Assembly (NCBI GenBank): GCA_965197645.1
Contig: OZ240219.1
Span: 2,720,001 to 2,784,000, forward strand
Reading direction: 5' to 3'
Origin: Dehalococcoidia bacterium
Lineage (GTDB): Bacteria; Chloroflexota; Dehalococcoidia; Plut-88900
Length of the DNA: 64,000 nucleotides
The notes beneath the pieces are model-generated. The model was not told where the DNA came from. It did not search any database and saw only the letters and a program-made list of their open reading frames with translations. Both the position numbers and the translations under genes were made by a program. Of this stretch, positions 1 to 64,000 are shown piece after piece; the first letter of the stretch is position 1; each line of letters begins with the position of its first letter.

Positions 1-387
1 CCTACCGGCAAGCAACGCCTTGCCTCTCTCCGCCAACCGCCTCTGCCGCTCTACCAACGCCGTCCGCACGCCCCCGTGCTTCGACACCAGGGACACTTGA
101 CGGTCGACCTCGGGGCGCTTTATCTCTTCGGTTACGTCCCGATCGTTAACGGTGACTCTTTCCGTCCCCGACTGAGAAAATTCTATCGATAGGTCTTCGG
201 CCAGCTTGGTCACGGCTTCGGCATCATGGGGATCGATGCCGCGCTGTATCGCCTCCCAGGTGACCGCCCGGTACATTTTACCGGTATCGATGAAGAGGTA
301 GCCAAGCCGTTCAGCCAGCATCCTACCCACGGTGGTCTTGCCGGAGCCTCCGGGACCGTCTATGGCGACAGCGGATTTGGCGAACAT
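1..387 (-). CDS. cmk: Cytidylate kinase (N-terminal part; runs off the window edge)
   Basis: Not in the ORF track. Manual translation from ATG at 387 gives MFAKSAVAIDGPGGSGKTTVGRMLAERLGYLFIDTGKMYRAVTW, with the CMK P-loop and DTGxMYR motifs. RBS GGGAGGTG lies upstream. Confidence 0.93.
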   Translation of the reverse strand, partial: MFAKSAVAIDGPGGSGKTTVGRMLAERLGYLFIDTGKMYRAVTWEAIQRGIDPHDAEAVTKLAEDLSIEFSQSGTERVTVNDRDVTEEIKRPEVDRQVSLVSKHGGVRTALVERQRRLAERGKALLAGR

Positions 388-420
388 CACCTCCCCTTCG
401 AGTCCAGAAAGCGAGGGGTA

Positions 421-1488
421 TTATACCCCATCAGGTGAGGAGGTTGGGAAAAGGACCACGTGGGTCAGGGTGGACGGGGTCGCCTTCACTCTGGCGCCCA
501 CTTCGAAGACGGCGGTTGAGGGCTGAATGCTCTTCACCATGGTTCCGGAAGCCAACCGGATAGTGTAGAGGTTTTGCGATCCCTGGAACTCTCTAATCAC
601 CACGGTGGAGTCCTCGCTGTCGTCGCGGGTAAGCTGGACGTCGTCGGGACGTACCATGAGTACGGTTTGGGAGGCGGTGTGGTTGCCGGTGTAGGGCAAC
701 CGGCCCATCTCGGTGACCACGTATCCATCCTGCATATAGGCCGGAATGAAACTGGCGTGGCCGACGAAGGCCGCCACGAAGGACGTTGTCGGACGGTGGT
801 ACACCTCTTCGGGCGTTCCGATCTGCTCCACCCTGCCTCGGTTCATTACAGCTATAGTGTCGGCGAAAGAGAGGGCTTCTTGCTGGTCGTGGGTCACCAG
901 GATGGCGGTGGCGCCCTCACGTCGAAGAATAGTGTGGACCTCATGACGCATCTGGGCCCTCATATCCGCATCCAGGTTGCTGAAAGGCTCGTCCATTAGC
1001 ACCACCACCGGATTGGGGGCAAGGGCCCTGCCCAGCGCCACTCTCTGCTGCTGGCCGCCGGATAGCTGGTGAGGGTAGCGGTCGGCCATTTCCGACATGC
1101 CGATCAATTCCAGGGTCTCCTTGATTCGCTTCTCTCGAGAATCCCTGTTCATTCCTCGCAGCCCAAATCCTACGTTCTTTGCCACGTTGAGATGAGGGAA
1201 CAAAGCGTAGTCCTGGAACACCATGCCCACGCCTCTCTTCTCCGGCGAGACCATGCGCCCTCCACCCGAGACCCTTTCTCCGCGTAGGAGCACTTCGCCC
1301 TCGTCCGGTCTCTCGAACCCGGCGATCAACCTGAGCGTCGTAGTCTTGCCGCAGCCGCTGGGACCCAGCACAGCCATGATCTCACCGTAGGAGAGGCTGA
1401 AGCTGACCCCCTCCACGGCGGGCGACGCGTTGCCCGGGTAACGCTTGGTCGCCTCGTCCAGCTCCACTACTGCGCTTGTGTTTCCCAC
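421..1488 (-). CDS. Fe3+ ABC transporter ATP-binding subunit (FbpC/PotA-like)
   Basis: Walker A GPSGCGKTT, VFQDYALFPH, LSGGQQQR, MDEPFS, VTHD, and a C-terminal TOBE-like region. Directly downstream of the iron permease. Confidence 0.92.
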   Translation of the reverse strand: MGNTSAVVELDEATKRYPGNASPAVEGVSFSLSYGEIMAVLGPSGCGKTTTLRLIAGFERPDEGEVLLRGERVSGGGRMVSPEKRGVGMVFQDYALFPHLNVAKNVGFGLRGMNRDSREKRIKETLELIGMSEMADRYPHQLSGGQQQRVALGRALAPNPVVVLMDEPFSNLDADMRAQMRHEVHTILRREGATAILVTHDQQEALSFADTIAVMNRGRVEQIGTPEEVYHRPTTSFVAAFVGHASFIPAYMQDGYVVTEMGRLPYTGNHTASQTVLMVRPDDVQLTRDDSEDSTVVIREFQGSQNLYTIRLASGTMVKSIQPSTAVFEVGARVKATPSTLTHVVLFPTSSPDGV

Positions 1489-1561
1489 CTGTTTACCGTC
1501 CGACGCTTCAAACTTGTGTGCGTTTCGTCTACACCTAAGAGGGAGACGTCAAAATACCGGC

Positions 1562-3241
1562 CTAGACTCGCAAGGGAACTTTGTTTAACACCCGGCCGGC
1601 CCCGACGTCCTGTCGGGCGCCTTGAGAGATGAGAATCGCCATGGGGCCCGAGGCCAGGAGCACTAGTAGGAGAGCGGGAAAAGCGGCTCCAGCGAAGAAG
1701 GCTGCCTCGGTGGACCCCCAAATCGAGGTGGCCAGTGTGCTGAAACCGATGGGGCTGAGGATGAGAGTGGCCGGCAACTCCTTCATTGTAGTAAGGAACA
1801 CCAGGGCGGACCCGGCCAGGACGCCACTCCGGATGAGAGGCAGCGTCACGCTGGCGAACACCCTCCAGGGAGAGAGCCCCAGTCCTCGGGCAGCCTCCTC
1901 CACTCGAGGGTTGACCTGGAGCAGGGAAGCCCGGACGGACCCCAGGGCCGTAGGCAAGAACAGGACTACGTATGCAAAGAGCAGCAGAGCGGTGGTCTGA
2001 TACAGCGGTCCGACATAGTTGGCCCCAAAGAAAACCAGGGCCAGGGCCACAACTATCCCGGGTAGGGCGAACCCCATGTAGCTTGTCCGCTCGATGATAG
2101 AGGCGAACCTGGAGGGGTATCTGACGCTCAGGACGGAGACGGGAATAGCGGCCAGGAGGCACGCTCCCGCCGCCAATGCAGAAACGTACAACGAATTGGC
2201 AGCGTCACCCCAGTAGGCGCCCAGGCTTTGCCCTGCCTGTAACCCTCGCACGACCCAGTAGGTGAGCACGGCGATGGGCGCCCCAAGGCTCAGAAACACG
2301 ATAGCGCCACAGAAGCTTACGGCAGGCCATCGCCACCGTCCCAAGGCTACGGCCTTGGCGGGCCGGCCACCGCCGGATGCCCCGGTGAAGTATTTGTGTC
2401 TACTCCTGGTTCCCGCTTCTCCAACCAGTATGGCCAGGGCGAGGGCCACAAGCACCAGGGAAAGTCCGGCGGAAACTCCCCGGTCGAAGAGGGACTCGTA
2501 TTGGACGTAGATGGCCCAGGTAAAGGTCTCGTAGTCAAGGATGGATACGGCGCCGAAATCGCTTAACGTGTAAAGCGCCACCAGCAGCGATCCGGCAGCC
2601 ACCGGGGGCCGAAGATGGGGCCAGGTCACTCGCCTGAACACCTGCCAGGGGCCGTAACCTAGCGCCCTAGCCGTCTCCTCCATGCCCGGGTCCAACTCGC
2701 GCATGGTGGCTCTGACGGGAAGCAGCACATAGGGGAAGCTCAGGATGGTCAAGGTGAAGGTAGCGCCCCAGAAGCCCCGTATGTCGGGCAGGCTCTCAAT
2801 GCCGAGCAGGGGCTCCAGCCAGCCCTGGACCAGTCCCCTGGGCGCCAGCGCGGCTATCACAACAAACGCGCCTATGTAGCTGGGTATCACCAGGGGTAGG
2901 GCGGTGCCTATGGACCAGAGGCTCCGGCAGGGGATATCCGTACGGGACGTCAGCCAGGCCAGCGGCACGGCCAGAGCGATGGAGGCGCCCGTGACCGATA
3001 CCACCAGCAGGACCGATCGGCCGAGAATGGCCCCTGTCCGAGACCTGAAGAGGATGTCCCACAGACTATCGTCGGCGCCGAAGGCCCGGATAGCCAGGTA
3101 GGCCAGCGGCAGGACCATCGCTCCGGCTACCGCTAGGGCAGGAAGCCACACCACCGCAGGGGGACGGTTCCAGGCCGTCTCCAGTATCCCGGCCTGCAGC
3201 CGGTTGAGCGGACTAAAGGATGGGTAACTTAGGCTGGCCAA
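1562..3241 (-). CDS. Fe3+ ABC transporter permease (FbpB/FutB-like)
   Basis: About 12 TM segments, two EAA loops (EETARALG, EEAARGLG), and SDFGAV and MKELPATL motifs. Confidence 0.92.
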   Translation of the reverse strand: MASLSYPSFSPLNRLQAGILETAWNRPPAVVWLPALAVAGAMVLPLAYLAIRAFGADDSLWDILFRSRTGAILGRSVLLVVSVTGASIALAVPLAWLTSRTDIPCRSLWSIGTALPLVIPSYIGAFVVIAALAPRGLVQGWLEPLLGIESLPDIRGFWGATFTLTILSFPYVLLPVRATMRELDPGMEETARALGYGPWQVFRRVTWPHLRPPVAAGSLLVALYTLSDFGAVSILDYETFTWAIYVQYESLFDRGVSAGLSLVLVALALAILVGEAGTRSRHKYFTGASGGGRPAKAVALGRWRWPAVSFCGAIVFLSLGAPIAVLTYWVVRGLQAGQSLGAYWGDAANSLYVSALAAGACLLAAIPVSVLSVRYPSRFASIIERTSYMGFALPGIVVALALVFFGANYVGPLYQTTALLLFAYVVLFLPTALGSVRASLLQVNPRVEEAARGLGLSPWRVFASVTLPLIRSGVLAGSALVFLTTMKELPATLILSPIGFSTLATSIWGSTEAAFFAGAAFPALLLVLLASGPMAILISQGARQDVGAGRVLNKVPLRV

Positions 3242-3253
3242 GTCGGGGCCTCG

Positions 3254-3445
3254 CTAGGGTAGTACGCCCGTTTCTCTTCGAGGGCTAGCTTCGCCACCAG
3301 GCTCCAAATCTGGGACAGGTCGACGTCGGGGTACTGGATGGCGGGCAAAGGGATGTACATGGAAGCCGCTTTGGCCCTTCCTACCTGTAGGAGCCACCGG
3401 AAGCTGTACCGGTGACAACGCTGCCAACCCCATCAACATCTTCAT
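3254..3445 (-). pseudogene. Remnant of the Fe3+ ABC substrate-binding protein gene (FbpA/FutA-like)
   Basis: Two minus-strand frames joined by a frameshift read IPLPAIQYPDVDLSQI...LAL / RETGVLP*, resembling FutA/FbpA C-termini. A signal-peptide-like start MKMLMGLAALS precedes them. The remnant sits where fbpA belongs. Confidence 0.6.
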
Positions 3446-3572
3446 TAGTCTCACCAGGTGGCTGCCGACCACTCGGGTACCGGGCCGGCGATACCGAGCC
3501 GGTCATGTGCTATAATTGGGCAACCGAAGACAAGCCAACCCCTACGACGTTAGCGTAATAGTAAAGCCGGGG

Positions 3573-3652
3573 TTAGTGTAGACTAATCTCCATATTTGTC
3601 AAGCGTAAATCCCAGTGTTTGCATCGATTATCGGACAATTAGCCAGTACTAA
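3573..3652. promoter_or_regulatory. Two DtxR/MntR-type operator boxes (TTAG-N6-CTAA)
   Basis: TTAGTGTAGACTAA at 3573-3586 and TTAGCCAGTACTAA at 3639-3652, between the divergent iron operon and a DtxR-family gene. The first box overlaps a minus-strand TTGACA-N16-TACACT promoter. Confidence 0.7.
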
Positions 3653-3694
3653 TGGCTCACACCACCAGCGAGAGCGATCAACGGTAAACTCAGT

Positions 3695-4378
3695 ATGTCA
3701 AAGATAGCCAAGCCCAGTTCCATCGCCGCAGAGGACTATCTCACCACCATATTCCGCAAGGCGGAAGAGGGACAACCGATCATCTCCGCCCGGTTGGCCG
3801 AGGCGTTGGACGTTTCGCCTGCCACCGCCTTCGGAATGCTGAAGAGGATGGACCGGGACGGGCTGGTGCAGATATCCCCATCCAAGGAGATTGCGCTGAC
3901 GCCCTATGGCAACAAGATAGCAGAGGACGTGATCCGGCGGCACCGCCTGGCGGAAAGGCTCTTGACCGACGTACTGGAGCTGGAGTGGCATAGCGCCTAT
4001 GCTGAGGCCCATCTGCTGGAGCACGGTATATCCACGCAAGTGGCCGATAAGATGGTGGGCATCTTGAACAATCCCACCACCTGTCCTCACGGCTACCCGA
4101 TCCCCGGCTCTAACGGATACTCCTCCAAGCAGCATCTGCGGTCCCACCTCAAGTCGTTGGACCAGGTGTCGGAGGGCAGCACCGTGGTAGTACGAAGGGT
4201 GCCGGAGGAGGACTCGGACCTGCTGAAGTACCTGAGCCTGTACCGCGTCCGACCGGGGGCCGAGCTGCATATAACCGAGGTGGCCGACTTCAAGGGCACC
4301 ATCACCATCAATGTCAACGATGACGAGCTGGTTATCAGTTCGGATACGGCGACCAAGATAGTGGTGAAGCCCGCCTAG
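3695..4378 (+). CDS. DtxR/MntR/IdeR-family metal-dependent repressor with C-terminal FeoA domain
   Basis: EDYL..I, HTH, RRHRLAERLL, EAHLLEH, PTTCPHGYPIP. Confidence 0.95.
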   Translation: MSKIAKPSSIAAEDYLTTIFRKAEEGQPIISARLAEALDVSPATAFGMLKRMDRDGLVQISPSKEIALTPYGNKIAEDVIRRHRLAERLLTDVLELEWHSAYAEAHLLEHGISTQVADKMVGILNNPTTCPHGYPIPGSNGYSSKQHLRSHLKSLDQVSEGSTVVVRRVPEEDSDLLKYLSLYRVRPGAELHITEVADFKGTITINVNDDELVISSDTATKIVVKPA

Positions 4379-4471
4379 CTTATCTACCGGGCAACCAAAC
4401 CCGGCCCGATTACTCCGACCGCGCTGCATGGGTCGGGGTGCTGCGAAGAACCCTTTCGCCAAACCTAGTAA

Positions 4472-6064
4472 GTGACCAAACTAACCTTCTACGGCGGGGT
4501 CAACCAGATAGGAGGAAACAAGATCCTCCTGGAGGATGGTGACGCCCGCCTGTTCCTCGACTTCGGGACCTCCTTCGATGAGCGCGGCCAGTACTACGAG
4601 GAGTTCCTCAATCCCAGGGTTGCTTTCGGGTTACTGGACCCGTTGACGATGGGGATGCTGCCCCCGCTGGAGGGGCTGTACCGGCAGGACCTGGAGCCCG
4701 CGGCCCCCGATCTCTGGGGCCCCTGGCGGGAGGCGCCCAACTACATCGACCTCAGACCCCATGAAGTCCACGGAGTCCTACTCTCCCACGCCCACCTTGA
4801 CCACACCGGATACCTTTCGTTTCTCAGGCCGGAGATTCCGGTTTACGCCAGTGCGTTGACGGCGTTCATGGCCAAGGCGATACAGCACGGTGGTCAGGCC
4901 AATTTCGAGAGCGAAGTCGTCTACACCGTACCCAGGGATTTGAACGAGTCCGGCCTGCTGAAGGCAAGCAACTACCGAACACAGCCGGCCTTACAGCGGC
5001 CCTTCAGGGTATTCCAACACGATCTTCTGAGCGCTGAGGCCCACGCCTTCTGGAGCGAGATGCACGGCACCCGGGCGCTCGAATCCGTGCCGATATCGGG
5101 CGCCGAAAACGTAGGAGGGCTGGAGATCAGGTCCTTTCCCGTAGACCACTCGGTGCCGGGGGCCTCGGCCTATGCGGTCAAGACCTCGGCCGGTTGGATA
5201 GGCTACACCGGCGACCTCCGTTTGCACGGCAGCCAGAAGGCATCTACGCAACAATTTATCAGGGAGATGGCGGCCATGAAGCCCGTCGCCCTGCTGTGCG
5301 AGGGCACCAGGACCGAGAGCGATGTCAACCACACCGAATCCGACGTAGAAGAGCGGTCTTTGAGAGAGGTTCGCAACGCACGAGGCCTCGTGATAGCCGA
5401 CTTCGGGCCGAGGAACGTGGAACGGCTCCTGATCTTCGCCCACATCGCTCAGGCGACCGGAAGAGGGCTGGTTATCCTGCCCAAAGACGCCTACCTTCTG
5501 GACGCCATACACTTGGCCGATCCCTCGACTCCGTCCATTGTCGATCTGGGCAACGTGTACGTATATGAAAAGCCTACCCTCAGCTCGCAGGGCTGGGAGA
5601 AAGAGGTCAGGGAGAGGCACTCGACACGTCTGATCGGCCCGGAGGATATTCATCGCCACCAAGACCAGCACATCCTCTGCTTCAGCTTCTTCGATCTGAA
5701 CGATCTGCCCAGCATCCGGCCCCGCCCCGGCAGCCTGTACCTCTACTCCTCCCACGAGGCCTTCAACGAGGAGCTCCAGCTGGACTTTCAACGGCTGCGG
5801 AACTGGATCAACCACTTCGAAATGAACGCCGTCGGACTGCCGCTGAGAGAGCTGGGGTGGCAATCGCCGCCTGAGGAACAGGACCTTCACGCATCGGGCC
5901 ACGCGAGCCCGGAAGACCTGTTGACGGTGGCCCGGGAGATCGCCCCCGAGACGCTGGTGCCCATACACACCCAGCACCCAGAGTTCTTTGTAGAGGGACT
6001 CGCGAACACCGATATCAACGTCAGCATCCTTCCTCACAAAGGGGCCTCCATCACCTTCAGGTAA
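4472..6064 (+). CDS. Metallo-beta-lactamase/beta-CASP nuclease (RNase J-like)
   Basis: GGVNQIGGN, LDFG, SHAHLDH, VDHS, YTGDLR, CEGT, HASGHA, LVPIHT. Confidence 0.88.
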   Translation: MTKLTFYGGVNQIGGNKILLEDGDARLFLDFGTSFDERGQYYEEFLNPRVAFGLLDPLTMGMLPPLEGLYRQDLEPAAPDLWGPWREAPNYIDLRPHEVHGVLLSHAHLDHTGYLSFLRPEIPVYASALTAFMAKAIQHGGQANFESEVVYTVPRDLNESGLLKASNYRTQPALQRPFRVFQHDLLSAEAHAFWSEMHGTRALESVPISGAENVGGLEIRSFPVDHSVPGASAYAVKTSAGWIGYTGDLRLHGSQKASTQQFIREMAAMKPVALLCEGTRTESDVNHTESDVEERSLREVRNARGLVIADFGPRNVERLLIFAHIAQATGRGLVILPKDAYLLDAIHLADPSTPSIVDLGNVYVYEKPTLSSQGWEKEVRERHSTRLIGPEDIHRHQDQHILCFSFFDLNDLPSIRPRPGSLYLYSSHEAFNEELQLDFQRLRNWINHFEMNAVGLPLRELGWQSPPEEQDLHASGHASPEDLLTVAREIAPETLVPIHTQHPEFFVEGLANTDINVSILPHKGASITFR

Positions 6065-6070
6065 GCGAAA

Positions 6071-8644
6071 TTGATCCCTTCTACCCTCAGCCTGAAAAAC
6101 TTCATGTGCTACCGGCGGACAGATCCTCCCCTGTCCTTCGATGGCATCCAGACGGCCTGCATCTGCGGCGACAACGGCCACGGCAAATCGGCCCTGCTGG
6201 ACGCCATCACGTGGGCGCTGTGGGGCAGGGCCCGGACCCGCAGCGCCGACCAGCTGGTCCACCTGGGCGAATCGGACATGGAGGCCGAGCTGGAGTTCAC
6301 CTCCAGCAGTGATCGCTACCGGGTGATTCGTAAGCACACCCTGGGCAGGCCGGGCAGAGCGGGACAGACCGTGCTGGAGCTCCACGCCGCGTCCGACCCC
6401 GAGGGTTCAACCTATCGACCCATTACGGCCAACACCGTTCGGGAGACGCAGAAGCGGATCATCGATCTACTGCGCATGGACTACGATACATTCGTGAACA
6501 GCGCCTTCCTCCGCCAGGGCCGCGCCGACGAGTTCACAGTGCGTACCGCCAAGGAGCGCAAGCAGGTGCTCAGCGAGATACTGGGCTTATCCCTCTACGA
6601 CGATCTGGAGGCCAACGCCAGGAAAAAGGCCCGGGCGCAGGAAATGGAGGCGAGCATCCTGGAGCGGGACATCGAAGCGATAGACGTGGACCTGGAGCAC
6701 AAGTCCGAGTACGAGGCCCAACGGTCTCAAGCGGAGATTCAGGCGGAAAAGATCGATAGGGAAGAGGCCTCCCAGAGGGGCCAACTCCAGCAGTTGGGTC
6801 TTCGCCGAAACCTGTTGCAGGCAAAAGAGGACGAGCTCGACCATCTGCAGCGAAGGCTCGGCCAGCGCACCGCGGACCTGGAACTGACCAGGTCCGACAT
6901 CCACCGCACCCGGAGTAAGCTTCAAGCGCACAGCGAGGTGCTGTCCAGACGGGACTCTATCGAGGAGGGTTACTCCCAGTATCGAGAGTCGCTGCAGAGA
7001 AAGGAAGGGCTGGACCGCAAGCTGGCCGCGTCCACCCTGCTAATCGAGCGGCGGGGCCGGCTGGACAAGCAGATCGCCGACCATCGAGCGGAGGTACTGG
7101 CCAGAAGGGAGCGGCTCCAGACCCAGTTGGAGCAGCTCCAGGACAGGGTCAACGGCCTTCCGTCGTGGGAAGAGGAGCTGGTGGACCTCGCATTGAAGAT
7201 CTCAAACTTCAACGAGCTGGATGCCGAGATCCGGCATGATCGCGATCGAGCACAGGGGCTATCGGCTCAGGCCCACCACCTCAAGACCCTCAATGCCCAG
7301 CTCAGGAACGAGATGAACGAACTGAAGGACAAGGTGGAGATGCTGACCGATGGAGAGACCCAGTGCCCGCTATGCGGGGGCACCCTGGGCGAAGAGGGTA
7401 TCGATCACATCCGACAGTCCTATCAGCAGCAGGGTGAGGAGAAGAGGGACAAATATCGGGAAAACGAAAAGTCCGCCGAGACCATGGGCACGGAACAGGC
7501 CCGGCTGGAAAAGGAGCTGCGGACTAGGGAGGCGTCCCTCAACAAAGACAGGACCAGCGCCCAGGGCAGGGTCTCCGTGTTGGAGCGAGACGTGGAGCAA
7601 GCGAAGAGCGCCCGTGAAGGCATGGAGTCCACGGCCGAAGAGCTGAAGCTGGTTCAAGAACGGGTCTCCCAAGGAAGCTTCGCCGCCGACCTTCAACAGG
7701 AGCTGTCCGAAGTCCAGTCGGAAATAGGGGACCTGAGCTACAGCGCCGAGGCTCATCAGGAAGAAAACGGACGCCTGGTAGCCCTCAAATCGTTCGAGGA
7801 GCAACACCGGAACCTGCAGGAGGCGCAGGAGCGATTGCCGGAGCTGGAGGAATCGGTGAAGCGCCTGCAGGGGAGGGAGGAATCGCTGACCGCAGAGATG
7901 GAGCAGGACTCCCAGAGAAAGGATTCCATCTCCGCCGAGCTCCAGGGACTTCCCCAGCTTCTCAATGAGCTGGACTCTGTATCCCGTATACACGAGGGGC
8001 TGCTGGCCGACCAGCGACGATGGCGGGAGACTCTGGCCACCCTGCGCGAGAAGCTGAGAAGGATCGAGCAGCTGGAATCTAATCGAAAGGCCAAAGAGTC
8101 GGAGCTCAAGCAAGCCGCCCACCAAAGAGGCATCTTCGAGGAGCTGGCCCACGCCTTCGGCAAAAGCGGTGTCCAAGCCCTCATCATCGAGACGGTGCTC
8201 CCGGAGCTGGAGGATGAAGCAAACCGTCTGCTGGGCCAGATGACCGATAACCGGATGCACGTAAAGATGGAGACCCAGCGGGAGAAGAAGACGGGCGGCG
8301 CCCAGGAAACGCTGGATATCAACATCTCCGACGAGCTGGGCACCCGACCTTACGAGCTGTACAGCGGCGGGGAGGCCTTTCGGATCAACCTCGCGCTGCG
8401 GATAGCCCTTTCCAAGCTGCTGGCCCACAGGGCCGGCGCGCCTCTACCCATCCTCTTCATGGACGAGGGATTCGGCACCCAGGACGGTCCCGGCCGGGAA
8501 AAGCTGCTGGAAACGATCAACGCCATACAGCCCGACTTTGAAAAGATTATAGTGATAACCCACATCGACGAGATGAAGGAGGCCTTCCCCACCCGCATCC
8601 AAGTGACCAAAGGCCCGGAGGGCTCTACCTTCTCCGTAAACTAA
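6071..8644 (+). CDS. sbcC: SbcC/Rad50-like SMC-family ATPase
   Basis: LKNFMCY, Walker A GDNGHGKS, long coiled coil with CPLCG zinc hook, YSGGE signature, FMDEGFG, VITH. Confidence 0.9.
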   Translation: MIPSTLSLKNFMCYRRTDPPLSFDGIQTACICGDNGHGKSALLDAITWALWGRARTRSADQLVHLGESDMEAELEFTSSSDRYRVIRKHTLGRPGRAGQTVLELHAASDPEGSTYRPITANTVRETQKRIIDLLRMDYDTFVNSAFLRQGRADEFTVRTAKERKQVLSEILGLSLYDDLEANARKKARAQEMEASILERDIEAIDVDLEHKSEYEAQRSQAEIQAEKIDREEASQRGQLQQLGLRRNLLQAKEDELDHLQRRLGQRTADLELTRSDIHRTRSKLQAHSEVLSRRDSIEEGYSQYRESLQRKEGLDRKLAASTLLIERRGRLDKQIADHRAEVLARRERLQTQLEQLQDRVNGLPSWEEELVDLALKISNFNELDAEIRHDRDRAQGLSAQAHHLKTLNAQLRNEMNELKDKVEMLTDGETQCPLCGGTLGEEGIDHIRQSYQQQGEEKRDKYRENEKSAETMGTEQARLEKELRTREASLNKDRTSAQGRVSVLERDVEQAKSAREGMESTAEELKLVQERVSQGSFAADLQQELSEVQSEIGDLSYSAEAHQEENGRLVALKSFEEQHRNLQEAQERLPELEESVKRLQGREESLTAEMEQDSQRKDSISAELQGLPQLLNELDSVSRIHEGLLADQRRWRETLATLREKLRRIEQLESNRKAKESELKQAAHQRGIFEELAHAFGKSGVQALIIETVLPELEDEANRLLGQMTDNRMHVKMETQREKKTGGAQETLDINISDELGTRPYELYSGGEAFRINLALRIALSKLLAHRAGAPLPILFMDEGFGTQDGPGREKLLETINAIQPDFEKIIVITHIDEMKEAFPTRIQVTKGPEGSTFSVN

Positions 8645-8700
8645 CCCAGCCGCGATTTCATACAACACCTCTCGCCTTCGTGATATCCTAACCACCGAAA

Positions 8701-9606
8701 ATGAGGCCCAGGCAGCTTATCCAGACGCGCGCCCTCACCAAGCTCTATGGTGAGACCATCGGAATCGACTCCCTATACCTGGACGTGGCCGAAGGCGAGA
8801 CCTTCGGTCTCTTCGGTTACGATGGGGCCGGCAAAACAACGATTATTAGCCTGCTGCTCGGACTGATTCAACCGACCTACGGCGAAGCGGACGTGCTGGG
8901 GTTCGATACCCTTAAAGACTCCTACCTGATCCGGTCGCACTCAGGCTGCATACCCGGTAACTTCAACTTCTACGGTGGCCTTACCGGCGAGGACTTCCTG
9001 AATATGTGCGCCAAGACGCGCAATAAAGGGTCCGAGCGAAGGACGGAGCTGGTGGAAAGGCTGGGCGTGGATACGTCCACTCACTTCGACGCATACGCCA
9101 TCGGCGACAAGCAGAAGCTGGCCCTCGTCCAGGCGCTTATGCACGATCCTCCCCTGCTGATTCTGGACAACCCGTTGGGCGGTCTTGATCATCCGTCCAG
9201 AGAGGCCTTCACCGAGATCTTGATGGAGGAGCGCGATCGGGGGAAAACGATACTTCTATCGACGAACTCCCCCGCTGAGATCGTCCGTCTGTGCGATAGG
9301 GTCGGCCTTCTTCGGGAGGGAGAGTTGATAGAGGCAAAGGCCATGGACGAACTCAAGGACCTCCTGGGCCGGCGAGTACGCATTACATTCCGAGAAAAGG
9401 TGGACCTGGAAGACATCATAACCGAGGACGTCCGCTTCGTGAGCCATGACGGCCTAGAGTGGGTGCTGGCGGTGCGTCGGGAGATGGGCAGCCTGATAAG
9501 ACGTATAGGCCAGCGCCGGGTGGCAGACGTGGTATACCTCGACGATGCCGTAGAGCAGGCTCTAATCGAGATGCTTAAAGGGGAGCCCCAGCCGATGCTG
9601 CTATGA
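8701..9606 (+). CDS. ABC-2-type transporter ATP-binding protein (degenerate catalytic motifs)
   Basis: Walker A GYDGAGKTT. The signature reads YAIGD, Walker B reads LILDNP and the H-loop reads STN. Overlaps an ABC-2 permease. Confidence 0.85.
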   Translation: MRPRQLIQTRALTKLYGETIGIDSLYLDVAEGETFGLFGYDGAGKTTIISLLLGLIQPTYGEADVLGFDTLKDSYLIRSHSGCIPGNFNFYGGLTGEDFLNMCAKTRNKGSERRTELVERLGVDTSTHFDAYAIGDKQKLALVQALMHDPPLLILDNPLGGLDHPSREAFTEILMEERDRGKTILLSTNSPAEIVRLCDRVGLLREGELIEAKAMDELKDLLGRRVRITFREKVDLEDIITEDVRFVSHDGLEWVLAVRREMGSLIRRIGQRRVADVVYLDDAVEQALIEMLKGEPQPMLL

Positions 9607-10427
9607 GCCCAAGCCTGCTGCTTCTAAACCTCAAGACAAACCGGACCGGCCTTGTGGGGTGGGCCCTCTTCCTCGGTGCTTACGCGCTGTTCGTGGTCTA
9701 TCTGTATCCATCGATAGACGACGCGTCGTATCTCGTGGACCAGCTCCGAGGCCTGCCCTTGGAGGTCCAGACGGCCATCGGGCTGGGCGAGGAGACCCTG
9801 GAAACGGTGTTTCCCCAGGGAGAGTTCTCGTTCTACGGCGCCATGGCCACCCAGTACCTGGTCTGGTGGCCGGTGTTTGTGGGCATATACGCCATCCTGT
9901 TCGGCTCGGCGGCAGTGGCGGGAGACGTCGAATCGGGCGTAACCAACATTCTCCTCTGCCAGCCGTTGCGGCGATACAAGATCCTGCTATCCAAGACCTG
10001 GGCGTTCATGCTAGTCCTGTCGGTGCTCGGCGTCATCTCCTGGAGCGCAGTTATGGCGGCGGCGGTGGTCAATGACATAGACGTGTGCGCGGCCAAAATG
10101 GCGATAGCCCATGCCGTCGGCATGTTGCTGGTGCTGGCGATTTTCAGCTACTCAGTGATGGCCTCCTCGATTTTCGGTCGGGCTCGCAGCGCGTTGGGAA
10201 TGGCAGCCCTGGTCACCTTTGCTTTCTATATGATCAATTTAATGGCCCCCACCTTCGGCGAAGCCGGTTGGCTGCAAAACGGGTCATTGTTCTACTTCTA
10301 CCAGCCCTTCCGGCTGCTCACCGATGCGGAAGTCAACTGGGTGGGGATAGCCGCCTACGGCGGGATAGTCATCGGGTGCCACGTTGTCGCCCTGTACGCC
10401 TTCCAGAGGCGAGACCTGGTCAGATAG
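9603..10427 (+). CDS. ABC-2-type transporter permease
   Basis: About 6 TM segments, AGDVESG..LL..PL.R..ILLSK motif, 4-nt overlap with the ATPase gene. Confidence 0.87.
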   Translation: MSPSLLLLNLKTNRTGLVGWALFLGAYALFVVYLYPSIDDASYLVDQLRGLPLEVQTAIGLGEETLETVFPQGEFSFYGAMATQYLVWWPVFVGIYAILFGSAAVAGDVESGVTNILLCQPLRRYKILLSKTWAFMLVLSVLGVISWSAVMAAAVVNDIDVCAAKMAIAHAVGMLLVLAIFSYSVMASSIFGRARSALGMAALVTFAFYMINLMAPTFGEAGWLQNGSLFYFYQPFRLLTDAEVNWVGIAAYGGIVIGCHVVALYAFQRRDLVR

Positions 10428-10442
10428 CCGCCGTCCAAAATC

Positions 10443-10471
10443 TTGACCGGCCCACCCTGTAAAGCTATGCT
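10443..10471 (+). promoter_or_regulatory. Sigma70-type promoter of tRNA-Pro
   Basis: TTGACC-N17-TATGCT, 9 nt upstream of the tRNA. Confidence 0.65.
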
Positions 10472-10480
10472 TTGAAGGCG

Positions 10481-10557
10481 CGGGGCGTAGCGCAGTCCGG
10501 TAGCGCGCCACGTTTGGGACGTGGAGGTCCCGGGTTCGAATCCCGGCGCCCCGACCA
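10481..10557 (+). tRNA. tRNA-Pro(UGG)
   Basis: Acceptor stem CGGGGCG/CGCCCCG, anticodon arm CCACG-TTTGGGA-CGTGG, T-loop GTTCGAATC, encoded CCA. Confidence 0.97.
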
Positions 10558-10627
10558 GACACTCTTAATGTTACCTTCGAACCGGGCCGGTTCACGCATC
10601 TAGACATCGATACGGGAGGTGGTATGG

Positions 10628-10768
10628 ATGCTCAATCTGATCGGTAAGCTCTTCGCCGTCATCGGACTCCTCACCGTGCTGGGGCTGGCCGCCGTCGCTG
10701 TGGTGGTCGCCCTGCTGTGGTGGCAGGACAGGCAGTGGCAGGAACGCACCGAATACAACGATGAGTAG
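10628..10768 (+). CDS. Small single-pass membrane protein (46 aa)
   Basis: Below the ORF-track cutoff. RBS GGGAGGT, then MLNLIGKLFAVIGLLTVLGLAAVAVVVALLWWQDRQWQERTEYNDE*. The stop abuts the next start codon. Confidence 0.75.
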   Translation: MLNLIGKLFAVIGLLTVLGLAAVAVVVALLWWQDRQWQERTEYNDE

Positions 10769-12037
10769 GTGACTATGACTCAATCTAATGACGGCTCCGT
10801 GATCACCATCCGTGCAAAGAGAGTAATCGATGGGCTGGGTGGAAAGCCTCGAGAAGGCTCGGCCGTGCTTGTTCAGGGCAGCCGCATCGAGGACATAGTC
10901 GGTATCGGAGAGGCCCCCGCTGCAACGGTTCACGACTATTCGGACTGCACGGTGTTGCCCGGCCTCATCGACTGCCACACCCACACCAACATGCCGGGCA
11001 ACGGGCGGACGGGCGAAGACGTGGACGGAGAGTCGGACAAGATGCGTCTTGCCCGGGCTCGAGAGAACATCCGCGCGGCGTTGGAAACGGGCTGTACGAC
11101 TCTCTGCGACAATGGCGCCTGGAACCGGACCGGGTTTGACCTCAAACGGGAGGTCCAGGAAGGTACGATAACCGGCGCCGACGTTCTGGTGTGCGGCAAT
11201 CCGATAACCATCATGCGGGGTCACTGCTGGTTCATGGGAGGCGAGGTGGAAGGGGTCGATGGGGCCAGAGAGAAGGCCAGATACTTCCTGGACCAGGGCG
11301 CCGATTTCCTGAAGACCATGACCACCGGCGGCAGCACCCTGGGGACCAAGCCCTACGCCGCAGCCTTCAGGCCGGAGCAGCTCGAGGCCATAGTGGAGGA
11401 GGCGGGAAAGCGGGACAGGTATACGGTAGGTCATGCTCGCTGCAAGGCTGGCATCTCGATGGCTACCGATGCAGGTTTCAACATGATCGCTCACTGCGTG
11501 TTCGCCGACCCAGACGAGAAGTACAACTTCGATCCGGAGCTGGGACAGAGGATGGCCGACAAAGGGGTGTGGAACAACCCAACCCTCCACATCTGGCGGT
11601 CCCGGGTCGTCGAGCTGAAGGCTATAGCCGAAACACGAGAGCTCGACGCCGCGGAGCTGGAGCAGATCGAACAGGGCGAGAGAGCCTTCCGGGAGAGGAC
11701 CGACGAATGCGGCCGGCTCCTGGAGATGGGAGTGGGGTTCGTAGCCGGGTCGGACTGCGGCTGGGGAGTCTATCCCTTCGAGCACGCGGTTGCGTGGGAA
11801 GCGGACGCTCTCGTAACCGCCGGACTCACTCCGATGCAGGCCATTTTGGCCTCAACCAGCGATGCGGCTAAGGCCATCAGGATCTCCCGGCGGGTTGGAA
11901 GCCTGGCGCGGGACAAGCAGGCGGATATGCTGGTCGTGCAGGGCGACCCGTCGGAGGATATCGGCGCCCTTAGAAACGTGGTGCAGGTCTACAAGGCCGG
12001 CAGGCCCGTACTGGACCCTGCCACCGCTAGCTCTTGA
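10769..12037 (+). CDS. Amidohydrolase family protein (imidazolonepropionase/prolidase-like)
   Basis: PGLIDCHTH, GADFLK, GHA, AHC, AGSDCG, GSL...K.AD. The start may be ATG at 10775. Confidence 0.9.
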   Translation: MTMTQSNDGSVITIRAKRVIDGLGGKPREGSAVLVQGSRIEDIVGIGEAPAATVHDYSDCTVLPGLIDCHTHTNMPGNGRTGEDVDGESDKMRLARARENIRAALETGCTTLCDNGAWNRTGFDLKREVQEGTITGADVLVCGNPITIMRGHCWFMGGEVEGVDGAREKARYFLDQGADFLKTMTTGGSTLGTKPYAAAFRPEQLEAIVEEAGKRDRYTVGHARCKAGISMATDAGFNMIAHCVFADPDEKYNFDPELGQRMADKGVWNNPTLHIWRSRVVELKAIAETRELDAAELEQIEQGERAFRERTDECGRLLEMGVGFVAGSDCGWGVYPFEHAVAWEADALVTAGLTPMQAILASTSDAAKAIRISRRVGSLARDKQADMLVVQGDPSEDIGALRNVVQVYKAGRPVLDPATASS

Positions 12038-13190
12038 GGCTGGATACAGCCCCGGCTATCGTCTCCAACTCCTCTTCCGTGTTGAAAAAGTCGGTTGCGA
12101 ACCGGACGCAACCCAGCTCTGTCACGGCCCGTGCGACGATGTTGTGCTCAGTCCACAGCCGCTCGACGGCGGGTCCGCACTCGACCCCATCGAGCCTGAT
12201 GGATGTCAGACCGGTGACGGCCGGCCCTTCTTCCGGTGTCAGCAGCGAGACGCCGGGTATCTCCGTAAGCCTGGCCTTCAGTTGACCCGCCAGCTCCTTG
12301 TTTCGGGCTTCGATATCCGCCATGCCGACCTCTTCGATGAACCCGATGGTCTCGTTGAACCCCACGATCACCGGGGTACTGGTGGTGGTCAGCCCGTACT
12401 TGTCCGTCGAATCCGAATCGGGGGTCAGTGCCAACGGCTGCTCTTCCGAGTCCACGGCGTAGTATCCGACCTGGGCGGGCTCGATCAGTGGCACCAGGTC
12501 CCGCCGGATGTAGACGGCGCCTGCACCATCGGGCCCCAGCAGCCACTTGTGGCAGGGTATCGAGTAGAACTCCACTCCCAGCGAGGGTAGATCAAGCTCG
12601 ATGTGGCCCGGGGTCTGAGCGCCGTCCAGCAGCATGTAGATGCCCCGTCCCTCGGTGAGTCGCCGAAGTTCTGGGACCGGCATGCGAAGCCCGTTGGAGT
12701 ACTGGATATGGCTGAACACCAGCATGCGGGTCCGGGAGGTCAGCTTCTTCTCCACGTTGCTGACGATGTCATCCCAGCTGTCGTCGTGGCTCAGGGAGAC
12801 CACCCTCACCTTGACGCCTTTGCGCCGCTGCAGGTACAGGCAGGGGATCATCACAGAGCTGTGCTCGATATCGAAGGTGATGATCTCGTCGCCCTCTTCC
12901 CAGGGGAAGCCGTTGAGCACGATGTTGAGGCCCTCGGTGGTGTTCTGGGTCAGCCCGATCTCCTCTGCGGTCGCATTGAGGAGCCGTGCGATGGACTGCT
13001 TGGCCCGGTCTTTGATCTCGTGGGAGCTCTCCAGTACCGGTTGGCTGGTGGGGCCGTTGTAGCTTTCGTATTCCAGCCGCTCTCTTATCGCTTCGACCAC
13101 CGGTGTGGGAGTCGGACCGGACCATCCGGTGTTCACATAGGTCATTCTCTGACAGGTGGGGATCTGCTCTCTGAGGCGCGCTATGTCCAT
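12027..13190 (-). CDS. Class V PLP-dependent enzyme (cysteine desulfurase/isopenicillin-N epimerase-like)
   Basis: NTTEGLN, EHSS, LDGAQ, CHKWLLGP (PLP lysine). Confidence 0.9.
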   Translation of the reverse strand: MDIARLREQIPTCQRMTYVNTGWSGPTPTPVVEAIRERLEYESYNGPTSQPVLESSHEIKDRAKQSIARLLNATAEEIGLTQNTTEGLNIVLNGFPWEEGDEIITFDIEHSSVMIPCLYLQRRKGVKVRVVSLSHDDSWDDIVSNVEKKLTSRTRMLVFSHIQYSNGLRMPVPELRRLTEGRGIYMLLDGAQTPGHIELDLPSLGVEFYSIPCHKWLLGPDGAGAVYIRRDLVPLIEPAQVGYYAVDSEEQPLALTPDSDSTDKYGLTTTSTPVIVGFNETIGFIEEVGMADIEARNKELAGQLKARLTEIPGVSLLTPEEGPAVTGLTSIRLDGVECGPAVERLWTEHNIVARAVTELGCVRFATDFFNTEEELETIAGAVSSLKS

Positions 13191-13236
13191 TGGATACTCC
13201 TGATAGGTGGGGAAATTGGGGCGAGTATACCACAGG

Positions 13237-13599
13237 CTATTCCGGGACCACCGCCCTACCGTACCTGTCCTCCAGCCGGACTATATCGTCCTCTTCCAGG
13301 TAGTCGCCAAGCTGGACTTCGATGATCACCAAGGGGGAACCACCATCGTTTTCAATCCTATGCACCGCTCCCCTGGGAACTTCAACGGTGGCGCCAGGTA
13401 CAAGGTCGATGGCCCGTTTGTCAGCGATCGCTCTACCGCTTCCACCAACTACCGTCCAGTGTTCATGCCTGTGCTGATGGTACTGGAGAGAGAGCGCTTC
13501 TCCGGGGGCCACGGTCAGCTTCTTTACCTGGTAACCCGGGCCTGAACCCAGTATCTGATAGACGCCCCAGGGACAGGATACCGGCTCTGATTCTGACAT
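13237..13599 (-). CDS. Stand-alone cupin similar to the phosphomannose isomerase type II C-terminal domain
   Basis: PWG.Y, LSLQYHQHRHEHW, HRIEN, IIEVQLGDYLEEDDIVRLED.YGR. Confidence 0.9.
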   Translation of the reverse strand: MSESEPVSCPWGVYQILGSGPGYQVKKLTVAPGEALSLQYHQHRHEHWTVVGGSGRAIADKRAIDLVPGATVEVPRGAVHRIENDGGSPLVIIEVQLGDYLEEDDIVRLEDRYGRAVVPE

Positions 13600-13666
13600 C
13601 TCCACTCCAATGAGACCAGCTTGGATTCCAGCGATCTTCAATTATGCGGTCGGCACGTTGGCAAGT

Positions 13667-14842
13667 CTACCGGTCCAGGCTCCTAAGCCCACGGGGATAG
13701 TCCGTCAACACCTCGGACCCGTCCTTGGTGACCAGGACCATGTCCACGGTATTGAAACCTCCCACGCCCGGCGCGGAGATACCCGGCTCCATGGAAGTGA
13801 TCATTCCCTCCTGCAACACCGTATCGTTGTAAGACCTCAGCTCGCCCATCTTCTCCCTGCCCCACCACGGTCCCATCAGGCCGAAGGAGTGGCCGGTCCC
13901 CATGCCTTTGCTGCCGCCGTAACCGGCATCTTCGAAGTGCTTGGTGGTCAGCTTATCGATGTCCGAGAACTTCACCCCCGGCTTGATCGCCTCTAGGGCC
14001 CTGTTGACCGCCTCCTGCTGCACCTCGTTGGGCCGTTTCATCTCCTCGGGGATATCACCCAGAAAGTAGCTGCGACCCAGGGTACTGAAGTACCCCATGA
14101 TTACGGGACAGGCCGTTACACCGGCCCGTTTCCCTCGCTCGATCCGTGTCGAGCTTGGTCCTGCATGCCCCCAGTCGCGACCCGAGCCTGCCCGGCAGTA
14201 GAAGGGATAGGGTTGGAACTCGAAGTCGGGGAAGCGTCTGGCGAACTCGGTCCCCGAAGCCTCGATCATTGCCCTGGCTACGTCGATCTCGGTGGCGCCA
14301 ACCTGAATCGCTTCCTCGGCGGCCCTAACGCTGATTACGCACAGCTCCGCGCCATGCCTCGATAGGTCGATCTCCTCCTGTGACTTGACAAGCCTCTGGC
14401 GTTCTATCTGGTCCGAGACGTCCACCAGCGTAAACGCGGGCAGAGCTTTGCTCAGGGCTTCAAACATGAACACGGGCATCCAGTCGGCCTCGATGCCTAT
14501 CTTCCCGCCTCCTATGCCCCGCTCGGCCAGCACGTCTTTCATCATCCGCACACAGCCGTTCAGCGGGGTCTCATAATCGTTGTAGTCGCGAACATCGGCT
14601 ATCCAGGTGAAGTCCTTGACCCGCCCGACCTCGGTGTTGGCGGTAATCATCGCCGGCTCTTCGTTCAGCGGCAGTACGGCAGCCACGAAACGGCCGTTGG
14701 GCTCGGCGAAGAAGAACCCTCCCAGGTAGACCAGGTTATGGACCGAGGTCACGATGGTACAGGCTACCCCTTCCCGGTCCATCGTCTCCTTAAGCTCCGC
14801 TACTCTCCTCTGCATCTCCTGATCGCTGAATATCCTGGGCAT
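13667..14842 (-). CDS. Creatinase-like M24 family hydrolase
   Basis: FS..EM.RR N-terminus, TS.HN..Y, RLVKS.EEI, GHSFG, SMEP. The metal ligands of aminopeptidases are absent. Confidence 0.8.
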   Translation of the reverse strand: MPRIFSDQEMQRRVAELKETMDREGVACTIVTSVHNLVYLGGFFFAEPNGRFVAAVLPLNEEPAMITANTEVGRVKDFTWIADVRDYNDYETPLNGCVRMMKDVLAERGIGGGKIGIEADWMPVFMFEALSKALPAFTLVDVSDQIERQRLVKSQEEIDLSRHGAELCVISVRAAEEAIQVGATEIDVARAMIEASGTEFARRFPDFEFQPYPFYCRAGSGRDWGHAGPSSTRIERGKRAGVTACPVIMGYFSTLGRSYFLGDIPEEMKRPNEVQQEAVNRALEAIKPGVKFSDIDKLTTKHFEDAGYGGSKGMGTGHSFGLMGPWWGREKMGELRSYNDTVLQEGMITSMEPGISAPGVGGFNTVDMVLVTKDGSEVLTDYPRGLRSLDR

Positions 14843-15020
14843 GCTGTGCTCCTACGGGTGTTCATACACATTCACTGAGATTGAACGGTATCGCTTGAAT
14901 CACTTTCGAACGGGCCAATGGGAAAGGGAACTGCCAAGCGTAGTTTAGGTATCGCCTTCGGCTAAATCAAGCTGTGGGGCATGTATACTGTGCGCGGCCC
15001 ATTCGGCCAGGAGGAGCAGA

Positions 15021-15683
15021 TTGAAAATCGATATAGATGCCGTGGACCATTTACTCACAACCACCAGAGGTGTTCGTAAACGGATCGACTGGGACAGACC
15101 CGTGGAGCCGGAGGTCATCGAGAAGTGTATAGGGATCTCCATGCAATCTCCCGTTGGTTCCCTGGCCCAGAAGCGGCACTTCATCGTGGTTACCGATCCC
15201 GAGAAACGCAGGCAGGTGGGCGACGTCTATCGCAAGGCCTGCTATCCATACCTGGAGGAGAGGAAGAAGCTGGCGGCTGGGCTGCAGGACGAGTCCGAGG
15301 CGAAGCTCATCAGCCAAAATCTGGTCCTGGCGGAGTATCAGGCCGACCGCATGCACGACCACCCGGTGCTGTTCATCCTGGCGCTGGACGGGCGGGTAGA
15401 GAATGACGAGCCGTCGATCCAGGCGGGGTTCTACGGTTCGATCCTCCCGGCGGCTTGGTCGCTGATGCTGGCCCTCCGGTCTCGAGGCATCGGTTCCTGT
15501 TGGACGACCCTTCACCTGGTCCACGAGGCAGATGCGGTCGAGGCCCTGGGGATTCCGGAGGATATTACGCAGGTGGCGTTGATCTCGGCCGGCTACTACA
15601 CGGGCGAGGACTTCAAGCCTGCCAAACGATTGCCTGCCAAAGAGCAGATACATTGGGACCGATGGGGCCGCCACGAGCCGTAA
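15021..15683 (+). CDS. Nitroreductase family protein
   Basis: LLTTTRGVRKR, SILPAAWSLMLALRSRGIGSCWTT. TTG start with RBS AGGAGGAG. Confidence 0.9.
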   Translation: MKIDIDAVDHLLTTTRGVRKRIDWDRPVEPEVIEKCIGISMQSPVGSLAQKRHFIVVTDPEKRRQVGDVYRKACYPYLEERKKLAAGLQDESEAKLISQNLVLAEYQADRMHDHPVLFILALDGRVENDEPSIQAGFYGSILPAAWSLMLALRSRGIGSCWTTLHLVHEADAVEALGIPEDITQVALISAGYYTGEDFKPAKRLPAKEQIHWDRWGRHEP

Positions 15684-15826
15684 GGGCTTGTATCAAAAGC
15701 ACGTATGCTTTTGTCCCAGCCGCCCGCCCTCGGACGATTTGGTAATTGGGGGAACGTCCCCCAAGCCCCCTGCCAGAGGGAAGTCTCCCTTTGGACTCCC
15801 TAGACGGAGAGTTCTGAGACAAGCTC
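15684..15826. mobile_element. MITE/REP-like element, copy 1
   Basis: Imperfect 15-bp terminal inverted repeats GGGCTTGTATCAAAA / TTCTGAGACAAGCTC. Internal GGGGGAACGTCCCCC hairpin and a CCAGAGGG..CCCTTTGG stem. Similar to 17704-17876. Confidence 0.6.
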
Positions 15827-15843
15827 GTAAGCGCAGCTATCCC

Positions 15844-17559
15844 CTAGGTCTCGGTCTTGCGACGCTCGGAAGCCCTCAGATCGTCGGGATTGGGGCCCTG
15901 ATCAATTACCACGTCCACCACCGCGGGTTTCCCTGAAGCAACCGCCTCGCGTAAGGCGTCTGGCAGGTCTCTGGAATCCGTGACCTGGACTCCGTAGGCG
16001 CCCATGCCGCGGGCCATCTGCCCATGGTCGACCTGGATGAACTCGGAGGCGATGAGCCTGTCCGACTGGTGGTGCCGGACCATCCCCAGCCCCGAGTCGT
16101 TCAGCACTACGTAGACCACCGGTAGGTCGTACTGGAGAGCGGTGTTGATGGCGTGCACCGACATCATGAACCCGCCATCGCCGGTGACGCCTATGACAGG
16201 TCGGTCCGGATTGGCGAGCTTGATCCCCAGGGCTGCAGGCAAGCTCCATCCCATTCCCGCCAGTCCGCCGGGGCAGAAGAAGGTGTTCGCGCGCTGGGAC
16301 TGGTACAGGTGACACATCCACACCCGGTTGTTGCCAGCGTCCAGGGTGAACATGGTGGAGGGATCGACCGACTCCTGCATGGCCCGAACGAGCCGCTGGG
16401 GAAGCACCGGCGACGACTCCTGGGTAAGCTCCGGGTCGGCGTAGTAGGCAGCTCCTCGCTTCTTCTCCTGCAGGGCCCCTACACGAGCACTCACGTCCAC
16501 CGGCGATTGAGACAGCGCGTCTCCCGACGCATCGATTATCTGGCCCAGAATCTCCCTGGCATTCCCGATAAGTCCAACATCGATGGGGAAGGTCCAGCCG
16601 GCGTTACGTTCCTCGATGTCGATCTGGATAATGGTCTGCCGCTTGGGATCGAAGACGCCGGGGTTCTCGCCGACGGTGTCCTGTGTGGAGAGCTTAGCGC
16701 CCACTATCAGCAGCAGATCGGCCTCACCTACCACCTGGTTGGCCGCGTTCTGACCGAACACTCCCACCATGCCCAACGCCTGGGCATGGGTCTCGGCGAT
16801 GGCGCTCTTTCCCTTGTAGGAGGTGGCCACGCCCATGCCGTACATTTCGGCCAGATCCTGCACCTGGGAATGGGCCTTGGACAGATGCACGCCATTGCCT
16901 GCAATCAGCACCGGGCTCTTCGCCGACGCCAGCATCCCGACCACCTTCTCGATATCCTCCGGCCGGGCCACCGGGGGCGCCGTATTCAGATAGCCCCGCG
17001 TGGGGTGGATGAAGGGTGGAGACTCCAGGTCTACGTCGCCGATGAAGGAGGCGGTGCGCATGAGGACGGCAGCCGGCCCGGGTCTTCCGCTGGTAGCGTG
17101 CTTGATCGCCAGCTGGGTGCCGAGGGCAGCCTCCTTGGGATTAGCGGCCAGGGTCGTGTACTTGGTCATCGAGCGCAGGATGCTCAGCAGATCGATGCTG
17201 CCGTACTCTCCGACTCCCGATTGGTTGGCCGGATGCTGGCCCATCATCCAGTCGCTGGTATCGGTCAGCACGATCATCGGGGAGCTGCTGGCGAAAGCCT
17301 CCATGATACCGAAGGAGGCGTTGGACCCTATAAACACCCCCTGGCCCATCACCACGGCCGGTTTGCCCGTGGCCCTACCGTAAGCATCCGCCATGATGGC
17401 GGCGGCCTGCTCGTGTCGGGCCAGGACCGCCTTGACATTCTTGGACTTATCGAACAGCGCGTCGTAGATCTGTCCGGTGGAGCCGCCGGGAATACCGAAC
17501 ACGTACTCGACACCGGCCTCTTCCAGGATATCGGCGATTACGTGGCTGGAGTCCGCCAT
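15844..17559 (-). CDS. Thiamine-diphosphate-dependent enzyme (acetolactate synthase large subunit-like)
   Basis: VFGIPGG, RHEQAA..MADAYGRATG, GDGGF..(N24)..ND TPP motif. Confidence 0.93.
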   Translation of the reverse strand: MADSSHVIADILEEAGVEYVFGIPGGSTGQIYDALFDKSKNVKAVLARHEQAAAIMADAYGRATGKPAVVMGQGVFIGSNASFGIMEAFASSSPMIVLTDTSDWMMGQHPANQSGVGEYGSIDLLSILRSMTKYTTLAANPKEAALGTQLAIKHATSGRPGPAAVLMRTASFIGDVDLESPPFIHPTRGYLNTAPPVARPEDIEKVVGMLASAKSPVLIAGNGVHLSKAHSQVQDLAEMYGMGVATSYKGKSAIAETHAQALGMVGVFGQNAANQVVGEADLLLIVGAKLSTQDTVGENPGVFDPKRQTIIQIDIEERNAGWTFPIDVGLIGNAREILGQIIDASGDALSQSPVDVSARVGALQEKKRGAAYYADPELTQESSPVLPQRLVRAMQESVDPSTMFTLDAGNNRVWMCHLYQSQRANTFFCPGGLAGMGWSLPAALGIKLANPDRPVIGVTGDGGFMMSVHAINTALQYDLPVVYVVLNDSGLGMVRHHQSDRLIASEFIQVDHGQMARGMGAYGVQVTDSRDLPDALREAVASGKPAVVDVVIDQGPNPDDLRASERRKTET

Positions 17560-17703
17560 ATCATCCTCCTACATACTGCAGCAAATCGAAACTTGCCATC
17601 TTATGTCAACGTGAGTGTCATCTGCCAGGGAAACCTGTCAATCCTAGCACGAGCAGGCCCGGTGAGAGAACAGGCTGGAGCACATCTCTTCAAGGTGCTA
17701 TCT

Positions 17704-17876
17704 GACCTTGCCCAAAAAGTTGGAACGTCTCAGTCCCAACCATCCACCCTCAGACGGTTTTTGTGGGGGACACATCCCACATACCCCCCGGTTGGAAACG
17801 GAGATTCTGACGTTAGTAATCGGTTGCATAACCGAACTCAGGCCGTCCTTAGGAAGAAAAACCCTCTGGACTCCCT
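17704..17876. repeat. Degenerate MITE/REP-like element, copy 2
   Basis: Colinear with 15684: GTCCCAACCATCCACCCTCAGACGGTTT versus GTCCCAGCCGCCCGCCCTCGGACGATTT at the same offset (29 nt). A GGGGGA..CCC..CCCCC block and CCCTCTGGACTCCCT follow. Confidence 0.55.
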
Positions 17877-17967
17877 CAACGCCGGCCCACCCCAGTCATC
17901 TTGGCGTCTTGACACCCAGCTTAGTCGGGCATACGCTCAGTTCCACAACTCTCCTTGGGAGGTCCCC

Positions 17968-18777
17968 ATGGCACAAACATACTCCAGCGACAATAAATTC
18001 CTAGTTTCCCTCGGATTCGACGTGGATGGGGTCACCTGGTGGGTGGAAAGCCCCGAGCACATGCGCCGGCCCTCCCTGGTATCGATGAGCGAGTACGGTA
18101 CCAGGGCCGCCGTGCCCAGAATCCTCTCGGTGCTGGACGAGTACGACATCAAGGCCAGCTTCTACATTCCGGGCTACATCGTCGACAACTACGAAGAGAT
18201 GACCAGGGATATCTTCAGGGCCGGCCACGAGATCGGTCACCATGGCTACAACCACGAGTCCCCCTCGGGCCTGGACCGGGAGACTGAGCTGGACGTGCTC
18301 AAACGGGGCATCGCCAGCATCGAGAGGGTCACAGGCGAGAGACCCCAGGGCTACCGGGCCCCTTCATGGGAGCTCAGCGAAAACACCCTGCCTTTGCTGG
18401 CTTCCCTGGGGTTCAGGTACGACAGCAGCATGATGGATGAGGACATGCCCTACGAGCTGGACACCGACTCGGGCAAGCTGTTGGAGATGCCCATAACCTG
18501 GATCCTGGACGATTTCCCCTTCCTAGGTTACATACCCGGTGCAACCGATGCCTCGACCATGGCAAGCCCCGATCAGGTCTACAACGTCTGGGCCAGCGAG
18601 TTCGAAGGCGCCTACAGGTTCACCGGGTACTTCGTCTTGACCATGCATCCCCAGGTGATAGGACGGCCCGGCAGAATGCTGATGCTGGAGCGCCTGATCA
18701 AGCATATGCGCTCTTTTCCCCACGTGGAGTTTGTGAGAAGCATCGATCTGCTAGAGGCCTGGCAGGCTAGACGCTAG
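17968..18777 (+). CDS. Polysaccharide deacetylase family protein (PuuE/HpPgdA-like)
   Basis: True start is the ATG at 17968 after GGGAGG. FDVD, HEIGHHGYNH, GYRAPSW, YDSS, TMHPQVIGRP. Confidence 0.92.
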   Translation: MAQTYSSDNKFLVSLGFDVDGVTWWVESPEHMRRPSLVSMSEYGTRAAVPRILSVLDEYDIKASFYIPGYIVDNYEEMTRDIFRAGHEIGHHGYNHESPSGLDRETELDVLKRGIASIERVTGERPQGYRAPSWELSENTLPLLASLGFRYDSSMMDEDMPYELDTDSGKLLEMPITWILDDFPFLGYIPGATDASTMASPDQVYNVWASEFEGAYRFTGYFVLTMHPQVIGRPGRMLMLERLIKHMRSFPHVEFVRSIDLLEAWQARR

Positions 18778-20030
18778 CTCGACTCCTGGCTGCAAACGTC
18801 CAGGGCTGTGAGGGCCAGCACCCTGGCGCACGTGGTCATTTCGCTGATGGAGATGTAGAACTCGTCTTCGTCCTCCGACGGAACGCCGAAGCCGCCGGCA
18901 GGTCCGTATAAGACGCAGGGGATGCCGGCCTCCCACATGTGGCTGGTATCGCCCGCAGAGTAGGCGAAGGGCAGGATAGCCCCAACGCCCTCGGGGGCCT
19001 CGCCGGTGACCTCCTCGTGGTGCCTAGCCACCGACTGGACGACGTATTCATCCGTCGGCACGTCTATGGGGGGCATGACCAGCCGCCTACGGCCCTTGAA
19101 GAAATCGGGCGGCGGTATCTCGATGTCGTAGCTCAGCTCCGGGTCCTCGGCCTTCAGCCGGTCAAGCGCCCTTCTGACATCGGCTACGATGCTTTCGACG
19201 GTCTGGCCCGGAAGGAAGTGGACGTCGACCATGATGGTGCACAGGTCGGGCACGTAGGGAGGCTCGTTCAGCACGTAGCCTTCGCCGCGACCGCCTATGA
19301 TGCTGCCCACGTTCAGCCTGGGCATTGCGGGCATGTCGTCACGGGGTGTGAAGGTGAACCGTACATCGTTCAGAGCCTGGACCACCTTCGCCATCTTTTG
19401 GACCGCGTTCACGGCCTCTTCCGCCATACTGATATGGCCCGTGATGCCGTAGGTATGTATTGCCATGTGCAGAATGCCGCTGTGAACGGTGGCCACTTTG
19501 CCGATGCCCGTCGGCTCGGGGAACACGGCCATGTCGGGCCTGGGGCCGTTCTGCACCAGGTGATATGTGCCCTCTCCACCCTGGGTCTCTCCCACGACGC
19601 AGGCGACGATCAGGTCTCCCTTTAGCCGCACATCCGACCGGCGCACCGCCTCCGCGGCCGCGATGAGGCTAGCGAGACCTCCCTTCATGTTCTCGACGCC
19701 TTGGCCATACAGCCGGTCGCCCTCCACCACCGGCGTCCACGGGTCCCGGGTCCACTGGCGGGGTAGGGAGTTGATATCGGTGTGGCCGTTGAGCATCAGG
19801 GACTTGCCGCCTCCCGAACCTTTCAGGGTGGCGATGGCCTGCAGGCGGCCCGCCTCCACCTCCTGGAGCTCCACTTCGTAGCCCCGCTCTCGAAAGTATC
19901 CGTCGAGGAACTCGGCGACGGGGGTCTCTTCCGTCTTGAAGCTGGGAATCTCTATGAGACGGAAGGCCAGGTCGATCATCGCCTGTTGGTCTACTCCGTC
20001 GAGAACGCTCTGTTTCGTCGGTTCGTCCAT
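18774..20030 (-). CDS. M20 family metallopeptidase/deacylase (ArgE/DapE-like)
   Basis: LMLNGHTD, LYGQG..NMKGG, VGE, PEPT, GH.S dimerisation domain. Confidence 0.88.
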   Translation of the reverse strand: MDEPTKQSVLDGVDQQAMIDLAFRLIEIPSFKTEETPVAEFLDGYFRERGYEVELQEVEAGRLQAIATLKGSGGGKSLMLNGHTDINSLPRQWTRDPWTPVVEGDRLYGQGVENMKGGLASLIAAAEAVRRSDVRLKGDLIVACVVGETQGGEGTYHLVQNGPRPDMAVFPEPTGIGKVATVHSGILHMAIHTYGITGHISMAEEAVNAVQKMAKVVQALNDVRFTFTPRDDMPAMPRLNVGSIIGGRGEGYVLNEPPYVPDLCTIMVDVHFLPGQTVESIVADVRRALDRLKAEDPELSYDIEIPPPDFFKGRRRLVMPPIDVPTDEYVVQSVARHHEEVTGEAPEGVGAILPFAYSAGDTSHMWEAGIPCVLYGPAGGFGVPSEDEDEFYISISEMTTCARVLALTALDVCSQESS

Positions 20031-20162
20031 CGGGACACCTCGCTTGGGTTGATAGTCTCGATCGACATTTTACTCCATCTCGGCAGTCACCCACGTTGTC
20101 AACGGAAACAGGCCGTTATGTTGAATGTCGGAAACGACGTTCACCGTCGTCTTGCACCCGCG

Positions 20163-20191
20163 TTGACCGGATAACATACCCTGGATATACT
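20163..20191 (+). promoter_or_regulatory. Sigma70-type promoter upstream of the DHDPS-family gene
   Basis: TTGACC-N17-TATACT, followed by a GGGAGGGG RBS. Confidence 0.65.
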
Positions 20192-20219
20192 TGCCGCATC
20201 CTGCCATGGGAGGGGATGT

Positions 20220-21143
20220 ATGGCTAGAGCGAAAGTAGACTGGCACGGCTCCTTTGCAGTTATCGTAACCCCCTTTACCGAAGACGGTGACATCGATGAA
20301 GCCGGCTATCGAAAGGTGGTCGATCTGGTGATCGAGGCCGGGTGCCACGGCATCATCTCGGCCGGCAGCACGGGCGAGTTCTTCCTTATGACCCACGACG
20401 AGCGAAAACGGGTCTTTTCCATCGCCGTGGACGAGTCCGCCGGCCGCATACCGGTGCTGGCCGGCACCTCGGCCACCCGCACCTCCGATATCATCGATAT
20501 GAACCGCTCGGCCCTGGAGATAGGCTGTGCCGGGGCGATGATTCTGCCTCCTATCTACATCGGCATCGAAGAGCGGGAACTGCTTACCTACTATCGAAGC
20601 ATCGCCGAGAGCTCGGACCTCCCCATCATGCTCTACAACAGCCCCGAAGCCGTAAGCAACTATCTCAGGCCTCACGTAGTCCGGGAGCTTATGGACCTGG
20701 ACACCGTTGTGGCTATCAAGGACTCCTCCCTCGATCTGCGCCAGCTCAACGATTTGGTGAGGTTCTGCGGCGACGAGATCCGTATTTTCATCGGTCTCGA
20801 GGACCTGCTGCTTTCCGCCCTGGCGGTAGGTGCCGTGGGGGCGGTGGCAATGATGCCCCAGGTGATCGGCCGCATCGCCGTCGACCTGTACGAGCTGGCG
20901 GCAGCCGGCGACTGGGAGGCCGCGAGGAAGGTCCACGACAAGATGGTCCGCACCTACGACCTGTTCAACGTCGGCAGCGGCTACATCGCTATCAAGGAGT
21001 CCATGAACCTGCTTGGCAAGCCGGGAGGCTTCTCCAGACCGCCAATGCTGATGTTCACCGACGAACAGAAGGCCCAACTGCGAGAGATTCTCGAAGACGT
21101 GGGACTGCTGGGCCCCTCCGCCGTAAAGGCAGCCGCTTCTTAA
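20220..21143 (+). CDS. Dihydrodipicolinate synthase/N-acetylneuraminate lyase family protein
   Basis: VTPF, GSTGEF, MLYNSP, AIKDSS (Schiff-base Lys). Confidence 0.92.
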   Translation: MARAKVDWHGSFAVIVTPFTEDGDIDEAGYRKVVDLVIEAGCHGIISAGSTGEFFLMTHDERKRVFSIAVDESAGRIPVLAGTSATRTSDIIDMNRSALEIGCAGAMILPPIYIGIEERELLTYYRSIAESSDLPIMLYNSPEAVSNYLRPHVVRELMDLDTVVAIKDSSLDLRQLNDLVRFCGDEIRIFIGLEDLLLSALAVGAVGAVAMMPQVIGRIAVDLYELAAAGDWEAARKVHDKMVRTYDLFNVGSGYIAIKESMNLLGKPGGFSRPPMLMFTDEQKAQLREILEDVGLLGPSAVKAAAS

Positions 21144-21159
21144 GGGCTGGACCGTACCC

Positions 21160-22239
21160 ATGGCCGACACACCCGAAACCCGTACAGCCCATCCCTATCA
21201 TATGCACGATTCCATCTCCGACCAACCCGAGGCAATCGCACGGGTGCTGGGGAGCCAGAGCGACGCAGCCCAGGAGTTGGCCAATCGGATATCGATGGCT
21301 GACCGGGTCCACCTAGTCGGCATCGGGACCTCCTGGCACGCCTCGCTGATCGGAGAGCACCTGTTGAGGGAGGTTGGCGATCAACGGGATGCCCGGGCCT
21401 GGAACTCGTTCGAGTTCCGCGCATATCCCCCCACCCTCACCGACCGGGACCTGGTCATCGTCATGGCTCACACGGGCACTACCACCTACTCCAACGAGTC
21501 CCTGGCCTACGCTCGAGAGTCGGGGGCCGTGACGGCCCTGGTAACCGGGCTGGACTCCAAGGCGGACTTGGCCCTCGCCGACGTTGTGCTGCGCACCAGC
21601 TACGGAGAGAGGTCGGCCGCCTATACCGTTAGCCATACAGCGGCGATGACTGCTCTAGCCATGGTTGCTGCCAGGCTGTCGGGTGACGCGGAAGTGCTTT
21701 CGGACCTTGAGAAGCTGCCTTCGCTGGTCGAATCGGCCCTCGCACTGGAACCGGAAGTCCAGCAGGTGGCCAGGAAGTATGACGATATGCGTTGGTACGC
21801 ATTCGCGGGTCCCGGCGCCAACGCTGTCACCGCCTACGAGATAGCCCTCAAGATCAACGAGGCGGCCTACGCCATAACCACGGCATACCAGTTGGAACAG
21901 TACCTCCACGGCCCCTTCGTAGCCACTACGGAAGGATGTCTGGTAACCCTGGTCACACCGCCCGGTCCCGGCGTCGATCGGTCCAACGAGATAGCCAAGG
22001 CGGTGAAGGAGACGGGGGCCGAGCTACTGGTAGTCCAGGAGTACGGGCCCGGCGAAATAGAAGCGGCGGATGCGCGACTGAAGCTGCTCCCAACACCCGA
22101 CTTTCTTACACCCATCGTCTATCTCGTCCCGCTGCAGCTGTTGACCTACTGGCTGGCCGTGGAGCGGGGCCACAACCCCGATACGTTTAGAATGGACTAC
22201 GCCACCCACGACGCCGCCCTCAAGCATACCGTCCTCTAA
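21160..22239 (+). CDS. SIS-domain sugar-phosphate isomerase/deaminase (GlmS C-terminal-like)
   Basis: I..QP, G.GTS.HA, E.ALKI.E, HGP, G.NPD. There is no glutaminase domain. Confidence 0.88.
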   Translation: MADTPETRTAHPYHMHDSISDQPEAIARVLGSQSDAAQELANRISMADRVHLVGIGTSWHASLIGEHLLREVGDQRDARAWNSFEFRAYPPTLTDRDLVIVMAHTGTTTYSNESLAYARESGAVTALVTGLDSKADLALADVVLRTSYGERSAAYTVSHTAAMTALAMVAARLSGDAEVLSDLEKLPSLVESALALEPEVQQVARKYDDMRWYAFAGPGANAVTAYEIALKINEAAYAITTAYQLEQYLHGPFVATTEGCLVTLVTPPGPGVDRSNEIAKAVKETGAELLVVQEYGPGEIEAADARLKLLPTPDFLTPIVYLVPLQLLTYWLAVERGHNPDTFRMDYATHDAALKHTVL

Positions 22240-22248
22240 CCCCAAGCT

Positions 22249-24840
22249 ATGCCAGGCACAGCCACAGTACCACCGCTGGCTCCCTATCGAGTACTAGACC
22301 TCACCGAGGGAGGCGTCAACTGGTGCGGCAGGGTCCTGGCGGACCTCGGCGCCGACGTAATCAAGGTCGAACCTCCGGGAGGCAGCCCAACCAGGCGCAC
22401 CGGTCCCTTCTACGGCGGGAAACCCGATTCGGAGCGAAGCCTCTTCTGGTACGCCTACTGCCTCAACAAGCGAAGCCTCACCATGAACCTGGAAAGCCGG
22501 GACGGACAGGAGGTGTTCAAGAAGCTGGCCGCCACCGCAGACATAGTCCTGGAGTCCTTCACACCGGGATACATGGCTGATCTAGGGTTGGGCTACGGCG
22601 ACCTCAGCAGCATCAACCAGGGACTGGTCATGACCTCCGTAACACCCTTCGGGCAGACGGGGCCCTACTCTCAATACAAGGCCACCGATATCGTAACCTG
22701 GGCCATGGGCGGCATGGAGTACCTCACCGGCGATAGAGACCGTCCTCCGGTGCGAATCAGCTACCCCCAATCCCAGTTTCACGCCGGTGGTCAAGCCGCC
22801 GCCGGCTCGATGATCGCTCTCTGGCACCGCAACAACACGGGCGAGGGACAGCACGTCGATGTCCCCATAGAAGTTGCCGTCATCTGGACTCTCATGGATG
22901 CCAGCCCCTATCCTCCCCTCCACAAGGTCAACATGGAGCGGGCGGGCATCTACAACTACTTCAAGAACGTCGATATGCGCTCAGCGTTTCCCTGCAAGGA
23001 CGGTTACGTCAGCGCCAGCATCTGGGAAGGTTCGACCTTGGCTGCCCTCGTCCAATGGATGGACGGAGAAGGAGTGCTGCCGGATCGACTGCGGGGCATG
23101 GACCCTCTTTCCTGGGACCTCTCCGATCAGGTCGAAAAGGGGGAAGACGTAGCCACCTTTGTCGGCAGCATCGAAGGGGACGTGATCGATTTCTTCGCCG
23201 ACAAGACCAAGGCCGAGCTGTTCGACCGGGCGATAGAGAACCGTATGCTGCTGACCCCTTGCAATACCGTCGAAGACGTCGCTGAGGACGTCCAGCTGAA
23301 GGCCCGGGACTTCTGGCTAGACGTCTATCACCCGGAGCTGGGCGCCAACGTGACCCATCTGGGTCCCTACATCAAGCTGGGAGAGACGCCACTCCAGATA
23401 CGGCGACGGGCGCCCCTCATCGGCGAGCATAACATCGAAATATATTCCGATGAGATGGGCCTACCCGTCGAGCAGATACGTCATGCCACCAGGCCTTCGC
23501 CACCATCCCAGGTTTCCGGAACGCGCTCTCGGCGCAGGAAGGCCGACATCCCCGTGCCAGGTGGCGCCACCGCCGGCGTTTCCAGGGCCTTCGAAGGAAT
23601 CAAGGTGCTGGACTTCACCTGGATCGGTGTTGGGCCGGTGACCATCAAGTACATGGCTGACCATGGGGCCACCGTCGTACACGTAGAATCGGTAACCCGA
23701 CCGGACGGGCTGCGCACCGCTCCTCCGTACAAAGACGGTAAGCGAGGCATCAACCGAAGCCAGTTTGCCGGCAACTTCAACTCCAACAAGCTCGGCCTGG
23801 GCTTGAACATGGCCAAGCCGGAGGCCCAGGAGCTCATCAGAAAGCTGGTGGCGGATTGGCAGCCGGACGTCGTCGCAGACACCTTTACGCCCCGGGTCAT
23901 GAAGAACTGGGGGTTGGACTACGAAAGCCTGAAGAAGATCAAGCCGGATATCATCTGCTTCAGCGCCTGCCAGCAGGGCCAGACCGGCCCTCATCGCAAG
24001 TTCGCCGGCTTTGGCATGCAAGCGGCGGCCATGGCCGGGTTCTATCACGTCACCGGCTGGCCTGACCGGGAGCTCTCCGTACCCTATGGCGCCTACTCCG
24101 ATTTCATCAATCCCCCCAACGGCATCTCAGCGATCTGCGCCGCACTGGACTACAAGAGACGGACCGGCAAGGGCCAGCGTATCGACCTGTCCCAATTCGA
24201 GTGCTCCACCCACTACCTGGCACCGCCGATAATGGACTACCTGCTCACCGGTAACATTCTCGGTCGAAATGGAAACCGGGACGAGGTGTACTGCCCTCAC
24301 GGCGCCTACCCGTGCAGAGATAAAGAGTTTTCCTTTGACGGTCAGAAGGTAGCCAAGATAGGCGGGGCTTGGTGCGCTATATCGATTACCTCCGATGAGG
24401 AGTGGCAGGCGCTCTGCGACGCCATGGACAACCCGGCCTGGACCACGGATTCTCGCTTCTCCTCCTTTCTCAATCGCAAGAAGAACGAGGACGAGCTAAA
24501 CCGGCTGATCGGCGAATGGACGGCCAACTACGAGGCCCGGCCTTTGATGGAGATGCTCCAGGAGGCCGGGGTGCCCGCCGGGGTGGTACAGAGCCAATCG
24601 GAGCTGTGGGAAGATCCCCAGCTAAAGCATAGGGAGTATTTCCAGTGGCTCGACCACACCGAGTGCGGCCCCATGCCCTACGATGGCCTCCAGTTCCACA
24701 TGTCCAAGACCCCCGGCAGGCTGCTGAAAGCCCAGGCCCTCATCGGCGAGCACAACGATATGATACTGAAGGAGTTCGCCGGTCTGTCCGACGACGAGAT
24801 AGCTCAGCTCATCATCGACGAGGTGCTGGAGACCTCTTGA
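22249..24840 (+). CDS. Class III (CaiB/BaiF) CoA-transferase with two fused domains
   Basis: Two domains: RVLDL...LADLGADVIKVEPPGG and GIKVLDFTW...MADHGA.V..VE; each ends with IGEHN. Confidence 0.93.
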   Translation: MPGTATVPPLAPYRVLDLTEGGVNWCGRVLADLGADVIKVEPPGGSPTRRTGPFYGGKPDSERSLFWYAYCLNKRSLTMNLESRDGQEVFKKLAATADIVLESFTPGYMADLGLGYGDLSSINQGLVMTSVTPFGQTGPYSQYKATDIVTWAMGGMEYLTGDRDRPPVRISYPQSQFHAGGQAAAGSMIALWHRNNTGEGQHVDVPIEVAVIWTLMDASPYPPLHKVNMERAGIYNYFKNVDMRSAFPCKDGYVSASIWEGSTLAALVQWMDGEGVLPDRLRGMDPLSWDLSDQVEKGEDVATFVGSIEGDVIDFFADKTKAELFDRAIENRMLLTPCNTVEDVAEDVQLKARDFWLDVYHPELGANVTHLGPYIKLGETPLQIRRRAPLIGEHNIEIYSDEMGLPVEQIRHATRPSPPSQVSGTRSRRRKADIPVPGGATAGVSRAFEGIKVLDFTWIGVGPVTIKYMADHGATVVHVESVTRPDGLRTAPPYKDGKRGINRSQFAGNFNSNKLGLGLNMAKPEAQELIRKLVADWQPDVVADTFTPRVMKNWGLDYESLKKIKPDIICFSACQQGQTGPHRKFAGFGMQAAAMAGFYHVTGWPDRELSVPYGAYSDFINPPNGISAICAALDYKRRTGKGQRIDLSQFECSTHYLAPPIMDYLLTGNILGRNGNRDEVYCPHGAYPCRDKEFSFDGQKVAKIGGAWCAISITSDEEWQALCDAMDNPAWTTDSRFSSFLNRKKNEDELNRLIGEWTANYEARPLMEMLQEAGVPAGVVQSQSELWEDPQLKHREYFQWLDHTECGPMPYDGLQFHMSKTPGRLLKAQALIGEHNDMILKEFAGLSDDEIAQLIIDEVLETS

Positions 24841-25005
24841 GACCAGCCCCCTCGTCCATGCCGCATCCCCTTCTACCGGGACATCCGCGGCGGCAACAGA
24901 GCAACCACCCATACGCCATAACCTAAAGCGAGACGACCAGGGAAGAGGACGGGCGGATAGTAGTACAATAGTCGTCGCTTCGGAGTACCAAAGCAAGGAC
25001 CACAG

Positions 25006-26628
25006 ATGCGACCCATAGCCGAAATAGCCGAAAAATTCGGCCTGGACCCCAAGCTGGTCATCCCTTACGGGCACTACAAGGCCAAGGTTCCCCTCGAAGC
25101 CATCCACACTGGAGGCCATCGGGGTAAGCTGGTGGTCGTAACCGGCATCACGCCCACCCGGGCAGGCGAGGGCAAGACCACCACGACCGCCGGTCTAACC
25201 CAGGGCCTGGGAAAGCTGGGCAAGAACGTCGCGGCGACGCTGAGGGAGCCTTCCCTCGGCCCTATCTTCGGCATCAAAGGGGGCGGCACGGGCGGCGGCA
25301 AGGCACTGATCCTACCCGAGGACGAGATCAACGTCCATTTCACCGGAGATGCCCACGCCGTCGGCTCGGCCCATAATCTGCTGTCTTCGCTGGCGGACAA
25401 CGCGGTTCAACGGGGCCAAATCGAGGGGATGGAGGCGGCGGGGCTCACCTGGCGCCGGGTAACCGACGTCGAGGACCGCGCCCTGCGCTCCATCATGACC
25501 GGCATCGGAGGAACCCCGAACGCTCCGGTGCGAGAGACTGGCTTCGACATCGTCACCGCGTCCGAGATCATGGCCGTGCTGGCGTTATCCTGGGACCTGG
25601 AGAACTTGAGGTCCCGCCTGAAACGAATAGTGGTCGGGTTCACCCGGGACGGCACTCCGGTAACCGCCGAGGATGTCAACGCCGTAGGCTCGATGATGTC
25701 CCTCTTGCGGTACGCCATCCAACCCAACCTCGTCCAGACCGGCGAGGGCCAGCCGGTGCTGGTGCACACCGGGCCTTTCGGTAACATAGCGCACGGTTGC
25801 AGCTCGGTGGTAGCCGACAGGCTGGCCCTGGGCTACGCCGACTACGTCCTCACCGAGGCTGGCTTCGGCGCCGACCTGGGATTCGAGAAGTTCATGCACA
25901 TCAAGGCCCGGTTCAATCAGCTGGAACCCCATGCCGCCGTGCTGGTGGCATCGGTCAGGGCGCTGAAGTCCCATGGCGGCGTCCGGGTGAAAGAGCTGGG
26001 CGTTCCAAATGCCGATGCGGTCCGAAAGGGCACGCCTAACCTGGAGCACCTCATCGGCGTGATCCGCTCATTCGGTCTGCCGGTCGTCGTGGCCATCAAC
26101 GAATTCCCCACCGATACACCCGATGAGATAGCCGCGGTCAAGGATGCAGCCGAGGGCGCCGGCGTGTACGCCGCCGTCGAAAGCCGCGGATTCACGGAGG
26201 GCGGGGCTGGTATGACCGACCTGGCGGAAGCTGTCATCGGCGCAACGGCCGGCTCCCCTCCCGATATCTCCTACCTATACCCGGAGGAAGCCCCTATAGA
26301 GGACAAGGTATCCGCCCTGGCCCGCAACGTCTACGCCGCAGATGACGCAGCCTGGAGCGCTCCGGCCAAGCGCCGGCTGAAGGGTTACGAGGAACTGGGG
26401 TGGGGAAAGCTGCCCGTCTGCATGGCGAAGACCCACCTCTCCATCTCCCATAACCCCAGGCTCAAGGGCAAACCTTCCGGCTACACCTTCGAGGTATCGG
26501 ACGTTCGGGCCTCTCCAGGCGCCGGGTTCATCTATCCCCTGGCCGGCGACATGGTGACGATGCCAGGCCTGCCGGGTACCCCCAGGGCGCTGGATGTAGA
26601 CGAGGCGGGCAACATCCTGGGCCTGTAG
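25006..26628 (+). CDS. fhs: Formate--tetrahydrofolate ligase
   Basis: TPT.AGEGKTTT, LREPSLGP.FGIKGG, HFTGD, GPFGNIAHGCSS, TEAGFGADLG.EKF, CMAKT, TMPGLP. Confidence 0.96.
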   Translation: MRPIAEIAEKFGLDPKLVIPYGHYKAKVPLEAIHTGGHRGKLVVVTGITPTRAGEGKTTTTAGLTQGLGKLGKNVAATLREPSLGPIFGIKGGGTGGGKALILPEDEINVHFTGDAHAVGSAHNLLSSLADNAVQRGQIEGMEAAGLTWRRVTDVEDRALRSIMTGIGGTPNAPVRETGFDIVTASEIMAVLALSWDLENLRSRLKRIVVGFTRDGTPVTAEDVNAVGSMMSLLRYAIQPNLVQTGEGQPVLVHTGPFGNIAHGCSSVVADRLALGYADYVLTEAGFGADLGFEKFMHIKARFNQLEPHAAVLVASVRALKSHGGVRVKELGVPNADAVRKGTPNLEHLIGVIRSFGLPVVVAINEFPTDTPDEIAAVKDAAEGAGVYAAVESRGFTEGGAGMTDLAEAVIGATAGSPPDISYLYPEEAPIEDKVSALARNVYAADDAAWSAPAKRRLKGYEELGWGKLPVCMAKTHLSISHNPRLKGKPSGYTFEVSDVRASPGAGFIYPLAGDMVTMPGLPGTPRALDVDEAGNILGL

Positions 26629-26630
26629 CG

Positions 26631-27257
26631 CTAGCCGGACTTGCCGACTACGGCGAATCCGTACTCCCGGGAAGCGTCCTCCAGCCAGCGGGCCAGGTAG
26701 TCGGCGAAACTGCGTCTCACGATAATATCGAAGGACGCCGTACCGTCTTCATCCTTAAGGGGACGTATTACCGCCGCCGTCTTGGCAAAGTTGGACTGGG
26801 CGCACAGGCCCGGCCCGAACACCCGGGGATGAAGGTCCAGGGAGCAGCCCTTGGAGAGCGCCTCTCGTGCGTTCCGGCCTCGAAGATTGATGACCGTCTG
26901 GCCGCCGCTCAGGTCGACAAGGGCGTAGAACCGGTCGCCCAGTGCGTTTCGAAGCGCCTCCTCTACGCCCGCCTGCTCGTCAGCGCCCGTCAGCAACAGC
27001 CACTCGTTGGGCCCCAGCCACAGGGCCGCAACCCGATCGCTTTCAGATACCACATTGGGCTCGATGGGCAGCCGTGCACCGGTTGCGGCCTCCACAGCCT
27101 CCAGGAAAGCAACGTCGGCGGGGTCGACTCTAAGGTTCAGATGTCCCAGAAAGGGGCGCTCGGAGAGCTGTACCCCGGCGCCGGCAGACTGGACCACGCC
27201 TTCGTGCCGAGCCATGAACTCCACCAGTGGCGACTCCAGGCGAGGGCCGTCAGTCAT
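26631..27257 (-). CDS. soxG: Sarcosine oxidase subunit gamma
   Basis: LWLGPNEWLL, KGCSLDLHPR.F, VRRSFADY. Start MTDGPRL overlaps the soxA stop. Confidence 0.93.
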   Translation of the reverse strand: MTDGPRLESPLVEFMARHEGVVQSAGAGVQLSERPFLGHLNLRVDPADVAFLEAVEAATGARLPIEPNVVSESDRVAALWLGPNEWLLLTGADEQAGVEEALRNALGDRFYALVDLSGGQTVINLRGRNAREALSKGCSLDLHPRVFGPGLCAQSNFAKTAAVIRPLKDEDGTASFDIIVRRSFADYLARWLEDASREYGFAVVGKSG

Positions 27258-30200
27258 CCTGCCGTTTCCTGTCCGGATCGTAGAACACCGGGCTGGCGAC
27301 AACCGCCGGAACGGCAGGGCCGTTCCCCTCGGATACGTACACCAGATCGCCCATGCGAGAGCGTCCGCCTTTGATGAGCGCCAAGGCGATCGAACGGCCC
27401 AGATAGGCGCTGTAGTAGGTAGAGGCAACGTGCCCTATCATGGGCACCGGCGCCGCACCGTTGGGGTCTTCGATCACCTGGCCTCCGTCGGGAAGCACCT
27501 CGCTGGGATTTTCCGTCAGAAGGCCCACCATCTGCTTCCGGTCCCATCTCACGGAATCGGGCCTGGACAGCGAGCGCTTGCCCAGAAAGTCCTTGCCCTT
27601 TGCTACTATCCAGTCCATGCCCAGGTCTATCGGATGAACCGATCCATCGGTGTCCTGGCCGACTATGATGAAGGCCTTCTCCGCCCTCAACTCGTGCATC
27701 GATTCGGTGCCGTAGGGCGCTATGCCCAGCTCTTCGCCTGCTTCGATAATCGACTCCCACACGTAGTGGCCGTAGTTGGCGTTGACGTTTACCTCGAAGG
27801 AGAGCTCCCCGGTGAAACTCACCCGGAAGACCCGTGCCGGGACGCCGGCCACCGTACCTTCTCGGAAGGACATGAATGGGAAGGCGTCGCGAGAGAAGTC
27901 TATGTCATCGCACAGCTTGGTAATCAGCCGCCTGCTGTTGGGGCCGACTATCGACATAGTGGCGAACTGATCGGTAACCGAGGTGAGATAGACCTTCAGC
28001 TCCGGCCACTCAGTCTGCAGCCACCTCTCCATCCACGACATCACGTTGGCCGCGCCGCCGGTGGTCGTATACATGAAGAAATGGTCCTCGGCGATCTTGC
28101 CCGTGACCCCATCGTCCATGACCATGCCATCCTCGCCCAACATCAGGCCGTATCGACAACGCCCAACGCCCAGCTTCTTCCAGCCGTTGGTGTAAATCCG
28201 GTTGAGGAACTCGGCGGAGTCCAGGCCCTGGATATCGATCTTGCCCAGGGTGGACTGGTCCAGCAGCCCTACGCTATTGCGGGCCGCCAGGCACTCCCGA
28301 TTGACGGCCTCGTTCATACTCTCGCCGTTCACCGGAAAGTACCAGGGCCGCTTCCACTGGCCTACGTTTTCAAAGGGAGCGCTGCGGGCTACGTGCCACG
28401 GGTGGATAGCCGTCTTTCGTACCGGGTCGGCCAGCTCACCCACGTTCCTTCCCGCGATCGCCCCCATGGTGACGGGTGTATAGGCGGGCCGGAAGGTGAT
28501 GCTTCCCACCGACTGGATCTCCTTCCCCAGGTGCTGGGCGAGAATTCCTATGCCGTTTACGTTGCCCAGCTTGCCCTGGTCTGTGCCGAAGCCCAGAGTG
28601 GTGTACCGATTGACCAGCTCCACCGAGTCGTAGCCTTCCAGGGCGGACAGCACGATGTCCGCCGCGCTCACGTCCTCCTGGAGATCAACGAACTGCTTGT
28701 GCTCTCTGGTGACCGGATGCCTGGACGGCACTCCCCACATGGCCTGGATAGGTCCCTGGTGAAACTCCGAAGTGGAAGGAGGTTCCGAGCTTACAGACCC
28801 GTCCCCGAATCCGGCGGCACGGGCAGCCTCAGCGCCGGCAACCGCTCCTTCGGCCAGGCATTGGGCCAGGGGAAATGCTCCGTTGCAAGCCCCGGCGGAC
28901 CGCTGGCCCACCACCGGCCCTTCGGGCACAAAGCAAGCGAGACCGGCATCGTAGCGGGTCGCGCCCCGGGACTGGCAGTGCAGGTGAACGGTGGGGTTCC
29001 ATCCCCCCGAGACCGCTACCAGGTCACATCGCAGCCTCCTGCTCCCGGGCTGTACCCTGCTCCCGGAAGGATCGAGCGGGGATATCTCCACGCCCGTCAC
29101 CCGCTTCTCCCCCTCCACGTCCGTAACGACGTGGCCATTGATGACCTCGATGCCCCGTTCCCGCACTTGCGAGACCAGGTCGCCAGCGGAATCGGAGCGC
29201 ACGTCCACCACAGCCCGCACGGTAATATCCGCATCCAGCATGTCTATTGCCGTCTGGTAAGCGGTATCGTTGTTGGCGAACACCACGGCTCGAGATCCCG
29301 GTTTGACACCATGTTTGTTTATGTAAACTGAAATAGCCGAGGCCTGCATCACCCCGGGACGGTCGTTGTTGGGGAACACCAGCGGCCGCTCGATGGCCCC
29401 TGCGGTCAGCACGACCTCCTTGGCGCGGACCCGCCACATCCGCTCTCGAGGCCCCCTTCTTTCTGCGGGCGGAAGGTGGTCGGTGCGCCGTTCCACGATG
29501 GCCAGGAAGTTGTGGTCGTAGTATCCGAAGACGGTGCTGCGAGGCAGCAGCCTCACCTCATCCATCGTCGAAAGCTCTTCGATGGCCGAGGCCACCCATT
29601 CCGAGGCGTGGGCGCCATCGATGAGCTCTTTGCCGGCCAGCAGGCTTCCCCCGAACTCGCTCTGTTCGTCGGCCAGGATAACCCGTGCGCCCGTTCTGCC
29701 CGCCTCCAGGGCTGCCGCCAGTCCGGCGGGCCCAGCCCCGACGACCAGAACGTCGCAGTGAGCGTTCATTCGGTCGTAGTAGTCGGGGTCCGGCTTTCGT
29801 GGAGACTCGCCGAGGCCGGCGGCCTTTCGGATGAAGGCTTCGTAGGTCTTCCACATCCCCTTGGGCCACATGAAGATCTTGTAGTAGAAGCCCGCGGGCA
29901 GGAACCGGGACAGGTGGCTGTTGACGGCGCCGATATCGTGCTCCACGCTGGGCCAGGAGTTGACGCTCCTAGCCTCGAGACCATCGTACAGCTCCACCTC
30001 GGTGGCACGAAGGTTGGGAATGGCCCGACCGCCCCGGCCGACCTGCAGAAGAGCGTTCGGCTCCTCCGCGCCGCTGCCCACAATCCCGCGAGGCCTGTGG
30101 TACTTGAAGCTTCGCCCCACCAGGTGGACCCCGTTGGCCAACAGCGCCGAGGCCACGGTGTCACCCTGATACCCTCGATACTCCTTGCCGTTGAAGCTAA

Positions 30201-30261
30201 ACCGGAGTGGCCTCTCCCGGTCTATGCGCCCGCCGGCGGCGATCCGAAAGCGCTGGGTCAC
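27250..30261 (-). CDS. soxA: Sarcosine oxidase subunit alpha
   Basis: GDT.ASALLANG, GRSFKYHRPRG, GAGPAG, GTDQGK, GcvT-like C-terminus. Confidence 0.96.
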   Translation of the reverse strand: MTQRFRIAAGGRIDRERPLRFSFNGKEYRGYQGDTVASALLANGVHLVGRSFKYHRPRGIVGSGAEEPNALLQVGRGGRAIPNLRATEVELYDGLEARSVNSWPSVEHDIGAVNSHLSRFLPAGFYYKIFMWPKGMWKTYEAFIRKAAGLGESPRKPDPDYYDRMNAHCDVLVVGAGPAGLAAALEAGRTGARVILADEQSEFGGSLLAGKELIDGAHASEWVASAIEELSTMDEVRLLPRSTVFGYYDHNFLAIVERRTDHLPPAERRGPRERMWRVRAKEVVLTAGAIERPLVFPNNDRPGVMQASAISVYINKHGVKPGSRAVVFANNDTAYQTAIDMLDADITVRAVVDVRSDSAGDLVSQVRERGIEVINGHVVTDVEGEKRVTGVEISPLDPSGSRVQPGSRRLRCDLVAVSGGWNPTVHLHCQSRGATRYDAGLACFVPEGPVVGQRSAGACNGAFPLAQCLAEGAVAGAEAARAAGFGDGSVSSEPPSTSEFHQGPIQAMWGVPSRHPVTREHKQFVDLQEDVSAADIVLSALEGYDSVELVNRYTTLGFGTDQGKLGNVNGIGILAQHLGKEIQSVGSITFRPAYTPVTMGAIAGRNVGELADPVRKTAIHPWHVARSAPFENVGQWKRPWYFPVNGESMNEAVNRECLAARNSVGLLDQSTLGKIDIQGLDSAEFLNRIYTNGWKKLGVGRCRYGLMLGEDGMVMDDGVTGKIAEDHFFMYTTTGGAANVMSWMERWLQTEWPELKVYLTSVTDQFATMSIVGPNSRRLITKLCDDIDFSRDAFPFMSFREGTVAGVPARVFRVSFTGELSFEVNVNANYGHYVWESIIEAGEELGIAPYGTESMHELRAEKAFIIVGQDTDGSVHPIDLGMDWIVAKGKDFLGKRSLSRPDSVRWDRKQMVGLLTENPSEVLPDGGQVIEDPNGAAPVPMIGHVASTYYSAYLGRSIALALIKGGRSRMGDLVYVSEGNGPAVPAVVASPVFYDPDRKRQDD

Positions 30262-30539
30262 TCGAGGCCTCCCGGCGGCGCCTGGCCGATCTTGTACACG
30301 GACTTGAACTCGTAGGTAACGGTGTCCCTCTCAGCGTTGAACCAGCGCCGGCAGCCGGCGGAGTGTACCCACTGTTCCAGCTCCCGTCCGCTGGGATTGT
30401 TACGCATGAAGAGATAGTCGGCCCACTCCACGTCGGAAAGAGCTTCAGGCTCTTTGGGCCGCACGATGTGGGCCTCGCCCCCATAGGAGAACTCGGACTC
30501 CTCCCGAGGGCCGCACCAGGGACATTCGATGAGCAGCAT
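30258..30539 (-). CDS. soxD: Sarcosine oxidase subunit delta
   Basis: MLLIECPWCGPR.E.EF.YGGEAH, W.H..GCRRWFN. Confidence 0.95.
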   Translation of the reverse strand: MLLIECPWCGPREESEFSYGGEAHIVRPKEPEALSDVEWADYLFMRNNPSGRELEQWVHSAGCRRWFNAERDTVTYEFKSVYKIGQAPPGGLE

Positions 30540-30553
30540 ATCGGCAATCTCCC

Positions 30554-31804
30554 TCAGTGGGCCACCGCGGCTGCGCCGTGCTCGTCTATCAGGTATCCCG
30601 TAGTGAACCTGTCCAGGTTGAAAGACTCGTTGAGACGATGGGGCTGATCGTTGGCGATGGTATGGGCGAACACCCAGCCCGACCCGGGCGTGGCTTTGAA
30701 TCCGCCGGTGCCCCATCCGCAGTTGAAGTACAACCCTTTGACGTGGGTCTTGCCGATTATGGGGCTGGCGTCGGGACAGATATCCACGGTGCCGGCCCAT
30801 TGTCGCAGCATGCGGAGGCGGCTGAACATGGGGAACAGCTCCACCACGGCCTCCATGGTCCCCTCGACTACCGAGAAGCTGCCTCGCATGGCGTAACCCT
30901 TGTAGGAATCGATGCCGGCGCCGATGATCAGCTCGCCCTTGTCGGTCTGGCTTACGTAGGCGTGTACGGCGTTGGACATCACCACTGTGTCCAGGACCGG
31001 CTTCACGGGTTCGGAGACCATGGCCTGCAACGGGTGGCTTTCGATGGGCAGCCGGACATCGGCCATCGAGGCCAGGACGCTGGAGTTGCCGGCGACCACC
31101 ACCGCCACCTTCTTTGCCTTGATGAATCCCCTCGATGTTTCCACGCCCACGACGTGATCGCCCTCGCGTCTTATGCCGGTCACCTCGCAGTTCTGGATTA
31201 TGTCGACTCCCCGGGCGTCGGCGCCCCGTGCGAACCCCCAGGCCACGGCGTCATGTCGGGCAGTACCGCCCCGTCTCTGGAAGGATGCCCCAAGAACCGG
31301 GTACCGGGAATCGGGCGACGTATTCATTATCGGCACCAGATCCTTGACCTGCCGTGCGTTGAGAAACTCCGCATCGATCCCGTTAAGCCGGTTGGAGTTC
31401 ACCCGCCGTTTCGTGTCCCTCACCTCCTGAAGATTGTGCACCAGGTTCAGCACCCCTCGCTGGCTGAACATCAGGTTGAAGTTGAGCTCCTGGCTCAGCC
31501 CTTCCCACAGCTTCATCGACCATTCGTACAAATGAGAGGTCTCGTCCCAGAGGTAGTTGGACCGGATGATGGTGGTGTTCCGGCCTACGCTGCCACCACC
31601 AATGTATCCCTTCTCCAGCACGGCAACGTTGGTTATGCCGTGCTCCTTGGCCAGGTAGTAGGCCGTCGCCAGCCCATGGCCCCCGGCCCCAACGATGATG
31701 ACCTCGTACTCTTCTTTAGGCTGGGGATTCCGCCATGCCCTGGGCCACTCTTCGTGGTGGCTGAAGCTGTGGCGGATCAGTTCTAGGAGTGAGTAATTGC
31801 CCAT
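30554..31804 (-). CDS. soxB: Sarcosine oxidase subunit beta
   Basis: [51 protein letters not shown]. Confidence 0.96.
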
Positions 31805-31883
31805 GACAACGCAGCCGAGTATATCACCTTATCCTGGTCGGCAGAGAGATGGGGTTCCTATACGGCAGAGAGGGGACGATGGG

Positions 31884-32714
31884 CTACGACTTGTCCTCTT
31901 TGGGCCTGGCCGTGTAGTCCCCAAAGGGACCGTCTCGCCACTGGAGCGCGGCCCGAAGACCCTGGGTGCGACCGATCTCCTTGAATTTGGCGTTGGCTGC
32001 CGAGTAGTGGGTTATCGTAACCGTGTCGGTGGCCAGCTTTTGTGCCACCGCGTGTCCCATCAGGTCCATCACCTTGTTGATCAGGGACTTGTGGGGCATC
32101 GACAGCTCCAGGGGTACGTTGGCTATCCGGCCGGCCAGCGTTCTGACCTCGTTTTCGAGATCGTCAGCCGGGACGGCCTTGAGGATGAGCCCGATCTTCT
32201 CGGCCGTGGTCCCGTCGAAGGGGTCCCCGGTCATCATCAAGCGCTTGGCCCACTGAGGCCCCACCAGGTAGGTCCACATGTGGTTCACCACCGACTCGAT
32301 GCCCCGAACGTCCGGCGTTCCGAAGGTGGCGTCCTCGGCGGCTATGACTATGTCGCAGGAAAGGGCCAGGTCGGTGCCGCCGGCCAGGCAGTAACCGTGG
32401 ACCTGGGCGATGATGGGTTTGCTAAGGTGCCACAGCCGGTTCCACTGGGAGGTGATATGGCGATAGGATAGCAGGTTGGAGGCCAAGTCTTCTTTGCTGC
32501 CGTCCCTGGGGGTGATATCGTATCCCGCCGACCAGGCCCTGCCCGCGCCCCTCAGAATCACCACGCTTACGTCGTTGTCCCCGGCGGCCTCTTCTGCCGC
32601 GTCCACGATATCGTCGATGAGTCCGGCGCTCAGCGCGTTCAGCTTATCGGGCCGGTTCATCGTGACAGTGGCTATTTTGCCGTCTTTTTCATACAGTACG
32701 TTCTCGTAGGCCAT
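31884..32714 (-). CDS. Enoyl-CoA hydratase/isomerase (crotonase) family protein
   Basis: NRPDKLNAL, SAGYD, KP.IAQVHGYCLAGG.DLAL.CD. Confidence 0.92.
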   Translation of the reverse strand: MAYENVLYEKDGKIATVTMNRPDKLNALSAGLIDDIVDAAEEAAGDNDVSVVILRGAGRAWSAGYDITPRDGSKEDLASNLLSYRHITSQWNRLWHLSKPIIAQVHGYCLAGGTDLALSCDIVIAAEDATFGTPDVRGIESVVNHMWTYLVGPQWAKRLMMTGDPFDGTTAEKIGLILKAVPADDLENEVRTLAGRIANVPLELSMPHKSLINKVMDLMGHAVAQKLATDTVTITHYSAANAKFKEIGRTQGLRAALQWRDGPFGDYTARPKEDKS

Positions 32715-32875
32715 TACTTACCTCTCCAGTCTATGTCCTCTTTTGGGCCACCCGACGATACTAGCCGCTCCAGGGCATGTCAACACCAACTGCCAGCAAG
32801 CCGATCTGCTCCAACCTCCTCAGCGCCTTCGATATTGATACAATGCTGACGGGCATATAGAAAGGCCCCAATCAA

Positions 32876-34123
32876 GTGCGACGATACCTCTACTGCCATT
32901 TCCTGCTCCTCTTTGCCGGTCTCATATTTGCCGCCTGCGGTCAGGGTGAAGTCGAACCGGCCCCACCGGGCACGTCACCCTCGGTTACGTCAACTCCAGA
33001 ACCAGAGGAGGCCGCTCCCACCCCCTTGGGGCCCCAGCCCCTGCAGGAGCTGAGTCTGGAGCGCGCCTTCGCCGGAACGACTTTCCGGCGGCCGACGAAC
33101 CTGGTCCAACCCGACGACGGACAGAACAGTATCTTGGTCACCGAGCAAGCGGGGATCATCAGCGCTTTCTCCACCGATCAGGAGGCCGTGAGCGCCCAAA
33201 TCTTCCTAGATATCACAGACCGAGTGACACAGGCAGGCAACGAAGAGGGCCTGCTGGGCCTGGCTTTCGACTCCAACTACAAAGATAACGGCTACTTTTA
33301 TGTCTATTACTCGGCCCTCGGATCCCACCTATCGGTGATATCGCGCTTTTCACTAGACTCCAACGGTACCGGCCGCGCCGATCCGGATACCGAGCTGGTG
33401 ATCCTGCAGATACCCCAGCCCTTTACCAATCACAACGGCGGCCAGCTCACCTTTGGGCCGGACGGATACCTGTACATCGGGCTCGGAGATGGTGGTGGCG
33501 GCGGCGACCCCGGGGGCCACGGCCAGAATACAGAGACGCTGCTGGGCGCCATCCTCCGCATCGACGTCTCCGAATCCACGACCGATAATCCTTATCAAGT
33601 ACCGCCGGACAACCCCTTTGCCGGGGTGGATGGATTTAGAGACGAGATCTGGGCTTACGGGCTCCGCAACCCGTGGCGGTTCTCCTTCGACCCCGTAAAT
33701 GGCTCTCTGTGGGTTGCCGACGTAGGACAGAACAAGTGGGAGGAGATAGACCTGGTTGAGAGGGGTCGGAACTACGGCTGGAACATCATGGAGGCCGAAA
33801 GCTGTTTCTCTCCCAGCTCCGGCTGCGATAAATCGGGCCTGGATCTGCCGGTGTTGGCCTACGGCCACGATGAGGGATGCTCGATAACCGGCGGCTACGT
33901 GTACCGAGGCTCGGCGCTGCCGTCCCTTCAGGGCGCCTACGTCTACGGAGATTACTGCTCGGGCAAGATCTGGGGGCTGAGGTATGACGGCAATTCCGTA
34001 ACCGAGCACAAGCTCCTGGTTGACTCCGATCTGCGCATCGCCTCCTTCGGCGTGGACCTGGCGGGCAATCTGTACGTCCTGTCCCTCAACGACGGCATAC
34101 ACATCCTCGTTCCCGCCGAGTAA
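32876..34123 (+). CDS. PQQ-dependent glucose/sorbosone dehydrogenase family lipoprotein
   Basis: Lipobox FAAC, EEGLLGLAF, NHNGG, GDGG, YGLRNPWRFSFD, DVGQ..WEEI. Confidence 0.93.
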   Translation: MRRYLYCHFLLLFAGLIFAACGQGEVEPAPPGTSPSVTSTPEPEEAAPTPLGPQPLQELSLERAFAGTTFRRPTNLVQPDDGQNSILVTEQAGIISAFSTDQEAVSAQIFLDITDRVTQAGNEEGLLGLAFDSNYKDNGYFYVYYSALGSHLSVISRFSLDSNGTGRADPDTELVILQIPQPFTNHNGGQLTFGPDGYLYIGLGDGGGGGDPGGHGQNTETLLGAILRIDVSESTTDNPYQVPPDNPFAGVDGFRDEIWAYGLRNPWRFSFDPVNGSLWVADVGQNKWEEIDLVERGRNYGWNIMEAESCFSPSSGCDKSGLDLPVLAYGHDEGCSITGGYVYRGSALPSLQGAYVYGDYCSGKIWGLRYDGNSVTEHKLLVDSDLRIASFGVDLAGNLYVLSLNDGIHILVPAE

Positions 34124-34175
34124 TCAGGTGCATTTCCCTATATACTGAGGCCGGTCCGTTAGACGAGGGAGCAGC

Positions 34176-35789
34176 ATGCCCGAAATGACCGGCGGCCAAG
34201 CCCTGGTCCGCTCCATTTACCAAGAGGGTGTCCGGGTGATCTTCGGGCTGCCCGGCGTACAGCTGTACCATGCCCTGGACCCCATCACCGACTATCCCGA
34301 CCTCCGTTTCATTACCACCCGGCACGAGCAGGCCACCACCTACATGGCCGACGGCTACGCCCGTGCCTCTGGGGATATCGGCGCATCGATGATGGTGCCG
34401 GGTCCGGGACTGCAGAACGCCTCGGCGGGGATCGGCAACGCCTACGCCGCCTCGTCCCCGGTCCTCGTCATAGCGGGCCAGATCAACCGCGACCACATCG
34501 GCAAGGACATCGGTATCCTCCACGAGATCAACGACCAGCTTGACACCGTCAGGTCGATAACCAAGTGGAGCGCTCGCGTTCTGGACGCCAGGGATATCCC
34601 CGGCGCCATCCACGAGTGTTTCGTGCAGCTTCGCACGGGCCGGCCCAGGCCGGTGGAGATAGAGATTCCGCCCGAAACCCTGGCCGAGGCAGCCGACGTG
34701 GAGCTGCCCGAGCCGGGCGTGTTTCCTCCCGCTCCCGTCGATGCCGGCGCTGTTCAGGACGCCATCGATCTCCTGTCCAACGCTGAGAGGCCCGTCATCT
34801 GGGCCGGCGGCGGCGTGCACTCCTCCGGCGCCTGGCAGGAGCTGCTGAGCGTGGCGGAACATCTGCAGGCGCCAGTGATCACCACGGCCGAGGGCAGGGG
34901 CGCCATATCCGATCGTCACTACCTGTCGATAGGGGTCACGCGGGGCCGGTCAACGGGACAGGTGATGGACTCGCTGCGGGAGTACTTCACGACCTGCGAC
35001 GTTGTCCTCGCCGTGGGCACCAGGTTCGCCACGGCCGAGTCGCCCGCATCGCAGAAGGTAGTGCAGATCGACGTAGATGAGGACGAGATTGGGCGGAACC
35101 ATTCAAACACCATGGGCATATTGGGCGACGCCAAGGTTGCCCTGGCACAGCTGGGGGCGGCACTACGCAGCTCGATTAAACCCCGACCATCGGTCCGAGA
35201 TGTGACGGAAGCGATTCGGGCTGACCGCCTTGACCCCAATAAGCAGATAGAATCGCTGGGGTCCTACGTTCGGGTGTTGAGAGAAGTCATGCCCGACGAT
35301 GGGGTGCTGGTGCCGGACATGACCCAGGTCGGTTACTACTCCAGGGCCTACTATCCGGTCTACGAACCCAGGACATACTTCACCTCCTCCTACGCCGGGA
35401 ACCTGGGGTTCGCCTATCCCACGGCCCTTGGGGTCAAGGTTGCGAAGCCGGATGTCCCCGTCGTATCGATATCGGGAGACGGCGGCTTTCTATTCAACTC
35501 CCAGGAGATGTCGACCGCTGCCCAGTACAAGATTGGGGCTATCGCCATCGTCTTCAACGACAACGCCTACGGCAACGTCCTCAGGGACCAGAAGACTAGT
35601 TTCGATGGCCGGACGGTGGGTGCGGAGCTTCAGAACCCGGACTTTGTCAGGCTGGCGGAAGCCTATGGGATAACGGGTGTTCTGGCGAGAGGTCCAGAGA
35701 AGCTGGGCGCAGCCCTGCGCCAGGCGATAGACCGGGATGAACCAGCCCTCATCGAGGTCCCCTTGGGACCGATGCCCTCGCCCTTCTAG
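34176..35789 (+). CDS. Thiamine-diphosphate-dependent enzyme (second paralogue)
   Basis: IFGLPG, RHEQA..YMADGYAR, GDGGFLF..(N)..FND. Confidence 0.93.
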   Translation: MPEMTGGQALVRSIYQEGVRVIFGLPGVQLYHALDPITDYPDLRFITTRHEQATTYMADGYARASGDIGASMMVPGPGLQNASAGIGNAYAASSPVLVIAGQINRDHIGKDIGILHEINDQLDTVRSITKWSARVLDARDIPGAIHECFVQLRTGRPRPVEIEIPPETLAEAADVELPEPGVFPPAPVDAGAVQDAIDLLSNAERPVIWAGGGVHSSGAWQELLSVAEHLQAPVITTAEGRGAISDRHYLSIGVTRGRSTGQVMDSLREYFTTCDVVLAVGTRFATAESPASQKVVQIDVDEDEIGRNHSNTMGILGDAKVALAQLGAALRSSIKPRPSVRDVTEAIRADRLDPNKQIESLGSYVRVLREVMPDDGVLVPDMTQVGYYSRAYYPVYEPRTYFTSSYAGNLGFAYPTALGVKVAKPDVPVVSISGDGGFLFNSQEMSTAAQYKIGAIAIVFNDNAYGNVLRDQKTSFDGRTVGAELQNPDFVRLAEAYGITGVLARGPEKLGAALRQAIDRDEPALIEVPLGPMPSPF

Positions 35790-35790
35790 C

Positions 35791-37323
35791 CTACTTGTTC
35801 CGGTCCTTCAGGATGGCCATCGCCGCGTTGTGCCCCGGCGCGCCGGTGATCTCTCCACCGGGATGAGTGCCCGAGCCGCATAGATACAGGTTGTCCACCG
35901 GAGATCTGTGTGCCGGACGGCGGGAAAAGTACTGGCTGGGGATCATGTCCAGGTGCCTGATGTTGCCATCGGTCATGCCCGTGTGGGTCTGAATGTCCTG
36001 GGGTGTCTGCAATGTCCAGTCCAGCAGGATGTCGCGGAAGTTGGGGGCGTACTGGCTGAAGGTCTCGATCAGATTCTCCGCCACCTCCCGGCCGGCCTCC
36101 TCCCAGGAACCGTCTTTGATCTCGGCCGGATAGTACAGAGTCCAGCTGGACATCACGTGCATCCCACGGGGCGTCAGCGTCGGATCCCAGATAGAGGGGA
36201 TCTGGACGTGCATAATCGGGTGCATGGAAGGTCTGCCGGCCTTGCAGGCGTCCCAGCTGGCCTGAAAGTAGTCGACGCTGGGAATTATCTTGGTGTAGGT
36301 TGCCCGTTTCGGATCGTACCCATCGCCAAGGTAGCGGGAGAAGTCGGGCAGCTCTTTGAGCGCGGCCAGGAACTTCACCGGGTTGGCCTGGGTCCTCAGG
36401 CTCTTGATATGCCCGATGAAATCGGAGTCCAGGTCCGACGAGTCGATGAGGGATAGGTAGGTGGTCTTGGGGTCGGCGTTCGAGATCACTATGTCGCTGC
36501 GCAGCTCTTCCCCACCCGCCAGCCTGACCCCCTGGGCGACTCCACCGTCTATCAAGACCCGCTCCACCTTGGCATCCGTCCTGACGTCGACGCCCTGGGC
36601 CTGGGCAGACCTGGTGACGGCCTCGGCGACCTTGCTCATCCCGCCCACCGGGATGCCGAAGTACTCTTCCTTGTTGAAGCGGCCTATCCACGAGATGGCG
36701 CAGGCCGATAGCATACTGCCGGGAGCGCTGATGTCTCCCATGTCCTGCGCGTTGGCGAACACCGCCTTCACCCTCTCGTCCTCGAAGTACCGGTCCAGCA
36801 GGTCTCTAACGGAGACCGTCAGCATCGTCTCCCACACCTCCTCGTCCCGGGTCCCTCGCACCGACTCGCTGATCTCGGCGTAGGTTGGAGGTTCAGTGAG
36901 GAAGTAGCGGTGGAGTATGCCCCCGGCCCGCTCCCAGAGCGATGTCCATTCCCCGAAAGCCTGCGCGTCGTGCTCCGAGTATCGGCGGATCTCCTCCTGG
37001 GTCTTCCGATCGTCCCGCCAGAGGCTCAGATGGGAGCCGTCCGGGAAGGGATGAAAGCTGGCAGGATCGTAGCTGTACACCCCGTAGCCGTAGTCCTGCA
37101 GCTTCAGGTCCTCGATTATCTTGCCCTGGAATACGTGACAGACGTAGGGGCAGTAAGGAGCGGTGAATCCGGGCGAGATCTCCTCGCTTACTATCGCTCC
37201 GCCGGTCCGGGGCAACCGGTCCAGCACCAGCACTGAGAGACCGCCCCGGGCCAGGTAGTTGGCGCAGATCAGGCCGTTGTGTCCGGCCCCGATGATGATG
37301 GCGTCGTAGCGTTTGTCTGACAT
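35791..37323 (-). CDS. Phytoene dehydrogenase-like FAD-dependent oxidoreductase
   Basis: GAGHNGL.CA.YLA, GGM, LYLCGSGTHPGG.I.GAPG.NAA. Confidence 0.92.
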   Translation of the reverse strand: MSDKRYDAIIIGAGHNGLICANYLARGGLSVLVLDRLPRTGGAIVSEEISPGFTAPYCPYVCHVFQGKIIEDLKLQDYGYGVYSYDPASFHPFPDGSHLSLWRDDRKTQEEIRRYSEHDAQAFGEWTSLWERAGGILHRYFLTEPPTYAEISESVRGTRDEEVWETMLTVSVRDLLDRYFEDERVKAVFANAQDMGDISAPGSMLSACAISWIGRFNKEEYFGIPVGGMSKVAEAVTRSAQAQGVDVRTDAKVERVLIDGGVAQGVRLAGGEELRSDIVISNADPKTTYLSLIDSSDLDSDFIGHIKSLRTQANPVKFLAALKELPDFSRYLGDGYDPKRATYTKIIPSVDYFQASWDACKAGRPSMHPIMHVQIPSIWDPTLTPRGMHVMSSWTLYYPAEIKDGSWEEAGREVAENLIETFSQYAPNFRDILLDWTLQTPQDIQTHTGMTDGNIRHLDMIPSQYFSRRPAHRSPVDNLYLCGSGTHPGGEITGAPGHNAAMAILKDRNK

Positions 37324-37334
37324 GGCTCGCTCAC

Positions 37335-38501
37335 CTAGGTGTTGTAGGCTCCATCCTGCCAGCCCCAGGACTCTCGCCAGGATCCGTCAAGGCCGTCGAA
37401 GCGGCTGAGCTTGAGCCCCGAGATATCGAAGGAGCACTTGCCTTCGGTTACCAGCTGGGTCACGGCGATCCCGGTGGCCGGGCACAGCCCGTACCCGTGG
37501 GCCGATGCGGTGACCAGCACAAACCCGTCCGGATCGTCCAGCCTATCGATGATGGGGTACTGGTCCGGCGCCTGCTCCACGATGCCCGCCCAGCTCCGAA
37601 GCACCGGCGTGTTCTCGACGCCCGGCAGCAGCTCGGCCAGCCTGCGGGCTATGTTGCGAATGAGGGGTGTGGTGGGCTTGGAGGGCTCGCTTTCCAGGTC
37701 CACCTCGGTCCACTCGTGTGCGCCGCCTCCGAAGATCAGGTTGCCCCGCAGCGTCTGGCGCCCGTACAGCCCATTGCCGGCCAACGCTATCCCAAATCTA
37801 GGCTCGAGGGGGACGGTGCAGATTATCTCCACCCTTGCAGGGGCTACCGGCACCTTCACACCGACCATCTCTGCGATGAGGGCAGTTTGCGGACCGGTGG
37901 CGCATACCACGGTCTCTGTGCTTATGGGCCCCTCCGTCGTATCCACGGATGTAATTTTGCCCTGCTCCATGTTGATACCCGTAACTGCCGTCCTCTCCCT
38001 CAACCTGCCTCCCCTGTCCAGGAACGCCCAACCGTAGGCCTGTACGGTGCGCTGGGTGTTGCCGTGGCCTCCGTTGGGCAAGAGGGCGCCGCCCAGGGCC
38101 TTTTCCGAGATGCCGGGTATCATGTCCTGCACCTGCAGAGCATCTATCATCTCCGCCTTTACGCCGAAATCGGATGCCTCGGACTTTTCCTCGTAGATGT
38201 GGCCCATCTCCTCCTCGGACATGCCGACGTGAAGCCGTCCTTCGTGGACGAACTCTACGGGATAGCCCAGCTCCTCCTCCAGGGTCGGCCATAGCTTCAG
38301 CGACTCGATGGCGATGGGCACGACGGGCGGCTCTCCGATTCGTTCGCTGATCATACCGCCGTTCCTGCCCGAAGCCTCGGACCCCACTGTCCCCTTCTCC
38401 ACCACCACTACGTCCAGGCCAGCCTTGGCGAGATAATAGGCTGAGCTGAGGCCCGATACGCCTCCTCCAACGACCACGACGTCTGCGCTATGGTTAGCCA
38501 T
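37335..38501 (-). CDS. DAO-family FAD oxidoreductase (HcnC/opine oxidase B-like)
   Basis: VGGGVSG.S.AY.LA, ASGRNGG, WAG...PD..PII, HGYGL.P. An alternative start at 38516 overlaps the upstream stop. Confidence 0.88.
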   Translation of the reverse strand: MANHSADVVVVGGGVSGLSSAYYLAKAGLDVVVVEKGTVGSEASGRNGGMISERIGEPPVVPIAIESLKLWPTLEEELGYPVEFVHEGRLHVGMSEEEMGHIYEEKSEASDFGVKAEMIDALQVQDMIPGISEKALGGALLPNGGHGNTQRTVQAYGWAFLDRGGRLRERTAVTGINMEQGKITSVDTTEGPISTETVVCATGPQTALIAEMVGVKVPVAPARVEIICTVPLEPRFGIALAGNGLYGRQTLRGNLIFGGGAHEWTEVDLESEPSKPTTPLIRNIARRLAELLPGVENTPVLRSWAGIVEQAPDQYPIIDRLDDPDGFVLVTASAHGYGLCPATGIAVTQLVTEGKCSFDISGLKLSRFDGLDGSWRESWGWQDGAYNT

Positions 38502-38515
38502 CTTCCTTTCCCGCA

Positions 38516-40024
38516 TCAGCTTCCGCGGTGAAGCTGCTCCATCTGCTCTGTAGGGTATCGGAACCACTTGACCCAGTCTGAGCGTACCTGCTCCGTCTCG
38601 TCCTGAGGCCACATGACCTTCAGAGGTATAGGCCGCACCGGGGCGCGGTAAGAGGGCTGCGGTACCCGGGAGATGTCTTCTCCGGTGGAACGGGCCACCA
38701 GCATCGCCACCTCCTCCCGGCACCTCCTACCCTGGCAGTAGCCCATGCCCGCCCTGGTGACCCTCTTCAGCTGGTTGAGGTCCACGGGGCCGGCGGCATT
38801 CATCGTCTCCATGTTTCTGCGGTCCATCGGTTCCGAGGACCAGTGGAGATAGCCGGGCGGTGATGTATCGATCAGGTCCCTACGGCTGACCTCTTCGCAC
38901 TGGCAGATGGTAGGCTCCATGCCTCCCGCTGCTATGAGAGATGATAACCAGGAATCGACATATTGGGCTTGAGACTCGTCTGCAGGTACATAAACGGGTC
39001 CTGAACTCGATAGGCCCAGCGCTGCGGCGGAGGCCGCCACGCCCTGAGAGATAGCGATATCAGGCTTGGCGACCATGGCCTCGGTGAACCCGCCGCCGTC
39101 GCCGACCACGTACACGTTCTCGATACTGCTCCTCATGTGGCCGTCTCTATCCGGCGCCCAGCCGCCGTGCCCGGCGCGGTAGCTCAGGTCGCAGCCTGTG
39201 ACGTAGGGCAGCTCAACGTTGGGCACCAGGCCTATAGCGAGGCAGACGGTATCACAGTCGATCTCCCGAGCGGTCCCACCAATGGGTCGATGCTCCTCGT
39301 CCACACCGGTAATCACGATCGACTCCACTTCTCGATGGCCCTTGACCTGCACCACAGTATGAGAGACATAGAAGGGTACGCCCCGAGCTTCTATCTCGGA
39401 CCGCAGTGCATCCTCGCCTCGTACCTCGGGGGCCACGTCCACGATGGCGGCAACATCCATGCCGTTGTCCAACGCCAGTTTTGCGGTGGACAGCCCTAGG
39501 TCTCCGGAACCCAAGACCACAATACGTCGCGCCGTCAGGGACTGGTACCGGCTGACCAGCGATTCCACTGCGTTGGCCCCCATTACCCCAACCAGCTCGC
39601 GGCCGGGAAAGGCCAGCGCCAGGTCTCGGGTGCCGGGTGCCAGAATGAGCCGGTCGTATTCCAGCATCCAGGACCGCTCCGCATCGGCCAGGCCCAGAAC
39701 GGGACTATCCAGCTGGCGGCTGTTCTCCTGATTGCGGAAGCTCCCCCAAACTGAGACCCCAAGCTGCACGTCGACGCCATGCTCCTGGGCCTCGTTCAAA
39801 AGCTGGTTGGAAGCCACTACCCGCTGGAGCATCAGGCCCCTGTCCGAGACCGTGGGCATCATGCGCTGACCGTAGAGATAGGGGATGTCCATGCCCATCA
39901 TCGACAGGCTGATCGGGTTCTCATCGATCAGGACGGTGTGAGCACCGGCCCGAGCCGACTCTATCGCCGCCGACGCCCCCGCCCGCCCTCCACCAACCAC
40001 TACCAGCTCCGCTCTATCCATCAT
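38516..40024 (-). CDS. FAD/NAD(P)-binding oxidoreductase with BFD-like [2Fe-2S] domain (HcnB/opine oxidase A-like)
   Basis: GGGRAG, ICQCEEV, KR.TRAGMG.CQGRRC, R.PVRP. Start MMDRAEL. Confidence 0.88.
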   Translation of the reverse strand: MMDRAELVVVGGGRAGASAAIESARAGAHTVLIDENPISLSMMGMDIPYLYGQRMMPTVSDRGLMLQRVVASNQLLNEAQEHGVDVQLGVSVWGSFRNQENSRQLDSPVLGLADAERSWMLEYDRLILAPGTRDLALAFPGRELVGVMGANAVESLVSRYQSLTARRIVVLGSGDLGLSTAKLALDNGMDVAAIVDVAPEVRGEDALRSEIEARGVPFYVSHTVVQVKGHREVESIVITGVDEEHRPIGGTAREIDCDTVCLAIGLVPNVELPYVTGCDLSYRAGHGGWAPDRDGHMRSSIENVYVVGDGGGFTEAMVAKPDIAISQGVAASAAALGLSSSGPVYVPADESQAQYVDSWLSSLIAAGGMEPTICQCEEVSRRDLIDTSPPGYLHWSSEPMDRRNMETMNAAGPVDLNQLKRVTRAGMGYCQGRRCREEVAMLVARSTGEDISRVPQPSYRAPVRPIPLKVMWPQDETEQVRSDWVKWFRYPTEQMEQLHRGS

Positions 40025-40037
40025 GCCCCCTTCGATA

Positions 40038-40481
40038 CTAGGAAGATGCTCTACTCGGTACTGAGAGGATGGCCTTCCCCCGGTCCAGGACCCTGTTGCC
40101 TTCCTGGTTTTCGATCCATAGCTCGCATTCCACCAGGGTCTCTTCCTTCTCGGTGCGCTTATCGGCCACCCGGCCCTTGCAGGTGAGATCGTCCCCCGAG
40201 AACACAAACCCGGTATACCGAAAGGCGAGCCGCTTCAGCATGGAGTCTATTCCCGTCCAGTCCAGCACTTGTTGGGCCAGAAAGGCGCCCATCTGCTGGC
40301 CGTCCAGGACCGGGGCTCGCATCCCTATGCTGCTGGCGTAGTCCCTATCGTGGTGGAGCTTGTGAAAGTCCCAGGTCGACGCCCCGTACATCATCATCGA
40401 TACCGAGTCGACGTGTTTCGACAATGAAGGTATCTCGTGCCCGACCTCTACATCCTCGAAGCACAACCCGTTTTCCCGCAT
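40038..40481 (-). CDS. MaoC-like hot-dog dehydratase
   Basis: YGAS.WDFH.LH.D..YA hydratase motif. Confidence 0.85.
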   Translation of the reverse strand: MRENGLCFEDVEVGHEIPSLSKHVDSVSMMMYGASTWDFHKLHHDRDYASSIGMRAPVLDGQQMGAFLAQQVLDWTGIDSMLKRLAFRYTGFVFSGDDLTCKGRVADKRTEKEETLVECELWIENQEGNRVLDRGKAILSVPSRASS

Positions 40482-40486
40482 CGGAG

Positions 40487-40984
40487 CTACTTCTCCTCCC
40501 GAAATCTGGCTATCATCGTCTCGTGATTGATGGCCAGCAGCTCCCCCCGCTGATTGGTGTAGGTAATATCGTATTCAAAGAAGTAGAGGGTGCCCGTGCT
40601 TCCCCTCTTTTCGTATACGTCGGTAGTCTTCCAGCGGGCCGTTAGAACGTCGTCAGGACGGAAGGGTTGGAAGAACTCGTAGTCGTTGGCGGCTCGTATC
40701 TCATTTCCGATGGAGAGCCGGTACTGCCGGGCCGGCCCCCCGTTTTCGTCCAGATCGCTCCCCTGATAGTAGATCGTTTCGCATACGAAGGTAGGGGGAG
40801 CGATTATCCCCCCGTAGCGGGTGTTCTTGGCGAACTCCTCATCGGAGTAGAGGGGGTTCTCGTCTCCAATGGCCTGGGCGAAGCACCGGATGGCCGCTCT
40901 GCCTACCTCCTCGGGAGCGGTTATATCCATCTCCCTGCCCAGCATTCTCTCCCGCAACTCAGATATGTCGGGTCTCTCAACCAT
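40487..40984 (-). CDS. MaoC-family N-terminal-type hot-dog protein (HadA-like partner)
   Basis: FAQAIGDENPLY.DEE.A...YGG.IAPPTF, P.RP.D.L. Confidence 0.85.
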   Translation of the reverse strand: MVERPDISELRERMLGREMDITAPEEVGRAAIRCFAQAIGDENPLYSDEEFAKNTRYGGIIAPPTFVCETIYYQGSDLDENGGPARQYRLSIGNEIRAANDYEFFQPFRPDDVLTARWKTTDVYEKRGSTGTLYFFEYDITYTNQRGELLAINHETMIARFREEK

Positions 40985-41088
40985 AGTTCGTTCTCGAGAA
41001 GAGGGCCAGCCGCGATCGGTACCGTCTGCATCTGCGACGAACAAAGCCGGGATGCAAAGGCCGACTTCCTCGGAGGGTCGGAGGCCTT

Positions 41089-42159
41089 CTAGGCCGCCCC
41101 AGCTTTTCGCATCGCTAGGCCGGCGATCAGGTACATGATCACGTAGACGATGACCCTGTAGGTCACTGCGGACCCGGGAGGTATGCAGATGAAGGACATG
41201 CCGGAGAGGCCCCGTTTGCCGATCTCGTGAGCGATTCTGATCACCTCATACTCGGTCAGGCCTATCGGCTCGGCCAGCTCTCCCAGGATGTCGCCGGACG
41301 CCGGCCCTGCGCCACCGAGAACGTCCATGTCGAAGTGGACGTAAACCCCGGAGGTCCCATCGTAGGCCCGGTCCAGCTCATTGACCACGCCCTCGATGCC
41401 CAGGCCGCTCCTGACCTCCCACGAGGAAATGAAGCGAGCGCCGTCGTTCAGGTACCTGCGGACCGTCTTCGCCTCCTCCAGCATGCCCCGCTCACCGATC
41501 TCCACCAGGTGCCTGGGGTGCATGTTCTCCATGAACTCGTACATCTTGTACTTCCAGCTCCCGCTGCCGGCAATCCGTGGATCGTTGGTGAGGAAGTCTA
41601 TCTCCTGGGAGTCCCAGTGGGTATCCAGGCTTATGCAGCCCACTTCGCCGCCGGTCCGCTCCGCGATGGGCTTGGCGATGGCGTACGATCCCAACGGTGA
41701 GTTCTGGCCGATCACGACGGGGACCGCGCCCACATCGATGCAGTGGCCCACCTTCTCCTCTACCGACGCCTGGGCTTTGAGAATGTTCTCGGGCGATTGG
41801 TCCGCCATCACCTCAGGCGGTATATCCGCGTCCCCGTAATCAACCAGCTTCAGGTGCTCGAAGACGTCCAGATCGAAGTCCTGGATGTACCCGGAGCGAT
41901 AGCGTATAGACTGCTGTCGCACCCGCTTAGGGGCTTCTATCCAGTGCTTCTTGTGCACACCGGCGTACTCTTCAGTCGAGGTGGCCACGTAGGGCGCCCC
42001 GATAACTACGACGTCCGCTCCCTTCAGCTCTTCCGGAGATCGTGCGATGGGCGCCGCCATAAACGAAGGCGTTTCTGGCGCAATCAGCGGCGCATCCCTG
42101 TCAGCGGCGAAGCTGGTCCTAAGAAACTCCTCCCAAGATGGATACTCCATAGAGCACAT
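41089..42159 (-). CDS. Divergent ureohydrolase (arginase/agmatinase family)
   Basis: ADVV.IGAP, DYGD, LDTHWD, IG.RG, HFDMDVL, GLT..E. The GGDHS motif reads GQNS. Confidence 0.85.
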   Translation of the reverse strand: MCSMEYPSWEEFLRTSFAADRDAPLIAPETPSFMAAPIARSPEELKGADVVVIGAPYVATSTEEYAGVHKKHWIEAPKRVRQQSIRYRSGYIQDFDLDVFEHLKLVDYGDADIPPEVMADQSPENILKAQASVEEKVGHCIDVGAVPVVIGQNSPLGSYAIAKPIAERTGGEVGCISLDTHWDSQEIDFLTNDPRIAGSGSWKYKMYEFMENMHPRHLVEIGERGMLEEAKTVRRYLNDGARFISSWEVRSGLGIEGVVNELDRAYDGTSGVYVHFDMDVLGGAGPASGDILGELAEPIGLTEYEVIRIAHEIGKRGLSGMSFICIPPGSAVTYRVIVYVIMYLIAGLAMRKAGAA

Positions 42160-42236
42160 GGCGCCCCCTTCCCTGAACTGTAGCCCAATTAAACCTTTGA
42201 GCGATTTCCTAGTCAAGAAGGATACAGCGTATCGAC

Positions 42237-42650
42237 CTACTCCGCCAGCCAGGGCATGAGCCAGCCGAACAGGCCCGCGAAAACCGCTCCGAGCCCGTAT
42301 GCTTCCCACCAATCTCTACGGGCCTCCCAAAGCAACGCCAGCACGAGGCCGTTGATGGTCAGGAGAAGAACAAGGATGGTGAAGGCCAGGTTCGGGCTGC
42401 CCAGACCGTCGGCGGGGAAAAGCTGGTTCGCTGCGAAGAGAAACAGTCCCAAGACTGCTCCCACCAGCCCCCAAACGGCGAATCCCATCACGGGCACCAG
42501 CAACCTGAGATTGGCCGGCATCGAGGGTCTGCTGAGGAAGGCCAGGCTTTTGAAAGTTCCCCGGCTGGAGTTGGAAAGCATGATGCCCCAGGCGCTGGTG
42601 AACAACGTCCCCATTACCAGACCGCAGGCTGCCCCGATGACAATCTCCAT
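42237..42650 (-). CDS. Hypothetical membrane protein (about 4 TM)
   Basis: Hydrophobic 137-aa ORF with a GLGSPN motif, 8 nt downstream of ispE. Confidence 0.75.
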   Translation of the reverse strand: MEIVIGAACGLVMGTLFTSAWGIMLSNSSRGTFKSLAFLSRPSMPANLRLLVPVMGFAVWGLVGAVLGLFLFAANQLFPADGLGSPNLAFTILVLLLTINGLVLALLWEARRDWWEAYGLGAVFAGLFGWLMPWLAE

Positions 42651-42658
42651 AGGCTTTT

Positions 42659-43543
42659 TCAGTCGGGGAGTTCCACCGAAGAATCACATCCCGTCGTCCT
42701 GGTGACGAAGGCATCGATCCCGTGGAGGGCCAGCGCCTCTTGCACGGCTCGGCCCTCCGCCTCGCTCTCCACGAAGGCGTAAATGCTGGGGCCTGACCCG
42801 GAGAGATGCACGGATTCGGCACCCGCTTCTAGAAACCGCTTCCGGTAGCGCTCCAGGCTGGGAAACACCTCGTACAGCACCGGTTCGAAGGCGTTGAACA
42901 GATGGCAAGGCTCGACCCCGCCACCTCTCTGCAGGATACCGGCAAGCTCCCGGGTGGCCTCGCCCGAGCTGTAGCTGTCAGCCGATAATTTCGAGTACAT
43001 CATGGCCGTCTTGTTCTCGATCTTCAGGGCCGGCGACACTAGGACCAGCCACCGCTCTTGCAATGCCGGCAGTTGGGTCAGCGCCTCGCCGCGTCCTTCC
43101 ACCAGGACGGTGCCGCCGAGTATGAAATAGGGTACGTCCGATCCCAGCCGGGCCCCAAGTCCCTGCAGCTCTTCTTGGGTGAGCCCCAAGTGCCACAGAG
43201 CGTTCAAGCCCCTCAGCACCGCCGCTGCGTCGCTGCTGCCTCCCCCCAACCCGGCGGCTTCCGGTATGGTCTTTTCCAAGGTAATCCGGGCGCCACAGTC
43301 AACCCCCGATTCCTTTCGCAGCAGCCGGGCGGCGCGCAGCGCCAGGTTGGAGTCGTTATCCAAGCCGGGAACATCGCAGGTGAAGGCCAGCTCCTTGGCT
43401 CGGGTGAGAGTAATCGTGTCGGAGAGGGCTACAGATTGGATCACCGAGGCTATGTCGTGATAGCCGTCGGAGCGTTTCCCCAGGACCTCCAGGGTGAGGT
43501 TGATCTTGGCGTGGGCTGGGACAGTCACCGAATGATACGACAT
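42659..43543 (-). CDS. ispE: 4-diphosphocytidyl-2-C-methyl-D-erythritol kinase
   Basis: AHAKINL.LEV.GKR.DGYH, AGLGGGSSDAA, GSDVP, LSGSGP. Confidence 0.96.
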   Translation of the reverse strand: MSYHSVTVPAHAKINLTLEVLGKRSDGYHDIASVIQSVALSDTITLTRAKELAFTCDVPGLDNDSNLALRAARLLRKESGVDCGARITLEKTIPEAAGLGGGSSDAAAVLRGLNALWHLGLTQEELQGLGARLGSDVPYFILGGTVLVEGRGEALTQLPALQERWLVLVSPALKIENKTAMMYSKLSADSYSSGEATRELAGILQRGGGVEPCHLFNAFEPVLYEVFPSLERYRKRFLEAGAESVHLSGSGPSIYAFVESEAEGRAVQEALALHGIDAFVTRTTGCDSSVELPD

Positions 43544-44367
43544 AGGCTGTCCCACTCCTCGATGACGAGGGTGCCAGCCCTGCGCCGGCCATCTATGCCA
43601 ACCGCTTCCAGGGCCTCCTTGACCTCTTCGATGGGCATGCCGAGGCCGAGGGCCAAGGAGTTGTGAAGCTGTTTGCGGGGCGCAGTGAACCCGGCCCTAG
43701 CCACCCTGAAAAAGGCATCGATGTCCTTGACCATCGGCTCCCGGTACACGTCGATGGCCACCACGGCGGAACCGACCTTGGGTCTGGGTCGGAAGCTGGT
43801 CGGAGGCACCCGGCACACCACCGAGGGTCGGCCGTACACCTGGACGGCCACGCTCAATATGCTCCGCCGACCAGGCCCGGCCACGATGTTTCGGGCCACC
43901 TCTGCCTGTACCATGACAACCATCAGCGAGGGCTTGTTCTCCGCTTCCAGAAACAGGCGAATCGTAGGGCTGGCGATGTAGTAGGGGAGATTTGCCACCA
44001 CTTTGTAGCTGCTCCCCACTAGGCCTTGGATGTCCGTCTCCAGAACGTCGCCGTGAACGACGCTGACGTTGGAATAGCGGCCAAGCTTATCGCCGAGCAG
44101 GGACACCAGGGCCGGGTCCAGCTCTATGGCTGTCACCCTGCCGGCCCTTTCGGCGAGGGCCTGTGTCAAGGTGCCCGTGCCCGGTCCCACCTCCACGATG
44201 GTGTCTTGTGGTCCGATCTTCGCCGCATCCAGGATGCGAGCCAGTACCCTCTTGTCCTTCAGGGTGTACTGGCCGAGGGACTTGCGATGCCGAGGTCTTG
44301 GTTTGGCCGGGAGGCCATTGCCGTCGGGTGCCTGCTTGTCCTGCCGGGCCGATAGGGTGGGAATCAG
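43525..44367 (-). CDS. rsmA: 16S rRNA m6,2A dimethyltransferase (start codon uncertain)
   Basis: KSLGQ, EVGPG.G.LT, IELD, VANLPY.I.SP, F.P.PKV.S, RKQL.N. Confidence 0.92.
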   Translation of the reverse strand: MIPTLSARQDKQAPDGNGLPAKPRPRHRKSLGQYTLKDKRVLARILDAAKIGPQDTIVEVGPGTGTLTQALAERAGRVTAIELDPALVSLLGDKLGRYSNVSVVHGDVLETDIQGLVGSSYKVVANLPYYIASPTIRLFLEAENKPSLMVVMVQAEVARNIVAGPGRRSILSVAVQVYGRPSVVCRVPPTSFRPRPKVGSAVVAIDVYREPMVKDIDAFFRVARAGFTAPRKQLHNSLALGLGMPIEEVKEALEAVGIDGRRRAGTLVIEEWDSLCRIIR

Positions 44368-44381
44368 GTCCTCTCCACGGC

Positions 44382-45224
44382 TCAGAGCTTGAGCACCTTC
44401 TTGGCGTTGTCCAGCAGAATGCCCGGGCGGGCCTCCTCCCATATCGGCGAAGCCTCGAAGTCTCTGAGCCAGCGCTCGGGAGTGAGGGCCGGGTAGTCGG
44501 AGCCGAACATCACCTTGTGCTTGAGCAGGGTGCTGGCGTACTGGATGAGGTTGGGGGAGAAATACTTGGGGGACCAACCGGAGATATCCATGTAGACGTT
44601 GGGCTTATGGACCAGCACGGCCAGCTGCTCGTCCTGCCAGGGAAAGGCGGGATGGGCCATGATGATGGTGAGGTCGGGAAAATCCGCGGCCACGTCGTCG
44701 ATGTAAGGGATCGGCTTGGTGTACTTGAGACGTATGCCTCCGCCGCCCGGCAGCCCCGCCCCTACTCCCGTGGTGCCGGTGTGGAACATGGCGATCAGGT
44801 CCAGCTCCACCATCTTCTCGTAGATAGGGTAGAAGCGATGTTCGTTGGGATAGAACTCCTGGGTCATGGGCAGGAACTTGATGCCCCGCATGCCCAGCTC
44901 CTTGGCCGCTCTCTCCACCTCCTTCACCGCCATCTTTCCCCGCCACGGGTCCACGCACCCGAACGCGATGAATGTATCGGGATAGTTGTGGGCGAAGCTG
45001 GCGACCCAGTCGTTGCTGTCGCCGCCCTCGCCCTGGGCGCTCTGAGAGTCTTCGGCCAGGACCACAGCCATCATGTCCAGCTTCTGATAGTACTCAGCCA
45101 GCTCCTCCTGGGTCTCGATCTCATCCGGAGACTTGAAGTACTCGGCCATCGCCTTGCTGAACCTGCTCTCCGGGGCGCCGGGCTGTTTGGGTGGGTGAAT
45201 GTGGATATCAATGGCTTTGGGCAC
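44382..45224 (-). CDS. Amidohydrolase_2 family protein
   Basis: AIDIHIH, FHTG, IMAH, FGSDYP. GTG start after AGGAG. Confidence 0.9.
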   Translation of the reverse strand: MPKAIDIHIHPPKQPGAPESRFSKAMAEYFKSPDEIETQEELAEYYQKLDMMAVVLAEDSQSAQGEGGDSNDWVASFAHNYPDTFIAFGCVDPWRGKMAVKEVERAAKELGMRGIKFLPMTQEFYPNEHRFYPIYEKMVELDLIAMFHTGTTGVGAGLPGGGGIRLKYTKPIPYIDDVAADFPDLTIIMAHPAFPWQDEQLAVLVHKPNVYMDISGWSPKYFSPNLIQYASTLLKHKVMFGSDYPALTPERWLRDFEASPIWEEARPGILLDNAKKVLKL

Positions 45225-45247
45225 AGGACTCTCCTGGCGATAGATTC

Positions 45248-45517
45248 GGCCGTGCACCCCCCATCGACACTACACTATGACTTGCCACTCGGCGATGAGC
45301 TCCGGCCAGGCTCCCCTACGTCACCCAGAATGGACTACTTACCGCTGCTTCCTTCCGGACCTGACGGGGTTTGCGGTATTCTGCCGCGCAGGACCCGACC
45401 TTCAACACCCCTCGATCAAGTGCAACACCATAGAAATAGAAGCCTCAAGGGGGAGTTCGGTCCCGCTGTAGCGGATTGCGGGTTCAGGGCACCGCTAGCT
45501 CCCCACCTAGCACGACC
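45248..45517 (-). ncRNA. ffs: Large (Alu-domain-containing) bacterial SRP RNA
   Basis: The minus strand starts GGTCGTGCTAGGTGGGGAGCTAGCGGTGCCCTG, contains the domain IV motif TCAGGTCCGGAAGGAAGCAGC, and ends GCACGGCC, which pairs with the 5' end. Confidence 0.95.
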
Positions 45518-45524
45518 ACTATCG

Positions 45525-45553
45525 ATGGTAGACCAGCTACGTAGCCTTGTCAA
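45525..45553 (-). promoter_or_regulatory. Promoter of the SRP RNA
   Basis: TTGACA-N17-TACCAT, 7 nt upstream of the RNA 5' end. Confidence 0.75.
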
Positions 45554-45821
45554 CGTAACCGAGGCCCGCTCATCGTCCCGTCCGATTGACCCTCGTCCGT
45601 AGCCTATGTTAGGATTACGCACGGAAAAGCGAGTGTGCTATACGGCTTGTGGACCGGCGATCCGTTAGCATTTTTTGATTAATTTCTTCGTCCCTTGTTC
45701 CCTTCCACAAGCATTCCAGCGCCCGCCCTTTCGGTACTGTCCTATCGGCCTCTTTGCGTCAAGTAGGTCGGGGGCGTAACGCCGCTCGCTTTCCCGAAAT
45801 ACTGGGAAGTGTTGGCAGGCG

Positions 45822-46892
45822 ATGAGAGGCAGCTTGGCAGCCCGCCTGGGCGGGATGGTCATACTCGGGCTGGTGGGGTTCGGCGTAGGGATGTCGGTCA
45901 AAGACATCCGCGTAGCCGAGCCATATGACCCGTGGATCATCCTCGGCTCCAGCCTCTTCGGCACGCTGACCGGATTTCTATTCACTCCCTACACCTTCAT
46001 TCCCCTGTTCAAATGGGCCATCAGGGAGATGATAGCCCTGCCCATCCGGAGCCTGATCGCTGCTGTGGGGGGGCTAGTGATCGGTCTCGTACTCTCGATT
46101 CTGGTCCTCTTCGCCTTCTCCGTGACCGATCTGCCGGACCCGTGGGACAAGATCGTGCCGGTCCTCGTCAGCGTTCCCGTGGCGTTTCTGGGAGTCATGG
46201 TCGCCGTGCTGAGAGAAAAGGAACTTCTGGGCCTTATCTCGCTTCGTCAGGAGACGCTGGCGGGTGTCCCCGGATCCGCCGGCATGGGTGTCGGCCGAAA
46301 CGGGGCCGGTATTCTCATCGATACCAGTGCCATCATCGACGGGCGGATCGCCGATATCACCCACACCGGATTCGTGAATCGGGACCTGGTAATCCCCCGG
46401 TTCGTGCTGGACGAGCTGCAGTACGTGGCGGACTCATCCGATTCGCTCCGCCGAAGCAAGGGGCGCAGGGGACTGGATGTACTCAACCGGCTCCGCAAGG
46501 ACGAAGCGGTAAGCGTGGAGATACTGGACGTTGAGGTCAAGGACGTCAACGGCGTCGATGGCAAGCTGGTGACCTTGGCCAAGCGCTCCGACTATTCTAT
46601 CCTCACCACCGACTTCAATCTGAACAAGGTGGCAGAGCTTCAGGGTGTAGAGGTGCTGAACATCAACGAGCTGGTCAACTCCTTGAAGCCCGCACTCCTC
46701 CCCGGGGAAGAGCTGTCCATCCAGATCACCCAGGAGGGCAAGGAGGAGGGCCAGGGTGTTGGATACCTGGACGATGGCACGATGATCGTCGTCGAGGGCG
46801 GGCGGGACTACCTGGAGACCCAGCAAACCGTGGTGATCACCCGCGTGCTCCAGACCAGCGCCGGCCGGATCATATTCGCTCACCTGAAGTAG
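45822..46892 (+). CDS. Membrane-anchored PIN/TRAM domain protein (YacL-like)
   Basis: 4 TM segments, DTSAIIDGRI, RGLD.LN, T.DFNLNKVA, GVGYLDDGTMIVVE, QTSAGR.IFA. Confidence 0.95.
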   Translation: MRGSLAARLGGMVILGLVGFGVGMSVKDIRVAEPYDPWIILGSSLFGTLTGFLFTPYTFIPLFKWAIREMIALPIRSLIAAVGGLVIGLVLSILVLFAFSVTDLPDPWDKIVPVLVSVPVAFLGVMVAVLREKELLGLISLRQETLAGVPGSAGMGVGRNGAGILIDTSAIIDGRIADITHTGFVNRDLVIPRFVLDELQYVADSSDSLRRSKGRRGLDVLNRLRKDEAVSVEILDVEVKDVNGVDGKLVTLAKRSDYSILTTDFNLNKVAELQGVEVLNINELVNSLKPALLPGEELSIQITQEGKEEGQGVGYLDDGTMIVVEGGRDYLETQQTVVITRVLQTSAGRIIFAHLK

Positions 46893-46898
46893 GACGCT

Positions 46899-47603
46899 TT
46901 GTCACGCTCCACTACTCCCGAACACGAGCCCGCAGGCGCGGTGATACTGGCAGCCGGTGCCAGCCGGAGAATGGGCGGCCTGGACAAGACCTTCGCCTCT
47001 CTAGCCGGAAAACCGCTCGTACAGCACTCGCTGGACATTTTCCTGGCCTGCAGCGCCGTGGACCGGATAGCGCTGGTATGCTCCCAGGCCAACTTACAGA
47101 GCTGCAAAAAGCTGCTCGAAGGTGGCGGTTACTCCCGAAAGGTCTCCATCTGCGAGGGCGGGGCAAGGCGACAGGACTCCGTAGCGAATGGGCTGGCCGT
47201 CCTGCAGGGTTGTCAGTGGGTGGCGGTACACGATGGAGCAAGGCCATGCCTGCGCCCGGAAACGTTGGAGCAAGGCCTACGCCACGCCCTTGAACACGGC
47301 AGCGCTGTCGCTGCGGTGCCCGTCACCGATACCATCAAGGTTGCCGACAGCGAAGGCAGGGTGGTCGACACTCCGCCCCGGCAGGACCTGTGGGCCGTCC
47401 AGACTCCCCAGATCTTTCGCTATGACGAGCTGGTCGAAGCTTATGAGCGGATCGAAGAGGACGTGACCGACGACGCCTCCCTAATCGAGCGGGCCGGCGG
47501 GACCGTTTCCCTCTACCGGGGATCCTACGACAACATCAAGGTGACCGGCCCCCTGGATATAGAAATTGCAGAGCTGATTCTCAGGAGCAGGCCATGCCGA
47601 TAG
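46899..47603 (+). CDS. ispD: 2-C-methyl-D-erythritol 4-phosphate cytidylyltransferase
   Basis: LAAG.S.RMG..K, GG.RRQDSV, HDGARP, VQTPQ, TDDA, NIKVT. Confidence 0.95.
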   Translation: MSRSTTPEHEPAGAVILAAGASRRMGGLDKTFASLAGKPLVQHSLDIFLACSAVDRIALVCSQANLQSCKKLLEGGGYSRKVSICEGGARRQDSVANGLAVLQGCQWVAVHDGARPCLRPETLEQGLRHALEHGSAVAAVPVTDTIKVADSEGRVVDTPPRQDLWAVQTPQIFRYDELVEAYERIEEDVTDDASLIERAGGTVSLYRGSYDNIKVTGPLDIEIAELILRSRPCR

Positions 47604-48070
47604 GAATAGGATACGACGTGCACCCCCTGGCCGACGGCCGCAAGCTGGTTCTGGGCGGTGTGGACATCCCCTTCGATAAGGGACTCGAGGGGCACAGCGA
47701 CGGCGACGTGCTGGTCCACGCGGTGATCGATGCCCTGCTGGGCGCCGCGGGCAAGGGCGACATTGGGACGCACTTCCCTTCCACGGAGTCTCAGTACAAA
47801 GGTGCCTCCAGCCTCCACCTGCTGACCAGGGTACGGTGGGAGCAGCTGGGCCCCGAATGGCAGATAGGCAATGTGGATGCTACAATAGTCGCCCAAGAAC
47901 CCAGGCTGGCCCCTTTCGCCAACCGCATGAAATCGCTGCTGGCGCGGGCATTGGAGGTAGCCGAGGGCAAGGTCAACGTGAAGGCTACCTCCACCGACGG
48001 TCTGGGTTTCGCCGGCACCGGAGAAGGAATCGCCGCCTACGCCATAGCGCTCATCGAGGAGAGTGCATGA
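47594..48070 (+). CDS. ispF: 2-C-methyl-D-erythritol 2,4-cyclodiphosphate synthase
   Basis: GYDVH, GHSDGDV..HA..DA.LGA, GDIG.HFP. Confidence 0.96.
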
Positions 48071-49533
48071 AGCTCTACGATACCCTGCGTCGATCCAAAG
48101 AGGAGTTCGTTCCCCAGCACGAACCCATCCAGATGTACGTTTGTGGCGTCACTCCCTACGCCGACTGCCACGTTGGCCACGGCATGAGCTACATCACCTT
48201 CGACGTGCTGCGCCGCTACCTCGAGTGGCAGGGCTACAAGGTGCTCCACGTCCAGAACTTCACCGACGTCGACGATAAGATCATCCAGCGGGCTTCCGAT
48301 AACGGCAGAGACCCCAAGGAGCTGGCCGAGGATCTGATCCAAGAGTATTTCGACGATATGGACTCGCTGAACGTGCAGAGGAGCCACGTCTATCCCCGCG
48401 CCACGGAAGAGGTAGACGGCATCATAAACATGGTAAGCGGCCTGGTGGAAAAGGGCTTCGCCTACCCGATAGATGGGGACGTCTACTACCGTGTACAGAC
48501 GAAGGACGACTACGGCAAGCTGGGCCACCGTTCGCTGGACGGCATGATGTCCGGCTCCCGGGTGGAGATAGACCCCCGCAAAGAGCACCCCATGGATTTC
48601 GCCCTCTGGAAGGCGGCCAAGCCCGGCGAGCCCTCCTGGGACAGCCCGTGGGGAGCGGGTCGGCCGGGGTGGCACATGGAGTGCAGCGCCATGTCGCTCA
48701 GGTACCTGGGCGAGACCCTGGATATACACGGCGGCGGCCAGGACCTCATCTTCCCCCACCATGAGAACGAGATCGCCCAGACCGAGGCCTACACCGGGGT
48801 GAAGCCCTTCGTCAACTTCTGGCTCCATCACGGCCTGCTCCGGCTGGGTGAAGAGAAGATGAGCAAATCGTTGGGCAACCTGGTCACGATCAAGGAGGTG
48901 CTGGCCGAGTACAGTGCCGACGCCCTGCGCCTATTCGTCCTCGGGTCTCACTACCGGAGCCCGCTGACTTACAGTGACGAAGCCCTGGCTGCGGCCCATC
49001 GCGGCGCGACACGCCTGAGGACCGCCTCCCAAGTGGAAAGCACCTCGGATCAGGCTCTTTCGAGCCTGGAACTGGCCCCCTTCAGGGCGCGCTTCACCGA
49101 GGCGATGGACGACGATCTCAATACCGCTCAAGCCGTCGCCGCTCTATTCGAGCTGGCCACCGAGATCAACCGGGGCGCCGACGAAGGGCGCAACGTAGAC
49201 GATGCCGTGGCCCTGCTGAAGGAGCTGACCGGCGTGCTGGGTTTGACCCTCACGGAATCAAAGACCGGCCTCACCCTGGACTCCGCTCCCTTCCAGTCCC
49301 TTCTCGACTTGTTGAACGGCGAGCTGCAACAATCGGGCCTCACCGATCTGGCCGCCGGACCCGATAGCGCTGACTCCGAAGTCGCCCCCATAATCGATCA
49401 GCTCGTCCTCGTCCGGGCTGGGTTGAGGAAGGCGAAGAGGTTTGACCTGGCGGACAAGGTGCGAGACGACCTGAGCGAGCTGGGCGTGACTTTGGAGGAC
49501 TCGGCGCAGGGGACCACCTGGAAGCAACGCTAG
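48067..49533 (+). CDS. cysS: Cysteine--tRNA ligase
   Basis: MYVCG.T.Y, HVGH, GRPGWH.EC, IHGGG.DL.FPHHENE, KMSKS. ATG overlaps the ispF stop. Confidence 0.97.
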
Positions 49534-49534
49534 C

Positions 49535-50362
49535 TCAGCCCCCTCTTGCTATCACTCTAGACCCGACAGACGCCCCCGTCTGCTTGGCCGCACTGCCGTT
49601 GCTTTCGGCTACCTCCAGATAGCCGCTGCTGCCGATCAGGAGCAACAGCCCCTGTCTCTGTTGGTATGACGAGCTAATCCCCTCAATCGTGTTCCCCGCC
49701 ACCTCCAGCAGTACACCGGCTCCCGGCAGGTTCTCTGTTCGCAGGTTGGTGATCAGGTTCCCGAAGGAGTCGACGTGGATGACCTCGCCCCGAACGGACC
49801 CATCATCAGTGTGTAGGGGCGCCGGCCTGGGGAAGACCGTTACCGACGCCACAGGCTCTCCCAGGGCCTCCAGTGGAGCGTCCATCGATAGGTGGGCTGC
49901 CACCGGAGAGAAGATATCCCGACCGTGAAAGGTGTCGCTCACCTCCGGGCGCCAGAACTCGCTGTTGGTGAGAGATACGGCGCGAAACCCATGGGGAATG
50001 GGGCGCCGTAGGACCTGGAGAGATGGAGCCGGATCGCTGCCCTGCATCGCGTCCGCCAGGACGTAGCTGAGCACGCCGTTATCGGGTGCAACGAAGGTGT
50101 ATCCCGAACCGTTCATGGCCAGGCCCTTACGGTCCGTACCCACCCCGGGATCCACCACTACGAGGTGGATGGCGCCGGCGGGGAAGTATCGGTACGTGGT
50201 CCCGAGCACGAAGGCCGCCTCCCTGACGTCCTGGGACGCTATGCTGTGGGAGATGTCGATCAGGGTGGCGTTGGGGTTTATGTCAAGGATAACCCCCTTC
50301 ATGGCGCCGACGTAGCCGTCTTTCAGGCCGAAGTCGGTGGTGAGGGTTATCACCGGGGCCAT
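49535..50362 (-). CDS. SAM-dependent chlorinase/fluorinase/hydroxide adenosyltransferase family (DUF62)
   Basis: ITLTTDFG..D.YVG.MKG, VVDPGVG, APDNG, TFHGRDIF.P, DSFGNLITN. Confidence 0.93.
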   Translation of the reverse strand: MAPVITLTTDFGLKDGYVGAMKGVILDINPNATLIDISHSIASQDVREAAFVLGTTYRYFPAGAIHLVVVDPGVGTDRKGLAMNGSGYTFVAPDNGVLSYVLADAMQGSDPAPSLQVLRRPIPHGFRAVSLTNSEFWRPEVSDTFHGRDIFSPVAAHLSMDAPLEALGEPVASVTVFPRPAPLHTDDGSVRGEVIHVDSFGNLITNLRTENLPGAGVLLEVAGNTIEGISSSYQQRQGLLLLIGSSGYLEVAESNGSAAKQTGASVGSRVIARGG

Positions 50363-50403
50363 CGGGCTACATCCAGACTACGTGGGGGGGTGGGCGAGGG
50401 AGG

Positions 50404-50619
50404 TCAGCCGAACCGTACGCTCAGTGAAGAGATGAGGATGAACGCGACAACCAGAACTATAGTGGCCTGGAAAAGGGTCTTGTCCAGCCCTCGGCGGGTC
50501 CGGAAGCCGGTGCTGCTTCCGCCGAACACGTTGCCCATGCCCTGGCCTTTCACCTGCAGTAGTATCACGCTTATCAAGATAACCGAGATCAGAACCTGAA
50601 TGACGTTGAGTAAAGACAA
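50404..50619 (-). CDS. secG: Preprotein translocase subunit SecG
   Basis: Two TM segments around LLQ.KG.G.G..FGG....RTRRG. Confidence 0.9.
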   Translation of the reverse strand: MSLLNVIQVLISVILISVILLQVKGQGMGNVFGGSSTGFRTRRGLDKTLFQATIVLVVAFILISSLSVRFG

Positions 50620-50637
50620 CTTCTCTTGCTTCTCTCC

Positions 50638-52143
50638 CTATCCCGTTGATTGCAACTGCTCTCTCAGCAATGTGTTGACCACTCCCGGATTCGCACTGCC
50701 CCTGGTGGCTTTCATCACCTGCCCCACCAGGAACCCCAGCGCCTGTTTCTTGCCACCGGCGAAATCGGCAACCGCATCCGGGTTCTCCTCGATCGCCTGG
50801 GCGACTATGCGGCTGAGCTCGTCGGAGTCCGAGATCTGGGCCAGTCCCTTTTCCCCTACTATATCAGCCGCGGCCCTGCCGGTCCGGAACATCTCTTCGA
50901 AGACGTCCTTGGCCATCTTGCCGGAAAGGGTCCCGTCGTCGATTAAGTCCAGCATCTTGGACAGGTTTTCGGGAGTTACCTTGGAACCAGTGATCTCCAT
51001 CCCTTCGGCGTTGAGCAGCCGGGAGAAGTCTCCCAGGAGCCATGTGCTGACAGCCCTGGCACGCTTTGCGTCGCCATCGGATACGGCCACACACTCCTCG
51101 AGGTAATCGGCCATCGGCTTAGCGACAATCAGGATGCCGGCGTCGATGGGGGGCAGGTCGTAATCGGAAACGAACCGCTCCTTACGGGCATCGGGAAGCT
51201 CCGGAAGGCGGGTTCTGATCCCCTCCACCCACTCTCTGCCGACGACCATCGGCGGGAGGTCCGGCTCGGGAAAGTATCGGTAGTCATGGGCGTGTTCCTT
51301 GCTTCGTTGAGATACCGTGACGCCCTTTTCCTCAACCCAGCCCCGGGTCTCCTGGGGTATGCGCTCGCCTTCTCTGAGGAGACGTTCCTGCCGTTCGACC
51401 TCGTAGCTCAGGGCTCGATACACGGCCCGAAAGCTATTCATGTTCTTCACTTCCACCTTGCCGCCCAGCTCCCTGGAACCCCTGGGACGCAGACTGACGT
51501 TGGCATCGCAGCGGAAGCTCCCCTCCTCCATGTTGCCGGTGGAAACCCCCAGATACTGGAGGATGGTACGCAGCTTGACCAGGTACAGACGGGCGTCCTC
51601 GGGCGATCTGAGGTCCGGCTCTCCGACGATCTCCATCAGGGGCATGCCGGACCGGTTGACGTCGACTTGAGAGTAGGGTTCCGATCCATCGCCGTTCTGA
51701 TGCACCAACCGGGCCGTATCCTCTTCCAGGTGGACGCGGGTGATGCCTATCTTCTTGGACTCGCCGTCGGACTGGATCATGAGCCAGCCATTGGTGCAGA
51801 AAGGCTGATCGTACTGGGATATCTGATACCCCTTCATCAGGTCCGGGTAGGGGTAGTTCTTCCGATCGAACTTGGTGAACTCAGCTATATCGCAGTTGAG
51901 GGCCAGGCCGGTCATGATGGTGTAGTCGACGGCCTGCTTGTTGATGACGGGCAGGACACCCGGCATGCCCAGGCACACGGGACAGACGTGGCTGTTGGGA
52001 GGCGAGCTCGAGTAATCGGCGCTGCAGGCGCAGAACATCTTGCTTCGAGTCACCAGCTGGGCGTGCACCTCCAGCCCGACAACTGTTTCGTAGTCGACGG
52101 AGCCTTCGGTCCGGGCAGCCTGCGGCGTGGTCATGGCTGGCAA
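50638..52143 (-). CDS. gatB: Asp/Glu-tRNA amidotransferase subunit B
   Basis: [51 protein letters not shown]. Confidence 0.97.
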
Positions 52144-52205
52144 TCAGTATAGCACCGGCGTTTAAGGGCGACAATGACAACGCTCATTCAGACCAATCAG
52201 AACGG

Positions 52206-52865
52206 TCACTCAGACCACGCCCCCTCGCCGATGAGGGGCACAAACCGGCAGGGGCCAAGGCTGAAGGCCTTGACGCCGCCTCCCCTCTTCACTATCAGCT
52301 TCAGGTCCTGCTCCTCCCGAGTGCCGACGGGCACGACCATGCACCCTCCCTCGGCCAGCTGTTCCATAAGGGACTCCGGTACAGCGGGCGCCGCCGCCGA
52401 TACCACAACGGCATCGTAAGGACCGTATTCGGGGCAACCCAGGACTTGACCGGCAACCTCTACCCTGACGTTTATACAGCCCATGTCTTCGATAACCCTG
52501 GCCGCCCTTTCGGCGTGCTCAGGGACCCGCTCTACACTCACCACCCGGCGAGCCAGCTGCGAAAGCAGAACCGCCTGGTAGCCACTGCCCGTGCCCACCT
52601 CCAGGACTGTCTCCGCGCCCATCAGGCCCAGCGCTTCCAGGGTAGCTGCCACCACGTAGGGCTGGGAGATGGTCTGGCCGTGGCCGATGGGAAGGGGAAT
52701 GTTTTCGTACGCGGCATCTCGCAGATGGGAGGGTACGAACGCCTCTCGGGGTGTCCGAGCGATGGCGGCCAGTACCTGCTCATCCCTGATCGACCGCCGC
52801 AACTCACCGAGGAGCTTTTGAACGGCGCCGGGCTGAAAGACGGTGGGCACCGTTTTTCGGGCCAT
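52206..52865 (-). CDS. pcm: Protein-L-isoaspartate O-methyltransferase
   Basis: PRE.FVP, GQTISQP, VLEVGTGSGYQA, PYDA..V.AA, FVPL. Confidence 0.94.
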   Translation of the reverse strand: MARKTVPTVFQPGAVQKLLGELRRSIRDEQVLAAIARTPREAFVPSHLRDAAYENIPLPIGHGQTISQPYVVAATLEALGLMGAETVLEVGTGSGYQAVLLSQLARRVVSVERVPEHAERAARVIEDMGCINVRVEVAGQVLGCPEYGPYDAVVVSAAAPAVPESLMEQLAEGGCMVVPVGTREEQDLKLIVKRGGGVKAFSLGPCRFVPLIGEGAWSE

Positions 52866-52995
52866 CACTGGTCCCCTTTCGAGTTCATGGTAGCAGATGG
52901 CACAGGGCCCAACAACCGAGTTTTCATCGCCGCAAAGGGTACGCAACCGCCAATGCTATAATGGACTCGTCCATCTTGAACGCCAGGATTCCGCA

Positions 52996-53754
52996 ATAGA
53001 CACCGAATACCTCAACCGTATATTGACCCGGGTCCGGGACGGAGCGCTAAGCCCGGAACAGGCGATGGAAGAGCTGAAGTTCCTGCCCTACCAGGACCTG
53101 GGATACGCCAAGATCGACCACCATCGTTCCCTCCGAACGGGAGTCCCCGAGGTGGTGTTGGGAGAGGGCAAGACTCCCGCCCAGGTCGCGGAAATCGCCA
53201 GAGAGCTGGCCGCTCGTGTGGACGTCCTGATGGTCACCCGGGCCACACCGGAGACTTTCGAAGCGGTCCGCGAGCAGGTCCCGGAAGCCGTCTATCGGTC
53301 CGACGCTCGGGCGGTAGTCATGGACAGGCGGAATCCCAGTAAGCCGCTGGTAAAGGGCGTTACCATCGTCAGTGGGGGCACCTCCGACATGCCCGTGGCG
53401 CAGGAGGCCGCCGTGACCGCCGAGCTCATCGGCAGCGAGGTGGAAAGGATCTACGACGTTGGGGTTGCGGGACTGCACCGGCTGTTGGACCAGGTGGAGA
53501 AACTGCAGCAGGCCCGGGTTATCATCGCCGTGGCGGGGATGGAGGGAGCGTTGCCGGGGGTGGTAGCGGGGCTGGTGTCGGCGCCGGTGATTGCACTGCC
53601 GACCAGTATAGGCTACGGAGCGGGCCTCGGCGGCGTAGGAGCGCTCATGACGATGCTGAACGCCTGCGCCCCGGGAATCGCAGTGGTGAACATCGATAAC
53701 GGATTCGGGGCCGGCTACCTAGCATCGATCATAAATCAGGACCGGAAGCGTTAG
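52996..53754 (+). CDS. larB: Nickel-pincer cofactor biosynthesis protein LarB (PurE-like); probable ATA start
   Basis: AKIDHHR..R.G.PEV..GEGKT, GTSD.PVA.EA, DVGVAGLHRL, AGMEGALP, PTS.GYG, VNIDNGFGAG. Confidence 0.92.
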   Translation: MDTEYLNRILTRVRDGALSPEQAMEELKFLPYQDLGYAKIDHHRSLRTGVPEVVLGEGKTPAQVAEIARELAARVDVLMVTRATPETFEAVREQVPEAVYRSDARAVVMDRRNPSKPLVKGVTIVSGGTSDMPVAQEAAVTAELIGSEVERIYDVGVAGLHRLLDQVEKLQQARVIIAVAGMEGALPGVVAGLVSAPVIALPTSIGYGAGLGGVGALMTMLNACAPGIAVVNIDNGFGAGYLASIINQDRKR

Positions 53755-53856
53755 GAGAGAATGGGTAGGGCTGGCCGCGATAAGAAGGAACGGGCCTCTC
53801 CCGTGCGAAGAAAGCCTTGAGGACAGACTCACGTGGCGGTCGGCCGCATCCGATCC

Positions 53857-54084
53857 TTAGCTGCTCTTCCGGACCTCGAGGACCTCGCCGGGCGCCACGG
53901 CCACTCTACGTACGCTGACTCCGAACTTCAGGAGCCAGTACCAGAGAGTACCCTTGTTGACTCCCAGCTCCTCGGACATCGACGGAAGGCCCATGCGGTT
54001 GTACATCTCCGGCAGGAGCTCCTCCAAGGGCCTATTGTAGCGCTCCTCCACGCTACGCATAAGCTTGCTCTTCCGAGTACTCAT
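53857..54084 (-). CDS. Small HTH-type DNA-binding protein of unknown function
   Basis: 75 aa with a strong RBS (GGGAGGTGG). The HTH pattern is LPSMSEELGVNKGTLWYWL. Confidence 0.82.
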   Translation of the reverse strand: MSTRKSKLMRSVEERYNRPLEELLPEMYNRMGLPSMSEELGVNKGTLWYWLLKFGVSVRRVAVAPGEVLEVRKSS

Positions 54085-54101
54085 ACTCTCCACCTCCCTA
54101 G

Positions 54102-54259
54102 GTTAGGAATCATCCTAACACTGCTTCCGAACCTCGTCAAGAGTACATGCGAAACATGTCTAATACCTTACCTAAACCATTTTAGGATTGGTTTTAGACC
54201 AGTTTAGGACCGGCTCTGGTGGTCCGTCCTTGACGCTGTTTTTCCCCCTTTGCTAGACT
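54102..54259. promoter_or_regulatory. Divergent promoters with a TTAGG/CCTAA operator array
   Basis: Minus strand: TTGACG-N17-TAGGAT, with -10 inside the inverted repeat GTTAGGA-ATCA-TCCTAAC. Plus strand: TTGACG-N18-TAGACT. Between them lie CCTAAA-CCAT-TTTAGG and three tandem 11-mers. Confidence 0.65.
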
Positions 54260-54396
54260 GGCCTACAGGTAGACCAACGTAGAGGAGTTGCAGGCGAAAC
54301 AGGCGTGGATTAGCTACCACTCTTGCCTTACGATACAGTTTCTCCATTCATTATGTCGAGTGAAAGCCCGGTAACCCCTGCCCTACCGAGGCTACC

Positions 54397-54942
54397 ATGT
54401 CCCCCATCGATCTCATAACGAAAATCAAGGAAGGCCCGATGTTTCTTAAAGGCAAGAACAGCCCGATAACCGTGACGCGACAGAACCACGCCCTGGAGCA
54501 CGCCACCATAGCCCTGATGCTGCAGAAGCTGGGGATCAACACGAGGATAGCGGGACGGGCTACCCACGGCTCCTTCTACCTTTACGGAAGCTTTCCCACC
54601 CAGCTGGTAACCGAGGCGGCCCATCAGGCCCTCGCCCGGCTGCAGCGGGGTGAAGCCGGTCTGGCCGTGTCGCCCTTTTGCGGTACCAACCTGGCCGTAG
54701 CCGGTGTCCTGGCGGGAATCGCCTCCCTCGTCGCAGTGGGAGGGAAGAATCGAGTGCTGAATCTGCCCAGGGTACTCATCGCGGCCCTCGGCGCCGTTAT
54801 CGCTGCTCAACCCCTGGGCCGGCTGGTGCAGAAACGGCTCACCACCGAGGCGGACCTGGACAATCTGCAGATACAACGGATTACCAAGCACGGGTTCGGC
54901 GGCGCTTCATACCACAAGGTGGAGACTTCGATCAGTCCTTAA
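54397..54942 (+). CDS. DUF6391-like protein
   Basis: R.NHALEHATI, A..RL..GE..LAV.P.CGTN, two TM segments, Q...TT. Confidence 0.8.
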   Translation: MSPIDLITKIKEGPMFLKGKNSPITVTRQNHALEHATIALMLQKLGINTRIAGRATHGSFYLYGSFPTQLVTEAAHQALARLQRGEAGLAVSPFCGTNLAVAGVLAGIASLVAVGGKNRVLNLPRVLIAALGAVIAAQPLGRLVQKRLTTEADLDNLQIQRITKHGFGGASYHKVETSISP

Positions 54943-54979
54943 CATCAGCACTGGGGTTACGGTACAATCCCTTCGTGCT

Positions 54980-55055
54980 GTCCCTGTAGCTCAGTGGATA
55001 GAGCAACTGCCTTCTAAGCAGTAGGTCGTGGGTTCGAATCCCACCGGGGACGCCA
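54980..55055 (+). tRNA. tRNA-Arg(UCU)
   Basis: Acceptor stem GTCCCTG/CGGGGAC, anticodon arm ACTGC-CTTCTAA-GCAGT, GTTCGAATC, encoded CCA. Confidence 0.97.
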
Positions 55056-55061
55056 TTTTGA

Positions 55062-55171
55062 TACGTGTGTGTGTTACAATCCGAGCAACGAGCGGAAACG
55101 GCAACCTGACAGGAGGTACGTGTGTGTGTTACAATCCGAGCAACGAGCGGAAACGGCAACCTGACAGGAGG
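55062..55171 (+). repeat. Exact 55-bp tandem duplication containing a -10 box and RBS
   Basis: TACGTGTGTGTGTTACAATCCGAGCAACGAGCGGAAACGGCAACCTGACAGGAGG at 55062-55116 and again at 55117-55171. Confidence 0.97.
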
Positions 55172-55176
55172 GTGGT

Positions 55177-55731
55177 ATGACTACAGGCTCTCTCAACAAG
55201 CTGATAGCCCTGGACCCCAGGGGCGATACCGGCCCCGCCGAGTCGATTTCCATGGCCCCCAGGCCCGACTCGCTGGACGGAAAGCGCATCGGCCTGCTCC
55301 ACGATCAGCGGCTCAACGGCGACAATCTTCTGTGGATGGTCGCCGACCTGATCAAAGAGCAGTACGAGACCGGTGAGGTCAACTTCTGGGCCAGGCCCAA
55401 CATATCGGATATCTCCCCACCGGACCTCATGGCGGAGATGGCCGAAAAGGCCGACGTCAGCCTGATAGCGATCGGGGACTGAGGGTCCTGCAGCACGTGC
55501 TGTATGCACGACGCGCTCACCCTCGAAGACATGGGCATCCCCACTGCGGTAATCATAAGCGACCAGTTCATACCGGGCGTGCAGGAGATATCCAAATCTC
55601 GCGGCGCCCCCGATTACCCCTACGTGGTGGTCAAGCACCCCATAGGCAGCCTGGACGAGGATACCCTGAAGGAACGGGCGAAAGACGCCCTGCCCCAGGT
55701 GTTGGATATCCTTCTCAACGGCAACAAGTAA
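55177..55731 (+). CDS. UGSC-family selenoprotein (Sec at TGA 55480-55482, residue 102; 184 aa)
   Basis: Track ORFs 55177..55482 and 55504..55731 are in the same frame. Read-through gives AIGD-U-GSCSTCCMHDA...E..GIPT. A hairpin CGTGC-TGTAT-GCACG follows. Confidence 0.9.
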
Positions 55732-55823
55732 TCGCGGACTGTGGTTCCGATGAAGCCGTGGTGGAGTCGGAGCCGCTGAATGACTACGGAATGGGAAGTG
55801 CTCCTTCAGCAAGGAGGTTGTAG

Positions 55824-56666
55824 ATGAAGCCCATAGACTACGTGTCGCTACTCGATTCCTACTACCAGAGCCAGGGGTTTCCTTCCTACAAGTGGTCGGT
55901 GTTCCGGACCACGACCTGGGCGCCGTTTGAGAAGCCGCTGAGCCAGGCCAAGGTGGCGCTGCTCTGCTCTTCGGGGATGTCACGCAGGGACCAGGAACCC
56001 TTCGACCGCCAGGCCAGAAGCGAGCTGAGCTACCGCGAGATCCACAAGGACACTCCCTCCGAAGACCTGGTCATAAACTACGACTACTACGACCACAGTG
56101 ACGCCGACCGGGACCCGAACGTCCTACTCCCTCTGGACAGATTTCGAGAGCTGGAGCAGGAGGGGCACATAGGAGAACTGGCGGAAATTAACTACGGACT
56201 CGGCATGGGGAGAATGTACAAGCGTACCGCTCTCCAGACCCAACTGGCCGCCGAGATTGCCAGAAAGGTCAAGCAGGCCAAGGTCGACGTCCTATTCTGT
56301 GTACCTGCCTGACCGCTCGACCACCAGTCCGTTGGACTGCTGGCGAGAGTAGTTGAAGAGGTGGGCGTGAGCACGGTTTACGTAGGATCGGTCAGGGACA
56401 TGATGGCACAGGTGAAACCGCCCCGTCCGGTGTTCGTCAACTTCCCCCTGGGGCACCAGTGTGGCAAGCCCTTCGATAGAGATCTCCAGATGGGCATCAT
56501 CAAGGATGCTCTCGGCACGCTGACCACGCTCGACGAGCCGGGCCGGATGACGGACCTGCCCTACGAGTGGGGCGAGGAGTTCACCTACGAGATGGGCGGA
56601 GGCGAGCTGCCTGCCGATCAGCAACCACCGGGTCGAGAAAAGGCCGCTCAGGGCGTACCCGGCTAA
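55824..56666 (+). CDS. GrdB/PrdB-like (reductase selenoprotein B family) selenoprotein (Sec at TGA 56310-56312, residue 163; 280 aa)
   Basis: Track ORFs 55824..56312 and 56361..56666 are in frame. KPLSQAKVAL, YDH.DADRDPN...PLDR..EL..EG.IG, VPA-U-PLDHQSVGL.AR..E..G.STV, PPR..FV.FPLGH..G.P. SECIS-like hairpin CAGTCC-GTT-GGACTG. Confidence 0.88.
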
Positions 56667-56955
56667 CTCTTCCCGGCCTGAACCGACGAGTAGTTCGTAA
56701 GCCCCAAGGGTGCCACCTGTGCCCACTAGTCGGAGAATGACCGCTCAGTGTTGCGTTAACATCCAGGGGTCCTTCTGGGACTCTTCATCAGCATCGCTAT
56801 CGCCCAGAGCGAGAATCTCAAGGTGCTGTGCTGGCCGTGTCGGAGAAACGTCCGGCCGGGTTCAGAGTCTGGTAAGATGGTGTTTTCAACACCATCCTCA
56901 CAGCCGTTGACAGACCTCATCGGTACGGCCCCATAATGGGGTGCTAGGAGCGAAC

Positions 56956-58041
56956 ATGGCAGATGCAAACTCTCCGTCCAACGCCTTCGAGCTACCGGAC
57001 ACTATCCAGGCTATTGAGTTCTACTACGAACAGGGCCTCACCGATGGTCTGCCCGTAATCCCACCCACAGAAGAGCGGGTGCTCCAGTTCCTCGATGCGG
57101 CGGGAGTGGAGCCCACCGAAGTCCTGGGCACCAGGCCCAGCCGCAACTGGGTAATCACCGCCGACAAGGTCGCCATCAACGCCATCATGGCCGGCTGCCT
57201 CCCAGAGTATGCCCCCGTAGTGGTGGCCTCGATGAGGGCCTTGATGCGCCCCGAGTTCAACGCCTCCGCCATCTCCGAGACCGCCGGCACCTCCGCTCCG
57301 ATGATCATGGTCAACGGGCCCATCCGCCACGAGCTAGATATCAACTCCCGCTGGAATCTATTCGGGCCCGGCTGGCGCGCCAACGCCACCATCGGCCGCG
57401 CCCTCCGGCTGGTCCTCATCAATGTCTGCAACCAGGTGCCAGGTATCAGGGACAAGTCCACCTTTGGTCATCCGGGGCGGTACACCTCCTGTATCGCCGA
57501 GAACGAGGAGGCCAGCCCATGGCCTCCTCACCACGTCGACAACGGGTACTCCATCGATTCCAATACCGTCAGCCTGTTCCCCGTGTTTCCTCCCATGGAG
57601 ATATACAACCAATCGGACCACCAGCCCGAGCAGGTATTGGAGAGCTTGTGCCACATCATGGCCGCCGATGCCAACTGTGAGGGCGAAGTGCTGCTCATTC
57701 TCAGTCCCCAGCACGCCAAGACCATAGCCGCCACAGGGTGGAGCAAAGACCAGGTGCGGGACTACATGGTAGGCAGGATCGCCGAACTGTATCCCAAACT
57801 GTCCTTGCAGCCCATGCAGAGCGACCCCGGCGCAGACGCCCCGGATCCTGCGGCGGCGGAGGAGCCGGCCCAAGAAGGCGAGAGACCCTGGGCCAACGTC
57901 GGCTACTTGGGCCCCATCCAGTCCGAGGGTATCACCATTCTGGTAGCCGGCGGCGAAGGCGGCGGCCACTCGTCCATACTGCCCAGCTGGGGCTTTGCCA
58001 ACGCCGACGCCCGTTGGGTCATCGAGCCTGTTGTGGTTTGA
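56956..58041 (+). CDS. Uncharacterised protein of a family usually encoded beside UGSC proteins
   Basis: GLTDGLPVIPPT, KVAINAIMAGC.PEY, VNGP, GPGWRANATIGRALRL, GHPGRY, AENEE.SPW, VAGG. ATG follows AGGAG. Confidence 0.8.
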   Translation: MADANSPSNAFELPDTIQAIEFYYEQGLTDGLPVIPPTEERVLQFLDAAGVEPTEVLGTRPSRNWVITADKVAINAIMAGCLPEYAPVVVASMRALMRPEFNASAISETAGTSAPMIMVNGPIRHELDINSRWNLFGPGWRANATIGRALRLVLINVCNQVPGIRDKSTFGHPGRYTSCIAENEEASPWPPHHVDNGYSIDSNTVSLFPVFPPMEIYNQSDHQPEQVLESLCHIMAADANCEGEVLLILSPQHAKTIAATGWSKDQVRDYMVGRIAELYPKLSLQPMQSDPGADAPDPAAAEEPAQEGERPWANVGYLGPIQSEGITILVAGGEGGGHSSILPSWGFANADARWVIEPVVV

Positions 58042-58044
58042 GCT

Positions 58045-58476
58045 TTGGATTGTCGAACGGTCGTCTATCTACTGTCCTGCGTAGGGCAGAAACAGCCGGC
58101 TCCCGCGCCCGCTAGAGACCTGTACACCTCTCCCTGGTTCCACAAGGCCAGCACTTATGCGGATAGAACGGGTAAGCCTTGGTTCATACTATCCGCCAAG
58201 TATGGCCTAGTTCACCCCGATGAGACGATCGCACCTTACGACCTCACCCTGAACACCATGGCGGTGTCGGGCCGTCGCCAATGGACGAGTAGAGTACTCA
58301 CGCAGTTGGAGCCGCATCTGGACGGCATCGAGTCCGTCGTGTTCCTGGCCGGCCAACGCTACCGCGAGTTCCTGGAGCCATCATTGCAAGATCGTGGTCT
58401 GGTCGTTTCCGTTCCGATGGAGGGCTTAAGAATCGGCGAGCAGCTGAGGTGGTTGACCGAGGAGCTTCATGGCTGA
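58045..58476 (+). CDS. DUF6884-like protein
   Basis: L.SC...K.....A.DLY.S.WF, W.ILSAKYGL, PYD.TL, LAG..Y, P.EGL.IG.Q..WL. Confidence 0.82.
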   Translation: MDCRTVVYLLSCVGQKQPAPAPARDLYTSPWFHKASTYADRTGKPWFILSAKYGLVHPDETIAPYDLTLNTMAVSGRRQWTSRVLTQLEPHLDGIESVVFLAGQRYREFLEPSLQDRGLVVSVPMEGLRIGEQLRWLTEELHG

Positions 58477-58603
58477 CCGGCTCAGCGACACGGTCCGCTT
58501 CTATGAGCTTCTCGACCTTCTTGCAAATCGGGCTGGCGGCCCCAGGCTCTTACGAAGTTGCCCCGGTAACTTGCGTCGGCCTCAACAAGGAGAAACCAGA
58601 TGA
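58469..58603 (+). pseudogene. Truncated 5' fragment of the gene coupled to DUF6884
   Basis: RBS GAGGAG and an ATG overlapping the DUF6884 3' end. MADRLSDTVRFYELLDLLANRAGGPRLLRSCPGNLRRPQQGETR* ends at the next gene's ATG. Confidence 0.55.
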
Positions 58604-59454
58604 ATGTAGGGATGTTCGTGTTTACCACTGATACTTCGCTCGATGTAGCCCAACTTGCCCGGCGGGCCGAGGAGCTGGGATTCGACTCCTTTTGGGTGCC
58701 TGAGCACCCCGCCTTGCCCGCAAAGACCAACACATGGTTTCCCGGATCGTCCGACGGCGCAATCCCAGAGGCCTACTACAGGATGTTAGACCCCCTAGTA
58801 GCCCTGGGTCGAGCGTCGGCGGTTACGGAGCGGATCAAGCTGGGCACGTGCGTCTGCCTCGTGCCGGAACACGAGCCTATATTGCTGGCCAAGCAAATTG
58901 CAACGTTGGACCATCTCTCGGGCGGCCGGTTCATATTCGGTATCGGAGCCGGCTGGCTAAAGGAAGAAACTGAAGTGTTGGGGGGAGATTTCGAGCACCG
59001 CTGGACCCAAACTCGTGAGTACGTTCTGGCAATGAAGGAGCTTTGGACGAAGGAAGAGGCCGAGTATCACGGAAAGTACGTGGACTTCCCTCCCCTTATT
59101 TCCGTTCCAAAGCCGGTCCAGAAACCCCATCCCCCGGTGTATCTGGGCAGCGAAGCGCCCAATGTCTTCAAGAGGACCGTAGCTTGGGGTGACGGATGGA
59201 TGCCAACCGAGGTCAGTCCCGAAGTCGTAAGGAGTGGCCGGGCTGAACTGGATGAGCTCGCCGCCCAAACCGGCCGCGACCCCAACTCTATCAATATCTC
59301 CGTTCTGGACGGAGATATGCAGATCACCGACAGGGAAGCGTTGGCCGCTTTCGAGGAGGCCGGCGCCGACCGGGTGGTGTTTTGGCTGGAGCCGACCGAG
59401 GGGCCTGAGTCCATAGCGAAGATGGAGGCCATCGCCAGCTGGGCCCTCCCCTAG
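58600..59454 (+). CDS. LLM-class F420-dependent oxidoreductase
   Basis: AEELGFDSFWVPEH, DP.VAL, LAKQIATLDHLSGGRF.FGIGAGW, PKPVQKPHPP, GDGWMP. Confidence 0.93.
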   Translation: MNVGMFVFTTDTSLDVAQLARRAEELGFDSFWVPEHPALPAKTNTWFPGSSDGAIPEAYYRMLDPLVALGRASAVTERIKLGTCVCLVPEHEPILLAKQIATLDHLSGGRFIFGIGAGWLKEETEVLGGDFEHRWTQTREYVLAMKELWTKEEAEYHGKYVDFPPLISVPKPVQKPHPPVYLGSEAPNVFKRTVAWGDGWMPTEVSPEVVRSGRAELDELAAQTGRDPNSINISVLDGDMQITDREALAAFEEAGADRVVFWLEPTEGPESIAKMEAIASWALP

Positions 59455-60593
59455 GGAACCCCGGCCCCCGCTGATGAATTGCCTGGTGTTGTCGTCGAAG
59501 GCGGCTCAGGCCCAGGGTCAACAGATTCAGCTGTGAGTTGGAAACACGTCCGGCCGATTCCATGGTCCCAAGCCGTATCCGAAAATGCGCGATCTGCTTC
59601 CCTGGATTTGTCGGTATCCGTGGAGAACACCGCGCATAGCTCATAATCCGCGTCACCCAACGCATTGTATTCGTACCGGTCGTTCGACTCCGGATCGTTT
59701 ACCGACCTGATGGAGAATCCGGACCCTGACATGTCGTCAACGCTCCCGGGCAATGTCTCGTTGATAGTCCAATAGATGTTCACGTTTCCGGCAATGTTAG
59801 TCAGATTGGAAACTCTCTCTCGATCAAGCCTAACGTTCCGTTGCCCCTCTGGCGTGCCTAGTAGGAACATCGAATATCCCAGCACCGCCACGACTATTAC
59901 TACCGCTACCACTACTGCACCCAATGGTGCTTTCCGAGCTGATTTCGCGTTACTGTTAGCATCCGCAACCGAGGTCTCGGTACGCTTCATATCCCACATG
60001 TAGAACCCGAATATCCATGTAGTTATCAGGAAGATTACTCCACCTTTCAAAAAGAATCGGAGGGTTGGATCGCCCGTTAGCAGATTGGCCAGCAACGCAA
60101 TGACGTCCCCAAGGATGATGCCCGCCCCAATTACAAGCGTGAGGTAGGTCAGCCACCGTCGCACCAGGGACAACCGCTTGTCAGGGTCCCCCGCCACCCC
60201 TGTGCTCAGCCGTTTCATCAGGAACAGGTACAGCGGGAAGGCAACGATGACCGAGGCTATAGAGGTTGCCTCTCCACCTGATGGAAACCGGTCTCGATAA
60301 TCGAGGGCATCGGGGAATGTGTGGTCGATGAGACCAAACACCAGGTAGCCGAAGCTCGAGGCAGAGACGTACAGGGCAATGAACGAGATCAGATAGAGGA
60401 AGGCTTCGCGAGCATGAACGTACGGAGTCGGCCGAGGCACCGCCAACGGGTAGTCTACGTCGGCGAAGGCCGATAACCCCTTTCTGACCTCATCATCCTG
60501 CCACCCCGCTTGGGCCAATACCTCTCGTATGGCGTCCTTAGACTGTCCTCGCTCCAGCGATTCTTTGATGAATGAGCGAAGTTCGTTGTTCAT
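59451..60593 (-). CDS. DUF5671-like membrane protein
   Basis: L..AGW, AREAFLYL..F..LY, IVAFPLYL, RRWLTYLTL, G.P...R..R.D.ER, YELCA.F. Confidence 0.8.
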   Translation of the reverse strand: MNNELRSFIKESLERGQSKDAIREVLAQAGWQDDEVRKGLSAFADVDYPLAVPRPTPYVHAREAFLYLISFIALYVSASSFGYLVFGLIDHTFPDALDYRDRFPSGGEATSIASVIVAFPLYLFLMKRLSTGVAGDPDKRLSLVRRWLTYLTLVIGAGIILGDVIALLANLLTGDPTLRFFLKGGVIFLITTWIFGFYMWDMKRTETSVADANSNAKSARKAPLGAVVVAVVIVVAVLGYSMFLLGTPEGQRNVRLDRERVSNLTNIAGNVNIYWTINETLPGSVDDMSGSGFSIRSVNDPESNDRYEYNALGDADYELCAVFSTDTDKSREADRAFSDTAWDHGIGRTCFQLTAESVDPGPEPPSTTTPGNSSAGAGVP

Positions 60594-60782
60594 TTCTCTA
60601 ACCCCGACGGCCAGTTGGCCGCGAACTCGCAGAATATTGCCTCATCAGATCACATTCCTCTCTCAGGGCTGTTGCTATTTCTCGAGATTGCCACTGGGCG
60701 GGGCCGTTCGGCCTTCGGCTGAATTGATTGAGGTTATCCCTTTCCCCATCCGCGCGTCCGGGGGTACCCACCCCAGACAACA

Positions 60783-61535
60783 TCACCGCGCTGTGTATCC
60801 ACCGTCGATCATCAGCTCGCTGCCGGTCACGTACGACGACTCGTCCGATGCCAGGAAAAGGGCCCCGTAGGCTATCTCTTCCGGTGCGGCAATCCTGCCC
60901 AATGGGATCTGGGCGAGCTCGTACGCTGCAACCTCCGGGTCGTCCATCATACCGGCTGTCATGGGGGTATCCACCGTTCCGGGATGGACCGAGTTGACCC
61001 GTATGCCTTCCTTGCCGTACTGGACGGCGGTAGACTTGGTCAGTATTCGCACCGCCCCCTTGGAGGCGTTGTACACCGGCTGGACATCGTCCTGGCCGAT
61101 GTTCCCCGAGATTGAAGAGATGTTGATGATGGAGCCTCCGCCAACCTTGCGCATCTCCGGGATGGACGCCTTGGAGCCGAGGAACGCTCCCTTGACGTTC
61201 ACTTCCATGATCTCGTCCCATTGAGAGGAGGTAGTGTCTTCCAGCACTCCCGAGGCCACGATACCGGCGTTGTTGACGAGAATGTCCAGCCTCCCGAAAC
61301 GGGCCACTGTAGCGGATATAGCTTCCCGCCAGTCCGATTCGCTGGTCACATCCAGCTTTACGAACAGGGCCTCTCCCTCCGTCTCGTTGATCTCCGCCTC
61401 CACTCGCCGGCCCTCCTCTTCCAGAACGTCGCCTATCGTCACCTTTGCCCCTTCCCTAGCGAACAATCGGGCCTCTGCGGCCCCCATGCCCCGGGCCCCT
61501 CCACTTATGAGCGCAACCTTCCCCTCGAGTCTCAT
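60783..61535 (-). CDS. Short-chain dehydrogenase/reductase (3-alpha,20-beta-HSD/glucose 1-dehydrogenase-like)
   Basis: SGGARGMG, NNAG, NISS, YNASKG, IRVNSVHPG, DGG. Confidence 0.94.
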   Translation of the reverse strand: MRLEGKVALISGGARGMGAAEARLFAREGAKVTIGDVLEEEGRRVEAEINETEGEALFVKLDVTSESDWREAISATVARFGRLDILVNNAGIVASGVLEDTTSSQWDEIMEVNVKGAFLGSKASIPEMRKVGGGSIINISSISGNIGQDDVQPVYNASKGAVRILTKSTAVQYGKEGIRVNSVHPGTVDTPMTAGMMDDPEVAAYELAQIPLGRIAAPEEIAYGALFLASDESSYVTGSELMIDGGYTAR

Positions 61536-61695
61536 CGTGTCCCTCCAGACTGTCATCTTCAATATAGCACCGTTATTCTAACCGGCCCTCATTGATGGCG
61601 TTCGGAAAGTAGGATACACCAAATTCGGTTTGTGCCATCTCCAACCCGGATATACAATCTGCATAATATTGAAAAAGGAGGGTCGCCAGATCGAG

Positions 61696-62061
61696 ATGTA
61701 TTGGAAAGAGAACGATTCAACGGGCATCAGGACCTACAACATCCATGAAGGAAACGGCGAGATCAGGACCCGGGGCTTCTTCACCGACGTGACCAAGCTT
61801 CCCATCAGGTTCCAGATGTGGGAGCTGGATCCGGGCGTTAGCGAGGGAAGCCACATCCACGAAGGAGAACAAACCCTGGAGGAGATCTACTATTTCCTGC
61901 AGGGAGAGGGTGTAATGTGGGTCGATGGCGAAGATGTGCAGGTGCGGGCCGGTGATGCCATGCTCGTACCACCGGGTGTGGACCACGGATTCCGCAACAC
62001 CGGCAACGAGCCCCTGAAGATAACCATCATCTGGGGAGTCCCCTCAGATACCGTCAATTGA
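61696..62061 (+). CDS. Cupin domain protein
   Basis: SEG.H.H....EEIYY.L.G.G, PPG..HG.RN.G. Confidence 0.88.
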   Translation: MYWKENDSTGIRTYNIHEGNGEIRTRGFFTDVTKLPIRFQMWELDPGVSEGSHIHEGEQTLEEIYYFLQGEGVMWVDGEDVQVRAGDAMLVPPGVDHGFRNTGNEPLKITIIWGVPSDTVN

Positions 62062-62399
62062 TGTATACTGGTGGCCGATAGGAGGGAGTAACTACAACCT
62101 TGCGAGGGCCAAATGAGATTTTCCATTCCCTCGACCGCGCCGGTCTCTGCCGGTGTGAAAGCTCCGGTTTCTTTTGCACCACTACGTCATTTATGTCGAG
62201 CAGCGCAGACCCAATGTGGACTATAGGGGCAGTTATGTCGAGCACAGCGACCAAGATGACTCGGACTTTGCCATTGGTAGTGTCGTAGAGACAGCTCAAA
62301 TCAAGACCATCCCTGGCTCCTGAAGTTTTCTCCACTACCGGAACGGGGCCCATCGACGATCATCCAGGCTAGCAGCACCTAGTTGAAAGGGGAAAGACC

Positions 62400-63812
62400 A
62401 TGATCGAGATAGGTATCTTCCAGAACGGCGCCTCGGACCTCAAGACCACCGTTACGGCGGACAACGTCGTGGTAAACGAAGGCTCTCTGAAAGAGGTCCA
62501 CGAAAGCTACCAGAGGGTACAGGTCGCCCAGATACGCCAGGGGATACTAGCCGAGCAGCTCGGCTTCGACTACTGGTTCATGACCGAGCACCACTTCATG
62601 CCCGAAGGCCCCGAGTTCAGCCCCAACCCCCTTCTCGCCGAGACCGCCATAGCGGCCAACACCAAGCGGATCCGCCTGGCCCAGATGGCCAACATTCTTC
62701 CCTGGTGGCACCCCATCCGGATCGCCGAGCAAGCGGCCATGCTGGACGTGATCAGCGGCGGACGGCTGGAGTTCGGCATAGGCCGGGGATACCAGCCGCG
62801 AGAGGCCGAGGTTTTCGGCCGGCCCTTCGGCTCCACTGTACAGGACCAGGAGCGCAACCGGGCCTACTACCACGAGGCCTACGAACTCATCCTCAAGGCG
62901 TGGACCGAACCCTCCTTCTCTCACCACGGCCAGTTCTTCACCGTCCCGCCCACCTATACCAAGTGGCACCACAAGAGCACCATGGCCTACTTCAACCTTC
63001 CCCAGACCGGCTATCCCCTCGATTCCGTTCTGGACGTAGGCCCCGAGGACGTGTACGCCACCGGCGGCCCTTCCGTCCTCTCCTCTACGACTACGCTAAA
63101 CGAGATAAGCGTCTTCCCCCAGCCCATCCAGAAGCCTCACCCCCAGATTTGGGAGCCGCTGACCAGCGAGCGTTCCATCAAATGGGCCGTCCAGCACGGA
63201 GTGAATGGGTTCGCCGTGCCCGAGGCCACCGAAATGCTGAAGAAGCAGCTGAACAGCTACTATGAGGAGGCGGAGAGGTGCGGCTGGCCCGATAGGCTCA
63301 ATCGAGGCCAATGGAAGTTCGGTTGGGACGCCGAGAAGCACCGAGGTTTCGGGCACAACATATACATGCACATCGTTACCCCTGGCCCCGGTGAGCAGGA
63401 AAGGGTGGAGCGGTATAAGAACTTCCTCCAGATGCACTGGGACTACTTCGGCGCCTTCGGCCTAGCGGCTGGATTCGTAAACCCCTCCTCCCCCGACTAC
63501 GACCCCAACATGCGGGTCACCCCCGACGTGCTGATCGAAAGGGGCGCTGCCATCGTCGGCACACCCGAGCACTGCATCGAGGAGATCATGAACTACAAGG
63601 AGGAGTGCGGCTACGAGGACCTGCTCTTCGTGGCATGGCTCGAAGCCGCCGGCTTCACCGGCGAGGAGATAGAAGAGCAGATGCACATCTTCGCCTCGGA
63701 GGTGGTGCCTACCCTCAAGCGGGAATGCGGTGGCGGCCCATCGCTGCCGGAGTCAACCGTCCAGCTGGTCCCCAACGGTGTGCCTTCGACCACTCCGGTC
63801 GTGGGTTCGTAG
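62400..63812 (+). CDS. LLM-class flavin-dependent oxidoreductase (luciferase-like)
   Basis: AEQLGFD....TEHHF, HPIRIAEQAAMLD..SGGRLE.GIGRGYQ, PQP.QKPHP. Confidence 0.93.
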   Translation: MIEIGIFQNGASDLKTTVTADNVVVNEGSLKEVHESYQRVQVAQIRQGILAEQLGFDYWFMTEHHFMPEGPEFSPNPLLAETAIAANTKRIRLAQMANILPWWHPIRIAEQAAMLDVISGGRLEFGIGRGYQPREAEVFGRPFGSTVQDQERNRAYYHEAYELILKAWTEPSFSHHGQFFTVPPTYTKWHHKSTMAYFNLPQTGYPLDSVLDVGPEDVYATGGPSVLSSTTTLNEISVFPQPIQKPHPQIWEPLTSERSIKWAVQHGVNGFAVPEATEMLKKQLNSYYEEAERCGWPDRLNRGQWKFGWDAEKHRGFGHNIYMHIVTPGPGEQERVERYKNFLQMHWDYFGAFGLAAGFVNPSSPDYDPNMRVTPDVLIERGAAIVGTPEHCIEEIMNYKEECGYEDLLFVAWLEAAGFTGEEIEEQMHIFASEVVPTLKRECGGGPSLPESTVQLVPNGVPSTTPVVGS

Positions 63813-63839
63813 CCCTACCAGCCCTGGAGTGCAGAAAAT

Positions 63840-63878
63840 AGAACACCGCCCCCTATTCGGGGGCGGTGTTCTGTATTT
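63840..63878. terminator. Intrinsic terminator, probably bidirectional
   Basis: 14-bp stem AGAACACCGCCCCC / GGGGGCGGTGTTCT with a TATTC loop. A-rich sequence precedes it and T-rich sequence follows. Confidence 0.85.
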
Positions 63879-64000
63879 CCACCTCAAACCATAGCCTGAA
63901 CTCGACCGGCGGTTCTCTACTGCCTCCACAGGATCCATGACCCGGGTCCTAACAGCGCGGTATCTAACCTATCGCCGCGCCTGAAGGCGGGACCTGATAC

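Follow-up and report, generated by a model that had tools for sequence, protein, structure and literature searches.

The window, a 64,000-nucleotide stretch of a Dehalococcoidia genome, carries three co-oriented genes, two of which very likely encode selenoproteins, and the locus they form is probably a cluster that arose recently in this lineage from two separate systems: a UGSC-family protein with its DGLP..PPT partner (DGLP), and a stand-alone PrdB-like protein (Table 1). An earlier note had described the three genes as one hidden redox module. Its reading of the DNA itself is borne out, since each of the first two genes has an in-frame TGA at the motif it named (D-U-G-S-C and A-U-P-L-D-H) and the DGLP..PPT gene follows without an internal stop.

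Table 1 Features of the locus (window coordinates)
Feature	Position	Strand	Description	Basis
tRNA-Arg(TCT)	54980-55055	+	gene cluster begins directly behind	ARAGORN
Tandem duplication	55062-55171	+	perfect, 55 nt	repeat search
Gene 1	55177-55731	+	predicted UGSC-family selenoprotein, 184 aa, Sec102 in U-G-S-C	profile matches and read-through translation
In-frame TGA of gene 1	55480-55482	+	predicted Sec102	motif alignment
SECIS-like hairpin of gene 1	55496-55510	+	5-bp stem, 5-nt loop	folding only
Gene 2	55824-56666	+	predicted stand-alone PrdB-like selenoprotein, U-P-L-D-H (UxxD) clade, 280 aa, Sec163	
In-frame TGA of gene 2	56310-56312	+	predicted Sec163	homologue alignment
SECIS-like hairpin of gene 2	56325-56339	+	6-bp stem, 3-nt loop, starts 13 nt past TGA	
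Gene 3	56956-58041	+	DGLP..PPT protein, 361 aa, UGSC partner 'Unknown_1' (PMC2398784, Fig. S1A)	

Translated through its single in-frame TGA, gene 1 scores above the cut-offs of both NCBIfam NF041046 (142.5 bits, cut-off 125) and Pfam PF24696 (182 bits, cut-off 25), which confirms the family named in the earlier note. The TGA lies in the context I-G-D-U-G-S-C-S-T-C-C, and D-U-G-S-C, at residues 101-105, contains the U/C-G-S-C motif of the family, described as the 'UGSC-containing protein' (PMC1976440, PMC2398784). Nothing essential distinguishes gene 1 from this family, the extra C-C after the motif being common to its clade. Table 2 of the ocean survey gives 255 UGSC sequences (PMC2398784), and UGSC is listed in a 2026 review among largely uncharacterised families (PMC13188914).

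Gene 2 also has a single in-frame TGA (V-P-A-U-P-L-D-H-Q), and its likeness to PrdB and GrdB is real though distant. The D-proline reductase PrdB profile TIGR04483 matches across the TGA, over residues 29-250 and with the same Sec position, at a score of 166.5, below the cut-off of 300, and TIGR01918 is likewise below its cut-off (48.7 against 65.45; 280 aa against about 430 aa expected), while the three true GrdB of the source genome score 450-510. In contrast to D-proline reductase PrdB, gene 2 has no resolving Cys and no adjoining PrdA. It shares the C-terminal Sec domain of GrdB/GrdF/GrdH (TIGR01918) and FarB, but lacks their N-terminal part of roughly 200 residues and has no GrdE or FarE beside it; FarB, like gene 2, is described as lacking the CxxC cysteines, in a paper that also describes the attack of GrdB-type Sec on a polarised bond (PMC10838667). 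The 'Proline reductase PrdB' selenoproteins tabulated for the Sargasso Sea, GOS and Olavius (PMC1088965, PMC2398784, PMC1976440) are likewise short and marine-abundant, with 235 PrdB-like sequences in Table 2 of the ocean survey (PMC2398784). Those tables show U-x-x-C, whereas gene 2 has U-P-L-D-H, as do 76 of 80 metagenome loci of its family (the other four are unscorable), and it differs from the survey PrdB also in an N-terminal Y-x7-Y-x3-G-F-P-x-Y-x-W segment and an M-G-R-x-Y-x-R motif. D166 and R130 are invariant in 41/41 UxxD rows of our alignment, and all 17 non-UxxD rows have Cys at 166. Gene 2 belongs to a multi-phylum UxxD clade in which U-x-x-D replaces U-x-x-C, a new detail. The predicted model of gene 2 (pLDDT 90.5) retrieves generic alpha/beta folds only (best Z 8.3, rmsd 3.5, 137 aligned), and when solved structures were searched by sequence with gene 2 and with all three alignments, no credible relative emerged, the sole match under E 0.001 being a de novo designed repeat protein.

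Both TGAs very likely encode selenocysteine. The source genome has selA, selB, selD (which itself contains a TGA) and tRNA-Sec(TCA). At the position of the gene 2 TGA, 73 of 80 genome loci of the family have TGA and 7 have a Cys codon, and the residue aligned to the gene 1 Sec in 150 UGSC database representatives is Cys in 143, Ser in 4 and Gly in 1, with 2 gaps; judged by these alignments, the TGA/Cys pattern at the two motifs exceeds chance. Seven full-length protein homologues of gene 2 have Cys (six) or Trp (one) at the Sec position, and the lone Trp is presumably a mistranslated TGA. Against four orthologues, gene 2 has changed mainly synonymously in both halves (3' of the TGA, for example, in 22 synonymous and 8 non-synonymous codons), which upholds the earlier description of coding-like sequence on either side of this TGA. 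By folding, a hairpin occurs at about the same register in 31/31 of the UGSC loci listed. For gene 2, 117 distinct TGA homologues keep 5.6 of the 6 stem pairs, compared with 3.75 in 200 synonymous shuffles (maximum 4.01), and one pair has changed on both sides (T-A in 79, A-T in 32). The seven Cys forms also score (4.86 against 3.77 in shuffles, maximum 4.71), which means that the stem extends beyond the TGA forms, and the loop G at +19 was left uncounted because a Val/Ala codon forces it. A reading of the TGAs as genuine stops, which would make each gene a pseudogene or a pair of small proteins, is extremely improbable: gene callers do split both genes and most database homologues of gene 2 stop at about 162 aa, but the pairing of TGA with Cys, purifying selection before and after the codon, the SECIS-like hairpins and the complete Sec machinery all speak against it.

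Gene 3 contains DGLPVIPPT and matched no Pfam or NCBIfam family, and its predicted model (pLDDT 88.8) has no structural match at Z 8 or more. It can nevertheless be assigned to 'Unknown_1', a partner of UGSC published in 2008 (PMC2398784), as it has the A-x-N-x-x-M-A-G-C block together with UGSC linkage or fusion; by eye against the supplement text, the longer block A-[VI]-N-x-x-M-A-G-C-x-P-E-Y with its highlighted Cys is the same. The published protein is fused to UGSC, whereas gene 3 stands as a separate gene, and the description of the fusion in that paper gives neither a function nor a genome-wide linkage count. In our sample of 301 Chloroflexota genomes, DGLP is present in 33/33 genomes with UGSC, and in nine sister-genus genomes 27 of the 28 UGSC copies lie at most 5 kb from a DGLP gene. 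Fusions are found in the source genome itself (C1:2251577-2253241) and in 11 of the 18 UGSC representatives longer than 260 aa. On these distributions the conserved unit is UGSC plus DGLP, two near-obligate partners that are probably functionally linked.

The copy of UGSC in this unit has a recent origin. Gene 1 is 95% identical in DNA to the UGSC copy at C1:827k (C1:827152), which has an argJ-like gene downstream, and the two copies are sisters in the tree (support 100/99); by identity and tree position, gene 1 is a recent duplicate of that copy. The 55-nt unit behind the tRNA gene resembles, by eye, the upstream region of the parent copy. Each unit contains a TG-n-TACAAT -10-like element and AGGAGG, as found by promoter scan, and the junction of the two creates a sigma-70-like -35/-10 pair (55106-55135). 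One RNA-library contig (55641-56707) spans the 3' end of the UGSC gene and the entire PrdB-like gene. The DGLP gene is covered in the RNA runs by short, low-depth contigs only, and none of the contigs listed bridges 56853-57092, although missing contig cover proves nothing. The same gene order is found on DNA contigs from two further studies, and the cluster is therefore stable among close strains.

Outside this lineage the trio is not seen. With the window's own locus as positive control, UGSC, DGLP, GrdE, GrdA and GrdC were near the PrdB-like gene at 0/80 genome loci (48 of them flanked by 5 kb or more on each side), 0/29 phylum loci (flanks up to 1.5 kb) and 0/80 metagenome loci (35 of them flanked by 600 nt or more on each side), and neither the source locus nor any of these 80 + 29 + 80 loci has a PrdA/GrdE-type partner gene. 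The nine sister-genus genomes have an orthologue of gene 2 (83-88% identical), which is at least 50 kb from the nearest DGLP gene in eight and on another contig in one, and at least 134 kb from the nearest UGSC gene in seven and on another contig in two; the nearest genome loci (L047-L055) are these same nine genomes, so the two counts are not independent, and many of the compared genomes are kin and incomplete MAGs. Within the phylum sample, 57/301 genomes have a short PrdB-like gene, 13 of these 57 with UGSC. As the trio was found in this lineage only, it is likely a recent local cluster and not a new conserved reductase, and with gene 1 a recent duplicate, the idea of a single conserved Sec-dependent system is not supported. 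In one relative (G288), 14 kb separate UGSC/DGLP from a short PrdB-like gene, and elsewhere in that genome UGSC/DGLP is about 6 kb away from a Grd cluster; unrelated genes intervene, and neither case was counted as linkage.

The statement that the window has no GrdA, GrdC, GrdE or PrdA gene is correct, all genome-wide family matches falling outside it. Elsewhere in the source genome there are matches above cut-off to GrdA and GrdC, together with three GrdB and six GrdE-like genes, which argues against UGSC and its partner standing in for absent Grd/Prd subunits; a GrdD search of the genome found none. Of the sarcosine and creatine-like catabolism reported for the window, the sarcosine oxidase (sox) genes are real, while the 'creatine-like' gene encodes an M24 hydrolase that reaches none of the cut-offs. 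We found no link to a methylated amine substrate and dropped it as unsupported, the sox genes encoding an oxidase about 23 kb distant on the opposite strand.

Other accounts of the locus deserve weighing against two separate systems. The three proteins could form one Sec-dependent reductase or relay, in which the UxxD adduct, unresolvable by that protein alone, is passed to UGSC (U-G-S-C-S-T-C-C) and DGLP and recycled by thioredoxin reductase, the genes being normally scattered and gathered into one operon in a sponge-associated lineage. The co-orientation of genes probably brought together from distant sites fits such a relay, as does the lack of a resolving Cys in the UxxD clade; the bridging RNA contig, the order kept in strains of other studies and the presence of UGSC somewhere in 32/50 UxxD genomes favour it too, and these last three points count against our own reading. 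We nonetheless consider it rather unlikely. Linkage was seen at none of the other loci examined, UGSC was not found in 18/50 UxxD genomes, including one complete chromosome with the Cys form, and 20/33 UGSC genomes of the phylum sample lack the short PrdB-like gene. The 32/50 is moreover a raw count and may reflect a shared lifestyle of Sec-using genomes. In 291 candidates the N-terminal half of the PrdB-like protein was never found as part of a longer, fused protein, which speaks weakly against the relay too. If true, the relay would be a counterpart of the Stickland reductases that is widespread and needs no pyruvoyl subunit, and this operon would be the natural starting point for reconstituting it.

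The Grd genes elsewhere in the genome would allow the PrdB-like protein to be an extra substrate-specific B subunit that draws its partner from the two GrdE-like genes without an adjacent GrdB (C1:529-532 kb) and passes its adduct to GrdA and GrdC. Such a role seems improbable, since GrdE/PrdA is present in only 2/50 UxxD genomes (not found in the other 48) and in 8/57 phylum genomes that have a short PrdB-like gene, the PrdB-like loci examined are all free of nearby Grd genes, and GrdD was not found in the source genome. For UGSC and DGLP, a scaffold like that of class I fumarate hydratase, on which UGSC Sec/Cys and DGLP Cys81 would be ligands of an Fe-S cluster or metal in an enzyme that is no reductase, is also unlikely. 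Foldseek with the DGLP model does return class I fumarate hydratases in 15/15 rows listed to rank 20 (best E 2.5e-3), but the four kinds of row that score best have TM-scores by query length of 0.24-0.28. Of the ten top structural matches, 7xky alone covers most of the chain (Z 5.2, 179 aligned, rmsd 5.2), at a Z below the tool's stated background, and HHalign of DGLP against the fumarase alpha profile gives 0.4% probability, with no PF05681 match in 110 DGLP members. Only Cys81 is broadly kept (6/8 distant fused homologues, against 3/8 for Cys179), compared with three conserved cluster cysteines in class I fumarate hydratase. A NifU-like CxxC domain does occur in 7/150 UGSC representatives, but a profile built from six of these seven matches finds nothing in the source genome.

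Under the two-system reading, the first system would be a two-subunit UGSC + DGLP selenoenzyme, with the PrdB-like gene placed between its genes. UGSC would provide the Sec nucleophile, carried by a small domain that is probably a relative of the PrdB/GrdB Sec domain; HHalign of the UGSC and PrdB-like profiles places Sec on Sec (probability 46-56%, E 1-2e-4) and UGSC matches TIGR04483 at E 0.008, a weak signal of homology. DGLP would be the substrate-binding subunit, in a role like that of GrdE/PrdA for GrdB/PrdB, the Cys of U-G-S-C would resolve the Sec adduct, and thioredoxin reductase may re-reduce it. Two cases suggest this last link, one UGSC fused to a thioredoxin-reductase-like domain and one relative with a thioredoxin-reductase-like gene directly upstream of DGLP-UGSC, both scoring below the TIGR01292 cut-off. 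In the second system, the UxxD protein would act without a pyruvoyl subunit, the clade-specific Arg130 and Arg134 binding an anionic small molecule and Sec163 attacking an already activated bond; because Asp replaces the resolving Cys, release of the adduct would need an outside thiol. The UGSC copy may have been duplicated together with its -10 element and ribosome-binding site, landing behind tRNA-Arg, and the PrdB-like gene is now likely co-transcribed with it.

No new conserved system emerges from the locus, yet two tests are sharpened by it. In the ocean survey tables (PMC2398784), UGSC and the PrdB-like proteins rank with the most abundant families of selenoproteins, and UGSC is best studied jointly with its near-obligate DGLP partner. 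As the UxxD clade rarely co-occurs with PrdA/GrdE, names such as 'D-proline reductase PrdB' are probably wrong for it. Neighbours of the PrdB-like gene, obtained with a crude ORF caller, indicate no substrate. They are lineage-specific, mostly acyl-CoA dehydrogenase (32 ORFs), O-methyltransferase (27) and enoyl-CoA hydratase (15), with smaller groups of SAM methyltransferase, nitronate monooxygenase and rhodanese.

When the in-frame TGA codons are read through, the four short ORFs resolve into two genes, as the earlier note had proposed. The first scores above the cut-off for the UGSC family in profile searches, the second is similar to PrdB, yet falls under every NCBIfam cut-off, and the third (DGLP) has no family match in these searches. 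The nearest named relatives in the genome search are Dehalococcoidia MAGs, and close strains are present in sponge metatranscriptomes. UGSC proteins are listed as selenoproteins of unknown function in the accessible parts of two papers (PMC1976440; PMC13188914), while PrdB with U-x-x-C is counted, in the text available, among abundant marine selenoproteins (PMC1088965; PMC2398784).

Coordinates of the features discussed (plain ranges, window positions; C1, contig of the host genome G000; L-numbers, homologue loci)
Feature	Position	Length	Remark
Gene 1, UGSC	55177-55731	184 aa	D-U-G-S-C at TGA read through
Gene 2, PrdB-like	55824-56666	280 aa	A-U-P-L-D-H at TGA read through
Gene 3, DGLP	56956-58041	361 aa	downstream of genes 1 and 2
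DNA contig, other study	55617-57399		UGSC to DGLP
DNA contig, other study	55886-57399		PrdB-like to DGLP
GrdA/GrdC/GrdB/GrdE-like gene sites	G000:C1:253742-259836, 401042-403678, 529591-532216, 2854763-2857409		
Second short PrdB-like gene	G000:C1:2793471-2794286		U-P-V-C-H
Tandem duplication	55062-55171		perfect, 55 nt
DUF6884 (YaaA-like) gene	58045-58476		directly after DGLP
soxBDAG-type cluster	25006-31804		sarcosine oxidase
NifU-like CxxC domain	L248:5334-5657		Chloroflexota UGSC locus
Thioredoxin-reductase-like gene	L158:3455-4288		next gene upstream of DGLP-UGSC (family member)

The two selenoprotein calls, both in known families, are well supported, and sequence comparison suggests that selenocysteine (Sec) is inserted at both TGA codons. 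The host genome contains selA, selB, selD and tRNA-Sec, and the Cys/Sec pairing that the earlier note proposed to look for was found. With search patterns that excluded the Sec motif, gene 2 gave 183 genome matches, of which the top 80 have TGA (73) or Cys (7) at the Sec position; of 280 metagenome matches, 76 of the top 80 have U-P-L-D-H and the other 4 are unscored. Seven full-length protein homologues have Cys (6) or Trp (1). Both halves of gene 2 are under purifying selection. A 6-bp stem begins 13 nt past its TGA, with a mean of 5.6 pairs across 117 different sequences of the TGA form versus 3.75 in uniform synonymous shuffles, which ignore codon bias, and one pair alternates between T-A (79) and A-T (32). 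Pairing in the seven Cys forms is likewise higher than in their own shuffles (4.86 versus 3.77 pairs). For gene 1, the Sec position is Cys in 143 of 150 UGSC database representatives, and a hairpin folds at the same place in all 31 UGSC loci listed.

The conserved unit is UGSC plus DGLP. Their presence agrees in 14 of 14 cases among 26 related genomes (one DGLP match being a contig-end fragment), and among 301 phylum genomes DGLP is found in all 33 with UGSC above cut-off, and UGSC in 33 of the 37 with DGLP. In nine genomes of a sister genus, 27 of 28 UGSC copies have DGLP no more than 5 kb away; of 18 long UGSC representatives, 11 are UGSC-DGLP fusions. A UGSC/Unknown_1 fusion is already published (PMC2398784, including the text of supplementary Fig. 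S1, as far as accessible), and gene 3 is this published but unexplained UGSC partner. Of 150 representatives, 7 (P0248, P0251, P0255, P0271, P0317, P0322 and P0326) carry a NifU-like CxxC domain, either fused to UGSC or ahead of it, and the domain occurs likewise at one Chloroflexota UGSC locus; it was not found in the host genome.

The three genes together, which the earlier note took for one Sec-dependent module, are not a conserved system, and we consider such a system unlikely, possible at most. Profiles for UGSC, DGLP, GrdE, GrdA and GrdC detected none of these on the flanks of 80 genome (66 with 1.5 kb or more on each side, 48 with 5 kb or more), 29 phylum and 80 metagenome (35 with 600 nt or more) PrdB-like loci, one phylum and one genome locus sharing identical sequence; at the locus in the window itself, the same profiles recovered the complete trio. 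In the nine sister-genus genomes, 50 kb or more separate the gene 2 orthologue from DGLP, and 134 kb or more separate it from UGSC, except where the genes are on different contigs. PrdB-like matches were present in 64 phylum genomes; after removal of 7 whose sole match was a weak GrdB-length hit, GrdE/PrdA was found in 8 of 57, UGSC in 13, and neither these nor DGLP in 41. The main result against reading gene 2 and UGSC as separate systems is that 32 of 50 genomes with the U-P-L-D-H form (UxxD), sampled from 68 outside Dehalococcoidia, contain UGSC, a count without base-rate control; GrdE/PrdA is present in 2 of the 50. The order of the three genes is stable in close strains, where DNA contigs of two further studies reach from UGSC to DGLP or from the PrdB-like gene to DGLP.

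UxxD forms make up one branch (support 86, quick tree), covering several phyla, within the stand-alone group that has a resolving Cys (UxxC). All 41 aligned rows share D166 and R130, and Y132 and R134 are each present in 40 of them. UxxD is apparently a motif variant not described before; no published description of the clade or of the trio was found in a literature where coverage of subscription journals is limited and texts were partly accessible. In deltaproteobacterial relatives (L056-L086, L173-L241) the UxxD gene often lies between acyl-CoA dehydrogenase and O-methyltransferase genes (32 and 27 neighbouring ORFs, respectively).

Grd genes elsewhere in the genome change the premise of the proposed module, which rested on their absence from the window. 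GrdA and GrdC score above their cut-offs at C1:257-260 kb, and the genome carries three TGA-containing GrdB genes of full length along with six that are GrdE-like, two of which lack an adjoining GrdB; a search for GrdD (NF040747) gave no match in this genome, which is 94% complete. The three GrdB share the motif T-U-G-T-G-T-R-S-G and have no cysteines further on, in which they resemble FarB, reported to lack the CxxC cysteines (accessible text of PMC10838667). The same genome contains four copies of UGSC, of which one is a fusion with a DGLP domain, and seven DGLP genes. The second short PrdB-like gene, about 17 kb downstream and outside the window, has no UGSC or DGLP beside it and bears a SECIS-like stem similar to that of gene 2.

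In GrdB-type enzymes, according to the parts available of PMC10838667 and PMC13188914, Sec attacks a polarised bond, aided for glycine and sarcosine by a pyruvoyl Schiff base. UGSC may be a compact relative of the GrdB/PrdB-type Sec domain: HHalign aligns it with the PrdB-like domain, Sec on Sec, at a probability of 46-56%. DGLP would then be its substrate-binding subunit, and a thioredoxin reductase might recycle it, as suggested by one fusion (P0305, with a thioredoxin-reductase-like domain) and one adjacent gene (L158). The UxxD protein would attack a pre-activated bond of an anionic substrate and need an outside thiol. Between the predicted DGLP model and class I fumarate hydratase there is a weak likeness, without sequence support and with cluster cysteines not conserved. 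Among the 26 related genomes, PF05681 occurs in 8, UGSC/DGLP in 14 and both in none, probably through kinship (12 of the 14 belong to one family).

The trio looks recently assembled behind tRNA-Arg, because its UGSC DNA is 95% identical to a copy at C1:827 kb, its sister in the tree, and the orthologues are distant in the sister genus. In at least four relatives a UGSC gene of this type, identified visually from its motif, likewise precedes the argJ-like gene found at that copy. RNA contigs from four runs of one study cover the UGSC and PrdB-like genes, one bridging both, which does not prove a single transcript; the upstream DUF6391 gene has no contig cover in these runs. As assembled, the tandem duplication creates at its junction a promoter-like -35/-10 pair that may serve the UGSC gene. 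The DUF6884 gene is strain-variable, since it is missing from contigs of two runs, in which 69 different letters connect 58043 with 58561. Elsewhere in the window, the sarcosine oxidase cluster adjoins a formate-tetrahydrofolate ligase gene.
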